Shown: piece after piece, positions 1 through 64,000 of the stretch | How positions within the stretch are numbered: position 1 is the stretch's first letter | How the letters are laid out: each line of letters opens with the position of its first letter | Source: Candidatus Helarchaeota archaeon | GTDB lineage: Archaea > Asgardarchaeota > Lokiarchaeia > Helarchaeales > RDOG01 | Length of the DNA stretch: 64,000 nucleotides | NCBI GenBank assembly: GCA_029838215.1 | Contig: JALGVI010000011.1 | Coordinates: forward strand, 26,705 to 90,704 | Direction: 5' to 3' | Position numbers and translations under genes: made by a program | The notes under the pieces: model-generated | Seen by the model: only the letters and a program-made list of their open reading frames with translations | What the model was told of the DNA's origin: nothing | Databases searched by the model: none

Positions 1-2118
1 ATCATTGGAAAAAATGTCATTCAAGAACTTGAACTGTTCGAAAAAAAGACGCGCGTGTTGAAAGATATTCTTAACGTTACGATGCAGTTAAAAAACACTA
101 ATAATCCTGTTGAAAAAGAAGAATTGGAGCAGGAAAGGGGCAAGCTATTGCATCAGTTTGTTTTATCATTGTTTAGAAAATACCCCGACTATTTCTTTTT
201 CGACCAAGTCGGAGACCTCTTTGGATTGACCATTCAAACTCGAATGGAAATGATACAACTTGCATCCGAATTGAAAATCACCCAAATGGACATTAGTGAA
301 GAATTCAAACGTGAATACTCCGAAACGTTGGTTGAACTTGGAACTTTCACGCACTTGCGGGAATTCTTCACGAAAAAATGGGAACTTAAAGGTGCAATTC
401 GGCAATTAGAAACACAAAAGGTCACATTCCGGCGAATTGAAAATGAATTAATGAATAAAATAATTGAATCATTCCCATTCAGCCAGAAAGGACAAAAGGC
501 AAGTATTGATGCATTACATTTAAAACTGAAAATCATTGATGAATTTAAAAAGCACGTATCAACTCCGCGATCATTTAGAAACCTTGAAAAAGACATCTCA
601 AAGTTGGTCCGTTTTGAGATTTATAAGCAAGCACTGGAAAGTCCTCAGAGTTTTGTTGATTTTTTTTCAAGGCTTCTTGACTTGCCGTTCAATGACGTGA
701 TGGAATTCTTTCGCAAGGTTCGAATCTCTAACATTCCTGCATTTTGCCAGATGTTAGCAGTTCCCGTGCAAATCATTTCCAAAAAATTAAGTGAAATGAA
801 TATTAGGGATATGGATCTTACTCGTCTTTCTGAAAAAGGCGGTTTAAATATTGCAAGACAAAAATTTGAGGAAAAGAAAAGCCAACGACACGAAGCCATT
901 ATCTCGATGTCTTTTGAAGAGTTCGTGAAAACTGGCGAACAATATCCTGACTTGAGACAATTCTCCCGCGAGTTCCTTTCGGAAATCACGCTCAGTCTTC
1001 GGGACTTGCAGGACCTCTTGGAAAAAGAAAAAATACTTAAAAACGAAATATTGATACCGTTTCAGGTCGTTAACGTGGATAATCTACGTTTAGCACTATC
1101 TTCCATCCCTATTCTAACTAATTTGGAGAAAGAAATCTTCTATCACGTGCTCAAGAACATCTTGCGGCACATATCTCGGCTCATCGAACAATATGAGAAG
1201 CTGAAAAAAGACAAGGAAATCTTCCTGCTTGCGTTAAAAAAAATTCCTCAATTAACTGAATCCGAAAATTGGATACAAGTAAAGCTTGAAGATTTGATCA
1301 TCAAGAAAATAATGGCACGACAAAAAGAATTCCACGATTTATTTCGCTTTAACAATTCTCATCTCATAAATGGGTTCTTATGGGCTCGACTTTCTAATTC
1401 TTCCTTTCAGGACGCATCTAAAATTATCAAGGAAACTCCAAGTCCTGTATATCATGGCCTCTATCAATTCCCACTCACTTATGAAGAAATACCTCCTGTT
1501 TCCTTTGCTTCTGCATACGACCTTACAATGCGTTTGCAAGCATCCCTTAAATTAAAAGAAACCAAGATCATTGAAGCAAGGGCTAAATCAGTCGCGAAAG
1601 AGAAACCAATGACTAAAATTGAAGATATTGAAACATTTAGTTGGATTGAAAAACGGATAAAAACAGCAATAATGCGAGTAGGAAAAATATCCCCAACAGA
1701 TCTATACTGGACTGATGAGGACACGAAAAAATTTGGGAGTAACTTCCTCTTACACGTGCAAGTAATGGATGCAAAAAAAATATGCCCCGAGTGTGGTGCA
1801 ATCCAGGTAGATAACTGCCCGAAGCATCAAAACGGTTCCTTGATCCGACCGAATAAGATCCAAGCAATGGCTTCATATTATCAATTTGCATCTGAAAAAA
1901 TCGGCTCGAAAGAATTCTCAACAAACCGTCAAGAAGTTGAAGAAATAACCAAGGAAGTCATGAAAGAACGACTCGGTCGGGACCCAATTGCAGATGAATA
2001 CAAACAGCTTCTCGAAGGTGAAATCCGCCTGATCGGCGAAAAACTGGCAGAAAAGGTGGGACAAAAATTCAATAAAACATTATATAAAAAATATCGAAAA
2101 ACAAAATTAGGTAAATAA
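1..2118 (+). CDS. Large helical hypothetical protein, 5'-truncated by the window edge
   Basis: Frame is open from base 1 (IIGKNVIQELEL...) through ORF 55..2118. Mostly helical; CPECG...C-x2-H motif near the C-terminus. No family recognised. Confidence 0.75.
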   Translation: MIGKNVIQELELFEKKTRVLKDILNVTMQLKNTNNPVEKEELEQERGKLLHQFVLSLFRKYPDYFFFDQVGDLFGLTIQTRMEMIQLASELKITQMDISEEFKREYSETLVELGTFTHLREFFTKKWELKGAIRQLETQKVTFRRIENELMNKIIESFPFSQKGQKASIDALHLKLKIIDEFKKHVSTPRSFRNLEKDISKLVRFEIYKQALESPQSFVDFFSRLLDLPFNDVMEFFRKVRISNIPAFCQMLAVPVQIISKKLSEMNIRDMDLTRLSEKGGLNIARQKFEEKKSQRHEAIISMSFEEFVKTGEQYPDLRQFSREFLSEITLSLRDLQDLLEKEKILKNEILIPFQVVNVDNLRLALSSIPILTNLEKEIFYHVLKNILRHISRLIEQYEKLKKDKEIFLLALKKIPQLTESENWIQVKLEDLIIKKIMARQKEFHDLFRFNNSHLINGFLWARLSNSSFQDASKIIKETPSPVYHGLYQFPLTYEEIPPVSFASAYDLTMRLQASLKLKETKIIEARAKSVAKEKPMTKIEDIETFSWIEKRIKTAIMRVGKISPTDLYWTDEDTKKFGSNFLLHVQVMDAKKICPECGAIQVDNCPKHQNGSLIRPNKIQAMASYYQFASEKIGSKEFSTNRQEVEEITKEVMKERLGRDPIADEYKQLLEGEIRLIGEKLAEKVGQKFNKTLYKKYRKTKLGK

Positions 2119-2128
2119 AATAAATGGA

Positions 2129-2746
2129 TTAGCTTTTTTTTGCTGCCTTCATCCGCAAGAAGAACTTGAGAACCGCGTCTCTTGCGACTTGCTGAAAACT
2201 TCTTTTAATATTCTTTCCCTGTATGGCAACTGTCTCATAAATCTGTAACGGCATCTCAATTCCGTGAGGATTTATGATCGTTCCCAATCCGCGCTCTTTA
2301 AAATATTGTTCAATCTCTGTCCTAGGGGTCAAGTTTGGTAAATCCATCTTGTTAATTTGAACCAAAAATGGAATTGACTTTCCAAGCTTATTTCCCAAGT
2401 GCCCAATTAATTCATCTAATGACCATAAATTTTCCTCAAGTTGCTCCTTCTGCGCATCCCACACGAAAATAATTCCATCGGCTCCATTTAGAATTGTCTT
2501 ACGCTGGAATTTATGACGTCTTTGCCCTGCACAAGTATAAACTTGCATGGTCACTCCTCCAACTCCCGCCGTCATACGATCAAAGAACAAAGTTCGACCT
2601 GTCGGATCAACTATGCTTTGCATCTTACCAGTTGCCATCCCTTCTTTATCAAACATCCATTTAACAGCGGTTGTCTTGCCCGACAAAGAAGAACCCCAAT
2701 ATACTATTTTGAAGACTAATTTACCGTCAGCACCTCGGCTTGGCAT
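2129..2746 (-). CDS. MglA-like small GTPase
   Basis: KIVYWGSSLSGKTT (G1), GRTLFFD (MglA-type switch), TCAGQ (degenerate G3), NKMD (G4). Confidence 0.85.
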   Translation of the reverse strand: MPSRGADGKLVFKIVYWGSSLSGKTTAVKWMFDKEGMATGKMQSIVDPTGRTLFFDRMTAGVGGVTMQVYTCAGQRRHKFQRKTILNGADGIIFVWDAQKEQLEENLWSLDELIGHLGNKLGKSIPFLVQINKMDLPNLTPRTEIEQYFKERGLGTIINPHGIEMPLQIYETVAIQGKNIKRSFQQVARDAVLKFFLRMKAAKKS

Positions 2747-2941
2747 GGTATATTTGCTCCTTTTTTCCTGAATATTCCTCTTAACTTATAATTATCATAC
2801 GTACTAATGATTCAAAACTCTTTGACTCCAGTTTTGACTCATGGACTTCTTGACTCATAAATATTTAAAGAAACGACTAGTAATCTCTTATTTTAATTTA
2901 TTTACACAAGATTTAAATTAATAGCAAGAATCAACGATAAA

Positions 2942-3592
2942 TCACGTTTTAAAATTCTCGAGAAAGTACTCATGACCTATATTTAATGCCTTGAGGCTTG
3001 CTTCAAGATCTTTGGTTTGTTCACCCATTACTTCTTCAAAATGCTCTTTTTCTATTGGAATGGAAGAAGAAGCCAGAGCTGCCCCAAGAATGATGTTATT
3101 CGTAAATAATGGATTTTGAAGATGCTCAATCGCCAATTGAGTTGCACCAAACACGTAAATCTTGGTAGATCCTGAGATGTCCTTAATGGCTTGCGTGATT
3201 TCTTCGATGGATGGATAACGAGCCAGCTCCGAAATCGTGGAAGGAGGTTCGATCACGTAATCGTTGATGATAAACGTGGTTTTGTCCGACGTATATTTTG
3301 CATTTCGCAAGATTTCCACGGGCTCTAATCCGATTGCTAAATCTGCCTCACCAATTGATAACGTGGGTGAAGTTAAATAATAAGGATCAAGTTCTTCATC
3401 TTGCTCCAATATGAGCATTCGAAGGTGGACATCCACTGAACCCTCACGCTGAGCTAAACCATGCTTTTCTGCACCGAATATTTTTCTAATTCTTTGTGTT
3501 TTTAGTGCGGCATGTTCAATAAATCGCTTGAGAGTGATAACGCCCGTTCCTCCAATACCGGCAATTACCGCAGTCCATATCTTCATTTTCAT
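2942..3592 (-). CDS. iorB: Indolepyruvate:ferredoxin oxidoreductase beta subunit
   Basis: GIGGTGVIT, EKHGLAQREGSV, GEADLAIGLEPVE, NNIILGA; lies directly after iorA. Confidence 0.9.
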   Translation of the reverse strand: MKMKIWTAVIAGIGGTGVITLKRFIEHAALKTQRIRKIFGAEKHGLAQREGSVDVHLRMLILEQDEELDPYYLTSPTLSIGEADLAIGLEPVEILRNAKYTSDKTTFIINDYVIEPPSTISELARYPSIEEITQAIKDISGSTKIYVFGATQLAIEHLQNPLFTNNIILGAALASSSIPIEKEHFEEVMGEQTKDLEASLKALNIGHEYFLENFKT

Positions 3593-3595
3593 ACC

Positions 3596-5584
3596 TCATG
3601 CTTTGATATTCGGATAGTGAACGTCTATTTCAGTCTTCATTATCGCCCCATTAGGACATATCGCAGCACAAACTCCACATTGGTTACACCGAGCTTCATC
3701 AATGTAAACCGTTTCACGCCCATCAATCGTCATTATCCGCAATGCAGTACAGCATAGCTGTTGCGTGCATTCCCGACAAAGCTCACACCGTTCAGGAATG
3801 ACCTGAAAGACTTTCCTACTGAATGGCTGTCCAGCTTGGATGCAAGCTTGAAGCTCTTTTTTCAATCTCTTTCCATATTGTAATCCACATTCCCTGCGTG
3901 AAATAATAACGCGTAACCCTTTTTGTTTCAAGGCACTTTGAATCGCTGCAATCATCGCTTTCGGTTGGTATGGATCGACTGCCTTGACCCACTTGACGCC
4001 GCATGCTCGCAAAATACTTGCCATATCGAATTTTACTGGATTCTCCAAGATATTGGCCTTTCGCAATGCAGGGGGCGTGTTGGGATTTTCGTGTCCACCA
4101 GTCATTGCCGTCCAACTATTATCAAGGATGATGAGAATGACGTTCGCACCATTATAGACTGCTGAAATGAGGATGGGTAATCCCGTGTGATAAAACGTGC
4201 TATCTCCCATGAGTGCAATAACTGGTTGGTCCGTCTTCATGGATGCTCCAATGGCCGCTCCCAACCCACCAGACATGCAAATAACCCAATCCGTGATTCC
4301 CATGGGTGGAAAGAAAGACATGACATAACAACCAATGTCCCCGGCATAAATCGTGTTGTTTTCATCCGTGGCTTTTTTAATAGCATATAAAAGCGCACGT
4401 TCTGGACATCCTGCACAAAATGTCGGTGGTCGTGAGGGGATCATTGGCAGGTATTTTTCATAACGGTTTAAGATTTCTCGTGTCGTGCTGGCTATTGGTC
4501 GATTAAATTCTTTTCCCAAGATCTGTATGAGATCTCCAACGCTTAACTCGCCCCACTTGCGAACTATTTCTTGTCCCAGTATGGGAATGGAAAAACCCAT
4601 CTCTTGAGCCATTTGCTTGACCTTGACCTCGATAAAAGGTTCTAATTCCTCTACTATAATGATTTTTTCAAGATCCGCACTGAACTCCTTGAAAATGTTC
4701 TTGTCAATCGGATTGATCATTCCATATTTCAAAATAGGAATGTCATTTAATCCCAAAATCCTCAAGGCTTCCATTATGTAGTTGAATGGAACTCCTCCTG
4801 TGATGATTCCAGTCCGAGCGTCTCCTTGTAATATCTTGTTGAAAATTCTTGCATGTTTGCTTTGGCCGAGTTCATCCATTCTATCATATAATCGAGCATG
4901 ATTATTGATGCAATGCGGCGGTAAAGAGCAAAATTTAGGAATATCTTTTTTGAAATATCCCTTTTTAGGCTCAAATTTCGGAAATTTTTTGCGAATTGTC
5001 ACGTCTTGACGTGAATGTGAAATCCGGGATGTAACTCGAAAATATCCAACTAAATCATACTCTTGAGATATGTCGAACATCAAAGGCATCCAATCGAGGC
5101 ATTCTTGCACGTCGCTTGGTTCCACGTGACAAAGATGGAGCATCCAACTATAAAATCTGTCATTTTGCTCACAATGAGATCCCAGAGATGCCGGATCTCC
5201 TCCTGCAATTACGACAAGTCCTCCTTCTCCTCTAGAAGAAGTCGGTCCGTTTAAGGCAATCACACCCAAAGAGTCCGCAAGAACATTAATTCCAACATGC
5301 TTTGCAGGAACCAATGAACGAATACCGCACCAACTCGCACCAGCGGCTGCTTGCATGGCCGCAGCCTCATTTGCTGCCCATTGAAAATATAGACCCGGAA
5401 CCCGTCCTGATTTCATCAAGTCTCCAAAAACAAGCCCCATGTCACTTAATGGTGTTCCAGGATATTGAGAAACAAATTGAACATTTGCTTCTAAAGAACC
5501 CCTGATCATAGCCTCATTGCCAATCATCAAGACCTTCTTGTCCAGCTCTGAAGTTAAAATTGCTGAATTTACCATCTTCATCAA
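3596..5584 (-). CDS. iorA: Indolepyruvate:ferredoxin oxidoreductase alpha subunit
   Basis: YPGTP, KHVGINV, RPPTFCAGCPER, GDIGC, TPP-binding GDSTFYH...NSWTAMTG, and C-terminal ferredoxin-type Cys motifs. Confidence 0.95.
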   Translation of the reverse strand: MMKMVNSAILTSELDKKVLMIGNEAMIRGSLEANVQFVSQYPGTPLSDMGLVFGDLMKSGRVPGLYFQWAANEAAAMQAAAGASWCGIRSLVPAKHVGINVLADSLGVIALNGPTSSRGEGGLVVIAGGDPASLGSHCEQNDRFYSWMLHLCHVEPSDVQECLDWMPLMFDISQEYDLVGYFRVTSRISHSRQDVTIRKKFPKFEPKKGYFKKDIPKFCSLPPHCINNHARLYDRMDELGQSKHARIFNKILQGDARTGIITGGVPFNYIMEALRILGLNDIPILKYGMINPIDKNIFKEFSADLEKIIIVEELEPFIEVKVKQMAQEMGFSIPILGQEIVRKWGELSVGDLIQILGKEFNRPIASTTREILNRYEKYLPMIPSRPPTFCAGCPERALLYAIKKATDENNTIYAGDIGCYVMSFFPPMGITDWVICMSGGLGAAIGASMKTDQPVIALMGDSTFYHTGLPILISAVYNGANVILIILDNSWTAMTGGHENPNTPPALRKANILENPVKFDMASILRACGVKWVKAVDPYQPKAMIAAIQSALKQKGLRVIISRRECGLQYGKRLKKELQACIQAGQPFSRKVFQVIPERCELCRECTQQLCCTALRIMTIDGRETVYIDEARCNQCGVCAAICPNGAIMKTEIDVHYPNIKA

Positions 5585-5857
5585 GTCTCTTGCCTAATTG
5601 TTCGAGATTAATACCATAAACCAATTCATGATAAAAAATCGTTTTTATTTCCTTAGGCTTGTCGAAATTTCATTGCTCACTTCACGATAGGAAATTTAAA
5701 TCTATTTGCTTCGGAACGAAATCAAAGATCTCATTTTCTTTGAAAGTCCAAAGATAACAATGTCATACACGAAAATATTTTTAAATCAATTTTCCAAGAA
5801 GACATCAGAGCCGAGAAAACGCAAGATTTCTATCGTGAAAAATCGTGATCACAAATA

Positions 5858-5992
5858 AATGAGTCATAACCGTGGGTGCTTGTCTCTGGATTTACTTTTA
5901 AAATTTCCCTCTCTTGGGTTTTATATCCCCTCCCCACTTGATAGAAATTCTCCCCTCTCCTGAGACAAGCACCACCACTTCCATAACTCATT
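5858..5992. repeat. Intergenic long hairpin, element E1
   Basis: Perfect 12-bp inverted repeat GGTGCTTGTCTC (5875-5886) / GAGACAAGCACC (5962-5973), plus outer AATGAGT / ACTCATT. The loop is C/T-rich on the + strand. Confidence 0.6.
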
Positions 5993-6044
5993 AATATCCC
6001 AAATATGTACATATGTTCATTGCAATCCTTCACGACATCGAGGT

Positions 6045-6557
6045 ATGTTCAAGCGAGGGGAACGAACGATGGATGAAAACACCCATTTTTTGGAAATTCA
6101 AAATCTGATTTCTAATATATTAAAGCAAGAAATCGTCCAATCATTATTAAAACATTCTAACTTCACTAAAACACAACTTGAAACCTTGTTATTAGACTTT
6201 TATGCTCGACATTTCTTCCAAAAGGACGTACAACATGAAAAACTCGCACGAATGCGAAACGTCGCCAGAGGATCTTTCAGTCGCGTCTTGCATCAAGGTC
6301 GAAAAAATTATATCAAGTCGGCTTATAGCATACTTCTATTAATCTACCTTGGATTCTTTGAAGATGAACCGTTTCGAGCCCTGATAGACTTGAACAATGA
6401 AATCGTTCAATTCGCAACTCAATATGACGATCTTCATTTGGACCAAAACCAACTCGATCAAGAAGAATTGCAAAAAAGAATCAAAGCCTTGAATGATCTT
6501 GAGATCAAGATAAAGACGAAAATTGAAGAATTAGCCAAACCAAAAACTATCTTTTAA
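6045..6557 (+). CDS. Conserved archaeal hypothetical protein, possible HTH
   Basis: SNFTKTQLETLL...RGSFSRVLHQGRKN...ILLLIYLG resembles a recalled uncharacterised TACK/Asgard family. Confidence 0.65.
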   Translation: MFKRGERTMDENTHFLEIQNLISNILKQEIVQSLLKHSNFTKTQLETLLLDFYARHFFQKDVQHEKLARMRNVARGSFSRVLHQGRKNYIKSAYSILLLIYLGFFEDEPFRALIDLNNEIVQFATQYDDLHLDQNQLDQEELQKRIKALNDLEIKIKTKIEELAKPKTIF

Positions 6558-6868
6558 AATACCCGAGATTAAGATTCTACGACTTCAAGAGTGTCATGAA
6601 ATTCCTGCATTTCGACCGAAAATGAATTGATCATGCTTCCTTTTTTGCTTAAACTTGCAATCCTTGCAGAAGAAAAATCAAGTTCATTATATTCAAGATT
6701 GATTTATGGAATTTCATATTTTTTGTCGATTTTTTTAAAAATGACTTCTAAATATAAAAAAGATTAAATTTGAAGTCGTTAGGATATTTGTGTCGAACTG
6801 GATTTCAGGAACGAAAATATATGAAAATTGATACTTTATAGAAGAAATGTTATTGTGTGGGAACTGCA

Positions 6869-9511
6869 ATGGATGAATCTGGAAAGAAAAAAGAAGAACG
6901 ATATATTCTTTGGTTCGATGAGTGTGGAATTGAAGACATACCATTGGTTGGTGGAAAGAATGCGTCATTAGGTGAAATGATTCAACGGACGCAAGTTCCA
7001 GTCCCCTATGGGTTTGCAATTACATCTTTTGCTTATCGCCATTTTATCAAAGAAGCCGGACTCCAGGCATTTTTAAAAGAGACTTTAAAAGATCTCAAGC
7101 CTGGAGACATAGCAGGACTTCAAGAGCGAGGATCGAGAATTCGTGATAAAATTGAAGTTAGTACTTTTCCACCAGATCTTGAAGCTGCAATCCGAGATGC
7201 ATATAAGAAGCTTGGTGAAAAGATCGGAGAAGACTTACCTGACTGTGCAGTAAGAAGCTCGGCTACGGCTGAAGACCTTCCTGACGCAAGCTTTGCCGGT
7301 CAGCAAGATACATTTTTACATCAACGTGGAATCGATGCCATATTAAGAACGTGTAAGCGTTGCATGGCGAGTCTTTTTACAGACCGGGCAATCCATTATC
7401 GAATGGATAAAGACTTTGATCATTTTGAAGTGGCCCTTAGTGTCGGCGTGCAAATCATGGCGCGAAGCGACGTGGGTGCATCAGGAGTCATTTTTAGCAT
7501 TGATACCGAAAGCGGATTCGAAAAAGTGGTTTACATCACGGCATCTTGGGGACTTGGAGAATATATCGTCCAAGGAAAAGTAAATCCTGATCAATATTAC
7601 GTGTTTAAACCAACATTAGGGATCATCAGTAAAAAAATCGGCTACAAGGACGTTAAACTCGTTTATGACGAAATAATGGATGTGAGAGAAGAAAAGATAC
7701 CCGAGAATGAGCGCTATCAATTCGTGCTCAATGATGATCAAATAAAAGAATTGGCACAATATGCCATAAAAATTGAAGAACATTATGGACGTCCAATGGA
7801 TATTGAGTGGGCTCTAGATGGCAAGCTCAACAAACTATTTATCCTTCAGGCACGTCCTGAAACCATTCATGGCACGAAAGAAAAGAGCTTGATGGAATTC
7901 TATAAACTAAAAATTTCTGACGAAGAAAAGAAAAACCGAACCTTGCTCGTTGGTGAAGCCGTTGGACGAAAAATCGGTCAGGGAAAAGCAAACGTCATTA
8001 CGGATATTAGCGAGATTGGCACGTTTAAGGAAGGAGAAGTTTTAATCACGATAATGACCGACCCAGATTGGGAGCCCATCATGAAAAAAGCCGCCGCAAT
8101 CGTGACCGAGAAAGGTGGAAGGACTTGTCATGCTGCAATCATTTCCCGAGAACTGGGCATTCCTTGCGTCATCGGAACGGGATATGCAACCGGAATGATG
8201 AAAGATAACCAAGAAATAACTGTAGATTGTAGCGAAGGAATAGGACGCGTGTTCAATGGTCTTGTTCCATATGAAATCGAAACCATAGACGTGTCAGAAA
8301 TCCCTGAAACAAAAACAAAAATCTTCATGAACGTGGGGATTCCCGAACAAGCATTTGATCAAGCAAAATTACCTGCTGATGGTGTTGGACTGGCTCGCCT
8401 TGAATTTATCATAAATTCTCACATTCAAATTCACCCTCTTGCTCTGATTAACATCGAAAAATTAAAGGACTACTTGCGTTATCGACAATACGAATCAGAA
8501 CTCTTGAATATCGTCGTGAAAATTGACTCTGTTGATGTTGCGGTTCTAAAAAATGAAATAAATCAGAAAATTGATGAAATCATCAAGATACGTGAGACCA
8601 TCGAAAAAATCGAAGAATTAACGCCCGGATACGATAATAAGGAAGAATATTTTATATCTCACATCGCTGAAGGCGTGGCAAAAATCGCAGCCGCGTTTTT
8701 TCCTGGCGACGTGGTGGTCCGTTTAAGTGATTTCAAGACCAACGAATATGCCAACTTAATTGGCGGATTCCTTTACGAACCAGAAGAGCATAATCCAATG
8801 ATTGGGTGGCGTGGTGCATCCCGGTATTATTCCGAAAATTTCCTTCCTGCTTTTCGTCTCGAATGCCAAGCAATGCGAAGGGTTCGAAACGAAATGGGAC
8901 TTACAAACGTAAAACTAATGGTTCCATTCTGTCGAACTCCAGAAGAAGGACGTCGTGTCATCGAAGTGATGCGTGAAGAAGGTCTCGTCCAAGGAGAAAA
9001 TGGACTCCAAATTTACGTGATGGCTGAAATTCCATCAAACATAATCCTTGCTGAAGAATTTTCAGACATTTTCGATGGTTTCAGCATCGGTAGTAACGAT
9101 CTGACACAATTGACTCTTGGTCTCGACCGCGACTCTGATATATTACTCCCGTTATTTGATGAACGCTCCCCTGCCATCAAGAATAGCATTAAAAAATTAT
9201 TAGAAATCGCAAAAAATAAGGGAATACCCGTTTCTATCTGCGGACAGGCTCCAAGCGATTATCCTTCTATGGCCGCTTTTCTCGTGCAAAACGGAATAAG
9301 CAGCATTTCACTCAATCCTGATACGGTCTTTGGAACTCGAGCTCTCGTAAAAGCCGTAGAATGGTGCTTGGAAAATGGAAAGGATTATGATAAGCTACTT
9401 TTAGCCGATCTAGTACAAATCCCGGGAATCAATGAAGGACTTGCAAAAACCGTCTTGTCAATGATTGAAAAAGAAAAACGCGTTAACCAGCAGAAATCCT
9501 CAATCATGTAA
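6869..9511 (+). CDS. ppsA: Phosphoenolpyruvate synthase (pyruvate, water dikinase)
   Basis: VGGKNASLGEM, AVRSSATAEDLPDASFAGQQ, GGRTCHAAI (phospho-His), NPMIGWRGASRY, GSNDLTQ, ICGQ. ATG at 6869 is preferred over GTG at 6857. Confidence 0.97.
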   Translation: MDESGKKKEERYILWFDECGIEDIPLVGGKNASLGEMIQRTQVPVPYGFAITSFAYRHFIKEAGLQAFLKETLKDLKPGDIAGLQERGSRIRDKIEVSTFPPDLEAAIRDAYKKLGEKIGEDLPDCAVRSSATAEDLPDASFAGQQDTFLHQRGIDAILRTCKRCMASLFTDRAIHYRMDKDFDHFEVALSVGVQIMARSDVGASGVIFSIDTESGFEKVVYITASWGLGEYIVQGKVNPDQYYVFKPTLGIISKKIGYKDVKLVYDEIMDVREEKIPENERYQFVLNDDQIKELAQYAIKIEEHYGRPMDIEWALDGKLNKLFILQARPETIHGTKEKSLMEFYKLKISDEEKKNRTLLVGEAVGRKIGQGKANVITDISEIGTFKEGEVLITIMTDPDWEPIMKKAAAIVTEKGGRTCHAAIISRELGIPCVIGTGYATGMMKDNQEITVDCSEGIGRVFNGLVPYEIETIDVSEIPETKTKIFMNVGIPEQAFDQAKLPADGVGLARLEFIINSHIQIHPLALINIEKLKDYLRYRQYESELLNIVVKIDSVDVAVLKNEINQKIDEIIKIRETIEKIEELTPGYDNKEEYFISHIAEGVAKIAAAFFPGDVVVRLSDFKTNEYANLIGGFLYEPEEHNPMIGWRGASRYYSENFLPAFRLECQAMRRVRNEMGLTNVKLMVPFCRTPEEGRRVIEVMREEGLVQGENGLQIYVMAEIPSNIILAEEFSDIFDGFSIGSNDLTQLTLGLDRDSDILLPLFDERSPAIKNSIKKLLEIAKNKGIPVSICGQAPSDYPSMAAFLVQNGISSISLNPDTVFGTRALVKAVEWCLENGKDYDKLLLADLVQIPGINEGLAKTVLSMIEKEKRVNQQKSSIM

Positions 9512-9545
9512 AAAACAAAAAAATCTCTTTTTTTCTTCATTTTTC

Positions 9546-9980
9546 TTAATGATTATTGATGGCTTCAGATAATTCTTGGACTACTTCTTCAATCGCTGCA
9601 CGCCAAACAACAAATCGCTCAATAACCTTGAAAGTTAACGAGTTATTAAAGTTCTTTTTTTGAGGCCATTGAAGCATTTGATTCAAGATGAGGTTCATTT
9701 GAAGCAAGATTGGAAGCAATTTCTGGACAATCGCATTCAATTCATCATTTTCCTTGAATTTGTTAGGTAGATTCACGAATTGAATGAGAATCTCCCGAGA
9801 AGCCGCCAAGGCAAAATAGACCTCACGCACGGTTTCACCCATGTGGATCTTGTTTATGGCTTTGTCTAGCGGAACCAAGATTTTTATGGCAAGTTCTTTA
9901 TATTCTTGAACAATGCCTGAAAAATTCTCGCTCATCTCATCGTGCCTCATTGCCCTAATTAAATTACTTGAAATCGACAT
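9546..9980 (-). CDS. Hypothetical helical protein
   Basis: 144-aa ORF filling the gap convergent to ppsA; amphipathic helices. Confidence 0.6.
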   Translation of the reverse strand: MSISSNLIRAMRHDEMSENFSGIVQEYKELAIKILVPLDKAINKIHMGETVREVYFALAASREILIQFVNLPNKFKENDELNAIVQKLLPILLQMNLILNQMLQWPQKKNFNNSLTFKVIERFVVWRAAIEEVVQELSEAINNH

Positions 9981-10155
9981 TCAAAGTTGTTTCTTTCGCT
10001 TAAAGCCTTGCAACAAAATAATATTTAAATGAATATTTTAAAACCTATTCTTCATCAAAAAAGATTAAAAAATAAAATGCCATCCTTATCAAAAATAAAT
10101 TATTAATACATGCTAAAATTCAGAAATTGTTTAAGAACTTTAATGTGTGGAAACA

Positions 10156-10692
10156 ATGCCAAAAAGACCGTGGAAAGGATTCCGGAACGTACAAGGAAAG
10201 GCTTGGGTTCTCAGGTGGAAAAAAACAGGAAAAGGTCGGCGCTATTACATTAAGCACGCTCCTGAACCTAAAATCCGCATGTTCACCATCGGGAAAGATC
10301 GTCCTGATTATGATTATGAAGTAGAACTGTTTGCAGAAGAAGCAGCACAAGTCAACCATCTGACGCTTGAATCCTGCCGGATCTCCTGTAATCGACTTCT
10401 TAGAGCCAAGCTGGGAAGAGATAATTACCTATTTCGCATTTATCCATATCCCCATCACGTGGTACGTGAACATCGCATGATGGCGTTTGCGGGAGCAGAT
10501 CGACTTCAAGACGGAATGCGACATGCCTTTGGAAAACCATTTGGGCGAGCAGCACGCGTGAGAAAAGGTCAGAAACTCATGAGCGTTAAATGCTACAAGG
10601 ATGCACTACTCGTGGCAAAAGATGCCATTCGGAGAGGTAGCATGAAATGGCCAATGCCTTGCCGAATCATCCCTAAAAAAATAAATGAATGA
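10156..10692 (+). CDS. rpl10e: 50S ribosomal protein uL16 (L10e)
   Basis: YPHHVVREHRMMAFAGADRLQDGMRHAFGKPFGRAARV is the L10e signature. Confidence 0.96.
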   Translation: MPKRPWKGFRNVQGKAWVLRWKKTGKGRRYYIKHAPEPKIRMFTIGKDRPDYDYEVELFAEEAAQVNHLTLESCRISCNRLLRAKLGRDNYLFRIYPYPHHVVREHRMMAFAGADRLQDGMRHAFGKPFGRAARVRKGQKLMSVKCYKDALLVAKDAIRRGSMKWPMPCRIIPKKINE

Positions 10693-10701
10693 ATTAATCA
10701 C

Positions 10702-11376
10702 GTGAGAAAAGCAGGTAATATCTTCTTGCCGCGAAAAATCTCTAAAAAAAAATCATCTTCTAATTTTATCTGTCAACTTTGCGGTAAGTGTTGTTCTCAA
10801 TTTTGCGTGCCCGTAACGCATTATGACCTAAAACGCATTTTAAGTCTATTGAAACTTCCAAAAGAAGGAAAATCTATTGCAGAGATAGCTGAATTCATCG
10901 AACCCGATGAATCCGTTGCCGAAACATATGAAGACATCCCCCGCCCCATCCTAGAAGACTATGAAGCACCTGACCTACTTCTGGTGTTAAAATCTGATGA
11001 GTATTGTGTTTTTTACTCCAATCAGGAACAAGGATGCAAGATCTATCCTGCCCGTCCATTGGTTTGCAGGTTCTTCCCCTTCACTTATGAATACGTGGAA
11101 GATGTGGATTCTTCAAGTCCTCCGCCTGATCTAGAAACTCATGAAGTTAAATTTTCAGTGAATGAAGAATGCGATTATTGTTTGGGCATAAAAAAAGGCA
11201 CGAATTATGATTTTAGAACCCTTACAAGCGTGACACACCAGACCACGCGGGAAGATGCCGATTTCGAAAAAATCATTACTCTTTGGAATCTTGATGTCAT
11301 TTTTGGACACCGTTCTCCTTATGACGAAGAAGCATTTTTCGATTTCTTAGTAGAATGCTTTCCAGATGATGAGTGA
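10702..11376 (+). CDS. YkgJ-family cysteine cluster (Fe-S) protein
   Basis: CQLCGKCC ... CVFY ... CKIYPARPLVCRFFPF. Confidence 0.88.
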   Translation: MRKAGNIFLPRKISKKKSSSNFICQLCGKCCSQFCVPVTHYDLKRILSLLKLPKEGKSIAEIAEFIEPDESVAETYEDIPRPILEDYEAPDLLLVLKSDEYCVFYSNQEQGCKIYPARPLVCRFFPFTYEYVEDVDSSSPPPDLETHEVKFSVNEECDYCLGIKKGTNYDFRTLTSVTHQTTREDADFEKIITLWNLDVIFGHRSPYDEEAFFDFLVECFPDDE

Positions 11377-11412
11377 TGAACTTTTGCAATAATTTATGAC
11401 TTTTTTCACGTG

Positions 11413-12156
11413 TTAAGTGCGATCTTTCCAAATTCCTTGTAAGTTTTCAAGCACGTGTCGAAATACTCCCATCATTGTATGTGCCTCCCTCCCTGATATG
11501 AATGATCGTCCTACAATGTTATGAAACACTCGACTTGCATCAGCTCTTCTACGCTCGTCAAATTTTTTCATGTGATCGTGCAAGTAATCTAAAATCCCTT
11601 CGTATTTTGCCAAGAGCTGATCCAACTCTACTCTGCTTGCTTTTCTAAAGAGCATTTGATCAGGACCTCTTGCTTGCTTGACCTTGTATATTTCGTAGAG
11701 GATGATGCATGCAGCGTGTGATATGTTAAGTGTTCGATACTCGGGAGAACTGGGAATCGAAACCAAAAAGTCGCAAGCCGAAAGATCCTCATTTGTCAAT
11801 CCTGAATCCTCTGGTCCAAACAACAGTCCTATCTCTCCCTCTATATCTTGCATATTCTTTATCAATTCATCAATTGTTATTCCCACGCGCAACGTATTAT
11901 AATCTCCTCCAATATGTGCTGATGTCCCTATTAGAAAATCAAAAGGTCCAATGTTTTTCAAGCTTGAATGCACCTCTGCTCCACTTAACACGTCCACGGC
12001 ATGTTTAGCCCTTGCAATGCTTTCCGAACTTAACAATTCCACTTGAGGATTAATGAGAATCAATCGTGAAAATCCAAAATTCTTCATCACTCGAGCTATT
12101 GCCCCAATATTTCCCGCTATCCGAGATTCTTTAAGAATCACGCTCAGGTTAAACAC
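11413..12156 (-). CDS. trmJ: SPOUT RNA 2'-O-methyltransferase, TrmJ family
   Basis: GNIGAIARVMKNFG, LLFGPEDSGLTNEDL, IPSSPEYRTLNISHA. Confidence 0.88.
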   Translation of the reverse strand: MFNLSVILKESRIAGNIGAIARVMKNFGFSRLILINPQVELLSSESIARAKHAVDVLSGAEVHSSLKNIGPFDFLIGTSAHIGGDYNTLRVGITIDELIKNMQDIEGEIGLLFGPEDSGLTNEDLSACDFLVSIPSSPEYRTLNISHAACIILYEIYKVKQARGPDQMLFRKASRVELDQLLAKYEGILDYLHDHMKKFDERRRADASRVFHNIVGRSFISGREAHTMMGVFRHVLENLQGIWKDRT

Positions 12157-12284
12157 GAGATCACTTCACGAAATTTATAGATATATAAATCAGGAACATG
12201 ACTTAAATCGTTGAAAAGTCACATAAATTCTTGCTTTAAATGGTATGTTCTCCTCTCATGGTATGTCTATTTTTAAAAAAAGGT

Positions 12285-12367
12285 GGAGCGCCGAAGGACA
12301 TCAACAAAATACTAGGGAGGAGGGCGAGAGAGGATTATAAAAGTAGCATCGACGTCCTTCTTGCTCC
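12285..12367. repeat. Intergenic hairpin, element E2
   Basis: GAAGGACATC (12293-12302) / GACGTCCTTC (12351-12360) and GGAGC / GCTCC. The loop is purine-rich on + and C/T-rich on -; a T7 tract follows on the - strand (12275-12281). Confidence 0.55.
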
Positions 12368-12490
12368 TCTTTAATAATACTCCATTTCCTCTCAAGGTCT
12401 TCACAAAACGCTTTTAGCGGTTTTTCCTAGTTCTGACCAATGCTGATGATCAATCATGATCAAGAAAAATATATCAAAGATACGATAAAA

Positions 12491-12536
12491 ATGTTTCGCA
12501 ACTTTCGCAATCTTTCTTGCGAGATCTTGCGAACAT
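12491..12536. promoter_or_regulatory. Nested palindrome, candidate operator
   Basis: TCGCAA twice (12496, 12505) mirrored by TTGCGA twice (12517, 12527), flanked by ATGTT / AACAT. Confidence 0.4.
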
Positions 12537-12815
12537 CCGAATTCATTTTATCTTGATGAAATTTTTCTTGATTTTCGTCTCATTCGATTCCTGAATTCGA
12601 AATCATTTGAGACTTTTTTGCGGATCTGTCAATTTCAGATTTCACTCTCCGTGATTTTTACAGAAATAAATTCTGAAATCAAATCCCAATACTTGAAATT
12701 AAATTTAAATTAAAACATTTCGATCCAATGAATTTATTTAATGGCATCCGCCTTATAATTCATCAAAACACATCATTAACATGCAAGATCATTAGAACAA
12801 GACGATTTTTTTCCG

Positions 12816-15266
12816 TTATTCAATGTTCAACTTGTCAAGTAATTGTGAATTTATTTTTTTAACGGCTTTTCTTAACATGCCCTGGGCTGTTTCTAAACGT
12901 AGGTTCATGGATTGAACCGTCTGTTGCCAAGTTCGAGCCTGCAAGAATCGCTTTATGATGAGGGATTTTTGAACGGGTGATAGGGAAACGTGAAAAACAT
13001 CCTGCCAATAGTATGACCTCAAAATCGAAAGGATCGCGTCAATTGCTATAATGTCGTCAACTTGTTTCTTCAAGTATGCGTTTAGTCGTGACATCTGGTT
13101 GGGAGATAATGTTAAAGCGCATGGTAAATCACCCCTAACATCAATCAAACTCTCCAAAATATCGTCTATTAATTCAGCATTAATATCGTAAAACACGTGA
13201 CGTATCCAATCAAAAAAGCGAATTTTAAATTCGTGGACTAATCGAGAAATAATTTGTTGTCCCCGATCTGATATTGGCTTTATGAAGAAAATTGAATGTT
13301 CACCCGTAGATGGCGTTATACGGGGACTTAAATGAAAAGGTAAAAAACCACTTTTTCTCCAAAATCGAAAAAGCTGATGCGTGACGCCAAAACTTGTTCC
13401 AATCCAGTCATGACCTTTTTTTCGTGCGTGATCTTCAAGTCCTTTCAGAGCTTGACTCCCAAATCCCTGACCGGTCAACTCTGGGCACGTTGCAATCCGC
13501 ACGATGCGAAGTCCTGATAATTGAGGAAATTCAGCATCACGGAAATAAAGCGAAGCTATCCATGGTAAGATATTTCCCGGAAAATTTTTTCCTTCGTGCA
13601 TTTGTGTTATTACTGTTTCCCCAAGTCCTCCTTCAATAACAGAGTGAATGGACACGAGACTGATTCCTGATTTATTATCCTTCAAAGTCCAAGCTTCATG
13701 TAAGTCCGAATCCGCAAGACGTAGAACATCGTCGGGATTATTGCGGTAATGTGCAGTGACAATGTTCCCAATGAATTGCTTGAAGTCCTGCTCGAACAAT
13801 TTCAAAAAACATGCATCTAAATCCAACTTTTCAAAGGTGATTTCAGATGAGAAGTCTCGCTGACGCGATAAAGACGGGATATATGTTCTGGGCTTTAAAA
13901 ATGAGATCTCATGGAGCCATGATTCTACAGGATCGCCGTCATTATATCGGATTGGTGTTTTTAGCTTCTTTTGGAGAAGCTCGAATTTCTTATTTTTCAA
14001 ATACGGAATGAACTTTAATGAAAACATCCGACCGACACCTTCGTAACCATGAACGGTAGAAGCCATGAGAACAATGGGTGATTGTTGGATGGCTCTTTTT
14101 AAAGTTTGGAAAGGGATGCCTGCAACCTCATCAATTATGAGAAGATCTGAAAGGCGCGTTTCTATTTCAACGATGGGTTGAATCTTGAATGACACGTTCC
14201 TCCATTGAATTTGCATTATGTCTTCGATTTGCATTTCTCTTGAAATGTCCTGCTTTCTTTTCCAAAATTTCACTGTGAATTTTTCTCCCGTTTCTCTCAA
14301 GACTTCATGTAAATGGCTGAGCAGGACTCGATAATTCGATTTTTCGGGTGCCGTAATCGCAATCACGATACGGTTTCTCTTCTTTCTCCGCAAGTAATCC
14401 GCTAGTGCTACTGCTGCAATACCCAAAAAAGCAGATTTTCCCCTACCGCGGTCTGAAGAAACAAAAAAAATGCGCTTTTTTGATGTTGGTTTCATGATCA
14501 GTCGTTCCAACTGAAGAAATGCTTCTACTTGGTCTTGCGTTCGGGCGAACCGGTAATACCTTGAATGGAATCTAACTACTGAAGGCACTCTCACGCATTT
14601 TTCAGGCGTTGAATGTACCTTTCTTAAAAGAGGCGTTGAAACCATCAAATTTGAATCGAGATCAACGATGGAAATGCCCAACATTCCTCTCGATTTCTCA
14701 AGAAAAAAATGCTTGAATCGATTTTTCAAGAAGTCATCTTCAGTCAGGGCTCCTTGAAGATGTTTATCAAAGAATAGATGCTTCTTCTTCCACGCATTAA
14801 TCTCATCAATGATGAGAAAGATCCAACCACCTGCTCTCACGGATTCAACAAGGATATTCAACGCTGTTAATGTAAATTCGGTTCGTAAATCCACGATGAG
14901 AAGATCACACGAGGATCCCATCATCTTCCGGACATTCTTGAAGTTAACTTTGACCACTTCTTGACCAAATCCTGAAATGACATCAAGAAGAGGAGAAATA
15001 TCATCGCCATTTTCGTGGCAAATCAATATGTCCAAGTTCTTCTTTGCAGCATTCTTATCCTGTAAGGATGTCTGCCGGAGTTTTAAAAACTCTTCAATGC
15101 AATTAATACTTTTATTAAATGAATTTGAACCAATGATGAATAGATGGCGAAAACCTGTTTGAAAAGAATGTTCAATGACCTCAAGAAAACGCTCTTGAAC
15201 TTTGAATTGAAAAGAATTGCCACGAGATCGCATGTTCAAGAATGAAAACCCCCTAAATTTAACCAA
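12816..15266 (-). CDS. tmcA: RNA cytidine acetyltransferase TmcA/Nat10 (ac4C)
   Basis: ESVRAGG, SDRGRGKSA (Walker A), IIDEVAGIP, STVHGYEGVGR, PIRYNDGDPVE, AHYRNNPDD, RIVRIAT, GNAT QGFGS motif. Confidence 0.93.
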   Translation of the reverse strand: MVKFRGFSFLNMRSRGNSFQFKVQERFLEVIEHSFQTGFRHLFIIGSNSFNKSINCIEEFLKLRQTSLQDKNAAKKNLDILICHENGDDISPLLDVISGFGQEVVKVNFKNVRKMMGSSCDLLIVDLRTEFTLTALNILVESVRAGGWIFLIIDEINAWKKKHLFFDKHLQGALTEDDFLKNRFKHFFLEKSRGMLGISIVDLDSNLMVSTPLLRKVHSTPEKCVRVPSVVRFHSRYYRFARTQDQVEAFLQLERLIMKPTSKKRIFFVSSDRGRGKSAFLGIAAVALADYLRRKKRNRIVIAITAPEKSNYRVLLSHLHEVLRETGEKFTVKFWKRKQDISREMQIEDIMQIQWRNVSFKIQPIVEIETRLSDLLIIDEVAGIPFQTLKRAIQQSPIVLMASTVHGYEGVGRMFSLKFIPYLKNKKFELLQKKLKTPIRYNDGDPVESWLHEISFLKPRTYIPSLSRQRDFSSEITFEKLDLDACFLKLFEQDFKQFIGNIVTAHYRNNPDDVLRLADSDLHEAWTLKDNKSGISLVSIHSVIEGGLGETVITQMHEGKNFPGNILPWIASLYFRDAEFPQLSGLRIVRIATCPELTGQGFGSQALKGLEDHARKKGHDWIGTSFGVTHQLFRFWRKSGFLPFHLSPRITPSTGEHSIFFIKPISDRGQQIISRLVHEFKIRFFDWIRHVFYDINAELIDDILESLIDVRGDLPCALTLSPNQMSRLNAYLKKQVDDIIAIDAILSILRSYYWQDVFHVSLSPVQKSLIIKRFLQARTWQQTVQSMNLRLETAQGMLRKAVKKINSQLLDKLNIE

Positions 15267-15332
15267 TTAAGAAAACGGATGCGGATACCACGAGACCAGA
15301 CGAATTAATAAAAAGAAGTTGATGTTCATTCC

Positions 15333-15515
15333 TTATTTAATCTTCTGGTACATGTTTTTCGAAATGCGACGTATTTTATTAGCTTGAATAAATTGGTTTA
15401 AAATGTTGCGGGCTTCATGTTTCTCAGAGCTTTTATCAAAACCAATTAAGTCCATGAACTGCTGGAGCGAGAAATTCTTGCCCAAATCTTTCTCAACTTG
15501 TGAATAAAGTCCCAT
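15333..15515 (-). CDS. Small hypothetical protein, possible winged helix
   Basis: 60 aa with a helix-helix-helix then IRRISKNMY wing-like pattern; just upstream of tmcA. Confidence 0.55.
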   Translation of the reverse strand: MGLYSQVEKDLGKNFSLQQFMDLIGFDKSSEKHEARNILNQFIQANKIRRISKNMYQKIK

Positions 15516-15696
15516 GTGATATCAACCTTTTTTTTATTATTGATAATGAAGAATTTTCCGTCTTTAAATTTTTCTAACTTCAAAAACGACTAAAACTCAT
15601 TTTCAAGCAATTAAACAAATCTGTATTCATCCATTAGAAAATTTAATATATTCCAAATTGCTTTTTTTTTCATCATTGAAAGATTGGAGAGCACTC

Positions 15697-16614
15697 ATGG
15701 ATTTAAGACTCGAAATATTAAAATCATTTCTTAAAGTTGCCGAATTAGGAAGCTTTTCTGGTGCTGCCATACAATTAAAAAAATCACAAGGCGGAATCAG
15801 TCAACAAATCGCAAGCCTTGAAGAATATTTTGGAGCTGAGTTGTTCAAACGGACAATGAAAGGCGTGAAACTTACAGAGGAAGGAAAAGTTCTCGTAAAA
15901 CGAGCGAAAGAATTATTTGAACTTCTAGACTTGGCTCAAAAAGAAATTAATGAACTAAAAGATGAAAACCGAGGCAAGATTCTCATTGCAGCAAGTACCA
16001 TTCCTGGAGAGCACCTGCTACCCGTGATCATTTCCGCATTTAAGAGCCAAAATCCTCAAATTAATTTTGAGCTCGAATCATCGGATTCAGAGCTGAGCCT
16101 TAGAAAATTGGAAGAAAAACAAGTCGATTTTGCGGCAGTAGGAATAAACATGATGACATTACAAAAATTTGATAGTGTTGAATTGGCACGAGAACAACTG
16201 GTCGTCATCATGTCTCCCGAACACCCATTGGCTGAAAAAAAACAAATACACATTCAAGACCTCCTTCAATATCCTTTTGTAACCCGTGATTCAACATCTG
16301 GAACAAGAATTGAAACCGAAAAACTGTTGGAAAAAGCAGGGTTGGTACCATCACAACTTCAGATTCATCTAACATTAGCAACAACAGAATCCGTAATTAC
16401 AGCAGTCTCTGAAGGACTTGGAATCAGCATGATTTCCTCAATTGCCGCGTTTAAAGCCGCTGCCGCAAACCGCATTAAAGCAACTCCTCTCAAGATCCCT
16501 TCTCCACCTGTCCGGTCTCTATACCTCGTTAGATTAAAGCAAAAATCTCAAGATCGCCTCTTAGATCTCTTTTGGGAATTCGTCAAGCAATTCATGATGA
16601 AAAAAATGCAATGA
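15697..16614 (+). CDS. LysR-family transcriptional regulator, CysL-like / selenium-associated subgroup
   Basis: LysR HTH (FLKVAELGSFSGAA...SQQIASLEEYFGAELFKR), AASTIPGEHLLP, RDSTSGTR. ATG at 15697. Confidence 0.9.
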   Translation: MDLRLEILKSFLKVAELGSFSGAAIQLKKSQGGISQQIASLEEYFGAELFKRTMKGVKLTEEGKVLVKRAKELFELLDLAQKEINELKDENRGKILIAASTIPGEHLLPVIISAFKSQNPQINFELESSDSELSLRKLEEKQVDFAAVGINMMTLQKFDSVELAREQLVVIMSPEHPLAEKKQIHIQDLLQYPFVTRDSTSGTRIETEKLLEKAGLVPSQLQIHLTLATTESVITAVSEGLGISMISSIAAFKAAAANRIKATPLKIPSPPVRSLYLVRLKQKSQDRLLDLFWEFVKQFMMKKMQ

Positions 16615-16831
16615 TTCGTCTTTTTTTTCTATAAACTCTTTATATCCAACTTATCTCCTAAACAGGAACATCAATGACACTCCATTTTCCAAGCATTTCT
16701 CGAACCGAGATTTAGAAGATGAGAAATCCCCTAATAAAAATCTTGCATCAAAAAACCGGAATATAAATTTTAATAAGCAACAATTTAGATAGATATTCGT
16801 AGCCAAGCAATAAGGATTTGGATTGATTTGT

Positions 16832-17605
16832 ATGGTGAGAACTTGTCCATTTTGTAACCGAAACGTCATGGAAAAAGATAAATGGTGCCCTTGGTGCGGT
16901 AAAAAACTTTCAGATCAAGTAGAAACTACCGTAAACCCCATAAAAGCGCAGGAGCCAGCTGTGACAACACCCGAGCCCGCGCAGAGTGCTTCACCTACCA
17001 CTTCTCCAGTACCTACCATGACCGAATTGCCCATGCCTGAAAATCAAGCCATTGAACAATACTTACTTAGGGCAAGAATTGAAAAAATGAATGAAAAACT
17101 AAAAGAAGCAAAAGAAAAAATCAATCAATATTTGACAAAAATTGAAGCTCAAGGAGCAACCATTTCGGATGACGACATTCAGGAGTTGAAAGTTCTCGTT
17201 CAAAAAATAAAAACCAAACGAGACGAATTAGTCCGTAAGAAAATCGATCTTCCATTCGAAGAAAACCTCCTTCAAAAACGTCAAGAAATTGAAGGAAAAC
17301 TCCGGAAAGTCCAAAATACGTTCATGACACAAAAAATCTCAGAAGTTGCATTCAATAAACTGAAAGAAGAATATGAAAGCGAACTAAATCAGATTAAAGC
17401 TAAAATGACTCAACAGAACCACTTCGAACAAATACTTAAAACGAAATTGGAAAAAAGACAAAAAATACTCGAAGAAGAGCTAGAAGTCCTCAAGGCAAAA
17501 CTTGAAATCCAAGAACTTACGGAAGAATCTTACCAAGAACGCTTAAAAACAACCCAGAAAGAATTGGATGATATAAAACTGGTTTTATCTAAACTAATTG
17601 CATGA
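16832..17605 (+). CDS. Zinc-ribbon plus CdvA-like coiled-coil protein
   Basis: CPFC...CPWC, a Pro/Thr linker, then coiled coil with ISEVAFNKLKEEYE and LEVLKAKLEIQELTEESY. Confidence 0.7.
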   Translation: MVRTCPFCNRNVMEKDKWCPWCGKKLSDQVETTVNPIKAQEPAVTTPEPAQSASPTTSPVPTMTELPMPENQAIEQYLLRARIEKMNEKLKEAKEKINQYLTKIEAQGATISDDDIQELKVLVQKIKTKRDELVRKKIDLPFEENLLQKRQEIEGKLRKVQNTFMTQKISEVAFNKLKEEYESELNQIKAKMTQQNHFEQILKTKLEKRQKILEEELEVLKAKLEIQELTEESYQERLKTTQKELDDIKLVLSKLIA

Positions 17606-17688
17606 TAAAAGGAAATTTGGAATAGGTAAAATTTTTAAAATTTCAAGTCATGACTTTCTTAAAGGTGTTTCACGATGGTGAATAATTC

Positions 17689-18276
17689 TTGAGCCGTGAG
17701 CCTAAGCGTTTCAGGGATGACCGATCGAGGCGGAAAACCCGCGACGAAGAACATCACTCAAGAGATAGGGATTACCAGCAAAAGAAAAATTACTCGCCTC
17801 AGAGCTCATATAGACGGAGACCACATGATTCACGACAAAAACGTTACCATGATAATAGATCTTCTTTTCGACGTCAGCCCTCCACGCGAACTCAACCCAA
17901 AATCACTCTTGAAGAATTCCTAAAAAAACAAAACGGTTATTGCGGACCCGGATGCCCTGAACATCTCTTTAAATGTCAAAAACGTGCTCTCGGCAGAAGA
18001 CGGCAGGATAAAAACGGAAACTGGAAGGTCGAATGTAATTTCATTGAAGGCGAATACTGCGAAGGACCAAACTGCCAATTTGCTTTTTGTGCTAAGCGGA
18101 AAATGCGCTCCGATGGAAAATGCAGTCTTTTAAAAGAAACATCAAACCCCCAAAAAAGCACTTGGGATGACGAACTGGATGATGATGTTGATCCAAGCAA
18201 CTCACTCAAGAGCTTCAGGTTTCAGGATAAAATTAAAAAGAAAATCCGCCACTATGATGACTTTGATGATTTTTAG
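17689..18276 (+). CDS. Hypothetical protein with Arg-rich disordered N-terminus and 8-Cys domain
   Basis: R/D/S/Q-rich first 70 aa; CGPGC..FKCQKRAL...C...C.GPNCQFAFC.KR....GKC. Confidence 0.75.
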   Translation: MSREPKRFRDDRSRRKTRDEEHHSRDRDYQQKKNYSPQSSYRRRPHDSRQKRYHDNRSSFRRQPSTRTQPKITLEEFLKKQNGYCGPGCPEHLFKCQKRALGRRRQDKNGNWKVECNFIEGEYCEGPNCQFAFCAKRKMRSDGKCSLLKETSNPQKSTWDDELDDDVDPSNSLKSFRFQDKIKKKIRHYDDFDDF

Positions 18277-18462
18277 TGCCAATCTTCTTTTTAGTTCGGT
18301 AACCACTCTCAAACCTGCGTAGGAACGTCATTTCAAAACGAGTTATGTTCGCTTGATCTGCATCCGAGTTTTTATCATCGAGTGATTATCACTATTTAAT
18401 GATAAATTCATTATTTTATTTTAACTTATCACTAAAACGAAAAAAAGAATCGTTCGTTTTTT

Positions 18463-19269
18463 TCATTCCATGACACTCCAGCCAGTCACGTTTATGCCCA
18501 AGCAAGTCTCACCACAAGATTTATTTGCGTTGATCAAAGTGGCCACCATGCATTCTATTTGCCGTGCGAAGATAAGATCTCGCGTCCCACTCGGATCTTT
18601 TAGCTCGATCACGGAAATGCCTTCTATTAAATGCGCGAGTTGAACGGTGCGTCTTCTTGCTTCAGGATCATTTCCAAAAATGAAAACCGTGCGATATATG
18701 GGCTTTCTCAAGTTTTGAAGGGAATGCGCTGCAAGAGTCTTGAATGCACCGATAACAGGAACATTTGGAATCAAGGCAGCTATGTGCTCACTTGCAGATC
18801 CGTAACCATTATCCGCCCTGGTTAGGAAAATTCCCCCGTCATTTATTAACGGGACGGTGCAATCTATCAACAGGCTTTTTGCATTTATGCAAGATTTGAT
18901 TTCAGGAATCATCTTGGAGATCGTCTTATAAGGCAAGGTCAGGATTATGATGTCGGCATCTTTTACGGCTTCGCGGTTTGTTGTTCCTTCAATGAGTTTT
19001 TCTGCAAGAGCCCGTTCGGTTTTTGCATCATTGAGAAATTTCTTTTCTGATTTTTCACGTGATAAATGCTCTAAGAGAATTTTGTTATATTCTTCAGTTT
19101 TTCTTCGAGCTTTTTCTTCCGATCGTGATCCAATTATGATTTTATCGATTTTTACATCATCTCTTATGATATTTGCCAATGTGAGCCGCATTGAAAGTCC
19201 AGCACCGATGGCACCTGTGCCCCCTGGTAGGACAATTTTGCCAAATTCGAGGGTTTGTTCCGGTTTCAT
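18463..19269 (-). CDS. npdG: NADPH-dependent F420 reductase
   Basis: GGTGAIGAGL, IIGSRSEEKA, N.EA...ADIIILTLP, VIGAFKTLAA. Confidence 0.82.
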   Translation of the reverse strand: MKPEQTLEFGKIVLPGGTGAIGAGLSMRLTLANIIRDDVKIDKIIIGSRSEEKARRKTEEYNKILLEHLSREKSEKKFLNDAKTERALAEKLIEGTTNREAVKDADIIILTLPYKTISKMIPEIKSCINAKSLLIDCTVPLINDGGIFLTRADNGYGSASEHIAALIPNVPVIGAFKTLAAHSLQNLRKPIYRTVFIFGNDPEARRRTVQLAHLIEGISVIELKDPSGTRDLIFARQIECMVATLINANKSCGETCLGINVTGWSVME

Positions 19270-19444
19270 TAAATCTCCGCCTTTATGGTTAGGAATTTTC
19301 TATAATGAAATGAAATTCATTCTTTCGTTAGCCGGAAGAAGATTTTATCATTGTTAGAAATTTATTCTGAGAATAAGAATTAAACGGATAATTGAAAATA
19401 TTATAACAAAGAAATTTCATTTTATTCATTGAGAGGAAAAATCG

Positions 19445-20845
19445 TTGCCAGATTTAAATGCTGATAAGATCCCCGTTCATGTCGTGTTACTGGGTCATAT
19501 TGATCACGGTAAAACGAAGCTTGCAAGGCAGCTAAGCGACGTGATTTCAACTGCGGGATTGGACAAGCATCCACAGTCCAAAGAACGGGGAATTACCATT
19601 GACTTGGGATTTACGGCATTTACATTGAAGAATTACTTGGTCACCTTGATTGACGCACCGGGACATGCTGATTTAATTCGAAGCGTGGTTGCGGCATCAA
19701 CCATAGCAGATGCAGCTATATTGGTAGTCGCTGCAAATGAAGGTCCGAAGATCCAAACTGGGGAACATGTCTTGATATTGGATGGGTTCAAGATTAAAAA
19801 CGTGATTGTTGCACTAACAAAAATTGATTTGATTCGACCAGAAGAAATTCCAACAAGGATCAAGCAGGTTCGCAGCATTTTGTCAGGGACATCGCTTGTT
19901 AATGTTCCAATCATTCCTGTTTCAGGTCTGACTGGTGATGGAATTCAGGCATTAAAAGAAGCATTGGTAAATATTTTATCCCCTCCAGAACGGCTTCTTG
20001 ACGGGCAATTAAAGATGCCGGTCGATCATGCATTTTCTGTAAAGGGTTCAGGAACGGTAATGACAGGCACCATACATCGCGGACGAGTTTCCATTGGTGA
20101 TTTAATAGAAATTTATCCGGATCGGCAGGGAGGACGAGTCAGGTCCATTCAAGTCTTCAAGCAATCCCGAGAAAAAGCTAAAGCAGGAGACAGGGTCGGC
20201 ATTGCCGTGGCGGGCTTGGATCCCAACCGAATTTCGCGTGGTTGTTATATGGCTACTCCTGGATCTTTAAGAATCGTGCAAGAATTGGAGATCAAGGCTA
20301 AGATGAATGGTTTTTATAAAGGCGGTCTCCATCCAAAAATGATGGTTCATTTAACAATTGGAATGCCAACAGTCTCTGGAACCGTTTATCCATACGTGAA
20401 TGAAGATGGAAAAAAGATCATTAAGGAGAAAGTTGAACCTGGTGAAGAATTTAATGCTTTAATAAGACTTGGCGAGAAAATCACTGCGGAAGTAGGAGAC
20501 CCCGTATTGATTTCAAGATTGGACCTACCGGTAACGAGCCTCCGAATCTTAGGAAGCGGGAACGTTATAAATATGGATATCGAGGCCATTACTTTCTTTC
20601 GTGAAAAAATTAAACAAGGAATGGTACGTGGGACCCATCAGCGAGGATACATCTTGGATCAAATTGCACGAAGTAAGATTGGTGCGGAGAAGTTCCTGAA
20701 TTTGCAGGTGAAAACATATTCAGGAATAAAGGGGACGATTACCGAAACATTCGGAACGAAGGGATCCGTGATCGCAAAAATGGAACGTGATGTACAAGAA
20801 GGAGACGTTGTATTCGTGAGGATTTTAAGGAAGTATAAACTATGA
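19445..20845 (+). CDS. selB: Selenocysteine-specific elongation factor
   Basis: GHIDHGKT, LDKHPQSKERGITIDLGF, DAPGHADL, and archaeal/eukaryote-type domain IV (GTITETFGTKG). Adjacent to spcS and tRNA-Sec. Confidence 0.95.
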   Translation: MPDLNADKIPVHVVLLGHIDHGKTKLARQLSDVISTAGLDKHPQSKERGITIDLGFTAFTLKNYLVTLIDAPGHADLIRSVVAASTIADAAILVVAANEGPKIQTGEHVLILDGFKIKNVIVALTKIDLIRPEEIPTRIKQVRSILSGTSLVNVPIIPVSGLTGDGIQALKEALVNILSPPERLLDGQLKMPVDHAFSVKGSGTVMTGTIHRGRVSIGDLIEIYPDRQGGRVRSIQVFKQSREKAKAGDRVGIAVAGLDPNRISRGCYMATPGSLRIVQELEIKAKMNGFYKGGLHPKMMVHLTIGMPTVSGTVYPYVNEDGKKIIKEKVEPGEEFNALIRLGEKITAEVGDPVLISRLDLPVTSLRILGSGNVINMDIEAITFFREKIKQGMVRGTHQRGYILDQIARSKIGAEKFLNLQVKTYSGIKGTITETFGTKGSVIAKMERDVQEGDVVFVRILRKYKL

Positions 20846-22161
20846 AAGAATTAAAAGAATATTTACGCGGTTTGGCACCAGAATCGTTTATTAAACGTGG
20901 AATAATTGGATTAAAAGCAAGTTTAGATCCCATCAAGAGATTATTCGAACAAAGACGCGTGCCTCAACAAGGATGGAATGAAGAACAAGTAAGAACTCTC
21001 TTTAAATTATTGTCTGCATTAGATACTGATAAAGATCCGGGTGCCGCACGCGTTGGAGAGCGTGAAGCGAGAATTATCTCTCCACTGTTATCTGAATTCG
21101 TTGCGGGTTTTTGTCATGGCATTGGAAGAAGCGGAGTTTTGTTTGCCGACCAACCAAAAGCACCCGGAGGATCGATCATGTATCGACTAACGAATCGATT
21201 GGCCTTGGATGCACTCAAGAGATTGGGAGTCCCGAATATTAAAACCGCTTTAGTATTACCTCTAGCAACAGGAATGAGTATTGCGTTGATATTGGCAACG
21301 ATCAGGCAACAAAAAAAGGGAAAGAAAGTTATTTATCCGCGTGCGGATCATAAATCACCTTTAAAAGCCATTTATCTCTCAGGATTGGAAGCCGATATCG
21401 TCCAAGGCGAGATCGTTGGCGATGCTGTCAGGGTTCCACCTTCAAGGATTGAGGAACGGATTACGGATGATACCGTTGCAATCTTATCTACGACCACGTT
21501 TTTTCCACCGAGGGAAAGTGATGACATCAAGGAGATCGCCAAGATTTGCAAAAAACACGACATATTCCACGTGATTAATAATGCATATGGTGTCCAAAGC
21601 GAAAAAACAATGAAAAATATTAGAAGTGCAATTGATGCGGGACGAGTCGATGCTTTCGTTCAGAGTACTGATAAAAATTTTTTGACTCCAGTTGGTGGTG
21701 CAATCATTGCTTCACCAGATCAACAGTTCATCGGGGATGTCAATCAAACACATGCAGGACGGGCCTCAGCAGCTCCCATAATTCAATTTTTAGCCTCGAT
21801 TCTTCTCATGGGGCTAGATGGATACCAAAAAATGAGACAAGAACAATTGGAAAATAAAAAGATATTAAAAGAAGGATTAATTCCAATTGCAGAACGGTGG
21901 GGTGAACGACTTTTGGCAATTGAAAATCCCGTTTCTTGCACGATGACACTTACAAATTTTGATCCAAACAAAGTAGGGGGAGCTTTATATAACTTGAGGG
22001 TAACAGGACCTCGGGCAGTCCTTCCTTCAGAGTGGGGATCTTCAATTGACGGATACCCTCATCCTTATCTAGTCCTAAATGCTGCCATCGGGTCGCGAAA
22101 ACAAGATGTTGAAGCGGTCTTGGTCAAATTGGAAAAAGCTTTTAGTCAAATAAATTATTAA
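20842..22161 (+). CDS. spcS: O-phosphoseryl-tRNA(Sec) selenium transferase (SepSecS)
   Basis: RVGEREARI, HGIGRSG...QPKAPG, LATGMS, NNAYG, QSTDKNFLTPVGG (PLP Lys), GRASA. Confidence 0.97.
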   Translation: MKELKEYLRGLAPESFIKRGIIGLKASLDPIKRLFEQRRVPQQGWNEEQVRTLFKLLSALDTDKDPGAARVGEREARIISPLLSEFVAGFCHGIGRSGVLFADQPKAPGGSIMYRLTNRLALDALKRLGVPNIKTALVLPLATGMSIALILATIRQQKKGKKVIYPRADHKSPLKAIYLSGLEADIVQGEIVGDAVRVPPSRIEERITDDTVAILSTTTFFPPRESDDIKEIAKICKKHDIFHVINNAYGVQSEKTMKNIRSAIDAGRVDAFVQSTDKNFLTPVGGAIIASPDQQFIGDVNQTHAGRASAAPIIQFLASILLMGLDGYQKMRQEQLENKKILKEGLIPIAERWGERLLAIENPVSCTMTLTNFDPNKVGGALYNLRVTGPRAVLPSEWGSSIDGYPHPYLVLNAAIGSRKQDVEAVLVKLEKAFSQINY

Positions 22162-22178
22162 TCGCATGAAAATTCAAT

Positions 22179-22294
22179 GGCGAGCCGTTGCACAGGTGGT
22201 CCTGGGCACCGGACTTCAGAGTCTCTAAAAAAATACGGAGCAATCCGGTATACCTGACGAAGGTATGGGGTTCGATTCCCCCGGCTTGCCGCCA
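22179..22294 (+). tRNA. selC: tRNA-Sec (UCA), 9/4 fold, with a 23-nt intron at 37/38 (22220-22242)
   Basis: 9-bp acceptor GGCGAGCCG / CGGCTTGCC, G73 and encoded CCA; 7-bp D stem with TGGT loop (one A.G); anticodon CT-TCA-G; 6-bp variable stem; 4-bp T stem GGGG-TTCGATT-CCCC; BHB around the intron. Confidence 0.93.
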
Positions 22295-22342
22295 AATCTG
22301 CTCAAATGTTGCATTTTCTCTTAGAATATTATTCAATTTGAT

Positions 22343-22978
22343 TCATTGGAACTCTTCCGGATTTAATCGTTTTATCTCCGGATGTGCAGACGGATTAAAA
22401 CCAAAGACGATTTCGACAAATTGGTTGAGCATGTATGCCGTAGCACCCCAAATCGTATGTTCATCATATTGATAGTAAAATACCGGGAATTTTTTTCCAT
22501 GAAAATCAAAAAGTTTTTCAGAAAATGTATCTTTGTTTAGAAACACGTGAAGTGGTGTTTCAATGATGTATTCTACTTCTGTTTTATTAGGAGAATAATC
22601 GAATGGGTATTGAACGTATCCCACGAATGGTGAAATGACATAATGAGTTAACGTGAACATGTCATCCAGCTCACCGAGAATTTCGATTTTTTCTCTCGGT
22701 AAATGAATCTCTTCTTCAGTCTCACGAAGCGCAGTATCAAGTAGCGACTCATCGCCTTCTTCAATTTTTCCACCTGGAAAGGAAATTTCACCCTTATGTT
22801 TCTTCAGGTTATTTGCGCGTTTGGTCAATATTACATGAGGCTCATCATCTTTTTCGAATAATAAAAGAAGGACTGCTGAATGTCTATATTCTGGGTATGC
22901 AATCTTGAATTTGTTGCGATTCTTTAATGATTTTTTAACGTTTTCCTTGGAGAAAAATCGGATCGATGGCACTTTCAT
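22343..22978 (-). CDS. Nudix hydrolase, CoA pyrophosphatase (NudL) type
   Basis: LTKRANNLKKHKGEISFPGG (NuCoA motif) plus Nudix box ALRETEEE; IWGATA. Confidence 0.92.
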   Translation of the reverse strand: MKVPSIRFFSKENVKKSLKNRNKFKIAYPEYRHSAVLLLLFEKDDEPHVILTKRANNLKKHKGEISFPGGKIEEGDESLLDTALRETEEEIHLPREKIEILGELDDMFTLTHYVISPFVGYVQYPFDYSPNKTEVEYIIETPLHVFLNKDTFSEKLFDFHGKKFPVFYYQYDEHTIWGATAYMLNQFVEIVFGFNPSAHPEIKRLNPEEFQ

Positions 22979-23000
22979 TCAACTTGACTTAAAGAAATCA

Positions 23001-23921
23001 TCAATCAATAATTCGAAATTTTAGTGCCTTTTCAGGACAGGCACCATAGCATTCCAAGCACATGTCGCAACTATGATGACCAATATGCTCGAACGGTTCT
23101 TTTAAAATGGGCACGTTCATGGGACAGACTTCTTCGCATTTTTTACACTTGTTACAATGTGTTGGGTCTCGTTTCAACCCAATTAATTTATATCGTCCAA
23201 AAAATCCCATGCAAGTCCCTGTTGGGCAAATATACCTGCAAAATGCACGTTGGATCACGAGATTCAAACCGATAAAAACAACAACGAGAATGACTTGCAC
23301 GATTAATACTGGATTTCTGGCGATGAAGTCCCAAACGCCCTGCAAGACGTTCGGAAACTCGCCTCGAATGATCATCCACGGAATTGTCGAGAATAAAGTA
23401 TTGTAAGGATCTATTGAGGTAAAAACGCCGTATTGAAAATATGAAATTGAAGGAAATTCCATGCCAACGAAATCACTCACTAAAAAGGAAAATCCATCAA
23501 CTACAGCATAACCTATGAATGCTGCGAGTAGGATTAGAGGAAGTAGGTAAGCGGTTTCCTCAAGCTCCTGTGAGAACTTGGCCTTCTTAAAAGGTATATA
23601 TGATACGATGTCATTGATTAATCCCATAGGACAGATCCATGCACAACAAGCGCGACCTGCAATAACCCCTATGATGAACGTGATACCCAGCGTGAAAAAA
23701 GGTATGACAGAAGCAATTAACTGCATTTCGACAATATTAAAGAAACCAGACACATTTGTATAAGGTGATCCGAATCCAATATCGATGGGTAGAATCCAGC
23801 CCTCCATCCAATAAAGAAGGGGCATCACGAAAAAACCCAAATTGAACAGAAAAAACGAAGTGACTTGAACCACCAATCGTATTAATCGCACTTTCAGCCT
23901 GCGTTCCATTTTTCCAACCAA
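23001..23921 (-). CDS. NapH/MauN-like membrane 4Fe-4S protein
   Basis: Several TM helices, two CxxxCP motifs, and C-terminal 2x[4Fe-4S] (CNKCKKCEEVCP, CDMCLECYGACP). Confidence 0.9.
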   Translation of the reverse strand: MVGKMERRLKVRLIRLVVQVTSFFLFNLGFFVMPLLYWMEGWILPIDIGFGSPYTNVSGFFNIVEMQLIASVIPFFTLGITFIIGVIAGRACCAWICPMGLINDIVSYIPFKKAKFSQELEETAYLLPLILLAAFIGYAVVDGFSFLVSDFVGMEFPSISYFQYGVFTSIDPYNTLFSTIPWMIIRGEFPNVLQGVWDFIARNPVLIVQVILVVVFIGLNLVIQRAFCRYICPTGTCMGFFGRYKLIGLKRDPTHCNKCKKCEEVCPMNVPILKEPFEHIGHHSCDMCLECYGACPEKALKFRIID

Positions 23922-23927
23922 ACTTCT

Positions 23928-24050
23928 TTAACCAATTTTAAATGCATGCACGAGTATAATGATTTGAAGCGGTTGTTGTAATGTCAAGCCAATGCTAAGG
24001 CATATTATGGCGAGAAGAATGATCATGACAGTGATAACTTTTGCACGCAA
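23928..24050 (-). CDS. Small 40-aa membrane peptide not in the ORF track
   Basis: TTG start after GAGGAG; MRAKVITVMIILLAIICLSIGLTLQQPLQIIILVHAFKIG*; stops 6 nt before the Fe-S gene. Confidence 0.55.
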   Translation of the reverse strand: MRAKVITVMIILLAIICLSIGLTLQQPLQIIILVHAFKIG

Positions 24051-24158
24051 GAGAAAAGACTCCTCGATCTTTAATAAATTTCAATACTTGATAGCCATAT
24101 TTCTTCTTGCTTTTTAAGTTTTGCTTGGTTCATTCAATTTCAGATCGGCAAATACAGT

Positions 24159-24173
24159 CCGACATCATGTCGG
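24159..24173. promoter_or_regulatory. Perfect 7-1-7 palindrome, candidate operator
   Basis: CCGACAT-C-ATGTCGG between divergent genes. Confidence 0.4.
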
Positions 24174-24427
24174 GTCCGCACGGTATCTTCTGAACCAATT
24201 TTTTTGACTTTTCAGGTCATGGTTCCTTGTGAAAAATCAATTCAAGTGTAGAAAGTTATATTAACCGATTTTTTAAAATTCATGGCTTACCAAGAGCCAG
24301 TGGTTCGAAAAGTCTTTACACGACTTCACTACATTACTAAATTATCTTTCAAATGGATAAGAAGGACCACAATTACATATTTAAACCTAAAGATTCTTGT
24401 AAGCTTGTTCTTATTGGAGAGGTTTCA

Positions 24428-25204
24428 ATGAGCAAAAATGAATTGGATTTCAGTCACGTTGAGAAGCCGTTTACAGAATATCGACGAACTTTCATTTTGG
24501 ATGCCATTCGTGAGAATAAGAAATCACATACCATAAATTTTTTGACGGAGTTGGATGTCACGGAAGTCGTGAATTTCTTCCGCGCTCATCAAGTCAAGAC
24601 TGGAGAAATCCTCTCCTTCACCGCTTATATGGTTAAATGTCTTGCTCAAGCCATTTCCGAAAATAAAGAGATGCACGCAGTACGGCAAAAAATGAAAAAA
24701 TTGATCATGTATGATGATATCGATGTAAACATCTTGATTGAAAAAAAAATTAATGGTGAAGGAAGACCTTATCCGTATACAATAAGGGCGGCAGACAAGA
24801 AGTCTTTTTGGGAGATACAACAGGAGATTCGCTCCGTTGTGGAAAATTTCAAAATTCCTCGGTTTCATTCTCTTCCTCGTTTCATTAGAAAGATATTTTG
24901 GTGGAAATACAGGAGTAGCGCACGCCTTCGAAAAAAAACCACGGGAACGGTTGGTCTTTCCAATTGGGGAATGAAAGGATCAGTATGTGGATGGCCCGTC
25001 ACAGCCTCATTTTTTACGATTTTTATAAGCATAGGCTGCATAATGAAAAAACCGTGGGTTGTTGACGAACAGATTAAAATTCGCGAGATCCTGCACTGCA
25101 CTCTCTGTGCCGATCATTTCATAATTGATGGCATTCCCCTGGCTCAATTCGCCACTCGACTACGAGAACTGGTCGAAAGCGGAAGTGAATTACTCAAAAA
25201 ATGA
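24428..25204 (+). CDS. 2-oxoacid dehydrogenase E2-like acyltransferase, catalytic domain only
   Basis: LSFTAYMVKCLAQA, GTVGLSNWG, ADHFIIDG (HxxxDG); no lipoyl domain. ATG at 24428 follows GGAGAGGT. Confidence 0.85.
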   Translation: MSKNELDFSHVEKPFTEYRRTFILDAIRENKKSHTINFLTELDVTEVVNFFRAHQVKTGEILSFTAYMVKCLAQAISENKEMHAVRQKMKKLIMYDDIDVNILIEKKINGEGRPYPYTIRAADKKSFWEIQQEIRSVVENFKIPRFHSLPRFIRKIFWWKYRSSARLRKKTTGTVGLSNWGMKGSVCGWPVTASFFTIFISIGCIMKKPWVVDEQIKIREILHCTLCADHFIIDGIPLAQFATRLRELVESGSELLKK

Positions 25205-25272
25205 CCGATTACCTGTTCAACTAAATACTTATAAAAGGCATGACGATATCTTACATAAAGAATTGGTGATGA

Positions 25273-26448
25273 TTGAAGATGTCAGCATCAAATGAAGCCG
25301 AAGACTTAATGAAAAAAATAAAAAAAGCAGCAAAAATTATTTCCAGCGCAGGCCCATTACCATTCCCCATATCTGATACGTTCATCAAGATCTTGAAATA
25401 TTACCTTGACGATGAAGACATTGAATTGATTAAGGCCTTTAAATTCAAGAAATCCATGACCATGGATCAACTGAAGAGCAAGCTAAAAGACCTTTCTGAA
25501 GAAGAAATCGATAGAAGAGCCGCCAAGCTCGCAAAGAAAGGTTTTATTTTTAACCAACCCAGCTCAAAGGGCTTGATGGTCTATCGTCTCTTACCCATTG
25601 TAATCATCGGAGCATTCGAATATACTTTCATGCCCAAACTCCCGGAAAATGAAGCCGAACTCGAACGACTCAGAAACATCGCAGTTTTATATGAAAAATT
25701 AATGGAAGAACTTCGAGATTCCATCCAAGAACGATACGATAACTTCTTGCCAATGTTCCAACAACAACCTCCAACCGATCGAACAATTCCACTCTTCAAG
25801 AATGCTGAAGGCAAGACAATCCCCATAAACAAGAGCATTCAAGCTGAAGAAGTCGTCCTGCCTGCACAAACCGTCGAAGAAATAATCAATAAATTCGATG
25901 ACATTGCCGTTGGAAATTGTTTCTGCCGTCAATACAGGGTAATGCTCGGCGGAAAATGCGAGATTGATGCTCCAATGGAAGTATGCTTCACGTTCGGAAA
26001 ATCTGCCAAGCACGTGGTACAACAGGGCTTTGCCAGAAAAGTCTCAAAAGAAGAAGCGCTAGAAATAATGAAAAAAGCCGAAGACGCCGGACTGGTCCAT
26101 AAAGCATTTCATAACGCATCCGATATTAACAAGATTGAAAATTCGATTTGTAATTGCTGCAAGTGTTGCTGTGATACCTTTGGCTTGTGGCGAATGGGTG
26201 CAATCCCGATGGTCAACTCAACCAACTTTTTATCTCAGGTAGATCAGGAGAAATGCGTCGGTTGTGGCACGTGCGAAGAACGATGTCCAACGGGAGCCAT
26301 CGCCCTGAATGCCGATAGCAAGGCTGAAGTAAATTCGGAACTCTGCATAGGATGCGGTATTTGTGCACACTTCTGTCCCGAACAAGCAATTTCGCTCAAA
26401 GAAGGCATGCGAACGGTATTTGTTCTGCCTCCACGTCTAAATAAATGA
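25273..26448 (+). CDS. Iron-sulfur cluster binding protein
   Basis: CFCR, CNCCKCCC, and C-terminal CVGCGTCEERCP / CIGCGICAHFCP. Confidence 0.88.
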   Translation: MKMSASNEAEDLMKKIKKAAKIISSAGPLPFPISDTFIKILKYYLDDEDIELIKAFKFKKSMTMDQLKSKLKDLSEEEIDRRAAKLAKKGFIFNQPSSKGLMVYRLLPIVIIGAFEYTFMPKLPENEAELERLRNIAVLYEKLMEELRDSIQERYDNFLPMFQQQPPTDRTIPLFKNAEGKTIPINKSIQAEEVVLPAQTVEEIINKFDDIAVGNCFCRQYRVMLGGKCEIDAPMEVCFTFGKSAKHVVQQGFARKVSKEEALEIMKKAEDAGLVHKAFHNASDINKIENSICNCCKCCCDTFGLWRMGAIPMVNSTNFLSQVDQEKCVGCGTCEERCPTGAIALNADSKAEVNSELCIGCGICAHFCPEQAISLKEGMRTVFVLPPRLNK

Positions 26449-27339
26449 ACTCAAATTCTTATTCTTTTTTTCTTTCAAGAAAAAACCACTAAATGGTCGC
26501 AAGATCCTTTCTGATCTTGAATTATCCAGTATGGCAAAAACGATTTTTTGAAAGGCATTCTTAAATAAGCCGCTTCCAGCTAAATGCCCGTGAAAATATC
26601 TCGCAACATCATCAGGGTTGTTACGGAAGACACCGCATCCCCAAGCTCCCAATACCAGCACGGAATGCCCGTGAATTACTCCTAAAGATAGGATTTTTTC
26701 GATTCGATCAACCATTACTTGCTTGATAAAGCTAATCTTTTTTGGCTCATTTCTTCTAACCGCACCGGCATTGACCGCTGGCGCCGTAATTATTGAGAGC
26801 CGATACGGTGAATCCAGTAATCCCCCGTCATCATCACGAAACACGGGGACCATCGGTGAATAAATCAAGTGATCTAAATAGAGATTTGACCTAAATCTCT
26901 TGTTCGCTTCATAATACCCTCGCATTTGTGCAATGCAGGGAAAAAGACCCGATGCTCTTGCAAGACTCTCTTCCTGTGCACCGCTACCCTTTAAAAAACC
27001 TCCTCCCGGATTCCTTGCAGAAGCAAAATTCAAGCAGGCAACGTCAGCATGTCCTTTCTTCACCACGAGACGACGAGCCGCACTCAATGTCGTCTCATTT
27101 CTCACTTCAAAAATGGTTTTATTTTCGACCTTTTTAACTCGAAGCAGTTTATTTCGACGTGAAAAAACCGCATCAAACATGTCAGGTTTATAATGGATTG
27201 AATTTGATCTCGCGAAATCAAGCATGTACTGAAGATCAACTAATTCGCCATGCTCATTTTTATACTTTCCCTTCTCCAAGATTTCCAGGGTTTCTCTTGC
27301 AATTGCCGCTCTTTCCGTTCTGGAACTCAATTTGATCAT
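26437..27339 (-). CDS. TIGR02452 family bacterial-type PARG macrodomain
   Basis: LNFASARNPGGGFLKGSGAQEESLAR (macrodomain-PARG loop), LVLGAWGCGVFRN. Confidence 0.92.
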   Translation of the reverse strand: MIKLSSRTERAAIARETLEILEKGKYKNEHGELVDLQYMLDFARSNSIHYKPDMFDAVFSRRNKLLRVKKVENKTIFEVRNETTLSAARRLVVKKGHADVACLNFASARNPGGGFLKGSGAQEESLARASGLFPCIAQMRGYYEANKRFRSNLYLDHLIYSPMVPVFRDDDGGLLDSPYRLSIITAPAVNAGAVRRNEPKKISFIKQVMVDRIEKILSLGVIHGHSVLVLGAWGCGVFRNNPDDVARYFHGHLAGSGLFKNAFQKIVFAILDNSRSERILRPFSGFFLKEKKNKNLSSFI

Positions 27340-27421
27340 CTCAAGTCTAATTATCTATTAATAACGGAATCTCGATCATCATGTCATTTTTTTTCATTCT
27401 CCACAAGAACTCTAATATGAC

Positions 27422-28303
27422 ATGAAACATCAAGAATTATTCATGTCAAAAGTTAACATAAACGAGTGTCACGAAAAAATCAAAGGATTTCTAAAACGAC
27501 TGGGCACTACGGAATTCAAGGAAGATTTGGAACAGCATACCATTGACGTGCCATTGAGATTAGAATTTAAGTCTGGCGACTCCATCGAATTAAACACCCG
27601 AATCCTGACCACGAACGAAGGATGGATCTTGATTAAATGCTTGCTCATGTTTAACGACACGATCCCTCCCGACCCCGAGATCCATGAAGAACTTTGGAGT
27701 AAATTATTGCAAGGCAACTTCGAATATCCAGAAGTGACGTATTCTCTTGACCGAGAATATAATATTTTCGTGGAAACCGACATGCCAGTTGGGACAACGT
27801 TTGAGAACTTCGAATCGGAATACAACTCCATTCGTTTTGGCGCAATAAATTACTTCACGAAAATACTACCAAAGATCAACGCAGAAATTCAGAGAGTCGA
27901 CACGTTCGAACGCATGCACCATCTTTACCTTTTCAAATTACATTCAGGTGTCGTCATTCATGATTATCCATTCAAAAGTAGCAATGAGTTGGAACCACAC
28001 CTCGTCTCCAGCGGGCTTACAGGCCTTGGCATGCTCGTTCAAGAAATAACAAAGAAAGAAACTCAAATGAAAATAATCGAACAGGAAGATATGACAATCC
28101 TCTTGGAACACGGAAAATACATCACGGGAGCACTGATTTCCGAACAGAACTTAATAAGCCTCAGGAAAAAACTGAAGCAATTGGTTAATGAGGTAGAAAA
28201 CTTCTACGATGAACAATTGGAAAAGTTCTCAGGCAACATTTCTGAATTCGAAAACGTCAGGGAACTCACCGAAAAAATATTCATTCCCATAAAAAACAAG
28301 TGA
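27422..28303 (+). CDS. YbjN/CesT-like domain fused to an Asgard longin-like domain
   Basis: N-terminal chaperone-like pattern (GWILIKCLL...LLQGNF...YSLD); C-terminal HLYLFKLHSGVVIHDY...LVSSGLTGLGMLVQEI...KFSGNISEF. Confidence 0.7.
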   Translation: MKHQELFMSKVNINECHEKIKGFLKRLGTTEFKEDLEQHTIDVPLRLEFKSGDSIELNTRILTTNEGWILIKCLLMFNDTIPPDPEIHEELWSKLLQGNFEYPEVTYSLDREYNIFVETDMPVGTTFENFESEYNSIRFGAINYFTKILPKINAEIQRVDTFERMHHLYLFKLHSGVVIHDYPFKSSNELEPHLVSSGLTGLGMLVQEITKKETQMKIIEQEDMTILLEHGKYITGALISEQNLISLRKKLKQLVNEVENFYDEQLEKFSGNISEFENVRELTEKIFIPIKNK

Positions 28304-28391
28304 TGATTTTAGCTTTTTACTCAATATTGATTTTAAAAATTAAGAAAGTCCTTCCAGCATTCCTACAATGTCGGGCTTTGAAGACAGTTTG

Positions 28392-28399
28392 AAAAAAAA
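28392..28399 (-). terminator. Oligo-T terminator of the 23S transcript
   Basis: T8 on the - strand just past the 3' processing arm. Confidence 0.5.
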
Positions 28400-28416
28400 T
28401 AGCAAGAATAGACTGC

Positions 28417-28447
28417 TAGGAACTCCACGACATATTCACGCACGCAT
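28417..28447 (-). other. Pre-23S processing stem, 3' arm (pairs with 31981-32012)
   Basis: Forms a BHB: helix CACGCGU/AUGCGUG, bulge AAA, central CACG/CGUG, bulge AAU, then a 13-bp helix UAGGAACUCCACG/CGUGGAGUUCCUA. Confidence 0.85.
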
Positions 28448-28644
28448 TGTCTAGGTTACTTTCGAACCCGGCACGCTCGGGTGTTTGGGGGCCGCACGCT
28501 GAACATCTCCTTTCGTTGATGCGTACACGCCGGCTCCATCAAACTCCTCTTTTAGGAGAACCCTCGTCTGCTGCAATCCGTTGCTGTCACCAGCCCCGGA
28601 CGACCCATGCCTCGCAGCAGAATGGACGGCTCGTTTCAGGTTTC

Positions 28645-28675
<31 letters not shown>

Positions 28676-28801
28676 GATTGCAGCGTGGCTGCCCGGCATT
28701 GCCCTATCGGACAACCGGTAGACTAGTGGCTACCGCACGCCGTTCCTCTCGTACTGAGCGTCCGTTACCCTCAGCCATCCAACACCCCCAGTAGATAGAA
28801 T

Positions 28802-28844
<43 letters not shown>

Positions 28845-28932
28845 TTAATGGGCGTACAGCCCCACCCTTGGCAGCTGCTTCACCGCCAGGATAGGAAGAG
28901 CCGACATCGAGGAAGCAAGCCGCGGGGTCGAT

Positions 28933-29028
28933 TTACTCGAACCCCCCATTTCAGCTCTTCTGAACGTAAGCACATCGCATGTGAGAGAAGACTCATGTTA
29001 AGTTTGAAAAGTGTCTGTGGGGAGCTCT
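28933..29028 (-). other. 96-nt BHB intron in 23S helix 89
   Basis: Removal restores GAGCUCACAUCGAC. Central helix GCUC/GAGU, bulges AC|A and AA|A, 9-bp intron stem GAGCUCCCC/GGGGGGUUC. Confidence 0.88.
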
Positions 29029-29574
29029 GTGAGCTCTTGCCCGCGACGACTCTGTTACCCCCGGGGTAATTTTTTTGTCGCCACCTACTCCCATGAATGG
29101 AGATTAGATGGATCGCTAGGCCACGCTTTCGCGTCGGGATTCATCATTGGGCAGAATCCCATCAGGCCAGCTTATGCCCTTGCACTCTACGAAGCGTTTC
29201 TGTCGCTTCTGAGCTGACCATTGGGCCTCTTTGATATCTTTTCAAAGAGGTGCCGCCCCAGCCAAACTGCCCACCTGAAGGTGTCCTGAAGCACATGGCT
29301 CCAGTCAGTGATACAACGTACCGAGGCCAGTATTCCACGGTTGCTGGTTCGTGACCCGAAAGCCACAACCCATGAGCTCCTGGCTATGCTATGCGCGACA
29401 CACCGCACCACAACATCAGGCTGCAGTAAAACTCCACGGGGTCTTCTCTTCCCACTGGGGGATCCCGGACTGTTCGCCGGGTAGTGGGTTCACCGGGTAG
29501 AAGGTAGGGACAGTGGGGACCACGTTGATCCGTTCATGCACGTCGGTACTTGTCCGACAAGGCATTTGGCTACC

Positions 29575-29825
29575 TTTATTAACATTGATTATAATTGATA
29601 AGCGGGATATCTATCAAATTTTTCATCTATTTTTGTTCTTAATGGCTTGGTAGTTCTGATATTAAATTTCTCGTTTTAAGTTTCTGAAATAAATTCTATA
29701 GAAGGATGTTTTCCTTCCACTAGACTCTTGAATTTTTTGTTTAATGATTTCTGTTGTAATTAATGTTTAATTATGACGTTTATTATCAGAGATAGTCCCA
29801 GAATCTTGACGCAGCAGAACACTTG
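29575..29825 (-). other. 251-nt intron at about E. coli 1927 of 23S, AT-rich with an eroded ORF
   Basis: Removal restores CUCUCUUAAGGUAGC. Junction is ambiguous by 1-2 nt and the BHB is imperfect. Confidence 0.85.
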
Positions 29826-31980
29826 TTAAGAGAGTTATAGTTACTCCCGGCGCTTAGCGGAGCTTACTCCGGTTGGACCCGGTTATGACTGACCGCCGCT
29901 GGCCAGGATTCACAAACTGTACACAGGCTTTCGCCCTTGAGTCACTGCGACCGGAGGTCCCAGGTATCAGCCCAAGACTGCCGGCACTCCTTATCCCGAA
30001 GTTACGGAGCTAATTTGCCGATTTCCCTTACCTCCTGTACACCCGACACGCCTGAGGCTTCTCACCTAGGAGCACCTGTGTTGGATCTTGGTACGGACAC
30101 GGAGGATCCTTCGCGATTTCCTTTTCATGGGCTCCAAGAATCAACCAAACCACCCTCTATTGGGTGGCCATTCATCTTTTCACCCGGTTCTCACCATTGC
30201 GGTACTCCCCGGGTTTATGGATTTAGACAAGGCGATGACCCTGCTTGGCCTATCTCAAAGCGTCAGAAATCGCGCCTACGTTACCGCAAGCGTACCTCCG
30301 TGGTACAGGAATATAAACCTGTTTCCCTTTCGGCTCTTACGTATTAAGAAGAGTCTTAGGACCGACTAACTCTCGGCTGACGACGCATCGCCGAGAAACC
30401 CTTGTCCTTTCGGCGGCATGGATTCTCACCATGCTATGCTGTTACTACCACCGGGATTTTCACTGCTGACCGGTCCACAGGAGATCACCCCCCTGCTTCG
30501 TCCCAATCAGCACGCCTTCCTACCAAATCACGGCTATTGCCGTGCTCCGAGGTATCGGTGGCTGGCTTGAGCCCCGTCCATTTTCGAGGCCCATGAACTC
30601 GATGGGTGAACTGTTACGTACTCTTTAAAGGATGGCTGTTTCTAAGCCTACCTTCCCATTGTCTTCGTCCACGAACGCCCTTCAGTTTGACACTTAGCCA
30701 GCACTTAGGGACCTTAACCCCGGTCTGGGTTGTTCCCCTCTCGGCAGCGGGGCTTACCCCCACTAACCCTTCTCCGGGCTTCTACGGTGCTAGCACGTTC
30801 GGAGTTTGTAAGACAAGAGAGGATGTCACTCCCCTTGCTTGCCAATCAGTGCTCTACCGCACTAGCTACCTCCACCCAGGCTACACTGAGATGTACTTCG
30901 GAAGGAACCAGCTATTTCCAGGCTAGATTGGCCTTTTGCCCCTATTCCCAGGTCATCAATGCGAATTGCACGTCAGCTAATGTTCAGGCCTCCACGGCAG
31001 TTTCCCGCCGCTTCACCTTGCCCAGGAATAGATCGCCTGGCTTCGGGTTTTATAACTTTGACTACGGCCCTTTCAGACCGAAGTTTCTCGGTTGGTCCTT
31101 CTCAAGGTTCTTGTGCTTCCACCTGCTCTAGGAGCTCAGGCTTACGCCAAGGTGTTGGCACCGTCGCCAAGACAAGTGCACCAACTTGCAAACTTTTCGG
31201 TTTCCCTGCGCTTCAGGGGTTGAACCCCTTGAGCTCGCCAAAATCATAAACTCCCCGGCCCGTGTTTCTAGACGGAATTAGTGACATTAGTCCTCTCCTC
31301 TCGTACTACCGGATTGCTCCGGGTTCCTTCGAGGAGAATCTGCCCTTTCATGCCACTAACGATCATGCCCAACTGGTTTCAGGCTCTTTGCACTCCTCTT
31401 CCGAGGTCCTTTTCAACTTTCGGTCACCCTACATAGTACGCTATCGGTCTGGGGGAGTATTTAGACTTGGAAGTTCATGGCTCCCATCTTCACGCGGGAT
31501 ATCCAACCCACGCTACTCTGGAATCTCAGCCCAGCGCCGTCCTCGTTACGTCTACGGGGCTATCACCCTCTACGGCTCATCTTTCCAGATGAATTTGACT
31601 TCCGAGGGGGGGCGGCGGCTGAGTCCAAAACACTACATCCCCGCGAGCTTTCACAGGCGGGTTCAGTTTGGTCTGTTCCCTGTTCGTTCGCCATTACTAA
31701 GGGAATCTCATCTTGATTTCTTTTCCTGCGGGTACTGAAATGCTTTAGTTCCCCGCGTTCCCGTTCCCTATAGGGAACGTTACGGTTTATTAGACCGCAA
31801 CACTACGTCGCATTCGGCAATCTCCGGATCTCGGACTGCGTGCGTCTCCCCGGAGCTTATCGCAGCTTGCCACGGCCTTCATCGGCTCCCCAGCCGAGTC
31901 ATCCACCAATTGGGGTCGGCGTTGACGGGTTCTAATCGTAATTGCCCTAGGTCGAGCTAAGGCTCGAAATATTTACCTCA

Positions 31981-32012
31981 ACGCGTGTTTCGTGATGTGC
32001 GTGGAGTTCCTA
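31981..32012 (-). other. Pre-23S processing stem, 5' arm
   Basis: Complementary to 28417-28447, forming a canonical BHB. Confidence 0.85.
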
Positions 32013-32348
32013 TGCTGGCATCATCGTAACGTGAAAGACCGCACGCCACTAGCCTAGGATCCGAACGCCAAAAGTGAAGCGCGATTCAGGTCTTTGATTT
32101 TTAGTTCTTGACGCAAGTCAAAATAGGCGCGTTTGAGTGCTACTTGCGCATTAATAAATCGAGCTTCATTCTCTCGTTCTATCCGGATCCAAAAAGGTAC
32201 AATTGAATCACTTGACTTTTCCTGAGAAAAGCATAAATGATCGCGGATGTTCAACCTCTCCGCGTGTCATGCACCGGAGAGTGAGATACATGCTAGCACT
32301 GAACTCATGCTTGCCGTATCGAATAGCAATAATTAGATTGTCCAAGTT

Positions 32349-32363
32349 TATATAAAGTTTATT
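32349..32363 (-). promoter_or_regulatory. TATA/BRE promoter of the 23S gene
   Basis: The - strand reads AATAAAC-TTTATATA, about 420 nt upstream of the 23S 5' end. Confidence 0.65.
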
Positions 32364-32662
32364 ATGGAATTTAAATTTCCGTTTTCCTATAAATTAAGAT
32401 TTTTTAGCAACCAGCATGGTAAAATTGACAGGATTGTGTTTAATCGTGGAGGAATATTCGATTCAGCTCGTTGTCTTGATTAGAATCCAACCTTTTAGAT
32501 CTTATTTTGAAGACATCGGACGTTTTAACTCCGTCGTGATGTAAAATCGGAAAAAAAAACAATGCGACACGTTCGTGCACGATGTGGTTGCAAAAAAAAG
32601 ACTGATGATGGGATGAAAAAGAAAGTTTTTAAAATTGGTATTCGATAATGGTTACGTAGCTA

Positions 32663-33910
32663 ATGATGAATTTTGGGGAAATTCTACAAACTTGGATGAG
32701 TAAATCCCCCGAGACTTTGAAGCGACATTTCAAGTTTAAAGAGCGTGATCACGTGCCCTCTGATTTTGGTGATATTCCGGACGATTTGATAACAAAAAAG
32801 CACATATTTTTAGGAAAGAACACTTGGCTTCTTTATCGGCAATTTGGTTATGAATTCATGGAAGCCTTTATCTCGTCCTTGCACGAGCACGTGGTGACCG
32901 AAACCATCAATAAGCGGCTCAAGGAGTCCATCATTTTAGCAAAGGAAGAATCATTAGGAAGGCTCGAAAAACCCGAAAAAACATTAACTCATTGGATTTT
33001 ACCACCAATTCGTACAGTAGTCGCCAACCAAAATCAAGGTGCCGTGAAATATTTCTTTGGCGAAAGTTGCGATGTTTCCTTCATAATTATTGACGATTAT
33101 AGGCAAGACATTCCACTCGTGCTCACGTGTCATGTTGAAAATGGGCTTCCTGTTGATTTTTGGATCATCAATCAAGATTCACCAGAGATGACCATCAAGA
33201 ATAAAGAAGGCATTGAATTTCGAAATTTGCCAAAGAAACTCAAGACTTTGGGACGATGTAGCATTTTCGTGAAAGAATTGTTAAATCAATTTAGGTCTGA
33301 ACGTAGTCCCGAATGGAGCACGTCTGCACATTACTTATTTTTAGGTTTCAACACGGGTCTATACAATTTAATTGCAGAACCCTCAAATTTTGAGCTGGAA
33401 ATCGCTTTGTGGGATGCCATGAATGCTGCCAAGCACGGTCTTCCCACTGCGTGGTTCGTGTATACGCCTTGGCCACCAATGTTGAAGAACCTACTCAATC
33501 TCGACCGAAAAACGAGTAGCCTGCGCGCACTTGAGATGTTTACAAAGGGAAGACTGCACGTCTTGCCCATCGAAGAATCAACGCTAAATTGGTTGAATGA
33601 AAATTATCCCGAGGTATACCGGGGCTTGTTGGCACAACGGGCCATCTACGGCATTCCATCTATTAATCACACGCTAAATTGTAAGATCCCTGATTATTCT
33701 GATGAGTCAACTTTCCTAGAAAAGAAATTCTCTTGGAAATATCCAAAAGAAAAGAAGATCTTTCCCGGAGACATGGGAATGAGCGTGGAAGACACGTTTA
33801 AAGGTGTTTATCTCGATGTTGATTCCAAGACACCCATTGATGAAAAAATCACGAAGAAACACATTTTATCCATTGGCATTGGAAGGGAAACGAAATTTCC
33901 CAATGATTGA
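32663..33910 (+). CDS. Hypothetical protein
   Basis: 415-aa ORF, globular composition, no motif recognised. Confidence 0.75.
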   Translation: MMNFGEILQTWMSKSPETLKRHFKFKERDHVPSDFGDIPDDLITKKHIFLGKNTWLLYRQFGYEFMEAFISSLHEHVVTETINKRLKESIILAKEESLGRLEKPEKTLTHWILPPIRTVVANQNQGAVKYFFGESCDVSFIIIDDYRQDIPLVLTCHVENGLPVDFWIINQDSPEMTIKNKEGIEFRNLPKKLKTLGRCSIFVKELLNQFRSERSPEWSTSAHYLFLGFNTGLYNLIAEPSNFELEIALWDAMNAAKHGLPTAWFVYTPWPPMLKNLLNLDRKTSSLRALEMFTKGRLHVLPIEESTLNWLNENYPEVYRGLLAQRAIYGIPSINHTLNCKIPDYSDESTFLEKKFSWKYPKEKKIFPGDMGMSVEDTFKGVYLDVDSKTPIDEKITKKHILSIGIGRETKFPND

Positions 33911-33919
33911 CGTGAATTT

Positions 33920-34912
33920 TCATTTAAATGCCGGATTCATTTCTGAATAGACCGCGAAAAGTTTTCTCCCTATTGAAAAAATGTGCTCGTGGTTGATCAA
34001 GCGATACATCAAGCTTTTTGGTAATTTGTGAATACCATTAAAGGCACCTGAGATTGCGCCGCAAATTGCACCTGTCGTATCGGTATCTCCTCCTGCTAAA
34101 ATGACCTCATTCACACTCTCGAAATAATCATGAGGAGTCCGTAAAAAACAATAAAGTGCAGCTAGAACCGTCGTGCAGGCATAAGGATGGATGATTCCGT
34201 TCTCCGGAAGCTTTTTAGGTAGGTATTCGGGACGCACTCCTAAAATGCCTAACTTTTTTAATGCTTTTTTAGGTGATTGCTTGAGAAATGAATCGAGCAT
34301 GCCAATATGGTTTTTGAACTCTTCGTGTTCTGGCTTTTGAAGTGCATTGCATAAGACTTCAATAAAATCATCAAGCACGACTTCCTCATTGACGGCCAAA
34401 TATGCCACTGCACGGGCAACAACAATAGCAGCCGCCGCGGCTGCTTCCTGCGTGTGCGTGATTTTCGTTGTTTCATCGGCAATGCGAATCAATTCTGACA
34501 CGTCATGACAATAGAAAAGCCCTATTGGAGAAATCCTCATTGCAGAACCATTTGCTCCGGAATCGTATCCCGATTTTGTCCACGGTACTCCTCTTGCAAG
34601 ATTATAAATGGCATTTAGGCAAGCCATTCCCGGTCCGATTGGAGGCTCATCGAGCCATTGGATGAAACGCTTGACTAAGACGGATGGTTGGTATCCTTTT
34701 CCTTCAATTAATGCTTCTGCCATCGCTATTGTTAGTTGTGTATCATCAGTATACCGTCCACGATAAAACTTCGAAGTGTCGTCCCCGCAAAGCCGCTCAA
34801 TTGAATTCCTACTTCGTCCTTCGAATGGCTGACCGAGTGCATCACCCATACCACAACCAAGAATGGTTCCTACGAATTTTTCTTCAATCCGATCGTGGAT
34901 TTCAAATTCCAA
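33920..34912 (-). CDS. ADP-ribosylglycohydrolase (DraG/ARH family)
   Basis: GDALGQPFEG, YTDDTQLT, GANGSAMRISPIG, GGDTDTTGAICGAISGA. Confidence 0.95.
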   Translation of the reverse strand: MEFEIHDRIEEKFVGTILGCGMGDALGQPFEGRSRNSIERLCGDDTSKFYRGRYTDDTQLTIAMAEALIEGKGYQPSVLVKRFIQWLDEPPIGPGMACLNAIYNLARGVPWTKSGYDSGANGSAMRISPIGLFYCHDVSELIRIADETTKITHTQEAAAAAAIVVARAVAYLAVNEEVVLDDFIEVLCNALQKPEHEEFKNHIGMLDSFLKQSPKKALKKLGILGVRPEYLPKKLPENGIIHPYACTTVLAALYCFLRTPHDYFESVNEVILAGGDTDTTGAICGAISGAFNGIHKLPKSLMYRLINHEHIFSIGRKLFAVYSEMNPAFK

Positions 34913-34955
34913 GAAATCACCTTGTGAATAAAAGAAATAATGGGAGGAAAGAAAA

Positions 34956-36224
34956 TTATCGAAGGCTTTCCCGGAGGTTGGCGAGTTCGATCAGGTTATG
35001 TATGCGGTGAAGACTATCCTCGCATTTCTTCAATTCATCAAAATCGCCAATCTCGGTTGCAAGTCGAGCTGCTTCCGTAAACACGTTTACAGCATCTCGA
35101 TATTTGCCATTTGTTTCCAGTAGGTGTCCTCTACTTATGAGTTCATCAAGTTGCGTTCGTAAAAGCGGGATGTGTTGCTTTACCTGTTGCAATTTTTGTG
35201 AGAACTCTGTTGCTCTTGAGCGGAACTGTTGAGCAGTAGAGACTTCTCCCAATCGCTCTGAATATTCTGCAATTTGCAGGAGAACCTTTGCCGCTTGCTC
35301 TAAATTCTCTTCACGTAAAAGGAATTCCAGTTGCTTGAATAATTGCTCTCTCTGTTCCCGAAGAGATTCCCGTTCCACGAGTATTTTCTTCACGAAGTTT
35401 TTTACCTTCTTCTTCGGAGTATTTTTCAACACTTGAATGCAAGCCGCTCGACTTTCCTCCGAAGATGATATCAGATCATTAAGCAGAGCCATTTTATCAT
35501 TTTTCACAAGACCCTTGAACTCTTCCAGTTTTGTCCATACTTTTCGCTTCTCTGCCTCTTCGTAGACATTTTCCACGTCTATGCTTGTTAATACCTGCTT
35601 TTTTCTGAGTTCAAAGATATTTTTGATAACGTTCTCCCGCGAATATCCCTTATTTTTAAGCAGATCTTCAATCAAGGGAGCAATGAAAAAGAAGCCGCGT
35701 TTTTGAGAGAGTTCTTTTGCCCTTTTAATGATGGCTTTTTGGATGCTATTAAGCCCTGTTGGGAGATCTGATAGATCTAATGGCAACATTTGAGGTTGCA
35801 TTAGAAAAAGATTGAATTCTTCTTCGCAAAGCTTTTTTGCAGAATCAAAATCTTTTACGTTCCCTTTGAAATTTTTTAATTCCTTCTTGAATTGTGTTTC
35901 AAAATCTTGAGTGAATTTAATGAGAGATTGTTTTATAGAATCTGATGGTTCTGAGTCTAACATCAAGGCGACCATGATTTCTTTTCCATCAGCGAGCATT
36001 ATTTGAAATCGTTCCATTTGCCAAGTGAATGTCGGAACATCTTCAACTTTCTTTTCTTCCTTTACTGGTTTTTCTTTTTCAACCTTACTTTTCTTTTTTT
36101 TCTCTGGTTTTGATTTCTTCTTCTGGACTTTTTCTACGACCTTCTTCTTCGGCGGAGACGTGGCTGCATCTTTTCCTTCCTCACCAAAACCTACGAATTT
36201 GCCGGGCTGTCTTCTCCGATCCAT
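34956..36224 (-). CDS. Asgard-type protein: partial longin-like domain plus TPR-like helices
   Basis: LIKFTQDFETQFKKELKNFKGNVKDF (longin C-terminal half); C-terminal TPR-like helices (YRDAVNVFTEAARLATEIGD). Confidence 0.65.
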   Translation of the reverse strand: MDRRRQPGKFVGFGEEGKDAATSPPKKKVVEKVQKKKSKPEKKKKSKVEKEKPVKEEKKVEDVPTFTWQMERFQIMLADGKEIMVALMLDSEPSDSIKQSLIKFTQDFETQFKKELKNFKGNVKDFDSAKKLCEEEFNLFLMQPQMLPLDLSDLPTGLNSIQKAIIKRAKELSQKRGFFFIAPLIEDLLKNKGYSRENVIKNIFELRKKQVLTSIDVENVYEEAEKRKVWTKLEEFKGLVKNDKMALLNDLISSSEESRAACIQVLKNTPKKKVKNFVKKILVERESLREQREQLFKQLEFLLREENLEQAAKVLLQIAEYSERLGEVSTAQQFRSRATEFSQKLQQVKQHIPLLRTQLDELISRGHLLETNGKYRDAVNVFTEAARLATEIGDFDELKKCEDSLHRIHNLIELANLRESLR

Positions 36225-36379
36225 GGCTGTTCGCCTTCTTCCTGCTCGCTAGTAAAACATTTCAAATATCTTATGAAAAATAAATCCGGTTTCCTTCTAT
36301 TTTAAATTTCACTTTGCGACTTGAATCTTATCCTCGTGGACCTATATCAATTTTTTGTAAAGTTTTTTAATGAGGTGTT

Positions 36380-37156
36380 TCACGTTGAAAGAACATTTAA
36401 AGCATCGCGGACTTCTGCTCCATCCTTTATGATTCGAGAAACCGCCGAAACAATTCGTGTCGGATCTTCATGTTGAAATGCATTCCTTCCTAACGCACAT
36501 CCGATTGCTCCTGCGTCAATGGAATCTTTAATCATTTTTAGCAGACTTTCGTCAGAAGTGATTTTTGGACCACCGGCAATAACCACGGGAACGGGACATC
36601 CTCTTACAACAGTTTTAAAGCTGTCAATATCTCCTGTATAAACCGTTTTAACAATATCTGCACCCAATTCAGAACCAACACGAGCTGCTAATGCAACCAA
36701 TTCGGGATCGTAGGGATTAGTGATATTTTCTCCTCGCGGATAGACCATTGCAAGTAACGGAATTTGATACTTCGCACATTCATCTGCAATTCGGAAGTGT
36801 TCAAGCATGGCTGGTTCATGAATGCTTCCAAAATTCACGTGAATTGAAACCGCATCAACACCAGCACGAATGGCGTGTTCAATTGAACTAATCAAAACCT
36901 TCTTATCGGGAACCCCAATTTTGGTTGATGCTGATAAATGCATTATCAAGCCACACCCGGGTGCCTTTTCTAGAGCCTGTATCATTCCCTTATGCAATAG
37001 AATGGCTGTAGCACCTCCAGCAACGACTTTATTAACAGCGTCATTGATATTTATTAAACCCGGGATGGGACCAAGAGTGACGCCATGATCCATGGGAATG
37101 ATGATGGCTTTCCCATCATCAAGAATTCGACTCAAACGCATTTCTTTTCCATTCAT
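36380..37156 (-). CDS. Class I aldolase of the DhnA family (ADH synthase or archaeal FBP aldolase)
   Basis: IIPMDHGVTLGP, HKG, MVYPRG, ELGADIVKT (Schiff-base Lys), IAGG, GRNAFQ. Confidence 0.9.
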   Translation of the reverse strand: MNGKEMRLSRILDDGKAIIIPMDHGVTLGPIPGLININDAVNKVVAGGATAILLHKGMIQALEKAPGCGLIMHLSASTKIGVPDKKVLISSIEHAIRAGVDAVSIHVNFGSIHEPAMLEHFRIADECAKYQIPLLAMVYPRGENITNPYDPELVALAARVGSELGADIVKTVYTGDIDSFKTVVRGCPVPVVIAGGPKITSDESLLKMIKDSIDAGAIGCALGRNAFQHEDPTRIVSAVSRIIKDGAEVRDALNVLST

Positions 37157-37179
37157 TTAGAACTCTTCCAGTAAAGAAA

Positions 37180-38262
37180 TCAGACTAAATCTAATGCAAT
37201 GGCAACCTCAGCACCCAACACGGAAGATCCTGCAGCACCACGTATTGTATTATGACTCAAGAGACAAAGATTAACCGAGTAATCATCTATTCCTCGTCTG
37301 ACTCGACCTATTGTCGTAGCCATCCCAGGAACCGTTCCTGCCATCCTATCCAAGCGAGGTTGAGGTCGATTTATCTCAGATCTATAAACTATGGGATCAT
37401 CAGGCGCATAACTTAATTTTTGCTTGATTTTTAGGAATTCAGGAGTGCCCTTGAACTTTTTCAAACAGGAAATTACATCTTCAATATTCTCTATCTTCCT
37501 TTCTGTATTGATGTATGCTGTTTCAAAATGACCATCGGTAATTGGAACTCGAGTACACGTGCTTGCAATTCGAAATTCAGCATTTCTTACACCACTTGGT
37601 TCTTTTTTTCCAAGAATTTTTAGAACCTCTGATTCCACTTTTTCTTCTTCTCCTTTGATGAAAGGAATTATGTTTTCGTTGATGAGTAAACCCGGAACCC
37701 CTGGGATGCCGGACCCGCTTATGGCTTGCCAAGTATTCGCGACAACACTCTTTATTCCAAATTCTTCATAGATTGGCTTCAATGCAAACGCGAAACCCAC
37801 CGTTGTACAGTTTGGATCAGTAGTAATGGCTCCTGACCAATCCCTGTTTTTCCGCTGAATGTCAATTAATTCCAAGTGATCAACGTTAAGTTCAGGAATG
37901 AGAAGAGGCACGTCTGCTTCCATTCGCATTGCACTGGCCTTACTCTGAACGTAATAACCTGCGGCTGCAAATTTGGGTTCTATAACTTTTGCCTCACTTG
38001 AAGGCAATGCTCCAAATGCAATATCTGCTGGTTCAACCTCTTTTGGATCCGTTAACTTTATCGTCATTTCTCCAATTTCTTCGGGAATCTCTGAAGGAAG
38101 ATGCCACTCATCTTTTAATCGATCTCTATATTTTAACCCTGCAGATCGCTTCGAAGCTGAAATGTCGACTATATCAAAACTCGGATGTTTGCTGAGCATG
38201 TCCACTAAACGTTGCCCAACCGTTCCAGTTGCTGCCAGAATTACACAACTCTTCTTTTTCAT
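37180..38262 (-). CDS. asd: Aspartate-semialdehyde dehydrogenase
   Basis: ATGTVGQR, DPNCTT, QAISGSG, RVPITDGH, HNTIRGAAG. Confidence 0.95.
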   Translation of the reverse strand: MKKKSCVILAATGTVGQRLVDMLSKHPSFDIVDISASKRSAGLKYRDRLKDEWHLPSEIPEEIGEMTIKLTDPKEVEPADIAFGALPSSEAKVIEPKFAAAGYYVQSKASAMRMEADVPLLIPELNVDHLELIDIQRKNRDWSGAITTDPNCTTVGFAFALKPIYEEFGIKSVVANTWQAISGSGIPGVPGLLINENIIPFIKGEEEKVESEVLKILGKKEPSGVRNAEFRIASTCTRVPITDGHFETAYINTERKIENIEDVISCLKKFKGTPEFLKIKQKLSYAPDDPIVYRSEINRPQPRLDRMAGTVPGMATTIGRVRRGIDDYSVNLCLLSHNTIRGAAGSSVLGAEVAIALDLV

Positions 38263-38411
38263 GTGTCCTTCACGTGTTTCAAATTGATTTTAAATTATAA
38301 GTAAATTAATGACAAAAATTTCTCATTCATGGAGAATTTTAATCTTTTGATTTTAGAAGCTCGACTTAAGGAAATTCTTCAAGTCTTTTCTTGAGCTGTG
38401 AAATTACCAAG

Positions 38412-39737
38412 TCAGAATAAACGAGTCTGATTACTTATCACGTTAGTTTCAAAGAAAGCATTGATATCTTGTTTTTCTCCAATAACTAATTCACCATATG
38501 AACCATCAAATCCCAAAGGCTTGAACGAAAAGTAACCATTTTTTACTTTTAGAATTAAATCGATCACGTCTTCATCGATTATGCCTTGAAGTCTCTCCTG
38601 AATGGTTGAATCATCAACAAACCATAATTCGCATTCATTTCCCATTTCTTGAACGATTCTATAATACAACGCCGTAACCTTTTTTGAAGAAACTGATTTA
38701 ACATGAAAATGACCTCGAGCCAAGATCTCAATGAGAGGTACCATGTGAACGTATTTTTGGGACTTCGGTGGTAAATATCCAAATTCTCTATTAGCACCTT
38801 GGACTTTAGTGAGCTCTAGTGCACGTTCGAGCACACCAACCGTCAATTTTTTCTTGCATATAGGGCACACGTGATCTTTTGGCGTGAATTTCGGAGAAAA
38901 AACACAATAATGCTTCCCATGCCCCTTTTTCCCTGCTCGATGCCCTGTTAAAAAGAATTTTCCTTCCGTTGGTGAAAATTCTGAAGTCCTTGAGATCTTC
39001 TTGGCTCGAAGTGAAGCCAGAACATCCCAGTAGGATAATTTATTGACTTCAATCGTTGTAAATTCTCGTCCCAATCTGTTCAAGGCAACACTATGCGCAT
39101 CCGAATTCGAGATGAAACCCAAATCATCAAGTTCGGGAATGAGACCCAAGACTAAAGGATCGGCACTTAATCCCGTTTCAACAACGTGTATTTTTTCCGT
39201 GGCAGATCCGAAGAACTCCTCTAAATAATTAATGGGATTGTTAGAACCGAACACTCCTGCAGGGGTCATTACATGAGCAGGTATGAATTCAATCGCATCA
39301 TCAATATTAAGAAGCTTGAGTAACTTGTCCCCTACATCTTCATTATCGATGCACTTCAAGAAAGGACGTCCAATCGTATTCTTCATTCCCCAACGTTCCA
39401 TCAATTTAACGGAGTCGTCAATTGCGTTAAATGAAGGAAATAAAAGCAAAACATGAACTGATTTTCTTCCTGTCCTGATCTTGCAAGTAAAAATGACTTC
39501 TGTTTGAAGCAAGAAAAATATGTCTCCATCATCAGGATGAACGAATAATCCGGTGTCGGCTTCAATCTCGCGTAAACTCGCTTGAAGAATCTTATTCCAC
39601 TCGGGATGCAAGCAATCCCCAGTACCGATGAGGTTTATGCCTTTTTTTGGTGCAATATGGATAAAATCCTTCAGATTTATTACTCCAACGCCACCAGAAG
39701 CTCCAGAATGATAATGTAAATCACAGTTCAGATACAT
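38412..39737 (-). CDS. PHP-domain endonuclease Q-like protein (TIGR00375)
   Basis: DLHYHS, GTGDCLHP, QTEV, PAHVMTP, ETGLSAD, SNSDAHS...LGRE, GHR, CPIC. Confidence 0.88.
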   Translation of the reverse strand: MYLNCDLHYHSGASGGVGVINLKDFIHIAPKKGINLIGTGDCLHPEWNKILQASLREIEADTGLFVHPDDGDIFFLLQTEVIFTCKIRTGRKSVHVLLLFPSFNAIDDSVKLMERWGMKNTIGRPFLKCIDNEDVGDKLLKLLNIDDAIEFIPAHVMTPAGVFGSNNPINYLEEFFGSATEKIHVVETGLSADPLVLGLIPELDDLGFISNSDAHSVALNRLGREFTTIEVNKLSYWDVLASLRAKKISRTSEFSPTEGKFFLTGHRAGKKGHGKHYCVFSPKFTPKDHVCPICKKKLTVGVLERALELTKVQGANREFGYLPPKSQKYVHMVPLIEILARGHFHVKSVSSKKVTALYYRIVQEMGNECELWFVDDSTIQERLQGIIDEDVIDLILKVKNGYFSFKPLGFDGSYGELVIGEKQDINAFFETNVISNQTRLF

Positions 39738-40281
39738 GCTTCAACCATTTTCCTTTTTTTAACAAACTTGGATATCTTTCTTTTAATGTTTTTCTTCGCG
39801 ATTCGGTCAAGTCCATGTCCTGTCACAGACGAAAAATATCTACAAAAACTTGAAATTTAAATGCTAAAAACCGAGCATGACCAAGGAAAAACTCCAACGA
39901 ATTGTGCCTTTACTATAGAAAAGAGCTCTAATAGTAAACTTATTCGTTTAGTTCAGCCATATCTCAGATCGAAAACTAGAAGGCTTACTGATTTTACATT
40001 TACTGAATTGAATATTCAATTTTTAAATACCAAAATTTAAAAATCTTTAATTTTCAAAATAAGTTATATTTATAGAAAGTACTAGCATAGTGGTAACAAT
40101 ATCACAAAAATGATGAGAAGCAAAGTTTGAAACAAATTGGATCTATAGGAAATTTATGGCATCCATCTGGACAATAGATATAATATTTAACTTCCGGACT
40201 TTAAGCGAGATTTGATGCATTCATTTTATCCATTCAATTAATTTCCGGAATGAAAGGTAGAACAATATTTGAAGTGAGCAC

Positions 40282-41436
40282 GTGCATAAAACTTTCAGTA
40301 TCTTGAAATTCTCATTGGTAATGGCTTTCAGGTCGATGAACCACCGAAGATTTCGTTCAATTTTAACAGTTGTAGGGATCATGATCGGTATCATGACATT
40401 CGTCTCGCTAATGGCCATCACGTTAGGAATGCGCGAGCGAATCGCAACCGTCCTAGACCAATTTGTTGGTGCACCAATAATTGTTTCAAGTGAAATCAGC
40501 GGAATGGCTCCAGGCATCCCAGGGGCGATGATCGATCGCATTGAAGAAATAAGTGGAGTTGATGCTGCAAGTGGATATATCTTCGATTATATGCAAGTAG
40601 GTGCATCCTTTGCTGCAGTTATTGGAATGGAACCCGGCAATTTGGAATCCATGTTTGTCATAAACATCCAAGAAGGGCGGGACCTCGAACCCGGTGATAA
40701 ATTCGAGTGCATAGTTGGTCCTGCGTTAATTGAATATGATGTTGGGGATAAAATTGTTCTAACCGGTGTCACTGGAATTTCAACTGGATTCGCAGAGTTG
40801 ACTGTTGTAGGAAAATATGCAAGCACGGGCACCTCTATGGCTGACTCGGCAATCATCATGCCAATAGATGGACTCCAAGAAATTATGAACACGGAAAATG
40901 TTCAATTCATATTGGTCGAATGTAGTTATGATGTTGCCAGTTCCATCGCTAGGTCCATTAAAGATACATATCCTGATGCTACAATCATCGAAAGCCAAGA
41001 GATACTTGATATGGCAAATCAGATCATAGACATGATTAACATCATTTTGGGAATTCTTAGCGGCATCACGCTCCTAGTCGGAGCTATTGGGATAATGAAT
41101 ACCACGATGATGAACGTGCTAGAACGAACACGCGAAATTGGAATCTTGAAGTCCATTGGAGCAACTAGATCTGAGGTTGTCACCATCTTCATTATTGAAG
41201 CGTTAATAATGTCGATTATTGGAGGTGCTCTCGGTTGTATTTCTGGTGTTGTCATGGTCCTTACTCTGAGTCAATTGGCAACCATTTTCATGCCAAATGC
41301 CCTCCCTTACAGTTTTCCATCATATATTTTCGTTATAGGTGTCTTAATGGCATTGGTTATTGGTGCTGTATCCGCTCTCTATCCAAGCCTTCAAGCTGCT
41401 TCTGTCCGCCCCGTTGAAGCCTTACGATATGAATGA
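40282..41436 (+). CDS. MacB/FtsX-like ABC permease
   Basis: RSILTVVGIMIG, GIMNTTMMNVLERTREIGILKSIGA, PVEALRYE. Confidence 0.95.
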   Translation: MHKTFSILKFSLVMAFRSMNHRRFRSILTVVGIMIGIMTFVSLMAITLGMRERIATVLDQFVGAPIIVSSEISGMAPGIPGAMIDRIEEISGVDAASGYIFDYMQVGASFAAVIGMEPGNLESMFVINIQEGRDLEPGDKFECIVGPALIEYDVGDKIVLTGVTGISTGFAELTVVGKYASTGTSMADSAIIMPIDGLQEIMNTENVQFILVECSYDVASSIARSIKDTYPDATIIESQEILDMANQIIDMINIILGILSGITLLVGAIGIMNTTMMNVLERTREIGILKSIGATRSEVVTIFIIEALIMSIIGGALGCISGVVMVLTLSQLATIFMPNALPYSFPSYIFVIGVLMALVIGAVSALYPSLQAASVRPVEALRYE

Positions 41437-42200
41437 TTGATGAGGAGAAAAAAACAATGCAATCTACAAAATCTCTTGCACGTGTCGCAAACGATTCAGA
41501 ACTTTGCAAGACATTCATGAATAAGCATTTATTTGTTTTGATCTCCTTATTGCAAGAGCCTCAAGGCTTAAGGGTTTCTGATATTCATCGAATTCTTGAA
41601 GGAAATAAATCGTGGATTTGTAATATCCTTTTAAAACTCGAAAAACTTGATCTTACGACTCGAATAAAATATGATGACAAGCGAGAGGTTTATTACAAAC
41701 TCACGGAAAGGGGAGAACAAGTCGCCACTAATGGTTTGAATCTAACTTATGATCTATTAGAACACGAAGGATTCAAAATCCTCTGGGAATATAACCCTGT
41801 ATATTTAATATTTGGTTCAGACCTAGAAAAACAAGAGTTTTCAAATAAAATAATTCGCTATAGAAGCAAGATAAAGCACCTTCCACTGCATAAATACGTG
41901 GGAAAATTAACTATTTATGATAATTACTTGACAATTATCGGAAAAGATCCATTCTTGAAGAAATTCTTTTTCTTTAAATTGGATTATGACAATGTTTTAG
42001 ACATTATCTTTGATTATGATAATCAATATAAAGGAAGATACGGTTCAATTCTTTCAAAACCGGTCAGAATTGATTTTTCACGATTGAATTCCAAATCTGA
42101 CTCCATCTATTTATTCATAGAATGGTCCCGATCATTTAAAACTGCCAAAAAAAACAAGGAATTCTATGAAAAATTAAAGGAAATTTTAAACGGTGAGTAA
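41433..42200 (+). CDS. MarR-like winged-helix protein with a PH-like C-terminal domain
   Basis: LRVSDIHRIL..NKSWICNILLKLEKLDL...YYKLTERGE; beta-rich C-terminal half ending in a helix. Confidence 0.7.
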   Translation: MIDEEKKTMQSTKSLARVANDSELCKTFMNKHLFVLISLLQEPQGLRVSDIHRILEGNKSWICNILLKLEKLDLTTRIKYDDKREVYYKLTERGEQVATNGLNLTYDLLEHEGFKILWEYNPVYLIFGSDLEKQEFSNKIIRYRSKIKHLPLHKYVGKLTIYDNYLTIIGKDPFLKKFFFFKLDYDNVLDIIFDYDNQYKGRYGSILSKPVRIDFSRLNSKSDSIYLFIEWSRSFKTAKKNKEFYEKLKEILNGE

Positions 42201-42202
42201 TT

Positions 42203-43183
42203 TTGGCTCGAGACATGATTAAACTCCGAAATATCAGGAAGATTTATGATTTAGGAGAAGTTAAAGTCCACGCTCTAAGAGGAGTATCACTTACAGTTAA
42301 AGAACGTGAATTCACGTGTATTATGGGCCCGTCTGGCTCTGGCAAGACTACATTGCTTAATATGGTTGGAGCATTAGATACTCCCACTTCTGGTCGCGTG
42401 ATCGTGGATGGAATTGACATTACCGACTTCAGCGAAGACCAAGTGGGAGATATTCGTTGCCGAAAGATCGGTTTCGTGTTTCAATTCTTTAACCTCTTAC
42501 CTCTATTAACCAGCCTTGAAAATGTCGAACTTCCAATGATGTTTCTGGGTGAACTCTCCCCTGCCGAAGCAACGTCTCGTGCCAAGGACTTGCTCACGAT
42601 TGTTGGACTTGAAAAACGCCTTTATCATCGCCCTGTGGAACTAAGCGGTGGACAACAGCAGCGTGTAGCAATTGCACGTGCATTTGCAAATAACCCTGCA
42701 CTCATCTTGGCTGATGAACCAACAGGTAACGTGGATACGCTGACTGGCGTGGAAATATTGAGATTGATGAAAAGACTAAATCGAGAAGAAGGTCAAACGT
42801 TTGTCATTATCACGCACGACCCGGGCGTTGCAGGTGTTTCCTCGCGAAGTGTTTATGTCGTAGACGGTCGAATCACGGATCGCGTGCCAGAAGGCGTAGC
42901 ACCACCCAGCGATCATATCGCAAGGCGAATGTACGAACCAATAAACGTAAAAATTGAAAAGATAAAGAAACTTAAAGCCGAGCTTTACAAATATCAACAG
43001 GACTTCCAGCTTTTTCTCAAGCGAAAAAATGAAATCGATCCAATATTATATCGAAAGGCCAAGAATGATTTTATATCACGCATAAATGACTTGCAAAAAA
43101 CCATTTTAGCCGCCATTCAAACCACGCATGAGAAGTTCATTTTTGACCAAGTAAAGGTTCAAGGAGGAAAGAAAAATGAATAA
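42203..43183 (+). CDS. LolD/MacB-like ABC ATPase with a C-terminal helical extension
   Basis: GPSGSGKT, LSGGQQQR, ILADEPTG, ITHD; about 85 extra aa at the C-terminus. Confidence 0.95.
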   Translation: MARDMIKLRNIRKIYDLGEVKVHALRGVSLTVKEREFTCIMGPSGSGKTTLLNMVGALDTPTSGRVIVDGIDITDFSEDQVGDIRCRKIGFVFQFFNLLPLLTSLENVELPMMFLGELSPAEATSRAKDLLTIVGLEKRLYHRPVELSGGQQQRVAIARAFANNPALILADEPTGNVDTLTGVEILRLMKRLNREEGQTFVIITHDPGVAGVSSRSVYVVDGRITDRVPEGVAPPSDHIARRMYEPINVKIEKIKKLKAELYKYQQDFQLFLKRKNEIDPILYRKAKNDFISRINDLQKTILAAIQTTHEKFIFDQVKVQGGKKNE

Positions 43184-46100
43184 AAACAAAAAAATTACAG
43201 GATTATTACTAGTTTCCTTTCTAATTCTATCAATGGTTATAAGTACCATTACTATCTGTGCAATGTTATTATTGAAAAATCCCTCATCATACATGTCAAA
43301 TCCAAATAATCACGTGCTCTTGACTGCAAGTGGGTCTGAAAACGTGACAAACCTCGTCGTGACGAAAACAGAAACAATTCAAGTTAATGTGATGCCTGAT
43401 GGAACCATCGAAAAACCGAAAGTCACGATTAATATCATCATTCAAAATCTGGCAGAAACCGGAACTCGTTTCGATTTCTTAGATCGCATCGAAATGGGCA
43501 TTCCCGAAACATTAAGTCTCTTACTTGACACGCCAACTCCAGAAACTTCTTACGAACATGACGTGTTTTATTTAAACTGGACCGACATTGAGATTGATGG
43601 TCTCGAAACATACACGCTTGATTATACCATTGAATCCAATAAAATGGTTCCAATTAATGTCAGCGTTGCGTATTATGTTGATGGTGAACATGTGAACGTC
43701 AGTTCCGATAATAAGATTTCAGTACCGGAAAAATCCAATCTAACCTGCTATTTCACGCTTGCAAATAATCACGAAGGTTATTTCCTGACGGAAGGTCCTC
43801 AAAATCCGATGGCATTTGCTCTCATTTCTGCAAATCTTCCTTCTGAAACCATTGGAGACATAACGTCAAATCCTCCACCGCTACTTGAAGCTGATGTATC
43901 TCTTCTCAGACAAGTCACGTGGTTCACTTTGCTCACGGAAAATTCAACGGTGTTCAATTGGACTGCACCCATCGAAAGTGGCGGAGGATGGGGAATCATC
44001 GAATTAGAACCCCTGAGTATCACGATTACACAGAGTAAATCAATGACCGATACCGTAACGGGAGGTGTTTCTGCCCTTCTCGGTTCACTGATGGGTATTG
44101 AAGGATTCTGGTCATATTTCGTCGTGGAATCAATTATTGATCAATTAAGTCTTCTTGATAACGTCATGGAACTATTCGTCGACATGTTAATGGGCGAAAT
44201 GGGCGTGATGGACACAATAATGTACTCCGCGTTGGGCAATATCGACTTTACTGCCGGAACTGAAGCCATTTTCACATCCCTCGAACAAAATAGCTCTCTA
44301 TTTTCCCTGTTCAAGTTGGATTATTTGCTCGACTTCCTTGAAGGAGTGGATGACGATCAGTTTGGACTCGTTGTTAATACAAAATCGCAAATTACCGGCA
44401 TTGTCGAACAGGTTAAAACGGGACTCGTGGCTTCTATCGGAGCCCAAATCATTTCTCTTCTGGGCTCACCGGTAAATATCACGATTCAAGAACTAAACCG
44501 AACCCAAAGAATTTGGAATAGTTCCTCTTTTATGGGATATGAATTGACTGATGCAATCATCAGTAATGATTTAGACCAAAATAACATTCCTGAAATCCTT
44601 TTAGCACTATACAATTCAAGTGCAGATGAATCAATCATAGTAGCTCTTGAATACGACAAAGATACATCTGAATACGTGCAAGTTTGGAACTCAACTCAAA
44701 GTCCTAATGTATTATACAATATTCCCCCACTAGGATCAACCACCATAAATGGTAGAATCAATCAGGGTTGTTTGAAAGTTGGAGATCTAGACGAAGATGA
44801 TGATCGTGAAATAATAGTCGGAACTACACACAAAGATCTCATCGTATTTGAATGGACCAACGAACTTCTCACGCATAGTTTTGACTATCTTGGTGGCGGA
44901 CCTTTATATCGACGCCATAACCTTCAACTCAGTGATACAAGTGCTAATGTTTCATCTGTTCTCGCTCCCGATACTCCCTTGAATTCAAGTTCTAAAAGTC
45001 TTATATTCGGACTCATGAATGGAACCATCATTTTAGCGGATGTAGGAAATATGGGAGGAAATCATGCTGCCCTGAGCATCACCACCAACTGGCACAAAGA
45101 CATGCAGGGCACGATTACGGACATCTCTGTTGGTAATACAGATGCTGATTCCTTCCCTGAACTAATCTTCCGGAATGAGTCCATGGTTTTCATTTATGAA
45201 AACATTACTGACATCAGCGGATTATCTGATGGACTCCAGCCTTTATGGAACTTGTCCAATTCCATGGACACCATGATCGCAGGTTACTCGAATGGAAATG
45301 GTAAATCCGAATTGATTGCCATTAATGGCACGCACGTAAATGTCACCGAGGCAATCGTGTCTACAAATACAACAGCCATATCACCTACCGTGATTGTTAC
45401 ATATGAAACCCTAGAAGGATATAATGAAAGTCTCTGGAATACGAAATATTCCTCTTCTATTGATAATTCCACGAATTTTACAAATGTCGCCATCGGTGAT
45501 ATGAATGAAAATGGGCTGAAAGAAATAATTACCGCAAATGAGAATGGTTCTATCTTCATCTACGAAAATATTAATCAAGAAAATTATCATCAAATCCTCG
45601 AATTTACTGATTCTGCCGAATTCGGCTCCAGCGGATTTTGCCTCGGAGATGTTAATGATGATAATCATCCCGAATTTATCTTATTGGGTAATGACTCACG
45701 CGTCCACGTTATAGAACGACTATTTCCTTCGATAGGAGCTTCGATTAACATCTATGCAAACCTGACCAGAGACCCAATTGACAACATGAAAACAGACCTT
45801 TATACAAGAATTAACGTGAGCAATCTCGCCATCGATTTATTTGGCGGTTTCGCTCCTCTCACGATTAATCAACAATATGTCTATGATGGAGATGGCCCTC
45901 AAGTAATCCACGTCGCTACAAAATTTAGTGAAAACTATACTACCGAATCAAAGAAATCGGTTATTGTAAATCACACTCTTCGTGATACTCCCAATAGTGT
46001 TGAAGGAATATGGGAAGATGGCGTGGGAACAGATAAATATAATCCCGATGGCACATATTCTTACCTAGAAGATGGTAAAACCAACTTGACACTAGGATCT

Positions 46101-49100
46101 GGACAAGAATTCACTTACAATAACACGAATGTTACGGTGAATTATACGGCTTACGTATTGGTAGATCCTATATATGGTTATAATCTTACTACATTTCCTC
46201 CATATGATTATGTTTCACCTGGAACTGGCTCTACATTTCCTGCTATCTATCCATTCTTAGTTGAACAACTCCAAACGAGCACTTCTTCTCTATTCAAGTT
46301 CTTGGGTAATCTAACCTCTTCCGTAGTCAAGTTATACATGCTCTTAAATGCGACCATCACTGAAATACCGACATTATCGGGAGGAAAACCGATCACGTTT
46401 AGGTCTGGATTCAGCCCAGCAGGACTTGTCCAAGACTTCTCGCTATTCCAACCAAAAGAAACGCCATTTGGAACTCAAGGTGCAGGAGTTGCTTCTTCTG
46501 ACCTAGGCGTTGGCTTCGGCATGGATTCCAGCTTTGCAGGCATGACAGGCCAATTTGGAATGGGTGACATGAATGAAACATTTTCCGATTTTTACTTCGA
46601 TTCGTTACTCCAGATTTTCCTGAATCCTTCACTTGCCGCACGATTTGTTTATAATTTCACCATAGACGGCAACTTCACGAATTTTGCAGATCCCATTTTC
46701 CTTCCAAATCCCGAAAATATCGTGATTAATTCATTCGACTTATCAGATCCTCAAGCAATGCTTGACATGTTTAATGAAGGTATAGAAGTTCTCGGCAACT
46801 ATACCGAGAAACAAAACGTTACGAGTAGTCTAGATTTTACCCCGATTCTACTTGAAGACATCAATAATGATGGATATAATGATACGTTGGTTGGAATTAA
46901 CGGTTTCTATCCATACTATCAAATCTTTGCAATTTCTGGGCAAGACAATTCTTTCCTTTGGAATTTCACCACGCGCGGTGCCGTTGTTTCCATGACAACC
47001 AATTTAACTTCCAAAGAATTAGTCGTCGTTACAAATGATGCCGATTATAACTTCTTGAATGAAACTTCCAACATACTATACAAGATTAATTTGACAGACG
47101 GTTCAATCATTGATGGTAAAAATGGCGTGCAGATGACCTGTAACGAAAGTCTAAATTTCTTCTACGGTAATGATGCCTCATATATCGGCGACCCGATGTT
47201 TTCAATCCAGGATAGAGATACTTATGAAGTCAGCTTCAAACCCTTGCGATATGATTCCGATAATTTTACTATCTTCACGTTCCTCAATGAAATGAAAGGA
47301 TTTCAAGCATCAAGTTCTGGAAATGATGTAGTGTATGATGTATCTTCTTGGACTTACGATGCACTGTCTTTAATCCAAGATCAATTCTTTGTCGATCTTG
47401 ATGGTGACGGTATTGAGGAAATTGTCATTTCAACAGCAAGTGGACATGTTTTTGCCATTAACAAGACAGGTAGTGAAGTTTGGAGATATAAGACCAAAAG
47501 CATCATTAGAGGCATTGAAATCGGCGATATAAACAAGGATACTCACCCTGATATAATTGTCGGCTGTATCGATGGGACCATTCATGCAATTGATGCAAAT
47601 GGAACTCGCCAATGGACCCATGATTTTACAGGCAATCTCATTCATGACGTGACCCTTTTCGACTTCAATGATGATGGCGATCTCGAGACCATTGTCAGCG
47701 GTAGTGATTATTGCTTGCATGCCATCAATAGAACAGGTGATCTTATTTGGACTTTTAATTCTTCAAATAATTTAGCCCTGAATAATTCGGTGACCATCGA
47801 TTCGGTGAATTTGGCAATTTTAAATACCACGCTAACGGCAGTATTCGGTGCAAGCGATAACGTCCTGTATTTCTTAAACATTACTAACAACACGGCACCA
47901 AGTTACACTCAACAATTCTACCTTGGAAATCAAATTACCACCTTTCAGATGTACCGAACGAACGAAACCATTTCGCTTCAATATAATTTACCTGATAACA
48001 TCATCTCCATGTTGGGATCATTGACATCAACCAACTTTGAAAGCATGCTAAGCGATCTACAATCAGGATTTGATTTTGATCTTTCAATGGGCGCCCTAAG
48101 TGGACTTGATTTCATGGGAATGGGAATGGATTCATCAATGCTCCAATTCGGTCAAAGTTTTAATCTGAGCGAGTTGATTGACTTGAATAACTTCACGATC
48201 GGTATCGGGCTACTCAACCTGATTCTTTCAGAAGCCGAATATCTCATTCAATTGCAAGATTGGAGCACCCTCTCTCGAACTCAACGGGAATACACGGGTA
48301 AGTGTGATGTAATTGATACTGGAGTAGACGTGTCATATCAGACCACAAATCGTTCGAATGGAAATGTCATATGGTACGATATCACTAATGAAGACATGTT
48401 CTATGACCTCCGCGTGAATTACTTCTCGATAATGGTAAACGATAGCGGCGATGCAATTGATTGGGATCGGATCCAATTTTTGGCTTGGAACGGCACGGAC
48501 TATGTTGATCTGATGAATAATTCCATCTACAACATCACGTTAGATACGTTGGACATCACGATGAAGAACGTGCAGGATTCTTCAGGGCTGTATAACCATA
48601 CTGAAATTCGGTTCCGACCGTTCTTGACAGTTCCTACTGAAGAAACTAAAAACATCACGCTTGACTGGCTGGGTAGACCCATATTCCTAAATATTTCTGG
48701 CTCCTACAATCTATCATGCTGGAGTGACGTTAGCATTATATTACCATCCGTGACTTACGTTAGTGTCACTTCCACGTACACGACTGCAGTAACATATCCA
48801 CTTATTATTGTATTCGACGTAGGAGATATATACATTCCTCCTGCTCCGTATCAGCCGAATATTTTGGAAGAAATACTCACGAATCCAATTTTCTACTTCA
48901 TTCTCATTGCCATCACCATGATGTTTCTTGAAGTGGCATATTTATACAAGCGAGACCGGTTCAAGCTCCATAAAAAAGGATCAAAGAATGTCATCAATTG
49001 GTTGAAACGAAGGGAAAAAGGCTGGGAAATTCTGGCTCAAAACGGAATTCTCTATCCAGAACAAGTAGAAGTGCTAAAACGGTTTAAACTACGCATTCAA

Positions 49101-49895
49101 AGAGAAATGAAAGAATCAAGCTTCGTCACGGTCATCCGAGAAAAGCTTCCAAAGCGTCAATTCATTTATGCATGCCTGCGCACGTTCTTCTTATTTGATT
49201 ACATTCGGGACACGGGCAAGCGCTCCCGACTTGCAATCGTCATGGATAGCATGGTCGATTCCACCTTGGTACCAATTCAAAAAGGATTAGTGAAATTTCT
49301 GACGGCATTGCAACACATTTTAATGGGCAAGAGTAAAAAAGCTAAACTCTTGGAACAACTCGAACGTGAAAAACGCGAACGCACTCCTGATGAAGCTCTT
49401 GTTTCAAAGAAAAAAGGCGACAAAATAACTTCTAAATCGAAAAAGAAACTCGAAACCGATGGAGGAGTCCTGAACAAAAGAATCCAATCCGTAAAGAAAA
49501 GACTTCCCAATTTCTATACACCTGAAGGAAAAGTATTCTATACACTATCAAAAAACAGATTTATAGGCACCACAATGGAACAACTCTCAAAAGAACTGAA
49601 AATCCCTATCATCGAACTCCTCCCAACCGTAATTCGGCTCTATGAGAAGGGATTGCTCATCCTTTTACAAGAAGGTGATTCAATCGCTGATGATCTTTGG
49701 GACATTGCCAGCACCCTGCGGAAACAAGATCCCGACATTGAAAAGATAATTTATAGCATGAAAACGCTTGAAGAATCATTGACCGAAACGCTAGCGGAAT
49801 TATTGACCAATAAAAAAATCTGCCCAAAATGCGGAACGACTATTGAAGAAAACGAAACCAAATGTTCCAAATGTGGCGAAGAAATTAAAAATTAG
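43176..49895 (+). CDS. Giant membrane protein with FG-GAP-like repeats and cytoplasmic winged helix / Zn ribbon
   Basis: N-terminal hydrophobic segment; about 10 Dx[DN]xDG-type loops (e.g. GDLDEDDDREIIVG, GDVNDDNHPEF, DLDGDGIEEIV); TM near 48888-48947; C-terminal wHTH and CPKC...CSKC. Confidence 0.85.
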   Translation: MNKNKKITGLLLVSFLILSMVISTITICAMLLLKNPSSYMSNPNNHVLLTASGSENVTNLVVTKTETIQVNVMPDGTIEKPKVTINIIIQNLAETGTRFDFLDRIEMGIPETLSLLLDTPTPETSYEHDVFYLNWTDIEIDGLETYTLDYTIESNKMVPINVSVAYYVDGEHVNVSSDNKISVPEKSNLTCYFTLANNHEGYFLTEGPQNPMAFALISANLPSETIGDITSNPPPLLEADVSLLRQVTWFTLLTENSTVFNWTAPIESGGGWGIIELEPLSITITQSKSMTDTVTGGVSALLGSLMGIEGFWSYFVVESIIDQLSLLDNVMELFVDMLMGEMGVMDTIMYSALGNIDFTAGTEAIFTSLEQNSSLFSLFKLDYLLDFLEGVDDDQFGLVVNTKSQITGIVEQVKTGLVASIGAQIISLLGSPVNITIQELNRTQRIWNSSSFMGYELTDAIISNDLDQNNIPEILLALYNSSADESIIVALEYDKDTSEYVQVWNSTQSPNVLYNIPPLGSTTINGRINQGCLKVGDLDEDDDREIIVGTTHKDLIVFEWTNELLTHSFDYLGGGPLYRRHNLQLSDTSANVSSVLAPDTPLNSSSKSLIFGLMNGTIILADVGNMGGNHAALSITTNWHKDMQGTITDISVGNTDADSFPELIFRNESMVFIYENITDISGLSDGLQPLWNLSNSMDTMIAGYSNGNGKSELIAINGTHVNVTEAIVSTNTTAISPTVIVTYETLEGYNESLWNTKYSSSIDNSTNFTNVAIGDMNENGLKEIITANENGSIFIYENINQENYHQILEFTDSAEFGSSGFCLGDVNDDNHPEFILLGNDSRVHVIERLFPSIGASINIYANLTRDPIDNMKTDLYTRINVSNLAIDLFGGFAPLTINQQYVYDGDGPQVIHVATKFSENYTTESKKSVIVNHTLRDTPNSVEGIWEDGVGTDKYNPDGTYSYLEDGKTNLTLGSGQEFTYNNTNVTVNYTAYVLVDPIYGYNLTTFPPYDYVSPGTGSTFPAIYPFLVEQLQTSTSSLFKFLGNLTSSVVKLYMLLNATITEIPTLSGGKPITFRSGFSPAGLVQDFSLFQPKETPFGTQGAGVASSDLGVGFGMDSSFAGMTGQFGMGDMNETFSDFYFDSLLQIFLNPSLAARFVYNFTIDGNFTNFADPIFLPNPENIVINSFDLSDPQAMLDMFNEGIEVLGNYTEKQNVTSSLDFTPILLEDINNDGYNDTLVGINGFYPYYQIFAISGQDNSFLWNFTTRGAVVSMTTNLTSKELVVVTNDADYNFLNETSNILYKINLTDGSIIDGKNGVQMTCNESLNFFYGNDASYIGDPMFSIQDRDTYEVSFKPLRYDSDNFTIFTFLNEMKGFQASSSGNDVVYDVSSWTYDALSLIQDQFFVDLDGDGIEEIVISTASGHVFAINKTGSEVWRYKTKSIIRGIEIGDINKDTHPDIIVGCIDGTIHAIDANGTRQWTHDFTGNLIHDVTLFDFNDDGDLETIVSGSDYCLHAINRTGDLIWTFNSSNNLALNNSVTIDSVNLAILNTTLTAVFGASDNVLYFLNITNNTAPSYTQQFYLGNQITTFQMYRTNETISLQYNLPDNIISMLGSLTSTNFESMLSDLQSGFDFDLSMGALSGLDFMGMGMDSSMLQFGQSFNLSELIDLNNFTIGIGLLNLILSEAEYLIQLQDWSTLSRTQREYTGKCDVIDTGVDVSYQTTNRSNGNVIWYDITNEDMFYDLRVNYFSIMVNDSGDAIDWDRIQFLAWNGTDYVDLMNNSIYNITLDTLDITMKNVQDSSGLYNHTEIRFRPFLTVPTEETKNITLDWLGRPIFLNISGSYNLSCWSDVSIILPSVTYVSVTSTYTTAVTYPLIIVFDVGDIYIPPAPYQPNILEEILTNPIFYFILIAITMMFLEVAYLYKRDRFKLHKKGSKNVINWLKRREKGWEILAQNGILYPEQVEVLKRFKLRIQREMKESSFVTVIREKLPKRQFIYACLRTFFLFDYIRDTGKRSRLAIVMDSMVDSTLVPIQKGLVKFLTALQHILMGKSKKAKLLEQLEREKRERTPDEALVSKKKGDKITSKSKKKLETDGGVLNKRIQSVKKRLPNFYTPEGKVFYTLSKNRFIGTTMEQLSKELKIPIIELLPTVIRLYEKGLLILLQEGDSIADDLWDIASTLRKQDPDIEKIIYSMKTLEESLTETLAELLTNKKICPKCGTTIEENETKCSKCGEEIKN

Positions 49896-49928
49896 TGTTT
49901 TTTTTGCATAACTATTTAATTCTTTTTT

Positions 49929-50534
49929 TTAATTATCAAAACTTTCTTCAGATACTCCCTTCGCAGAAATCATGATCAGGTCAATTCCATTTCCGGAAAG
50001 AGGATCTCTTTCTATTGCTGATCGAATTGCTTTCAGGACGAGTTGCTTGCCTTCATCTATTGTCATGTCCTCCTTGTAATCCTCTTCTAATACCCCTATC
50101 GCAACTTGCGATCCCGTTCCAATGGCAGCATACACGTCATCGATAATTGCTCCAACGAGATCAATGGAAAACAAATGAGCTCCTTCATGATCGAAGCCTG
50201 CAACCAACGTGTCGGTGAAATATGGAAAAATCCGTCTACTATACATTATTCCTGACATTAATTTCACGAGGCTTTTAACGCTGATTTTTCTGTCATGATC
50301 GAGCGTGAAAAGATTATTATATGCCTTTAACAAGCCCTGTACGACTTGAAAGTCCGATACCAATCCCGCACAAGCGATACCAACTGAATCTGAAATTTTA
50401 AAAACCTTTTTTCCAGTCTTACTCAAAATCCTACCGCCAAAATGAACCTTCTTTTCAGCTCCTAATACAATACCGTCCTTGCAAACGACACCAACAGTAG
50501 TAGCCCCTGGGGCCCATTGAATTCCAAAACTCAT
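49929..50534 (-). CDS. psmB: Proteasome beta subunit
   Basis: Short propeptide then GA|TTVG, AEKK, GTGS, RD..SG. Confidence 0.95.
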   Translation of the reverse strand: MSFGIQWAPGATTVGVVCKDGIVLGAEKKVHFGGRILSKTGKKVFKISDSVGIACAGLVSDFQVVQGLLKAYNNLFTLDHDRKISVKSLVKLMSGIMYSRRIFPYFTDTLVAGFDHEGAHLFSIDLVGAIIDDVYAAIGTGSQVAIGVLEEDYKEDMTIDEGKQLVLKAIRSAIERDPLSGNGIDLIMISAKGVSEESFDN

Positions 50535-50689
50535 TAAAATAAATCTCCTAAAACTTAATGGTTAAAAAGATGTAATATTTAATCGTTATAAAATTTTTTA
50601 CTAAATACAAATTGAAAACGTCATCCTAATCTAAATATGGCACTAAATTTTGATGATCAATGTCGTTTTCTGAGGAATGATAAATAAAA

Positions 50690-50959
50690 ATGCCGAGTCA
50701 GATACAAGCCATATTAAACCGAATTCGTTGGGACGATCAATTAAAATCCGTCCGCTCTGAAATCTCGATTACCTACATTCATCGCGGTGCCAAGAACGAT
50801 AAAAAAACAATTTTCTACTCCGAGATAGAAGATATCCTGCCTGCTTTTTTTACCATGAAAAACGAGACGCTTCCTGATGAAAAGACAAATATTCCATTTC
50901 ATCGGATTTTAGAAATCAAGAACATCAAAACAGGAGAAGTCCTATATAAAAAGAAATGA
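50690..50959 (+). CDS. DUF504 / MJ1316 RNA-repair-associated domain protein
   Basis: ILNRIRWD, YIHRG, IPFHRI.EI. Confidence 0.88.
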   Translation: MPSQIQAILNRIRWDDQLKSVRSEISITYIHRGAKNDKKTIFYSEIEDILPAFFTMKNETLPDEKTNIPFHRILEIKNIKTGEVLYKKK

Positions 50960-50974
50960 AGTGATTTAAAGGCA

Positions 50975-51997
50975 ATGGACGTAAAAAAACACCCTTATAA
51001 CATTCGATACATCCCGAGAGCACAGGATCTACTTGATTGGTCGTTTCGCCACGCTTCTAAATTAAAAAAGAAGACGTTTAAGAAGGAAACTCCATTCTAC
51101 GTGAAAGCACGAATCCGTGAATTAGCTCGAATTAAATCCGTGTCGCAATACCTCGTGAATAAATTGACAAAGATCGTGAAATCGTATCCATCCATTGATA
51201 ATTTGCATCCATTTTACTCGGAGCTAACACGCGAAGTCATTAACGTGGATGAAACAAAAAAAGCACTGGCAGCAATAACAGGAACGATTCAAGTTATTGA
51301 GAAGATCACGCGGCAGATCAAATCGAAAATTAAGGAATCTGTTGATCCAAACGTTATAGGTAAATATAGAATCAGTTTCTATGGACGTATATCTTCTGTT
51401 ATCCGAAAAATTGATAAACATCTCATTCTGTTGCGAAATTATCGAAAAATTTTGGTAAAGCTCCCATTTATTGATACAGCTCAGTTCTCCGTTGTCGTGG
51501 CAGGCTATCCGAATGTCGGCAAGAGCTCTCTCGTCAGGCTGGTCTCCAGTGCTTCTCCTGAAGTAAGTTATTATCCGTTTACAACCAAAAAAATTGTCGT
51601 CGGTCATTTCGTGCACGCACATCAAAAAATCCAAATCATCGATACGCCGGGAATTCTTGACCGTCCTTTGGCTAAGCGGAACAAGATCGAATTACAAGCA
51701 ATCACGGCACTGAAATATCTTGCAAATGTCATCTTCTTCATAATAGATCCATCTGAATCTTGCGGATACTCATTGGAAAGTCAGGTCCATCTCTTGAATG
51801 AAATCAAAAACTATTTTCCATCCATTCCATTAGTTCTCTTCTTAAATAAAATTGATATAACGGCTCCCGAGCAGCTTGGTAACGCAGAAAAAGCCCTATC
51901 GGCAGAAACCTTCCAAAAAATCGTGCTTACAAGTGAAGAAAACGCACCAGAACTCATTAACATCATTATTGAACACATGAAAAATGGAACGCGTTAA
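50975..51997 (+). CDS. nog1: NOG1 family GTPase
   Basis: NOG1 helical domain (LHPFYSEL), GYPNVGKSS, YPFTTK, DTPGILDRP, NKID. Confidence 0.93.
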   Translation: MDVKKHPYNIRYIPRAQDLLDWSFRHASKLKKKTFKKETPFYVKARIRELARIKSVSQYLVNKLTKIVKSYPSIDNLHPFYSELTREVINVDETKKALAAITGTIQVIEKITRQIKSKIKESVDPNVIGKYRISFYGRISSVIRKIDKHLILLRNYRKILVKLPFIDTAQFSVVVAGYPNVGKSSLVRLVSSASPEVSYYPFTTKKIVVGHFVHAHQKIQIIDTPGILDRPLAKRNKIELQAITALKYLANVIFFIIDPSESCGYSLESQVHLLNEIKNYFPSIPLVLFLNKIDITAPEQLGNAEKALSAETFQKIVLTSEENAPELINIIIEHMKNGTR

Positions 51998-52059
51998 AAA
52001 GCAAACGATATTTTTGAAAATCTTAAAGAAAAGAGAAAAAATTGGAAAATAGATTCACT

Positions 52060-52674
52060 CTATTCTTCTTTCTCATCAAACATTTTCTTGAATTGTTTAC
52101 CATTTCCCACGTAGAACTGAATTCCAGCCCCGATCTTTCTTGCATCACGTTTTTTAAGCTCCTTCACGCGCTCGCCTAAGACATTTCCTGCATACAAACC
52201 CATTGTTTCGAGCTTCCCGCGAGCTACAGCACCTGCCGCAACGATGATATTATCCTCGATTTCGTGATTTTGAAGGACAGTCGCAGAAATTCCGATCATT
52301 ACATTATTTCCGATAGAACCGGGACCGTGCACCATCGCGCAATGCCCCATTAGAACATCATCACCAATTATAAGACGACTTCCGGGCTCTGTATGGATGA
52401 CCACGTTCTCTTGTATGGAGCAATTCTTGCCTATTTTTATGGTTCCCGCTTCAGCACGAATTACGGCGTTAAACCATACATTCGTGCCTTCATCAATTTC
52501 CACATCGCCGATTATGGTGGCATTAGGTGCCACGAACACGGATGGATGAATCTTGGGTTCCTTACCCGTAAATGGACTTTTTACTATCATGTTCTCATTT
52601 CCTAAATGATCTTGCAATTGAAAATTCGAAAATCTCGTAAATGAATTTAATAATTTAGTTTTAAAATTTTTCAA
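52060..52674 (-). CDS. Gamma carbonic anhydrase family protein
   Basis: Hexapeptide repeats, NVWFNAVIR, SIQENVVIH, GHCAMVHG (Zn ligands). Confidence 0.88.
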   Translation of the reverse strand: MKNFKTKLLNSFTRFSNFQLQDHLGNENMIVKSPFTGKEPKIHPSVFVAPNATIIGDVEIDEGTNVWFNAVIRAEAGTIKIGKNCSIQENVVIHTEPGSRLIIGDDVLMGHCAMVHGPGSIGNNVMIGISATVLQNHEIEDNIIVAAGAVARGKLETMGLYAGNVLGERVKELKKRDARKIGAGIQFYVGNGKQFKKMFDEKEE

Positions 52675-52690
52675 AATCGTTTCTGATAAG

Positions 52691-53011
52691 TCAAGCGATC
52701 GTTATCTCGATAATTTCAGCATTTCGTAGGTGAATGAAAATCTGTTTTGAAGATTCATCAATTTGAACGGATCTAACCTGAGAAAATGGAATATTTAGCG
52801 AATAATTCGTACGTCCATCTTCATTAAGGAATTTCATCCGTAATAACTTGCCCGATTCACGCTTCAAAACACGCATCCAAGTAAAACCTCGTGCGAGATT
52901 ATGGTAAGTCACCTGAACTTCCGTAGACAATCTCAACATGATTTGCTTGATTCGGACATTCTCCCCATTTAAATACCGATAAGCATCCTGCAAATTCGTA
53001 AATTTATTCAC
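52691..53011 (-). CDS. Hypothetical protein
   Basis: 106-aa beta-rich ORF upstream of the gamma-CA gene, same strand. Confidence 0.6.
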   Translation of the reverse strand: MNKFTNLQDAYRYLNGENVRIKQIMLRLSTEVQVTYHNLARGFTWMRVLKRESGKLLRMKFLNEDGRTNYSLNIPFSQVRSVQIDESSKQIFIHLRNAEIIEITIA

Positions 53012-53497
53012 CTCAATTATTAATTTCTCATTATGAGTTTATAAAATAAATGAAACAAATTCGTGACACAAAAAAAACGGAAAAACACGTTCGTTCACCA
53101 AAGAACTGATTTAAGCCATTCAAATACAAGCAGATTCAACTCGGAGAGACAAGAGGCGGTGGAATGAAAAAGAAAAAAAAATCACGCCGACAAAAAAATA
53201 TTAATGGTTTTATTATTCCTGTGAAATCAGTCATCTCGCTCGAAAAAAGGACTTGAAATCACTTCCGTGATGACCGCCCGCGGTGCCTGCCGTCTAAAAT
53301 GCATGTAAAAGTGGAAATATCGCAAGCAAATAAATAAAGCAAAACATTCTTATTGTTTTTTTCTATTGACGTTTTATCAGTTTATTTGGGTTTGACCATT
53401 TTGATGGCATTAGAGAGAATAATTAATCGAAGATGTCATGCTGTTGATTTTTTTTTAGTTTCAAATCCAGAGAATAATATCAAAAATTAGTTTTAGA

Positions 53498-54943
53498 GTG
53501 GATTCCATGGTAGGTATCAGTAATTATGGGATTTACATTCCCAAATATGTCTTGGAAAGAAAGGCTATTTCTGCCGCGTGGGATTTTCCAAAAGCCCCGG
53601 GTACGAAAAGCGTGGCAAATTACGATGAGGACAGCATCACCATGGCAGTAGCTGCTGGATTTAGTGCGATAGAAGGTATCGATCCCAAATCGATCGATGG
53701 TTTATATTTTGCGAGCACGACAGCACCTTTTGCAGAACAACAGAATGCTTCCTTTATTGCAACGGTTTTAGACCTTCCTGAAAAGATTCAGACCGCAGAT
53801 TTCACTAGCACGACGAAATGTGGAACCTCGGCACTCCGAGAAGCATATAACAGCATTAAATCTGGAAACGCTAAAAATATCCTCGTAGTATGCGCGGATA
53901 AAAGAGATCCTGAACCTCAAACGATGTACGAATTCGCTTATGGCGATGGTGCAGGTGCAGTATTGGTTACTGCAGACAATGGAATTGCTTCCATTGAAGG
54001 ATACATCTCAAATACTAAATATACAGTCGGACCTTGGCGACGGGCATTTGACCCCTATATCCAATCAATGGAGGTCAAGCACGAACTCAAGTATGGTTAC
54101 ATGCCTGCCTTAATTGGTTCTTTGAAGGAGCTCATGCAGAAGTATGAGATTAATCCTGATGAAGTGAATAAGGCGGTATATTACTCTCCCGACCCACGAT
54201 CTCATGGACGAGTTGCAAAGGCATTGAAATTACCATCTAAAGCAATGGTTGATTCCATGTTCTTGCAAATATCGAATACAGGATCACCATTGGTCTTCCA
54301 GATGCTCTACATGGCATTTGAAAAGAGTGGACCTAATGCAAACATTCTACTTGCAGGATATGGCGATGGTGCGGATGCATTTTGGTTAAAAACGACTGAT
54401 AAAATCAGAGACGTCGTTGGAACAAAGCTGAAATCACGGAAAATCTTCAAGAAACTTGAACCACTCCCGACATATACGCAATATCTGAAAAACCGACTTG
54501 TCCTTAAGGGTAAGAATTTTTTCACGAGAAAATCTTCTCCCGTGACCGTTTGGCGGGATACCAAATCATTATTCCAATGGTACGGCATAAAATGCAAGAA
54601 GTGCGGTGTTGTTTCTTACCCCGTTCAAACTGGGTGTATAGAATGCGGATCAAGTGACTTCGATGTTATCAAATTACAGAAAAAAGGAAAGATCTTTACA
54701 TTCACGCTTGACCATTTGGTTGGCGGCGAATATTTAAACACGCCTGTTCCACGCTGCGTCATTGATTTAGAAAATGGCGGTCGAGTCTTGGCAGACATGA
54801 CAGACGGACATCCAAAAGACGCGGAAATTGGTCTGGAAGTCGAAATGACGTTCCGAAAGGTCAATGAAGGAGGAGGCAAGCATAATTATTATTGGAAATG
54901 TCGCCCATTAGCGGGCAAAAAGAAAAAGGAGGCTGCAGAATAA
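53498..54943 (+). CDS. HMG-CoA-synthase-like domain fused to DUF35 (Zn ribbon and OB fold)
   Basis: YDEDSITMAV, GDGAGA; C-terminal CKKCG...CIEC and VEMTFRK. Catalytic residues appear substituted. Confidence 0.9.
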   Translation: MDSMVGISNYGIYIPKYVLERKAISAAWDFPKAPGTKSVANYDEDSITMAVAAGFSAIEGIDPKSIDGLYFASTTAPFAEQQNASFIATVLDLPEKIQTADFTSTTKCGTSALREAYNSIKSGNAKNILVVCADKRDPEPQTMYEFAYGDGAGAVLVTADNGIASIEGYISNTKYTVGPWRRAFDPYIQSMEVKHELKYGYMPALIGSLKELMQKYEINPDEVNKAVYYSPDPRSHGRVAKALKLPSKAMVDSMFLQISNTGSPLVFQMLYMAFEKSGPNANILLAGYGDGADAFWLKTTDKIRDVVGTKLKSRKIFKKLEPLPTYTQYLKNRLVLKGKNFFTRKSSPVTVWRDTKSLFQWYGIKCKKCGVVSYPVQTGCIECGSSDFDVIKLQKKGKIFTFTLDHLVGGEYLNTPVPRCVIDLENGGRVLADMTDGHPKDAEIGLEVEMTFRKVNEGGGKHNYYWKCRPLAGKKKKEAAE

Positions 54944-56134
54944 ATGGGACACATACGTGGTGGAGGAATTCGAGATAAAGTAGCCATCATCGGTGTTGGC
55001 GCAACAAAATTTGGAGAAAATTGGGATTGGGATCAATATACCATGCTTCACATGGCAGCTGAAGAAGCATTTGCCGATGCAGGTATTAAGGATCCTCAAG
55101 AAGAAATTGATGCCATCTGGTGTGGTATCCAGTATTACTTCACCGGTCTATCTGGTGGAACTGCTGCAGATAGCCTTCGGCTTTATGGCAAGCCCGTGAC
55201 GCGGGTTGAGAACTATTGTGCATCAGGAATGGACTCCTTCCGAAATGCCTGTTATGGCGTGGCTTCGGGAGTAGCTGACATCGCCCTTGCTACAGGCGTG
55301 GAAAAACTATTGGATGAAGGATCTGCGGGGCTTCCAGGCTTTCGAGAATTTGGTCATCCGACACTTCCATTGCCTAGTGCTCCTGCAATGTTTTCCATGG
55401 CTGCGACAAGATGTTTTCATGAATACGGATGGACTAAAGAGGATTTAGCACGTGTGGCAGTAAAAAATCATAAGAATGGTGCCAAGCATCCTAAAGCGCA
55501 TTTTAGACGACCCATTACACTTGAAGATGCAATGAATGCACCAATGATTGCCGATCCTCTTGGTAGATTCGATTGTTGTGCCATGTCAGACGGTGCGGCG
55601 GCAATCGTGATCACGACACCAGAAATCGCAGAAAGTTTCGCCCACGCCAGCGATTACGTGTTAGTTAAAGCAAATGCCGTTTCGGTTCATACTAACTCGC
55701 CTTGGTATGTTCCTTCGTATCCCTTCACGGGCTTCCCTTCGACTCAACAAGCTGCGAAAGCTGCATATAAAGAAGCCGGCATTACCGACCCAAAGAAAGA
55801 AATTGATTGTTGTGAAGTTCATGACTGCTTCACGATCACAGAATTGGTAAATTGTGAAGATCTTGGGTTCGTGCCTCGCGGAACCGCTGCTCAATGGTAT
55901 AAGGATGGTGGGCCTGAGGTCGATGGTGACGTGTCGGTTAATACAAGTGGTGGCTTGAAGTGCTTCGGGCATCCAATTGGTGCAACGGGTTGCCGGATGA
56001 TCTATGAAGTTTCTCGCCAAGTTCAGGGTCGTGCTGAAGGAATGCAACGCAAAGATGCAAAAATCGGGTTATGTCATAACCTCGGTGGCGCATTTACGGT
56101 AGCCGCAGTCACGATTTTGGGACAACGAGATTAA
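54944..56134 (+). CDS. Thiolase, SCP2/archaeal type
   Basis: VENYCASG (Cys nucleophile), CEVHDCF, GHPIGATG. Confidence 0.95.
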   Translation: MGHIRGGGIRDKVAIIGVGATKFGENWDWDQYTMLHMAAEEAFADAGIKDPQEEIDAIWCGIQYYFTGLSGGTAADSLRLYGKPVTRVENYCASGMDSFRNACYGVASGVADIALATGVEKLLDEGSAGLPGFREFGHPTLPLPSAPAMFSMAATRCFHEYGWTKEDLARVAVKNHKNGAKHPKAHFRRPITLEDAMNAPMIADPLGRFDCCAMSDGAAAIVITTPEIAESFAHASDYVLVKANAVSVHTNSPWYVPSYPFTGFPSTQQAAKAAYKEAGITDPKKEIDCCEVHDCFTITELVNCEDLGFVPRGTAAQWYKDGGPEVDGDVSVNTSGGLKCFGHPIGATGCRMIYEVSRQVQGRAEGMQRKDAKIGLCHNLGGAFTVAAVTILGQRD

Positions 56135-56186
56135 AATCCCCAATCTTTTTTTTTAATTTTTTTACAAGACATGACGATTTAAACGA

Positions 56187-56384
56187 TTACATGCCCGTAT
56201 AATCTTCCAATATTTCTCCAATTGATTTTAGAACATCATCTTCAGACATGATATATACGGATTTTTCTTGAAGCTTAGGGCCAGTGAGATCCGATGGAAT
56301 GCCCAACAATTCAATTTCAGCATATGATGCCCTATTTCTTTCATTTAAATATTGATATTTATCTTGATACCTACTTTTTTGCAA
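56187..56384 (-). CDS. Small hypothetical protein
   Basis: TTG start preceded by GGAGGT; 65 aa. Confidence 0.55.
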   Translation of the reverse strand: MQKSRYQDKYQYLNERNRASYAEIELLGIPSDLTGPKLQEKSVYIMSEDDVLKSIGEILEDYTGM

Positions 56385-56723
56385 GATATAACCTCCTACC
56401 CAGAAATAAAAACGTTTTTTAATTCAATATAAGCTGGTTTATAATATCCTCGATCAGCTATAAAAATATGTTGAATTCATCAGGTAAATGTTGCAAGCAT
56501 GTATTGCAAATTTGCAGTGAATCGCCGTGCACTAGATTTTTCTTTCGAGTCGTCAGTTATCGCTCTAAATTTAATTTAAAGTTAGTAACAATTGAAAGAA
56601 GTGGAATTTTCAAGATGGAATTCGTTCATTTTGAAACAGAAATATTAAATATCGTTGATGAACGATCTATTTCCTCCTCTCAAGTTGTTTCATGAAAGAC
56701 ATGTCATTTCGGTGAAATGAGTC

Positions 56724-58229
56724 ATGGTAAGAAAAAAAGCCTGGAGTGGTCGATTCCAAAAAGACCTTCAAGATGATGTTGAGCAGTATCTTTGCCAAGA
56801 GGATTTGATATTTGATGAAAGGCTCATCAAGTATAGCATTCTGGGTACGGAAGCTCATGACATAATGCTTTATGAAATCGGTGCTATAAAAAAACAGCAT
56901 TTGAAAGCAATTCTTAAGGAATTAGAAGTATTAAAAGAGATTACAACGCAAGGAAAGTTCCATTTGGACTTGAAACATGAAGACGTGCAAATGAACATTG
57001 AGCAATTTGTGACCGATCAAATTGGACGAGAAATTGCTGGAATGATCCATTTGGCTCGGAGTAGAAATGACCAAGTTTTAGTGGATCTACGGTTGTATCT
57101 GCGGGAGGAACTCATTCAATTGATAGACATCGTTATCGAAACCTGTGCAACGTTCCTGCATAAGGCGGAAGAAACTTTAAACATTGTCATGCCTGGTTAT
57201 ACACACCTTCAACATGCACAACCTATTACTTTCGGATTTTGGTGTGTTAGCAACGCAGATGGTCTGATGCGAGTTCTGGATCGACTAGATGAAGTCTATA
57301 AACGGGTAAACCAAAACCCGCTTGGTGCAGGAGCACTTGCAGGAGTTAGTTGGCCGATAGATCGACAATTGACGACAAAGCTCTTGGGATTCGATGGAAT
57401 TCAGGAAAACGCGCTTGATGTTGTTTCATCAAGGGGAGAAATTTCTGCAGAAATCGTCTTCGTGCTGACACTCCTAATGAATCACCTGAGCAAAATTGCC
57501 AATGATTTGATCCTCTGGAGCACGCATGAATTTGGAATGATAACGTTTGACGATAGCTATGCAACGGGAAGCTCAATCATGCCTCAGAAGAAAAACCCCG
57601 ATGTCTGTGAGATCATGCGTGCTAAAGCAAGTAAAGTGGGTGGATGGTTATACCAAATCATCAATGTCTTGAAGGGAATGCCCATGGGTTATAATAGGGA
57701 TTTTCAAGAGACAAAGGGTCCCACCATGTTGGCCCTAGACGTGGCGAAAGATTCTACTAAAATCTTGCAGGGTGTCATAAAAACGATTTCAATTAATGAA
57801 AAGAGAATGCTAGAGTTAGCGGGTGCCAATTTCACAACGGCAACAGACTTAATTGACCTTCTGATGAAGAAAACAGGAGTTTCATTCAGAACTTCTCACG
57901 AAATGGTAGGGAAAATCGTCAATGAATGCGTTAAACAGAATATAACACCGAGCAAACTGACTTTCAGCGTTATTAAGCCCATCTTGGAGAAAAAAGGTAA
58001 GCTAAACATAATAATTGATGATAAAGAAATACAAGAGATACTCGATCCACGGGAAGCCATTAAGAAAAAGGCACATGTCGGTGGCACTGCACCTCAAGAA
58101 GTAAAACGAATGATTTCCGAGAGGAAAAATAAAATTCTTGAATTCAAAGAAAGAAATTTATCTAAGAAAGATAAAATTAATTTTTCTCTGAACGAGCTAC
58201 AAAAATTGGTTAATGAACATATGAAATGA
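56724..58229 (+). CDS. argH: Argininosuccinate lyase
   Basis: HEDVQ, RSRNDQ, PGYTHLQHAQP, GSSIMPQKKNPD, YNRDFQE. Confidence 0.97.
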   Translation: MVRKKAWSGRFQKDLQDDVEQYLCQEDLIFDERLIKYSILGTEAHDIMLYEIGAIKKQHLKAILKELEVLKEITTQGKFHLDLKHEDVQMNIEQFVTDQIGREIAGMIHLARSRNDQVLVDLRLYLREELIQLIDIVIETCATFLHKAEETLNIVMPGYTHLQHAQPITFGFWCVSNADGLMRVLDRLDEVYKRVNQNPLGAGALAGVSWPIDRQLTTKLLGFDGIQENALDVVSSRGEISAEIVFVLTLLMNHLSKIANDLILWSTHEFGMITFDDSYATGSSIMPQKKNPDVCEIMRAKASKVGGWLYQIINVLKGMPMGYNRDFQETKGPTMLALDVAKDSTKILQGVIKTISINEKRMLELAGANFTTATDLIDLLMKKTGVSFRTSHEMVGKIVNECVKQNITPSKLTFSVIKPILEKKGKLNIIIDDKEIQEILDPREAIKKKAHVGGTAPQEVKRMISERKNKILEFKERNLSKKDKINFSLNELQKLVNEHMK

Positions 58230-58243
58230 ACGGTGATGAAATA

Positions 58244-58414
58244 ATGAAAGCAACGTGTCCAGATTGCTTCTACGAATTCGAATTGAGCGAGGACGTGATG
58301 AAGGGAGAAGTCATCACTTGTGATGATTGTGGTGCACAATTAGAAGTCGTGGAAATTGAACCTGAAATAAAGCTCCAAGTTGCCGAGGTTGAAGAAGAAG
58401 ACTGGGGCGAATAA
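58244..58414 (+). CDS. lysW: Amino-group carrier protein LysW
   Basis: CPDC...CDDC zinc ribbon and C-terminal EEEDWGE. Confidence 0.97.
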   Translation: MKATCPDCFYEFELSEDVMKGEVITCDDCGAQLEVVEIEPEIKLQVAEVEEEDWGE

Positions 58415-58441
58415 ACTCAAAATTAACTCCCGTGAACTGGA

Positions 58442-59329
58442 ATGAATCTAGCGATTGTCATTAACAAGGTTAGTTGGGAAGAAAAAGAGATCATTAAAGC
58501 TGCAAGATCTAAAGGAGCAAAAGTTGAAACCATAAATAATCAACGAATCTTCTTTGATCTCGAAAAAAATGACCTCAAAGCAGACATAATACTGCAAAGA
58601 TCGCTAAGTTACTTTAGGGGTCTTTATTCGACTGCGATCCTGGAAAACCAAGGATACACCGTCGTGAATAATACTGAATGCACGCGGATTTGCGGTGATA
58701 AACTTTACACGTCCTTGAAGTTAATTAAGCACGGAATCCCTGTTGTCAAGACATATTGTGCCTTCACGAAGGAAGCGGCATTAGAAGCACTTGAAAAATT
58801 GGGATATCCAGCCATTATAAAACCAATCGTTGGATCTTGGGGGCGGCTTGTTGCACTTTTATCTGATAGAAATGCAGCAATAGCTGTTTTAGAAGATAGG
58901 GAAACTTTAGGTGGAGTATTTCACAAAATTTTCTACCTACAAGAATACGTCAAGAAACCGGCACGGAAAAGACGGGAATTTACGTCTAGAAGATCCGTAG
59001 CAAGAGACATTCGCGTTATCGTTATAGGGGGACAAGTTATTGAAGCAATGTATCGGTATGATACCGGTGATGATTGGAGAAGTTCGGCAACAAAAGGTGC
59101 AAAGACGGATACTTGCCGAATCACGCCTGAAATCGAGGAACTTGCTCTAAAAGCGGCTAATGCAGTCGACGGGGAAATTCTTGGGATCGACTTGATGGAA
59201 GATTCTGAAGAGAACTTGCTAGTTCAGGAAATAAACCACACTTCAGGATTTCGCATGCTCTCGCTTACGACAGGACGGGACATTGCGGGTGCTATTGTAG
59301 ATTACTTGAAGGAAAGATGCAAGAAATAA
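58442..59329 (+). CDS. lysX: LysW ligase of the RimK family (LysX/ArgX)
   Basis: GDKLYT, KPIVGSWGR, YLQEYV, DWRS, GIDLME, QEINH. Confidence 0.92.
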   Translation: MNLAIVINKVSWEEKEIIKAARSKGAKVETINNQRIFFDLEKNDLKADIILQRSLSYFRGLYSTAILENQGYTVVNNTECTRICGDKLYTSLKLIKHGIPVVKTYCAFTKEAALEALEKLGYPAIIKPIVGSWGRLVALLSDRNAAIAVLEDRETLGGVFHKIFYLQEYVKKPARKRREFTSRRSVARDIRVIVIGGQVIEAMYRYDTGDDWRSSATKGAKTDTCRITPEIEELALKAANAVDGEILGIDLMEDSEENLLVQEINHTSGFRMLSLTTGRDIAGAIVDYLKERCKK

Positions 59330-59428
59330 TGATTCCGTGTTTCATTTCTCGGATTCTTTTGCATTTTTTCGAAATCTAAATAAACTTTTTCGAGATTACT
59401 TGATTTGAAAAATACTGGTGGAAGCTCG

Positions 59429-60253
59429 ATGAGTATTATTGCAATTAAAATGGGTGGAAAGTTGTTAGCAGCGGAAAAAGATCTTACTCGAGTCATCAAT
59501 GATATCGAAGAGTTGGCAAAAAAAAATCAGATCGTGTTATGTCATGGTGGAGGTCCCCAAATAAATGAAATGCTCAACAGGCTTAACAAGGAGATAATGA
59601 TTGTTAAATCTCCATCGGGAATGCATAGCCGATTTACGGATAAAGAAACTGTTGACGTGGCAACTATGGTGATGGCAGGGCTATTGAATAAAACTCTGGT
59701 TGCAACCCTCCAGAAAAGAGGATTAAACGCTGTTGGACTTTCAGGTGTGGATGGCGCGATCATTAAAGCGAAAAAGAAAGACAAGATATTGACGGTAGAT
59801 GAAAAGACCGGAAAAAAAAGATTTCTGTACGGCGATTTTAGCGGAAAAATATTTCACGTAAATGAGAAGTTACTCAAAATCCTGTTAAATAATGGTTTCA
59901 TTCCTGTAGTCTCGGCGATAGCGGAAAGTGAAGAACACGAACTCTTAAACGTGGATGGAGATAGAACCGCCTTGCACGTGGCTGCTGCCTTGAACGCAGA
60001 TAAGCTGATCCTTCTAACAGATGTAGAGGGTGTTATCATGGATAACAAAGTAGTGAAAACGATCGGAAAGGATGATATATTTTCATTCATGGAGAAAGTT
60101 CAAGGAGGAATGAGAAAAAAACTGTTTGCTTCAAAAGAAGCTCTTGATGTTGGACTGAAAGAAATCATAATTTGCTCCGGCATTCAAGAAAAGCCCATAT
60201 TAAATGCATTAGATGGAAAAACCGGAACGTCCATCTCATGGAAACATATTTAG
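59429..60253 (+). CDS. lysZ: LysW-aminoadipate/glutamate kinase (LysZ/ArgB)
   Basis: KMGG, HGGG, RFTD, LSGVDG, NVDGDR, LTDVEG, GGMRKK. Confidence 0.92.
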   Translation: MSIIAIKMGGKLLAAEKDLTRVINDIEELAKKNQIVLCHGGGPQINEMLNRLNKEIMIVKSPSGMHSRFTDKETVDVATMVMAGLLNKTLVATLQKRGLNAVGLSGVDGAIIKAKKKDKILTVDEKTGKKRFLYGDFSGKIFHVNEKLLKILLNNGFIPVVSAIAESEEHELLNVDGDRTALHVAAALNADKLILLTDVEGVIMDNKVVKTIGKDDIFSFMEKVQGGMRKKLFASKEALDVGLKEIIICSGIQEKPILNALDGKTGTSISWKHI

Positions 60254-60287
60254 GCATGATTATTTGAAAAATATCGGAGAATCCAAC

Positions 60288-61382
60288 ATGTTGCCCGATC
60301 CAGTAAAATTCCTGAAGGAAATCCTCGAGATTTATTCTCCCTCTGGGAAAGAAGCACCCCTGATAGAATTTCTCAAGTCGAACCTGGAGAAATTGGGATA
60401 TGCTGTAAATATCGATGGGATTGGCAACATCGTCGTGGAAACCGGAAAAGGTTCACCCACGCTATTGTTTTCATCTCACGTTGATACGATACCGGGTGAG
60501 ATTCCAATTGAGGAAAAGGATGGGAAAATCTATGGACGTGGAGCCGTTGATGATAAAGGCACGACGGCAGCAATGATCATGGCGATGGTTCAGAGTGAGA
60601 TTCCTAAAGGAAAACTGATTTATATCGGAGTCATTTCAGAAGAGAATAGCCTGAAGGGAATCGAACATGTCATCAAAGATCATGAGAAATATCAGTTTGA
60701 TGAAGCCATATTTGGAGAGCCAACACTTCATGACAGGGTAACCGTGGCATATAAAGGACGAATTCATCTTCATTTCACGATAAAAAACAAGACTGGAAGG
60801 GGACATGTCGCAGCATCATGGCTTTATACGAATCCCATTGAAGTAATGATGAAATTATGGAACGAAATACAGGAGATCTGTAATGGTTTTAAAGGTAACA
60901 CTCCATTTACTAAGACAATTCCCAACATTACGATGATTTCTTCGGGACATATTTCGAATACCATTCCTGAAACGTGTGATTTTCACGTTGACTTCAGGTT
61001 CCCCCCTGCTGTAAACTCAAATGATATCATTTTAAAAATTGAAAATTTAATTGAAGAAATTGAAAAGCAAAATGATGTCATGATTACTCATGAAGTATTG
61101 AGCCAAATTGATGGTTATGAAGTAAATTCTAACGCTAAAATCTTGCGAATCACAAAAAAAGCCATATATAAAGTAACGGGTAAAAGAGCCACTCCTGTAA
61201 AGAAAACTGGAACCACATTTATGAACAATCTTGGAATCGGAACACGAGTCCCCGTGATTAGTTACGGTCCAGGAGATCCGAGAAAAGAACATACTAACGA
61301 TGAGCATATAAGTATCTCAGACTACCTTAAATCTATTGACGTTTTTAAAAAAATCATTCAGTTATACTTTGAAAATAAATAA
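60288..61382 (+). CDS. lysK: LysW-lysine/ornithine hydrolase, M20 family (LysK/ArgE)
   Basis: SHVDT, GRGAVDDKG, EE, GEP, YGPGD...HT. ATG at 60288 is preferred. Confidence 0.9.
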   Translation: MLPDPVKFLKEILEIYSPSGKEAPLIEFLKSNLEKLGYAVNIDGIGNIVVETGKGSPTLLFSSHVDTIPGEIPIEEKDGKIYGRGAVDDKGTTAAMIMAMVQSEIPKGKLIYIGVISEENSLKGIEHVIKDHEKYQFDEAIFGEPTLHDRVTVAYKGRIHLHFTIKNKTGRGHVAASWLYTNPIEVMMKLWNEIQEICNGFKGNTPFTKTIPNITMISSGHISNTIPETCDFHVDFRFPPAVNSNDIILKIENLIEEIEKQNDVMITHEVLSQIDGYEVNSNAKILRITKKAIYKVTGKRATPVKKTGTTFMNNLGIGTRVPVISYGPGDPRKEHTNDEHISISDYLKSIDVFKKIIQLYFENK

Positions 61383-61693
61383 AATTAAAAAACTACAATC
61401 CATTACTTAACAAAAATTTCTCAAATAAAAAATCTGAACGTTTCAAAAACAAGGCGGATGTTATTTAATGTTTTTTTTACACGTTCACTAAAAATATGCT
61501 TAACCTCTCCTTTATGTCGTGATCTAATAAGAATAAATGAATTTTTAATGAAACAATTTTTTCTTCAAATCTATTTCTAATTACATTTTAGTTGGTTTCA
61601 GAAAAAAGTTTTTAAGGAGACTCGTAGATATTCTCCAAAGGAAATCTCAACAAGAAGTTAAGGTTCCTGTGGACACGCGTTTCCAAGGGATTT
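61383..61693. other. Candidate replication origin: AT-rich stretch plus ORB-like boxes
   Basis: CTCCAAAGGAAAT (61633), GTTCCTGTGGACAC (61663) and TTTCCAAGGGATTT (61680) resemble GTTCCAGTGGAAAC; located just upstream of cdc6. Confidence 0.6.
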
Positions 61694-61739
61694 CTTGAGA
61701 GATATAAAAATTAACATATTGGAAGAAAAAGTGGGGATC

Positions 61740-63002
61740 ATGGTTCAGGAAAATCAGAATCCATTAGATCAGGTATTCAATAAATTTCTTCAAGCCGATA
61801 ACAAGTTATTTAAAAACAGAGATGCCCTACGACATACATTTGTTCCAAACGAGTTGTTACATAGGAAGCGACAACAGGAACAGATTGGAAATGTATTAGG
61901 TCCAGCACTACAAGGTTCAACACCTTCAAATATCTTTTGTTATGGTAGAACGGGAACTGGAAAAACCATCGTTGTGAAATATATTCTAAATTACCTGAAA
62001 GATTTATGTGCAAAGGCATCGAAGCCCGTGCCATTAACAAATTATATAAACTGCCGGATTGTAGACACAAACTACAGGGTTTTAGCGAGCCTATGCAAGA
62101 CCGTGGGAGAGGACGTGCCATTTACGGGCTTACCGACAGATGAAGTTTATCAACGCTTTAAAACAGCATTAGATTCTCAGGATCAGCTTCTGATCATAAT
62201 TTTGGATGAAGTCGATGAGTTGGTCAAGAAGAAAGATTATAACAAGGTAAATGATATCTTGTATGACTTAACACGAATGAATACTGAATTGGAAAACGCT
62301 CGCGTGAGCCTTATCGGGATTTCCAATGATTTGACATTTAAGGAATATTTAGAGCCCCGAGTTTTGAGCGGTCTCAGTCAAGAAGAATGCCTTTTTGAAT
62401 CATATTCTGCCAGTCAATTAAGGGATATCTTGAATCAACGTGCCGAGATCGGATACCATGAAGGTGCTTTGGCTGAAGGCGTGATTCCGCGAGTCGCAGC
62501 ATTGGCCGCACGAGAACACGGCGATGCACGACGAGCATTAGATCTATTATTAAAAGCAGGAGAAATTGCAGAACGCAAAGGATTGGATAAGGTAACCGAA
62601 GATCACGTGGACATTGCTGAGAAGTTAATTGAAAGTAGCTTGGTTAAAAACGCGGTAAAAAAACTCCCGATGCAAAGCAAGCTGATATTATATAGCATCT
62701 ACAAAATTGAAGCTTCCAAGAAAATTGCGGAAATCAACACGGGAGAGGTTTTTAGCGTCTATGAGGATTTTTGTAACATTGTGAAAATCAGACCTCTTAC
62801 CCAACGTCGGGTCAGTGACCTCATTACCGACCTCGACATGCAAGGTATTATCAAGGCAAGCATCATAAATAGAGGAAGATATGGACGAACGAAAAAAATT
62901 CAGATAAGCATTCCAAAACAAATCATCGTGGATATCGTTGAAACTGAACATCCTTTCACGCGACTAATGGATGCAAAAATCAAGAAAGAAAAACACGGTT
63001 AA
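61740..63002 (+). CDS. cdc6: Orc1/Cdc6 replication initiator
   Basis: YGRTGTGKT, LDEVD, GISND, GDARRALDLL, and C-terminal wHTH (GRYGRT). ATG at 61740. Confidence 0.97.
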   Translation: MVQENQNPLDQVFNKFLQADNKLFKNRDALRHTFVPNELLHRKRQQEQIGNVLGPALQGSTPSNIFCYGRTGTGKTIVVKYILNYLKDLCAKASKPVPLTNYINCRIVDTNYRVLASLCKTVGEDVPFTGLPTDEVYQRFKTALDSQDQLLIIILDEVDELVKKKDYNKVNDILYDLTRMNTELENARVSLIGISNDLTFKEYLEPRVLSGLSQEECLFESYSASQLRDILNQRAEIGYHEGALAEGVIPRVAALAAREHGDARRALDLLLKAGEIAERKGLDKVTEDHVDIAEKLIESSLVKNAVKKLPMQSKLILYSIYKIEASKKIAEINTGEVFSVYEDFCNIVKIRPLTQRRVSDLITDLDMQGIIKASIINRGRYGRTKKIQISIPKQIIVDIVETEHPFTRLMDAKIKKEKHG

Positions 63003-63435
63003 ACAATATTTTTTATTGTTTTTTCGATTCTTATAACCTTATATTCTCTTTTTTTAACAGAACCTTGTTTTTCTAAATAACCGTCTTCACACAACCTCGC
63101 AAGATATGTCGAGATCGTGCTGGATTTTAACTCTTCATCGTACTCGTGGAGATAAAGTTCTCGCACGTGTTCGGAAGTGAACCAACCAATTTTTTCGAGT
63201 TTTTCAAGTAATTGAACGAGTTTTCCCATCTTGCTATTTGATTTTCTTTTGAGTGAACTTGGGACGATTCATTCTTTTCCGGTTGGCTTTCGCTAGGTGT
63301 CTGAATTCCCTGAAGGCTTTGCACGATTTCGGCTATTTTTATGCCCGCTACATCCTTTGCAAAGCTTAACTTCATTTTTTTTCCATTGACTTCAAATTCC
63401 AAATCAATTTTTCCCACAAGGGACACCCGGTTCAA
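62999..63435 (-). pseudogene. Winged-helix protein apparently split by a frameshift (ORFs 63127..63435 and 62999..63229)
   Basis: The C-terminal part is a clear wHTH (WFTSEHVRELY...SSTISTYLARL). A -1 shift within 63230-63268 joins the two ORFs into about 145 aa. Confidence 0.5.
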
Positions 63436-63619
63436 TTTTTACTGTCCTTTCTATCTTTGTTTAACTATTAATAAGTTTGTATGAGCTAGCGATAGATGTC
63501 GATGTTGCCGAGATGTATAGAAATCTCGCTAACTTGCACATCAAAAGAATTATATTCTGCGTTATGTTTGTTCGGAACAAGACAGATTGGAGCTAGACGT
63601 AATAATGTGTGCATTGAAC

Positions 63620-64000
63620 ATGGCATCGCTTCGTGTGGAGCAAGCCGAAGATTTAGATGTAGGTAAATGTCGAGTGAGAATTGATCCGGATATAATGGAT
63701 CAAATGGACATACAAAGCGGTTCGATCATAGAGATAATGGGCAAAAATTCTACGGGAGTCATTGCCTTGCGAGGGAGCACTATTGATAAAGGAAAAGGAT
63801 TGGCTCGCATGGATGGCGTGATTAGATCAAACATCGGCGTGGCTTTAGGTGATGTTGTCAAGTTAAAAAAAGCACATGCCAGACCTGCACTCGAAATTTT
63901 AATTGCACCAATAAGAGGCATATTAAAGGCAGATGCCTTGGAGCCTGTTGCGGCCGCAATTAAAAAAACTCTTGAAGGCAGACCCGTTAAAACATATGAT
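63620..64000 (+). CDS. CDC48/VCP AAA ATPase N-domain, 3'-truncated; not in the ORF track
   Basis: MASLRVEQAEDLDVGKCRVRID...ARMDGVIRSNIGVALGDVV; open to the window end. Confidence 0.88.
   Translation, partial: MASLRVEQAEDLDVGKCRVRIDPDIMDQMDIQSGSIIEIMGKNSTGVIALRGSTIDKGKGLARMDGVIRSNIGVALGDVVKLKKAHARPALEILIAPIRGILKADALEPVAAAIKKTLEGRPVKTYD

Follow-up and report, generated by a model that had tools for sequence, protein, structure and literature searches.

The 64-kb window, as the whole stretch of DNA analysed here is called, contains a genuine 9/4-type tRNA-Sec gene of a Helarchaeales-type Asgard archaeon. The gene is very probably the single, functional tRNA-Sec gene of this organism, interrupted between nucleotides 37 and 38 by an intron that would be presented in a bulge-helix-bulge (BHB) motif and cut by the splicing endonuclease EndA, with the exons joined by RtcB, and that appears to be a recent, lineage-specific gain. 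The coordinates of the features are collected in Table 1.

Table 1. The interrupted tRNA-Sec gene, its predicted splicing motif and associated selenocysteine (Sec) genes. Coordinates are those of the window unless a contig (C) is named.
Feature	Coordinates	Strand	Remarks
EFsec / archaeal SelB (aSelB), Sec-specific elongation factor, 466 aa	19445..20845	+	TIGR00475 selB 283 bits vs cut-off 242; aSelB_III PF21440 1e-20
SepSecS, O-phosphoseryl-tRNA(Sec) selenium transferase, 439 aa	20842..22161	+	TIGR03531 498 bits vs cut-off 225
A/T-rich TATA-like box AAATAAATTATTAA	22148..22161	+	centred ~26 nt upstream of the tRNA 5' end; read from the sequence
tRNA-Sec gene, pre-tRNA 116 nt	22179..22294	+	including discriminator G73 (22291) and encoded CCA (22292-22294)
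Exon 1	22179..22219	+	5' strands of the acceptor (9 nt) and anticodon stems, D arm of 7 bp closing a UGGU loop, anticodon-loop nt 32-37 (CUUCAG) including the entire UCA anticodon
BHB central helix 5' strand, C32 U33 U34 C35	22214..22217	+	4/4 pairs with 22237-22240
5' splice-site bulge, A36-G37/A	22218..22220	+	predicted cut between 22219 and 22220, from BHB geometry
Intron, 23 nt, AGTCTCTAAAAAAATACGGAGCA	22220..22242	+	at position 37/38; inserted with respect to both the Rfam and the R1 model; absent from G001/L007 and L122
Intron outer helix h', G22221-C22236 and U22222-A22235	22221..22236	+	closes an A-rich 12-nt loop; marginal, only two contiguous pairs
BHB central helix 3' strand, GGAG, intronic	22237..22240	+	
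3' splice-site bulge, C-A/A38	22241..22243	+	predicted cut between 22242 and 22243, from BHB geometry
Exon 2	22243..22291	+	nt 38, 3' strands of the anticodon and acceptor stems, variable arm (6 bp, 5-nt loop), T arm (4 bp), G73
SelD	C55:1528-2385	-	selenoprotein candidate; one in-frame TGA in FHG-U-ACK, at the active-site Cys/Sec position
FlpD/VhuD-family gene, selenoprotein candidate	C110:16153-16521	-	two in-frame TGAs

The Rfam tRNA-Sec model (RF01852) matched the gene with 52.9 bits against a gathering score of 47 (E 7.9e-8); positions 22179-22290 were aligned to model positions 1-91 of 91, with a 25-nt insert in place of two loop positions after UUCA. A covariance model of the lineage, R1, gave 83.4 bits (E 1e-16). 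R1 was derived from an alignment (A3) of 12 intronless tRNA-Sec genes of related Asgard genomes, from which the tRNA-Secs of family f5 (G017 and G038) were excluded because they were poorly aligned. Standard pairs made up 99% of the cells of A3 and changes on both sides were present in 24 of its 32 pairs; none of the control alignments, shuffled or slid in register, came near the observed pairing. The first-pass annotation had described the gene as a tRNA-Sec with an intron at the canonical 37/38 position, and the matches to both models, relative to each of which the intron is an insert, bear this out.

The spliced 93-mer folded by minimum free energy (MFE) into an exact 9/4 cloverleaf with 31 of 32 pairs at -46.8 kcal/mol. 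In this structure the acceptor stem has 9 bp, one of them G.U, and the D stem has seven positions, one of them an A.G mismatch, with UGGU as its loop. The anticodon stem (6 bp) carries the loop CUUCAGA, the variable stem (6 bp) closes a loop of 5 nt and the T stem has 4 bp; G73 is followed by a CCA that the gene itself encodes. The A.G mismatch of the D stem was common to the intronless relative on metagenome contig L122. The anticodon (U34 C35 A36, 22216-22218) was located wholly in exon 1. Removal of the insert produced the arm ACCGGA-CUUCAGA-UCCGGU, which is letter for letter the anticodon arm of L122, and the same CUUCAGA loop with G37 was found in G001 (= L037, 'Candidatus Helarchaeota archaeon LW55_61'), an intronless member of the same family. 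The predicted splice junction, and with it the spliced loop with G37 that had been claimed, is corroborated by these intronless orthologues. Concerning the 3' end, G73-CCA was encoded in 77 of the 77 Asgard and Bathyarchaeia tRNA-Sec genes surveyed (alignment A4), the window's 22291-22294 included; according to a 2022 review (PMC9499178), archaeal genomes do not encode the CCA of tRNA-Sec.

The suspicion that standard scanners may miss the gene was justified, as default ARAGORN found no tRNA in the 64-kb window and, with introns allowed, called a tRNA-Gly. This candidate, tRNA-Gly (tcc) i(38,23) at C165:48885-48994, required the removal of 22218-22240, i.e., a register shifted by two bases, in which one of the four central-helix pairs is formed and no BHB is obtained, and it was rejected. 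A tRNA-Gly(UCC) with a 23-nt intron starting within the anticodon is, despite the ARAGORN report, effectively already refuted, considering also that the body of the molecule is of the tRNA-Sec type (9-bp acceptor, 4-bp T stem, 7-bp D stem, long variable arm and G73) and that the gene adjoins SepSecS, as tRNA-Sec does in relatives. When applied to the whole genome, ARAGORN detected 18 tRNAs when introns were disallowed and 33 when they were permitted, 16 of the 33 being intron-called, including the mis-called tRNA-Sec. Since this set is far below a full tRNA complement, many tRNA genes of the organism probably contain non-canonical or multiple introns beyond ARAGORN's model.

The coordinates and letters of the intron were exactly those given in the first-pass annotation. 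The helix CUUC/GGAG and the bulges AG/A and CA/A proposed there were also recovered, with four of four pairs in register (C-G, U-A, U.G and C-G, thus one G.U). A 4-bp helix in exact register was obtained by chance for 1.3-1.6% of random 23-mers and the 4-bp helix combined with a 2-bp outer helix for 0.1-0.2% of them. According to Yoshihisa (2014, PMC4090602), the BHB of an archaeal pre-tRNA has a 3-nt bulge on either side of a 4-bp helix, in which anticodon positions one and two are paired with intron bases; the usual length of canonical archaeal 37/38 BHB introns in elongator tRNAs is, as that review quotes it from Marck and Grosjean (2003), 12-25 nt. The predicted intron resembles these in position, in the 4-bp helix using the first two anticodon bases, in the two 3-nt bulges, in length and in the presence of EndA and RtcB genes. 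It differs from them in its host, a tRNA-Sec with a 6-bp anticodon stem, and in the outer helix of only 2 bp, which may leave the 5' site in a loop, in a relaxed form similar to bulge-helix-loop (BHL).

When the tRNA body was kept fixed, the pre-tRNA folded best at -48.2 kcal/mol, with the central helix formed (pair probability ~0.70). In the same fold h' was unformed and the remaining intron open, giving a bulge-helix-loop; the full cloverleaf with BHB was predicted at -46.2 kcal/mol. The unconstrained MFE of -49.3 kcal/mol corresponded to an alternative fold with the anticodon stem opened, 1.1 kcal/mol below the body-constrained fold and 3.1 kcal/mol below the cloverleaf with BHB, and unconstrained RNAfold returned the BHB neither for the pre-tRNA nor for the isolated arm. 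The unconstrained fold was not counted against splicing because the energy model penalises BHB bulges and the tRNA body is stabilised in vivo. As for the flanking helices of a strict hBHBh' motif, h is provided by the 6-bp anticodon stem, and h' consists of 2 bp that were unformed in the thermodynamic prediction. The description of the motif as a 'clean BHB' is therefore slightly generous, given the G.U in the central helix, the 2-bp h' and the folds without h'. As modelled, the motif lies at the boundary of strict BHB and bulge-helix-loop.

The same simple count was made for the other tRNAs of the genome with 37/38 introns (Arg-CCU, Arg-UCG, Trp-CCA, Val-GAC, Ser and Asp), and it gave a 4-bp helix with outer helices of 0-3 bp. 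From these equally short outer helices, the tRNA-Sec motif would be typical of the existing substrates of the resident enzyme. The search of the genome for a paralogous copy of the intron (blastn-short; up to 5 substitutions) resulted in A-rich chance matches only and, as no donor copy was found in the genome, there was no sign of intron copying between tRNA genes.

The genome encodes two EndA paralogues, at C168:14184-14753 and C1:87072-87749, both with PF01974/PF02778 endonuclease domains. The best PDB matches of one of the two were 3p1z_B, 3ajv_B, 2cv8_A and 2zyz_B, whose titles say only 'tRNA-splicing endonuclease' and which we take to be catalytic subunits of crenarchaeal endonucleases. 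The other was divergent, matched also the Nanoarchaeum chain NEQ261 and had Thr in place of the catalytic His of its counterpart, a residue presumed to be a member of the Tyr/His/Lys triad by reference to the M. jannaschii enzyme. Two EndA subunits would be consistent with the (alpha-beta)2 type of Asgard archaea. In these organisms, the (alpha-beta)2 enzyme has an L1 loop that leads to broad specificity (PMC5829648). An RtcB ligase (577 bits) and a PSTK-like gene (160.6 bits, under the NCBIfam cut-off of 290.5) were also encoded.

On this basis, the following course of events may be proposed. An A/T-rich promoter of its own, immediately behind the EFsec-SepSecS operon, would drive transcription of the tRNA-Sec, and the pre-tRNA-Sec would fold into the 9/4 cloverleaf. 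Loop nucleotides 32-35 would pair with the GGAG near the intron 3' end, placing the splice sites in 3-nt bulges around the 4-bp helix, and a two-subunit, (alpha-beta)2-type EndA would cut at both predicted sites. RtcB would then join the exons into the 93-nt tRNA with the loop CUUCAGA, G73 and encoded CCA, to be converted by SerRS, PSTK and SepSecS into Sec-tRNA(Sec), which EFsec would deliver to UGA codons. The splicing event, the quaternary type of the endonuclease and the promoter are steps which we infer from sequence. The chain leading from the intron through EndA, RtcB and tRNA-Sec to a Sec-containing SelD is complete on paper, its catalytic steps being deduced from the genes present, and the decoding of Sec, with EFsec, SepSecS, SelD and the VhuD-like protein, probably depends on tRNA splicing.

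These genes also bear on the question of whether the tRNA-Sec was instead disabled, the 23-nt insertion being retained while the Sec trait decays in the lineage. The weak outer helix of the BHB and an MFE fold that is not a BHB would fit such decay, as would an Rfam score only 6 bits over the gathering score. Apart from the insert, however, 31 of 32 cloverleaf pairs were kept, and the BHB helix was in exact register, for which the probability by chance is about 1.5%. EFsec, SepSecS, the PSTK-like gene and RtcB were intact. Moreover, the in-frame TGAs were kept in SelD and in the VhuD-like gene, where they would be lethal stops without a working tRNA-Sec, and the assembly held no alternative tRNA-Sec copy. 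A decaying gene is hence very unlikely, and a functional gene with a spliced intron is preferred.

The window gene was the sole R1 match in the 3.6-Mb, 94%-complete genome. The only other RF01852 match in the genome was the tRNA-Ser(GCU) of ARAGORN. The genome is a metagenome-assembled genome (MAG) of 170 contigs with an estimated completeness of 94% and contamination of 6%, and for this reason a second, unassembled copy of tRNA-Sec or a local assembly error is possible. An insert arising as an assembly or binning artefact, or as a minor population variant, with the true gene of the organism intronless, would accord with this contaminated, 170-contig source and with the intronless genes of the nearest relatives, G001 and L122. 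Such an origin was nevertheless judged highly improbable, since a chimeric join is unlikely to place a 23-nt insert exactly at 37/38 with the GGAG in the correct register, the intron has neither a repeat nor a paralogue in the genome that could mislead the assembler, and the contig is coherently archaeal (archaeal 23S rRNA, EFsec-SepSecS).

The local gene context was that of a Sec cluster. The EFsec and SepSecS genes overlap by 4 nt and the tRNA-Sec starts 17 nt past the SepSecS stop codon, a linkage to SepSecS that was found in most relatives. With the A/T-rich, TATA-like box upstream of it, the tRNA may have its own promoter, and a similar box, ATAAATAAATT, was located upstream of the intronless gene of L122; the box is a possible promoter of the tRNA-Sec itself. 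A 94-aa ORF overlapping the tRNA-Sec gave no family match, and the downstream gene, encoding a Nudix CoA pyrophosphatase, is convergent with the tRNA-Sec.

Other loci in the window should also be mentioned. A LysR-family regulator, a member of a bacterial-type family on an archaeal contig, is encoded beside the Sec cluster about 3 kb upstream of EFsec (15658-16614, + strand) and scored 248.8 bits against the cut-off of 250 for the NCBIfam equivalog 'selenium metabolism-associated LysR'. The two ORFs between this gene and EFsec (16823-17605 and 17689-18276) had no Pfam or NCBIfam match. An archaeal 23S rRNA match at 28465-31931 (- strand) was 3467 nt long relative to a 2987-position model, with about 480 nt of inserts.

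The R1 model was further run on the window, on three relatives and on 80 SepSecS loci, the last taken from named species representatives of Asgard archaea and Bathyarchaeia. The loci were retrieved with an alignment of nine SepSecS sequences, a search with a single SepSecS having returned no relative. The sample is biased, as it consists of the best 80 of 177 SepSecS matches and covers tRNA-Sec within 2.5 kb of SepSecS. It yielded 77 genes, or 76 after the removal of one duplicate (L024 = L051). Among these 76 SepSecS-linked tRNA-Sec genes, 48 were uninterrupted and 28 contained one to three inserts, at four positions. The D loop was involved in most of the interrupted genes, together with the T loop (15), alone (3) or with the variable arm and T loop (1); the others had inserts in the T loop only (4), at 37/38 only (3) or at 37/38 and in the T loop (2). 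A T-loop insert was present in 22 of the 76 genes, the window gene not being among them. Inserts at 37/38 were detected in five genomes of three separate lineages, alone in the window genome, CSMAG_2237 and 2R3_4 and combined with a T-loop insert in Hel_238_bin105 and ABR11. All 12 genes of a Thorarchaeota-labelled clade were uninterrupted.

As over a third of the surveyed genes carry introns, the window gene is not a rarity but one more member of a common, poorly documented class of interrupted Asgard tRNA-Sec genes. The first-pass remark that tRNA-Sec introns are rare is true of the literature, where a review names Lokiarchaeota as the only archaeal case (PMC9499178), and does not apply to Asgard genomes.

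Interruption was reflected in the scores, with 68-78 bits from R1 for genes with two introns and 100-110 bits for most intronless ones. The Rfam gathering score was passed by the window gene, by G032 (37/38 insert) and by G028 (T-loop insert), whereas the D-loop-interrupted tRNA-Sec of G033 (L028 1172-1296) reached 37.6 bits, under the gathering score of 47. The genomes G007, G008, G029, G031 and G040 raise the same concern as G033; several relatives with a SepSecS-type Sec system had no Rfam match above the threshold. In the fetched flanks of seven SepSecS loci (L032, L035, L038, L039, L041, L048 and L062, several of them from Jordarchaeia), no R1 match was found; the explanation would be a tRNA-Sec located elsewhere in the genome, a flank of insufficient length or too many interruptions for the gene to be detected. 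One surveyed contig, LJUH01000039.1, is labelled 'Chlamydiae bacterium SM23_39' and carries an Asgard-type SepSecS with a two-intron tRNA-Sec (L053 2303-2459), near-identical to those in MAGs of Promethearchaeota; the contig is probably archaeal and was mis-binned.

The first-pass annotation had named a catalogued intron of identical placement as an argument against its claim. The same 37/38 position was indeed found in four other public genomes, and no description of an archaeal tRNA-Sec intron at 37/38 was found in the literature searched. The four are the Asgard MAGs CSMAG_2237 and 2R3_4 (24 nt each) and Hel_238_bin105 and ABR11 (28 nt each, plus a T-loop intron), which agree with the window gene in position and geometry and differ from it in having unrelated intron sequences and belonging to different SepSecS clades. 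The geometry of CUUC/GRAG, 2 nt and N38 was also that of two unrelated tRNA-Sec 37/38 introns (L047/L051 and L069/L074), and the three 37/38 intron sequences had nothing in common beyond the GRAG and 2 nt required for the BHB. The linked SepSecS proteins were placed on a tree made by a quick maximum-likelihood method, with SH-aLRT as the only support; L024 (duplicate of L051) and three loci in which SepSecS was incomplete or missing (L023, L061 and L102) were left out. On it, the 37/38 genes fell into three separate clades with starred support, each beside intronless genes. Two changes were counted on this tree for the '37/38 only' state and one for '37/38 plus T loop'. Such well-separated clades with intronless neighbours, combined with unrelated intron sequences, point to independent events. 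All nearest relatives of the window gene (G001 and L122, and G003, G005 and G006 of the same order) were intronless and, because of this, a recent gain on the window's own branch is the simplest reading. The window intron is most likely a recent, lineage-specific gain, which agrees with what is reported for Asgard tRNA introns generally, i.e., mostly terminal, repeated gains.

For interrupted tRNA-Sec genes, the papers searched name Lokiarchaeota alone among archaea and Daphnia among eukaryotes (PMC4989117, PMC5330540, PMC9499178), apart from the supplementary listing given below. The T loop of the Lokiarchaeota gene holds an intron of 31 nt (Mariotti et al. 2016, PMC4989117; Santesmasses et al. 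2017, PMC5330540). That gene resembles the window gene in its Asgard 9/4 structure, in the D stem of 7 bp, in G73, in having a single short intron removed by protein enzymes and in its linkage to the Sec machinery, with EFsec within ~6 kb in Lokiarchaeota and EFsec-SepSecS directly adjacent in the window. It differs in that the window gene's intron is 23 nt long and lies in the anticodon loop at 37/38. The tRNA-Sec genes of Daphnia pulex have introns of 25 nt and 16 nt at the canonical position (Santesmasses et al. 2017, PMC5330540), and share with the window gene both the point of interruption, one base past the anticodon on its 3' side, and the approximate intron length. Those genes are eukaryotic, present in two copies and processed by the Sen complex with its ruler mechanism, whereas the window gene is single-copy and would be BHB-dependent.

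Closer to the window organism, a tRNA-Sec of Atabeyarchaeia (SeC/UCA, 175 nt) with three introns was listed by Valentin-Alvarado et al. (2024, PMC11291895, Supplementary Data 4). The genes of Atabeyarchaeia and Freyarchaeia (L040 and L034) are also of Asgard origin with BHB-type introns, and were found only with Secmarker and manual curation; their two or three introns are located in the D loop, variable arm and T loop, with none at 37/38. Sun et al. (2021) noted 'unusual insertions' in some Lokiarchaeia tRNA-Sec genes, which were not termed introns. Introns were unmentioned in later selenoproteome papers, and a 2026 census preprint covered tRNA-Sec only in its methods.

Because the sole tRNA-Sec would have to be spliced and SelD, the maker of the selenium donor, is itself a candidate selenoprotein, it could be imagined that the intron acts as an EndA/RtcB maturation checkpoint on all selenoprotein synthesis and that the repeated gains at 37/38 (at least three) reflect selection and not drift. 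This we regard as very unlikely. If it were true, selection would have acted for gating, or for shielding a single-copy gene from integrating elements.

For the window genome, the result is the correct placing of the only tRNA-Sec gene found. The outcome of the survey, in which interrupted tRNA-Sec genes proved common among Asgard and Bathyarchaeia genomes, with up to three introns per gene, is more useful than the single case and contradicts the review-level claim that Lokiarchaeota are the only archaeal example. As generic scanners fail on interrupted tRNA-Sec genes, the Sec trait may go under-counted in Asgard lineages wherever a survey depends on a tRNA-Sec call, and this matters for reconstructing the passage of the archaeal Sec system into the eukaryotic one.

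Follow-up and report, generated by a model that had tools for sequence, protein, structure and literature searches.

A probable 96-nt protein-free BHB intron in the helix 89 loop of an Asgard 23S rRNA gene, at a site with recurrent inserts across archaea

In crenarchaea, BHB introns interrupt the 23S rRNA genes of Desulfurococcus mobilis, Staphylothermus marinus, Pyrobaculum organotrophum and Aeropyrum pernix. The locus analysed here, a 96-nt insert in the apical loop of helix 89 of a 23S rRNA gene, shares with these introns, which are mentioned in PMC4496867 and PMC6125680, the host gene, junctions of the BHB type, the substrate of the tRNA-splicing endonuclease, a location in a conserved and functionally central part of domain IV/V and the existence of relatives with intron-less alleles. 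It differs from them in its Asgard (Helarchaeota-type) host, its length of 96 nt and its lack of a homing-endonuclease ORF, and to our knowledge the helix 89 loop position, E. coli 2477/2478, is not among the crenarchaeal 23S intron positions. Archaeal pre-tRNA introns at position 37/38 have the identical hBHBh' form, each 3-nt bulge being cut behind its second base, and helix 89 is similar to their exon half, a stem topped by a seven-base loop. The same proteins, EndA and RtcB, would act in both cases, whereas the host molecule here is an rRNA. Like the intervening sequences in helices 25 and 45 of bacterial 23S rRNA, the insert is an extra hairpin at the tip of a 23S helix that would be excised post-transcriptionally; the bacterial elements differ in that they lack a BHB and in that RNase III excises them and the ends are not ligated, so that their rRNA stays in fragments.

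Short, hairpin-forming, ORF-less BHB introns were described in the 16S rRNA genes of Thermoproteales (Jay and Inskeep 2015, PMC4496867). The present insert is likewise small and protein-free, a nearly bare hairpin closed by a BHB core, and in both cases fixed rRNA loci recur while the interior is poorly conserved. Unlike those introns, which belong to the small subunit and to another phylum, it lies in the large subunit beside the peptidyl-transferase centre. The group I introns listed for archaeal LSU genes lie at sites 1923, 1931, 2500 and 2593 only, and site 2477/2478 is absent from Table 1 of that survey (Nawrocki et al. 2018, PMC6125680). They too occupy recurrent sites in domain IV/V and may share a gene with BHB introns, but as self-splicing ribozymes they measure from about 300 nt upwards. 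A group I identity was rejected for the present insert, as no Rfam family matched at E ≤ 5 over positions 28925-29036 and 96 nt are too short for the core. An intron of the homing-endonuclease type was rejected as well, since 96 nt cannot hold a LAGLIDADG or other such ORF.

The window, i.e. the whole stretch of 64,000 nucleotides that was analysed, carries on its minus strand an LSU (23S) rRNA gene at positions 31931..28465, which matched Rfam model RF02540 (archaeal LSU rRNA) over model positions 1-2987 with 2591.9 bits. The genome is a metagenome-type assembly of 3.6 Mb in 170 contigs, 94% complete and with 6.2% contamination, and the gene lies inside a 64-kb contig. A search of the whole assembly with RF02540 returned this single LSU rRNA match; as the sole LSU gene of a 94%-complete assembly, it must give a working rRNA. 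The host had been called Asgard-like from its sequence, and the comparison set bears this out: its same-family relative (G001) is a Candidatus Helarchaeota, and Heimdallarchaeota RS678 belongs to the same phylum set.

The insert occupies positions 29028..28933 of the minus strand. In the cmscan alignment, the helix 89 loop comprises 98 window bases against 2 positions of RF02540, a net insert of 96 nt. From GGGRTAACAG to TCGATGTCGG the window counts 161 nt, as against 65 nt in each of the 11 same-class relatives with the region, hence the insert is exactly 96 nt long. These two measurements agree with the sequence-only reading, which had placed an ORF-less 96-nt insert at 28933-29028. Since intron and exon 2 both begin with A, homology is compatible with two registers, 29028..28933 and 29027..28932; the BHB rule, which puts the cut behind the second bulge base, decides for the former. 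In an ungapped alignment the first base of exon 2, position 28932, corresponds to A2478 of E. coli 23S rRNA (the rrl gene is 524-3427 of locus L305, and the match begins at 3001). With exon 2 beginning at 2478 and a joined length of 65 nt, the further claim that the conserved loop (E. coli 2477/2478) would be regained by excision is supported at the level of sequence. No second copy of the insert was detected in its own genome, in which all other matches were chance similarities with E > 0.3. A metagenome contig sharing a 20-mer of the junction was discarded as a chance match, being neither rRNA nor similar to the window by BLAST. Within the insert, no Rfam match to a C/D box RNA or other small-RNA cargo and, by eye, no convincing C box were seen.

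Unconstrained folding of the 132 nt at 28915-29046 (minus strand) yielded a strict hBHBh' structure in both the minimum free energy (MFE) and the centroid fold. In the MFE fold the exon strand of the central 4-bp helix, GCUC (29034-29031, E. coli 2472-2475), pairs with the intron strand GAGU (28938-28935), all four pairs being counted. The 5' bulge AC|A (29030-29028) and the 3' bulge AA|A (28934-28932) are unpaired in both folds, with predicted cuts at 29029/29028 and 28933/28932, respectively. On the intron side, helix h' consists of 10 contiguous base pairs between 29027-29018 and 28948-28939, again in both folds. On the exon side, helix h is helix 89 itself (5' strand 29035..29046, 3' strand 28915..28931 in the MFE fold), in which GA (29036-29035) forms two pairs with UC (28931-28930), followed by a CGCGGG/CCCGCG stem. 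Next to the central helix, just these 2 bp (GA/UC) precede the internal mismatches of helix 89, which counts against the motif; the stem of helix 89 shows compensatory changes among relatives. The canonical BHB proposed earlier is thus recovered in a fold on which no constraint was placed, with a GCUC/GAGU helix, ACA and AAA bulges and a 10-bp h'. All EndA types accept the strict hBHBh' form.

The cut positions predicted from the bulges are the same as the boundaries derived by homology, and the joined exons match both the length of the intron-less alleles and the RF02540 consensus. As a rough estimate, the chance of four central and at least nine contiguous intron-helix pairs at a fixed register is about (6/16)^13, or about 3e-6. 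The folding z-score of the whole segment was only -2.1, and 8 of 200 shuffled sequences folded equally well; with so modest a z-score, the case for a BHB rests on geometry, register and comparison and not on folding energy.

The genome encodes both a predicted splicing endonuclease and an RNA ligase, the proteins on which a BHB intron relies. The EndA catalytic domain PF01974 was found in two ORFs with 102.8 and 78.3 bits, one of 190 aa (G000:C168:14184-14756; L031:1210-1782) and one of 219 aa (G000:C1:87093-87752; L032:1126-1785). Inspection by eye located the catalytic Tyr...His...Lys pattern in the 190-aa ORF and not in the 219-aa ORF. This suggests a catalytic and a structural subunit, as in the crenarchaeal heterotetramer, and hence a putative two-subunit enzyme of broad specificity. 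A single gene for RtcB ligase was found (PF01139, 577 bits).

We consider it highly probable, at roughly 0.87, that the 96-nt insert is an archaeal BHB intron which is cut by EndA and whose exons are rejoined by RtcB, and that it is a protein-free passenger. In the precursor rRNA, the loop bases GCUC would form a helix with GAGU, close to the insert's 3' end, and the insert's own termini would pair with each other, so that helix 89 would be extended into a continuous series of helix, 3-nt bulge, 4-bp helix, 3-nt bulge and helix. EndA would then cut after the second base of each bulge, at 29029|29028 and 28933|28932, and RtcB would join the exons to the normal seven-base loop of helix 89. The 96-nt intron itself would probably be circularised by RtcB. 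Judging from the structure of the ribosome, an additional arm on helix 89 so close to the peptidyl-transferase centre would probably not be tolerated. Given that this gene is the only LSU gene, removal of the 96-nt arm is probably obligatory. The intron itself would most likely be a neutral or selfish passenger whose removal has to precede maturation of the peptidyl-transferase region. Among 24 public sequencing runs, none contained more than 15% of the words sampled from 28465-29900, and the words found are probably just conserved rRNA words.

The helix 89 site is intron-less in the closest relative, Candidatus Helarchaeota archaeon LW55_61 of the same family (G001), and in ten other genomes of the same class. 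The intron would have been either gained in the window's own lineage or repeatedly lost elsewhere. A wider view was obtained by BLAST, with an intron-less helix 89 sequence run against 400 genomes of the phylum; 179 genomes matched, and in many of them the alignment was interrupted precisely at the loop. Inserts of 46-470 nt were located at this position in 20 other Asgard genomes of six other families: in every genome with a match in families f15 (9/9, including Heimdallarchaeota RS678), f18 (5/5) and f14 (3/3), and in one genome each of f12, f16 and f32. Their interiors are similar only within a family, and the window intron has no sequence similarity to any of the helix 89 introns collected. 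The long inserts (259-470 nt) contain stop-free stretches of at most 100 codons, which we read as not representing a gene.

The junctions of these Asgard inserts allowed the central helix to be compared between introns with unrelated interiors; the inserts were located by breaks in the BLAST matches and no structural pattern was used. Each of the 18 distinct junctions has three or four of the four central pairs. The second pair follows the exon, being C-G in the nine junctions with exon C2473 and U-A in the nine with U. The third is U-A in 13, C-G in 2 and U-G in 3 junctions, and the fourth is C-G throughout (18/18). The central helix covaries with the exon across independent Asgard introns.

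Several other irregularities were encountered in the same survey. Several Asgard assemblies have contigs that stop at most a few bases away from the helix 89 loop (e.g. G236:C160, G224:C25, G062:C3, G020:C15, G007:C22 and G272:C26), and those of G062, G020, G007 and G272 show the uninterrupted loop sequence at the break. Such ends may nevertheless reflect a failure of assembly at places where some strains have the intron and others lack it. Many Asgard genomes of other families, among them G324, G386, G063, G078, G053, G057 and G307, carry inserts of about 110-790 nt at E. coli ~2450/2451 (query 156/157), upstream of helix 89, a second and very common site; two genomes (G125 and G131) apparently have inserts at both sites. 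A same-class genome with an intron-less helix 89 (G029:C174:56200-56251; loci L015, L020 and L030) carries roughly 39 additional bases, located about 45-55 nt downstream of the loop (query 315-327).

A scan of one genome per prokaryote species extended the comparison beyond the Asgard phylum. The pattern for the 3' junction ran from a purine-rich strand over two further bases to ATYGAC, followed by helix 89's 3' strand; a looser version had been swamped by chance matches in GC-rich bacterial coding DNA and was replaced by this stricter one. It returned 102 stretches, and all of the 80 matches listed are archaeal. According to the submitters' labels, these 80 comprise 27 Woesearchaeota, 13 Nanoarchaeota or Nanoarchaeia, 11 Heimdallarchaeota, 10 Methanosarcinales, 6 unnamed archaea, 4 Methanobacteriota, 3 Thermoplasmata or Methanomassiliicoccales, 2 Promethearchaeota and one each of Thorarchaeota, Hodarchaeota, Altiarchaeales and Bathyarchaeia, the contig of the last having been grouped with the Asgard genomes in the phylum search. 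An insert of 22-470 nt, mostly of 29-46 nt, is present at the site in 99 of the 100 evaluable stretches. Four of four central pairs were counted in 95 of these 100 stretches, but the second to fourth pairs are partly imposed by the scan pattern, so that the species scan documents spread and not covariation, for which the Asgard set alone is independent.

These results bear on the suggestion, made from the sequence, that the helix 89 loop may be a new insertion site. It stands insofar as a literature search found no paper describing an intron in this loop; rRNA intron catalogues lay outside that search, so that the label "uncatalogued" is unproven. It does not stand in the sense of a singular event, given the recurrence in 20 other Asgard genomes and in 102 archaeal species genomes. 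Apparently, a well-known kind of element occupies a site which is widespread and undescribed.

Three other explanations of the insert have to be weighed against a spliced intron. One agrees with it up to the cleavage step: EndA would cut the BHB and the exons would stay unjoined, which would leave the mature 23S rRNA fragmented at the helix 89 loop. The sequence evidence indeed speaks to recognition and cleavage alone and not to ligation, and fragmented 23S rRNAs work in some bacteria and organelles. We nevertheless regard this outcome as very unlikely, as the genome encodes RtcB and as the exons of the experimentally studied archaeal rRNA introns, those of Desulfurococcus mobilis and others, are ligated and the introns circularised. 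We also know of no precedent for a permanent break in a loop beside the peptidyl-transferase centre. According to another explanation, the 96 nt stay in the mature rRNA and represent a lineage-specific helix 89 expansion. It draws on the roughly 55 nt that are inserted in the H98/ES39 region of the same LSU gene and on the expansion segments that Asgard LSU rRNAs are reported to carry (PMC7594248). Relatives share such segments, yet the insert is missing from 11 of 11 same-class relatives with the region, including the one of the same family, and the identity as an expansion segment was rejected on this ground. At the same site elsewhere, the interiors of 22-470 nt are unrelated to one another, while only the BHB geometry is kept and the central helix tracks the exon. 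A constant geometry around a variable interior is what is expected of a processing signal and not of a structural element, and retention of the 96 nt is in our judgement likewise very unlikely.

The remaining explanation questions the DNA itself, in that the insert or the whole gene would be an assembly artefact or a decaying, non-functional rRNA copy. The fragmentation and contamination of the assembly (170 contigs, 6.2%) are compatible with it, and so is a defect elsewhere in the gene. At 29939/29940 (minus strand), between GTGACT and CAAG, 38 nt are missing which are present in 8 of 8 compared Asgard relatives. They include the universally conserved GACUGUUUAAUAAAAACA, which was not found elsewhere in the assembly with up to 2 mismatches. 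Either an assembly error or a genuine and very unusual loss may account for the gap, which leaves some doubt about the assembly or the functionality of this rRNA gene and slightly lowers our trust in its assembly. A chimeric join, however, would not produce a BHB so exact that cutting it gives back the conserved loop, and artefacts would not turn up at one and the same site in about 100 assemblies made independently; the gene also reaches its full-model score as the only LSU gene and inside a long contig. We therefore give very little credence to an artefact or a decayed copy and retain the reading as a spliced BHB intron.

The distribution of the inserts invites a more far-reaching interpretation, which we put forward as an unlikely one. 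The helix 89 loop at 2477/2478 could be a major undescribed hot spot for archaeal rRNA introns that was colonised independently in Asgard archaea, DPANN, Methanosarcinales, Methanobacteriota and Thermoplasmata. Its stem and seven-base loop would mimic the exon half of a pre-tRNA BHB, and introns would arrive there without a homing endonuclease, for example by the EndA/RtcB reaction in reverse followed by reverse transcription. Maturation of the peptidyl-transferase region would then depend on the tRNA-splicing machinery.

Taken by itself, the window intron adds one case to the endonuclease-spliced introns of archaeal rRNA genes. In the broader picture, which is the more useful one, a single position, the helix 89 loop, is occupied by protein-free BHB introns of 22-470 nt in about 100 archaeal species genomes from several phyla. 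For these lineages, rRNA annotation, LSU phylogenies and the design of probes and primers need the insert removed. In intron-bearing organisms, maturation of the ribosome would depend on EndA and RtcB. A site that repeatedly gains unrelated ORF-less introns is also relevant to the question how BHB introns spread without homing endonucleases.

Further features were observed in the same LSU gene and its neighbourhood. A second insert of 252 nt lies at approximately 29575-29825 on the minus strand, between CUCUUA and GGUAGC, where cmscan aligned 252 bases to 1 model position (RF02540 2031/2033); this is the classical rRNA intron region around 1927-1931, and the second insert counts in favour of the intron reading. 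The insert of about 55 nt mentioned above lies at approximately 28568-28622 (minus strand), after model position 2882 and near the 3' end of the LSU, in the H98/ES39 region for which expansion segments were reported in Asgard archaea (PMC7594248). On the plus strand, a tRNA-Sec gene was detected at 22179-22290 (Rfam, 52.9 bits), for which the sequence-only reading had noted a candidate BHB intron of 23 nt.

Follow-up and report, generated by a model that had tools for sequence, protein, structure and literature searches.

A giant two-propeller membrane protein of Helarchaeales archaea, encoded behind a MacB/FtsX-type ABC pair, as a candidate partner of an ATP-driven surface machine

The window (the whole stretch of 64,000 nucleotides of Candidatus Helarchaeota DNA that was analysed, and to which all nucleotide positions refer) carries on its forward strand a set of overlapping or abutting genes that ends with a giant open reading frame (ORF). 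The genes and the parts of the giant protein are the following:

40282-41436, forward strand: FtsX/MacB-type permease, 384 aa, with a first transmembrane (TM) helix, an extracytoplasmic MacB_PCD domain and three more TM helices (Pfam, hydropathy)
41433-42200, forward strand: accessory cytoplasmic protein, 255 aa, with a basic MarR/HTH_27-type winged helix (HTH_27, 8.4e-07) and a basic C-terminal domain
42203-43183, forward strand: ABC ATPase of the MJ0796/LolD/MacB type (aa 1-228; ABC_tran, 4.4e-33) with a lineage-specific helical C-terminal extension (aa ~230-326)
43176-49895, forward strand: candidate giant membrane glycoprotein, 2,239 aa (intact ORF, homologues found)
43200-43274, forward strand: N-terminal hydrophobic anchor or signal sequence (aa 9-33) after MNKNKK (hydropathy; conserved in homologues)
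43347-44045, forward strand: conserved N-terminal β-rich domain (aa 58-290) with an invariant GGGWG..E..P motif at its end (alignment of 15 giants)
44046-44495, forward strand: hydrophobic, Met-rich segment (aa 291-440), probably helical judging by its sequence
44508-45755, forward strand: propeller 1 (aa 445-860), seven-bladed FG-GAP type with six Ca-type loops (loops read; orthologous region matches FG-GAP_3)
46176-46775, forward strand: conserved middle segment (aa 1001-1200), a helical part and a Gly/Met-rich linker (alignment)
46776-47945, forward strand: propeller 2 (aa ~1201-1590), in all homologues (Beta-prop_CGLA, FG-GAP_3)
47946-48845, forward strand: conserved C-terminal ectodomain module (aa 1591-1890), with a Gly-rich linker, a conserved hydrophobic helix and a β-rich membrane-proximal domain (alignment)
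48882-48947, forward strand: TM helix (aa 1903-1924; hydropathy)
48948-49310, forward strand: juxtamembrane helical domain (aa 1925-2045), net charge +16, with a conserved WLKRREK..W motif (homologue comparison)
49311-49487, forward strand: Lys-rich linker of variable length, predicted to be disordered (aa 2046-2104; homologue comparison)
49488-49811, forward strand: acidic winged-helix-like (WH) module (aa 2105-2180) and acidic amphipathic helix (aa 2181-2212; model, charge)
49821-49883, forward strand: CPKC-x10-CSKC zinc ribbon (aa 2216-2236; Zn_Ribbon_1, 24.3 bits; local Foldseek matches to zinc fingers)

The start of the giant overlaps the stop of the ATPase gene by 8 nt and is backed by a Lys-rich N-terminus and a hydrophobic anchor that are conserved in all homologues. 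By hydropathy, aa 4-35 and aa 1896-1924 are the only segments of TM grade. The latter agrees with the TM helix that had originally been placed at 48888-48947 and is followed by KRDRFKLHKK. Between the anchor and this helix lies an ectodomain of ~1,860 aa that is rich in Asn, Ser and Thr, acidic, full of glycosylation sequons, poor in Cys and devoid of a catalytic domain, and behind the helix lies a tail of 315 aa that is basic overall and contains a helix-turn-helix core and the CPKC...CSKC ribbon. All 71 NxS/T sequons precede aa 1900 and none is found in the tail, where composition would lead one to expect only about one; the stronger topology signal is the switch from N/S/T/D-rich to K/R/E-rich composition, which together with the hydropathy bears out the orientation originally proposed, ectodomain out and tail in.

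Two FG-GAP-type propeller regions with six and four Ca-type loops had been predicted for the ectodomain, and they were confirmed by reading of the loops and by matches to FG-GAP_3 and Beta-prop_CGLA. In propeller 1 the loops lie at aa 464, 536, 653, ~705, 774 and 824 (nt 44565-45690), accompanied by one degenerate blade; the Pfam match is weak in the giant itself, and the orthologous region matches FG-GAP_3 with E 5e-27 in homologue P0008 and 1e-10 in P0025. This propeller is an insertion confined to the family-level clade of this giant and is missing from the group-B homologues. Propeller 2 has clean loops at aa 1228, 1405, 1450 and 1494 and matches Beta-prop_CGLA (E 1.3e-20) and FG-GAP_3 (E 4.4e-13). 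Profile searches of Pfam and PDB returned no sequence match for the N-terminal β-rich domain, and the C-terminal base of the ectodomain had no usable match in PDB or Pfam (profile search) or in the ESM Atlas (feature search). The Met-rich segments noted earlier are present but are not conserved among homologues, and this variation in Met content led us to reject the idea that they are copper-binding motifs.

The permease matches FtsX (1.7e-21, aa 258-374) and MacB_PCD (2.5e-16, aa 26-215), the latter domain being located between the first and second of its four TM helices. TTCCGGA palindromes lie ahead of its gene, at 40187-40255. Its nearest solved chains are MacB, Spr0695, LolC and YtrF, with LolC and LolF aligned over the full length; it is found in every homologous operon, and a second FtsX paralogue (61% identity) is encoded elsewhere in the genome (contig C55). 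The ATPase matches MJ0796 (5.5e-74), LolD (1.6e-61) and MacB (1.5e-55) and is 57-67% identical among operons. The solved chains of MJ0796, LolD, MacB and YtrE align to aa 5-229 only and thus stop short of the unique C-terminal extension of ~90 aa. Orthologues of the MarR-type protein (37-38% identity) occupy the same operon slot in L001 and G125, and another is found in G124, while the operons of G123, G126 and G128 lack it. A complex prediction for the permease, the ATPase and aa 1857-2050 of the giant scored 0.00, a value obtained without controls that counts neither way.

Across lineages whose giants share as little as about 28% identity, the genes stay in the order permease, (optional MarR-type protein), ATPase, giant. 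The ATPase gene lies immediately 5' of the giant in G000, L001, G123, G125, G126, G127 and G128, and the operon of G124 is consistent with this order up to the contig break that interrupts it. Gene order within the operon is constant in L001, G125, G123, G126, G127 and G128 though the flanking genes differ. The tail of the giant, the WH module (whose profile is single-copy in each genome) and the ATPase extension were each detected in 7/7 genomes of Helarchaeales, which are related members of one order and therefore not independent samples. Among 393 other Asgard genomes, the tail gave just weak partial matches in 17 (E 2e-6 to 8e-4), falling in its C-terminal WH/helix/ribbon part, and of the two that were read, one was a similarity of the ribbon only and the other a standalone WH relative. 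Proteins of ~324 aa from another genus that match the end of the tail proved to be unrelated, the likeness being confined to the zinc ribbon. The ATPase extension gave one marginal partial match outside the order (G134, E 3e-4), and its clear matches (E <= 2.2e-8) are found only in the seven genomes with the giant's tail. These counts come from a genome search that was separate from a tail-profile search of genome contigs, in which no match was confirmed; among 1.84 billion proteins the tail profile found 17 representatives only. Conservation along the giant, as judged from the alignment, is highest in the N-terminal and C-terminal bases, the juxtamembrane domain and the WH module.

The original prediction read the giant as a stand-alone one-component transmembrane receptor, possibly released by proteolysis. 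Spelled out, ligand binding to the propellers would either free the WH/zinc-ribbon tail, through cleavage in the Lys-rich linker, or activate it, and the tail would then bind DNA. The cytoplasmic location of the tail and its helix-turn-helix core, which resembles DNA-binding wHTH proteins, fit such a receptor, as would the long basic linker, which is probably disordered and would be accessible to a protease. The helix-turn-helix string quoted originally spans aa 2133-2161, and the predicted winged helix has some backing in its core: in the AlphaFold2 (AF2) model of the WH module (pLDDT 72) the three-helix core reaches pLDDT 75-90, and the best 50 VIA matches to the model are all wHTH domains, with modest Z scores of 5.5-6.6. 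Sequence profiles likewise gave wHTH matches, all sub-threshold. Foldseek against PDB returned nothing at E <= 0.001 (best E 0.5) other than local helix-turn-helix and zinc-finger matches, a shape search of the Atlas mostly matched the helix and the ribbon, and a model of the whole tail (pLDDT 56, pTM 0.26) was too poor for a fold search or for judging the packing of the WH module against the juxtamembrane domain, a domain for which profile searches of PDB and Pfam found no known family.

What found no support is the DNA-reading surface. The wing region was built as a helix rather than a β hairpin (pLDDT 57-60), the WH core has a pI of 4.4-5.5 in most homologues, and helix 3 plus wing carries a net charge of -2 to -5 in 17/18 family members, as against +2 to +3 in the MarR-type protein of the operon; acidity in nearly all homologues argues against a classical DNA-reading surface. 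Nucleic acid may still be bound through the basic arm that lies immediately before the WH module, a feature in favour of the receptor reading. hhalign showed no homology between the two winged helices, and a recent copying of the MarR-type protein into the tail was accordingly rejected. The predicted zinc ribbon is present (aa 2216-2233), with all four Cys and a Zn_Ribbon_1 score just below the cut-off of 25 bits, and would give this genome's version a WH-plus-ribbon layout like that of small archaeal regulators or TFE, which we regard as a lead only; it is absent from every homologue examined (~14) and is thus a trait of this protein, not of the family.

Gene fission bears on the same question. 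In one clade the giants (P0008, P0019, P0026 and P0027) end after the juxtamembrane domain, the Lys-rich linker being the point of fission, and a separate WH gene was found downstream in both fission cases whose downstream DNA was read (L014/G128 and contig L019). This gene is under purifying selection (pN 0.22 vs pS 0.90). In this clade the WH module can act as a free soluble protein, which favours the receptor reading, but a module encoded separately shows that the covalent tether is not essential, and with no tether to cleave in this clade, regulated proteolytic release, which had been raised as a possibility, is not a required mechanism. The operons compared contain no conserved protease gene. 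ToxR- and CadC-type one-component regulators and factors activated by regulated proteolysis resemble the giant in that one polypeptide unites a sensor outside the membrane with a winged-helix-type domain in the cytoplasm by way of a TM helix. The wHTH of ToxR and CadC is basic, of the OmpR type, and sits at the N-terminus immediately ahead of the TM helix, whereas the WH of the giant is C-terminal, acidic, ~180 residues from the membrane and, in one clade, a separate gene. As a DNA-binding receptor would moreover leave the invariant ABC pair, the coupling to which is the giant's most conserved property, unexplained, we consider this reading unlikely.

Because the gene of the giant invariably comes right behind that of a MacB/FtsX-type ABC ATPase of its own, a role as partner of an ATP-driven surface machine is more probable than one as a membrane-tethered transcription factor. 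We propose, with a probability of roughly one half, that the giant belongs as a dedicated partner to a type VII (MacB/FtsX-fold) ABC mechanotransmission complex, forming an envelope module specific to Helarchaeales with a role in adhesion or sensing; the partnership is deduced from synteny and translational coupling and from a shared distribution across a single order. A known example of type VII ABC mechanotransmission is FtsEX, which works with the extracytoplasmic partners EnvC, PcsB, CwlO or RipC (PMC7668044; PMC7468199; PMC5985334). Akin to FtsEX, the module pairs a MacB-fold permease, whose extracytoplasmic domain lies between TM1 and TM2, with a LolD/MacB-type ATPase, and encodes together with them a protein partner that is not transported and to which, as proposed, ATP-driven movement would be passed at the surface. 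Unlike the FtsEX partner, a soluble coiled-coil hydrolase activator, the putative partner here is an integral membrane protein of 2,239 aa with propellers and a large tail of its own; the ATPase carries a C-terminal extension not seen in its relatives of known structure, and the host is an archaeon with no peptidoglycan target. The BceAB-BceS system, whose 10-TM permease BceB works with a histidine kinase, is likewise a MacB-superfamily ABC machine that signals to a cytoplasmic output instead of carrying out bulk transport, and BceA is among the matches of the ATPase, but the permease here has 4 TM helices and its partner is a giant receptor-like protein. A literature search found no paper on this giant or on Asgard FG-GAP receptors.

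In the proposed complex, the propellers would recognize a ligand outside the cell or the surface of another cell, and the extracytoplasmic domain of the permease may touch the conserved membrane-proximal base of the giant. By analogy with FtsEX and EnvC, PcsB or RipC, ATP hydrolysis might change how the head is held or how tightly it binds, or the ATPase might in turn respond to ligand binding. The cytoplasmic interface would be formed by the juxtamembrane domain and the ATPase extension. The acidic WH module would serve as a detachable protein-binding adaptor or regulator and not as a DNA reader, and the basic MarR-type protein, where present, would be the likelier DNA-binding output.

Alternatively, the giant could be a structural surface glycoprotein or adhesin, part of a cell coat or protrusion, whose tail anchors it to a cytoplasmic scaffold and whose ABC pair either helps only to make it (insertion, quality control) or simply shares its regulation. 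The ectodomain described above would suit such a protein, the genome encodes many other giants, and an acidic surface is apt for a WH-like module acting as a protein adaptor; in a different Asgard family, standalone WH relatives lie beside a long coiled-coil protein. However, of the genome's 17 ORFs that reach 1,500 aa or more, only this giant adjoins an FtsX-family gene, the other 16 having no MacB-type neighbour. The ATPase has also co-evolved a private extension that is distributed like the giant's tail, and a passive anchor would not need a tail that ranks among the best-conserved parts of the protein. We therefore find a purely structural role doubtful.

A bolder version of the preferred mechanotransmission reading, which we regard as a long shot, is an integrin-like bidirectional surface receptor powered by the ABC motor, in which ATP hydrolysis would set propeller adhesion and a ligand signal would pass through the juxtamembrane domain to the detachable WH adaptor, which together with the MarR-type protein would reprogram transcription. 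Integrin α subunits and LINKIN/ITFG1 share with the giant a seven-bladed FG-GAP propeller with Ca-type loops, a membrane-anchored stalk and a cytoplasmic tail (PMC3192720; PMC4275582). The giant differs from both in its second propeller, unrelated stalk domains and far larger tail, and from integrin α in having YKRDRFKLHKK in place of a GFFKR-type motif after the TM helix; a search confined to the giant/ABC module found no β-integrin-like gene. As FG-GAP propellers are common in prokaryotes, the likeness to integrins is an analogy, not membership.

Least probable of all is a Lol- or MacB-like system in which the giant, whole or processed, would be drawn from the membrane by the ABC pair and then shed or passed to an outer structure: LolC and LolF are among the nearest solved permeases and LolD among the nearest ATPases, and the FtsX paralogue on contig C55 could form a LolC/LolE-like heterodimer, but a conserved 315-aa cytoplasmic tail behind a TM helix is hard to extract, neither a lipobox nor an acceptor protein was seen, and Asgard cells are not known to have an outer membrane that could serve as a destination.

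Taken together, our analysis corrects the notion, attractive but weakly founded, that this is a giant receptor whose tail binds DNA. How Asgard archaea attach to their syntrophic partners is an open question in research on the origin of eukaryotes, and hardly any Asgard surface machinery comes with a proposed mechanism. The giant/ABC module is small and well defined, with three core genes and one optional gene, is found in every sampled Helarchaeales genome, and has parts that can be expressed and assayed. If the bolder, integrin-like version were true, an ABC-powered receptor of this kind would be an Asgard device for outside-in and inside-out signalling without a described counterpart.

Four genes on one strand of the window, overlapping or abutting one another, form a unit that ends with the giant:

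40282-41436, + strand, FtsX/MacB-type permease (Pfam)
41433-42200, + strand, HTH_27/MarR-type protein, 255 aa (Pfam)
42203-43183, + strand, ABC ATPase (Pfam)
43176-49895, + strand, the giant, a 2,239-aa ORF (ORF and Pfam)

Unrelated housekeeping genes border this unit on both sides: upstream, those for aspartate-semialdehyde dehydrogenase and a DeoC-type aldolase; downstream, in convergent orientation, that for a proteasome beta subunit. The order permease, ATPase, giant is repeated on contig L001 and in genomes G123, G125, G126, G127 and G128 of the same order, and the flanks of the module vary between family-level lineages, those of the window's genome (G000), G128 and G126 differing from those common to L001 and G125. 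The giants have diverged to about 28% identity; the ATPases of these operons are 57-67% identical. Each ATPase consists of a standard MJ0796/LolD/MacB-type domain followed by a helical extension of ~90 residues that is absent from all solved relatives. As this extension occurs once per genome in 7 of 7 genomes of the order, with one marginal partial match in 393 other Asgard genomes, its clear distribution is that of the giant's tail. G000 has no more than three or four FtsX-family genes, and of its ORFs that reach 1,500 aa or more, 17 in all, the giant alone has an FtsX-family neighbour. The 17 include open frames of 4,972 and 5,550 aa (contigs C3 and C51), and the set of giant proteins is unusually large for a 3.6-Mb genome.

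Further ABC genes were noted nearby or elsewhere. A second FtsX/MacB permease (G000 contig C55, 55-1206, 384 aa, 61% identical to that of the operon) lies at the beginning of its contig and is followed by neither an ABC gene nor a giant gene. It may be a partner in a LolC/LolE-like heterodimer, or else a strain variant that was binned with this genome (bin contamination 6.2%). In f2-family genomes another ABC set precedes the module (L001 1-5425; L015 3-4354; L017 9853-13998), comprising a protein of >1,000 aa with prenyltransferase/squalene-cyclase-like repeats and an ABC ATPase, then two ABC-2 permeases.

The MarR-type middle gene, whose closest relative is labelled Helarchaeales, is optional, occurring in G000, L001, G124 and G125 but missing from the operons of G123, G126 and G128. 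Its basic C-terminal half (aa 120-255; window 41790-42197) is conserved in three orthologues, the sole lead being a faint bacterial-PH match (E 0.07). Two imperfect palindromes that share a TTCCGGA core lie 51 bp apart (window 40187-40204 and 40238-40255), 27-95 nt ahead of the permease start, and could serve as operators for a dimeric wHTH, for instance this protein. L001 carries a GC-cored palindrome at -87, unlike those of the window, and no motif common to the upstream regions of the genomes was found.

Hydropathy delineated two TM-grade segments in the giant, the first at aa 4-35 behind MNKNKK and the second at aa 1896-1924 with KRDRFKLHKK after it. In the ectodomain between them, Asn, Ser, Thr and Asp abound and there are 71 NxS/T sequons; the 315-aa tail, where Lys, Arg and Glu abound, has none, against only ~1 predicted there from its composition. 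The real evidence for a predicted cytoplasmic tail is the switch in composition together with the positive-inside rule, and the proposed external ectodomain, TM helix and internal tail are thereby borne out. So are the two external FG-GAP-type propeller regions of the original prediction. Propeller 1 has seven blades, six with Ca-type FG-GAP loops (aa 464-824) and one degenerate blade between them; it is barely visible to Pfam in the window's giant, and the orthologous region of the homologous giant P0008 matches FG-GAP_3 at 5e-27. The propeller 2 region has four more loops (aa 1228, 1405, 1450 and 1494) and matches Beta-prop_CGLA (1.3e-20) and FG-GAP_3 (4.4e-13). The following domain map comes from aligned sets of 11 to 15 giants:

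conserved N-terminal beta domain, with an invariant GGGWG motif at its end
hydrophobic helical segment
propeller 1, inside a clade-specific insertion
conserved middle segment
propeller 2, in all aligned giants
Gly-rich linker and conserved hydrophobic helix
conserved membrane-proximal beta domain
TM helix, then a very basic (+16) juxtamembrane domain
variable Lys-rich linker
WH (winged-helix-like) module, then an acidic helix

Neither the non-propeller parts of the ectodomain nor the juxtamembrane domain had a Pfam or PDB sequence match. The tail profile retrieved only 17 representatives among 1.84 billion proteins, and a survey of 400 Asgard genomes placed the tail in 7 of 7 of the window's order, which are related and not independent, with only weak partial matches to its C-terminal end outside it. 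NCBI labels the homologues 'hypothetical protein' or 'FG-GAP-like repeat-containing protein', from Lokiarchaeota, Promethearchaeota or Helarchaeota archaea. No paper on the giant was found in the literature, and it is a member of no described family. The giant is not an integrin, as a GFFKR motif is missing, the module encodes no beta subunit and the stalk is unrelated.

A wHTH-like string and a CPKC...CSKC ribbon lie in the tail where they had been placed. The zinc ribbon, however, is private to G000's giant, the C-terminal ends of all other homologues being acidic or Lys-rich and devoid of Cys. A model of the WH module (18 sequences, pLDDT 72) has a confident three-helix core, and in a Foldseek-independent search all 50 best matches were winged-helix domains (Z 5.5-6.6 over 51-83 residues), among them Lrp/AsnC, ArsR, MarR, MecI, SelB, RuvB and RPA32C; Foldseek itself gave a best E of 0.5. 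The wing forms no hairpin in the model. The core is acidic, with a pI of 4.4-5.5 in most members; helix 3 and wing, which surround an invariant D..W motif, have a net charge of -2 to -5, as opposed to +2 to +3 over the same elements of the operon's MarR-type protein. The module, although modelled with an HTH core, does not resemble a DNA reader.

Four distinct giants (P0008, P0019, P0026 and P0027) stop just past the juxtamembrane domain, and in G128 and one independent contig an ORF of its own, which begins 7-20 nt after the giant, encodes the WH module. The two free proteins are 62% identical, with pN 0.22 against a saturated pS of 0.90. The gene has truly split, at the disordered linker; the free protein is under purifying selection, and the covalent tether is not essential. 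WH relatives were also seen elsewhere. P0016 (L023 1521-2234, 237 aa) carries a PAS domain and a WH module that closely matches, almost residue for residue, the one in the giant P0014; the two meet at a W.GEF.NDGG motif, which occurs both in PAS domains and in the linkers of the giants. The protein may be an assembly chimera, since its 2.2-kb contig has a bacterial-looking neighbour. In another Asgard family, standalone relatives of 122-132 aa (L041 616-1815 in G297; L020-L022, P0024) each precede a ~260-aa coiled-coil, apolipoprotein-like protein, forming a conserved gene pair.

The original proposal was a receptor with a putative DNA-binding tail, possibly released by proteolysis, which would make the giant a tethered transcription factor. 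Through a basic arm immediately ahead of the WH module the tail may still bind nucleic acid, but because the ribbon is private, the acidic module is unlike a DNA reader and the tether is dispensable, such release is unlikely and not the leading model. A ToxR/CadC-type regulator was ruled out, the giant's module being at the wrong end, acidic and separable.

A passive structural adhesin, with the ABC pair serving its biogenesis, is about as unlikely as the tethered transcription factor, and a Lol-like extraction system is more improbable still. The best-supported reading, to which we assign a probability of about one half, is that the giant is the receptor or adhesin partner of a MacB-fold ABC system. 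Such systems carry no substrate across the membrane; ATP-driven movement is passed to an extracytoplasmic domain and on to partners, such as EnvC, PcsB or RipC with FtsEX, MacA-TolC, or lipoproteins with LolCDE (PMC5985334, PMC7668044, PMC7468199). Beyond the observed synteny, co-distribution and domain identities, we infer contact between giant and ABC system, a direction of signalling and a ligand. In such a partnership, the permease would have the giant's membrane-proximal base and TM segments next to it, the juxtamembrane domain would contact the ATPase through that protein's private extension, and the role of the acidic WH module, whether fused or free, would be that of an adaptor or regulator.
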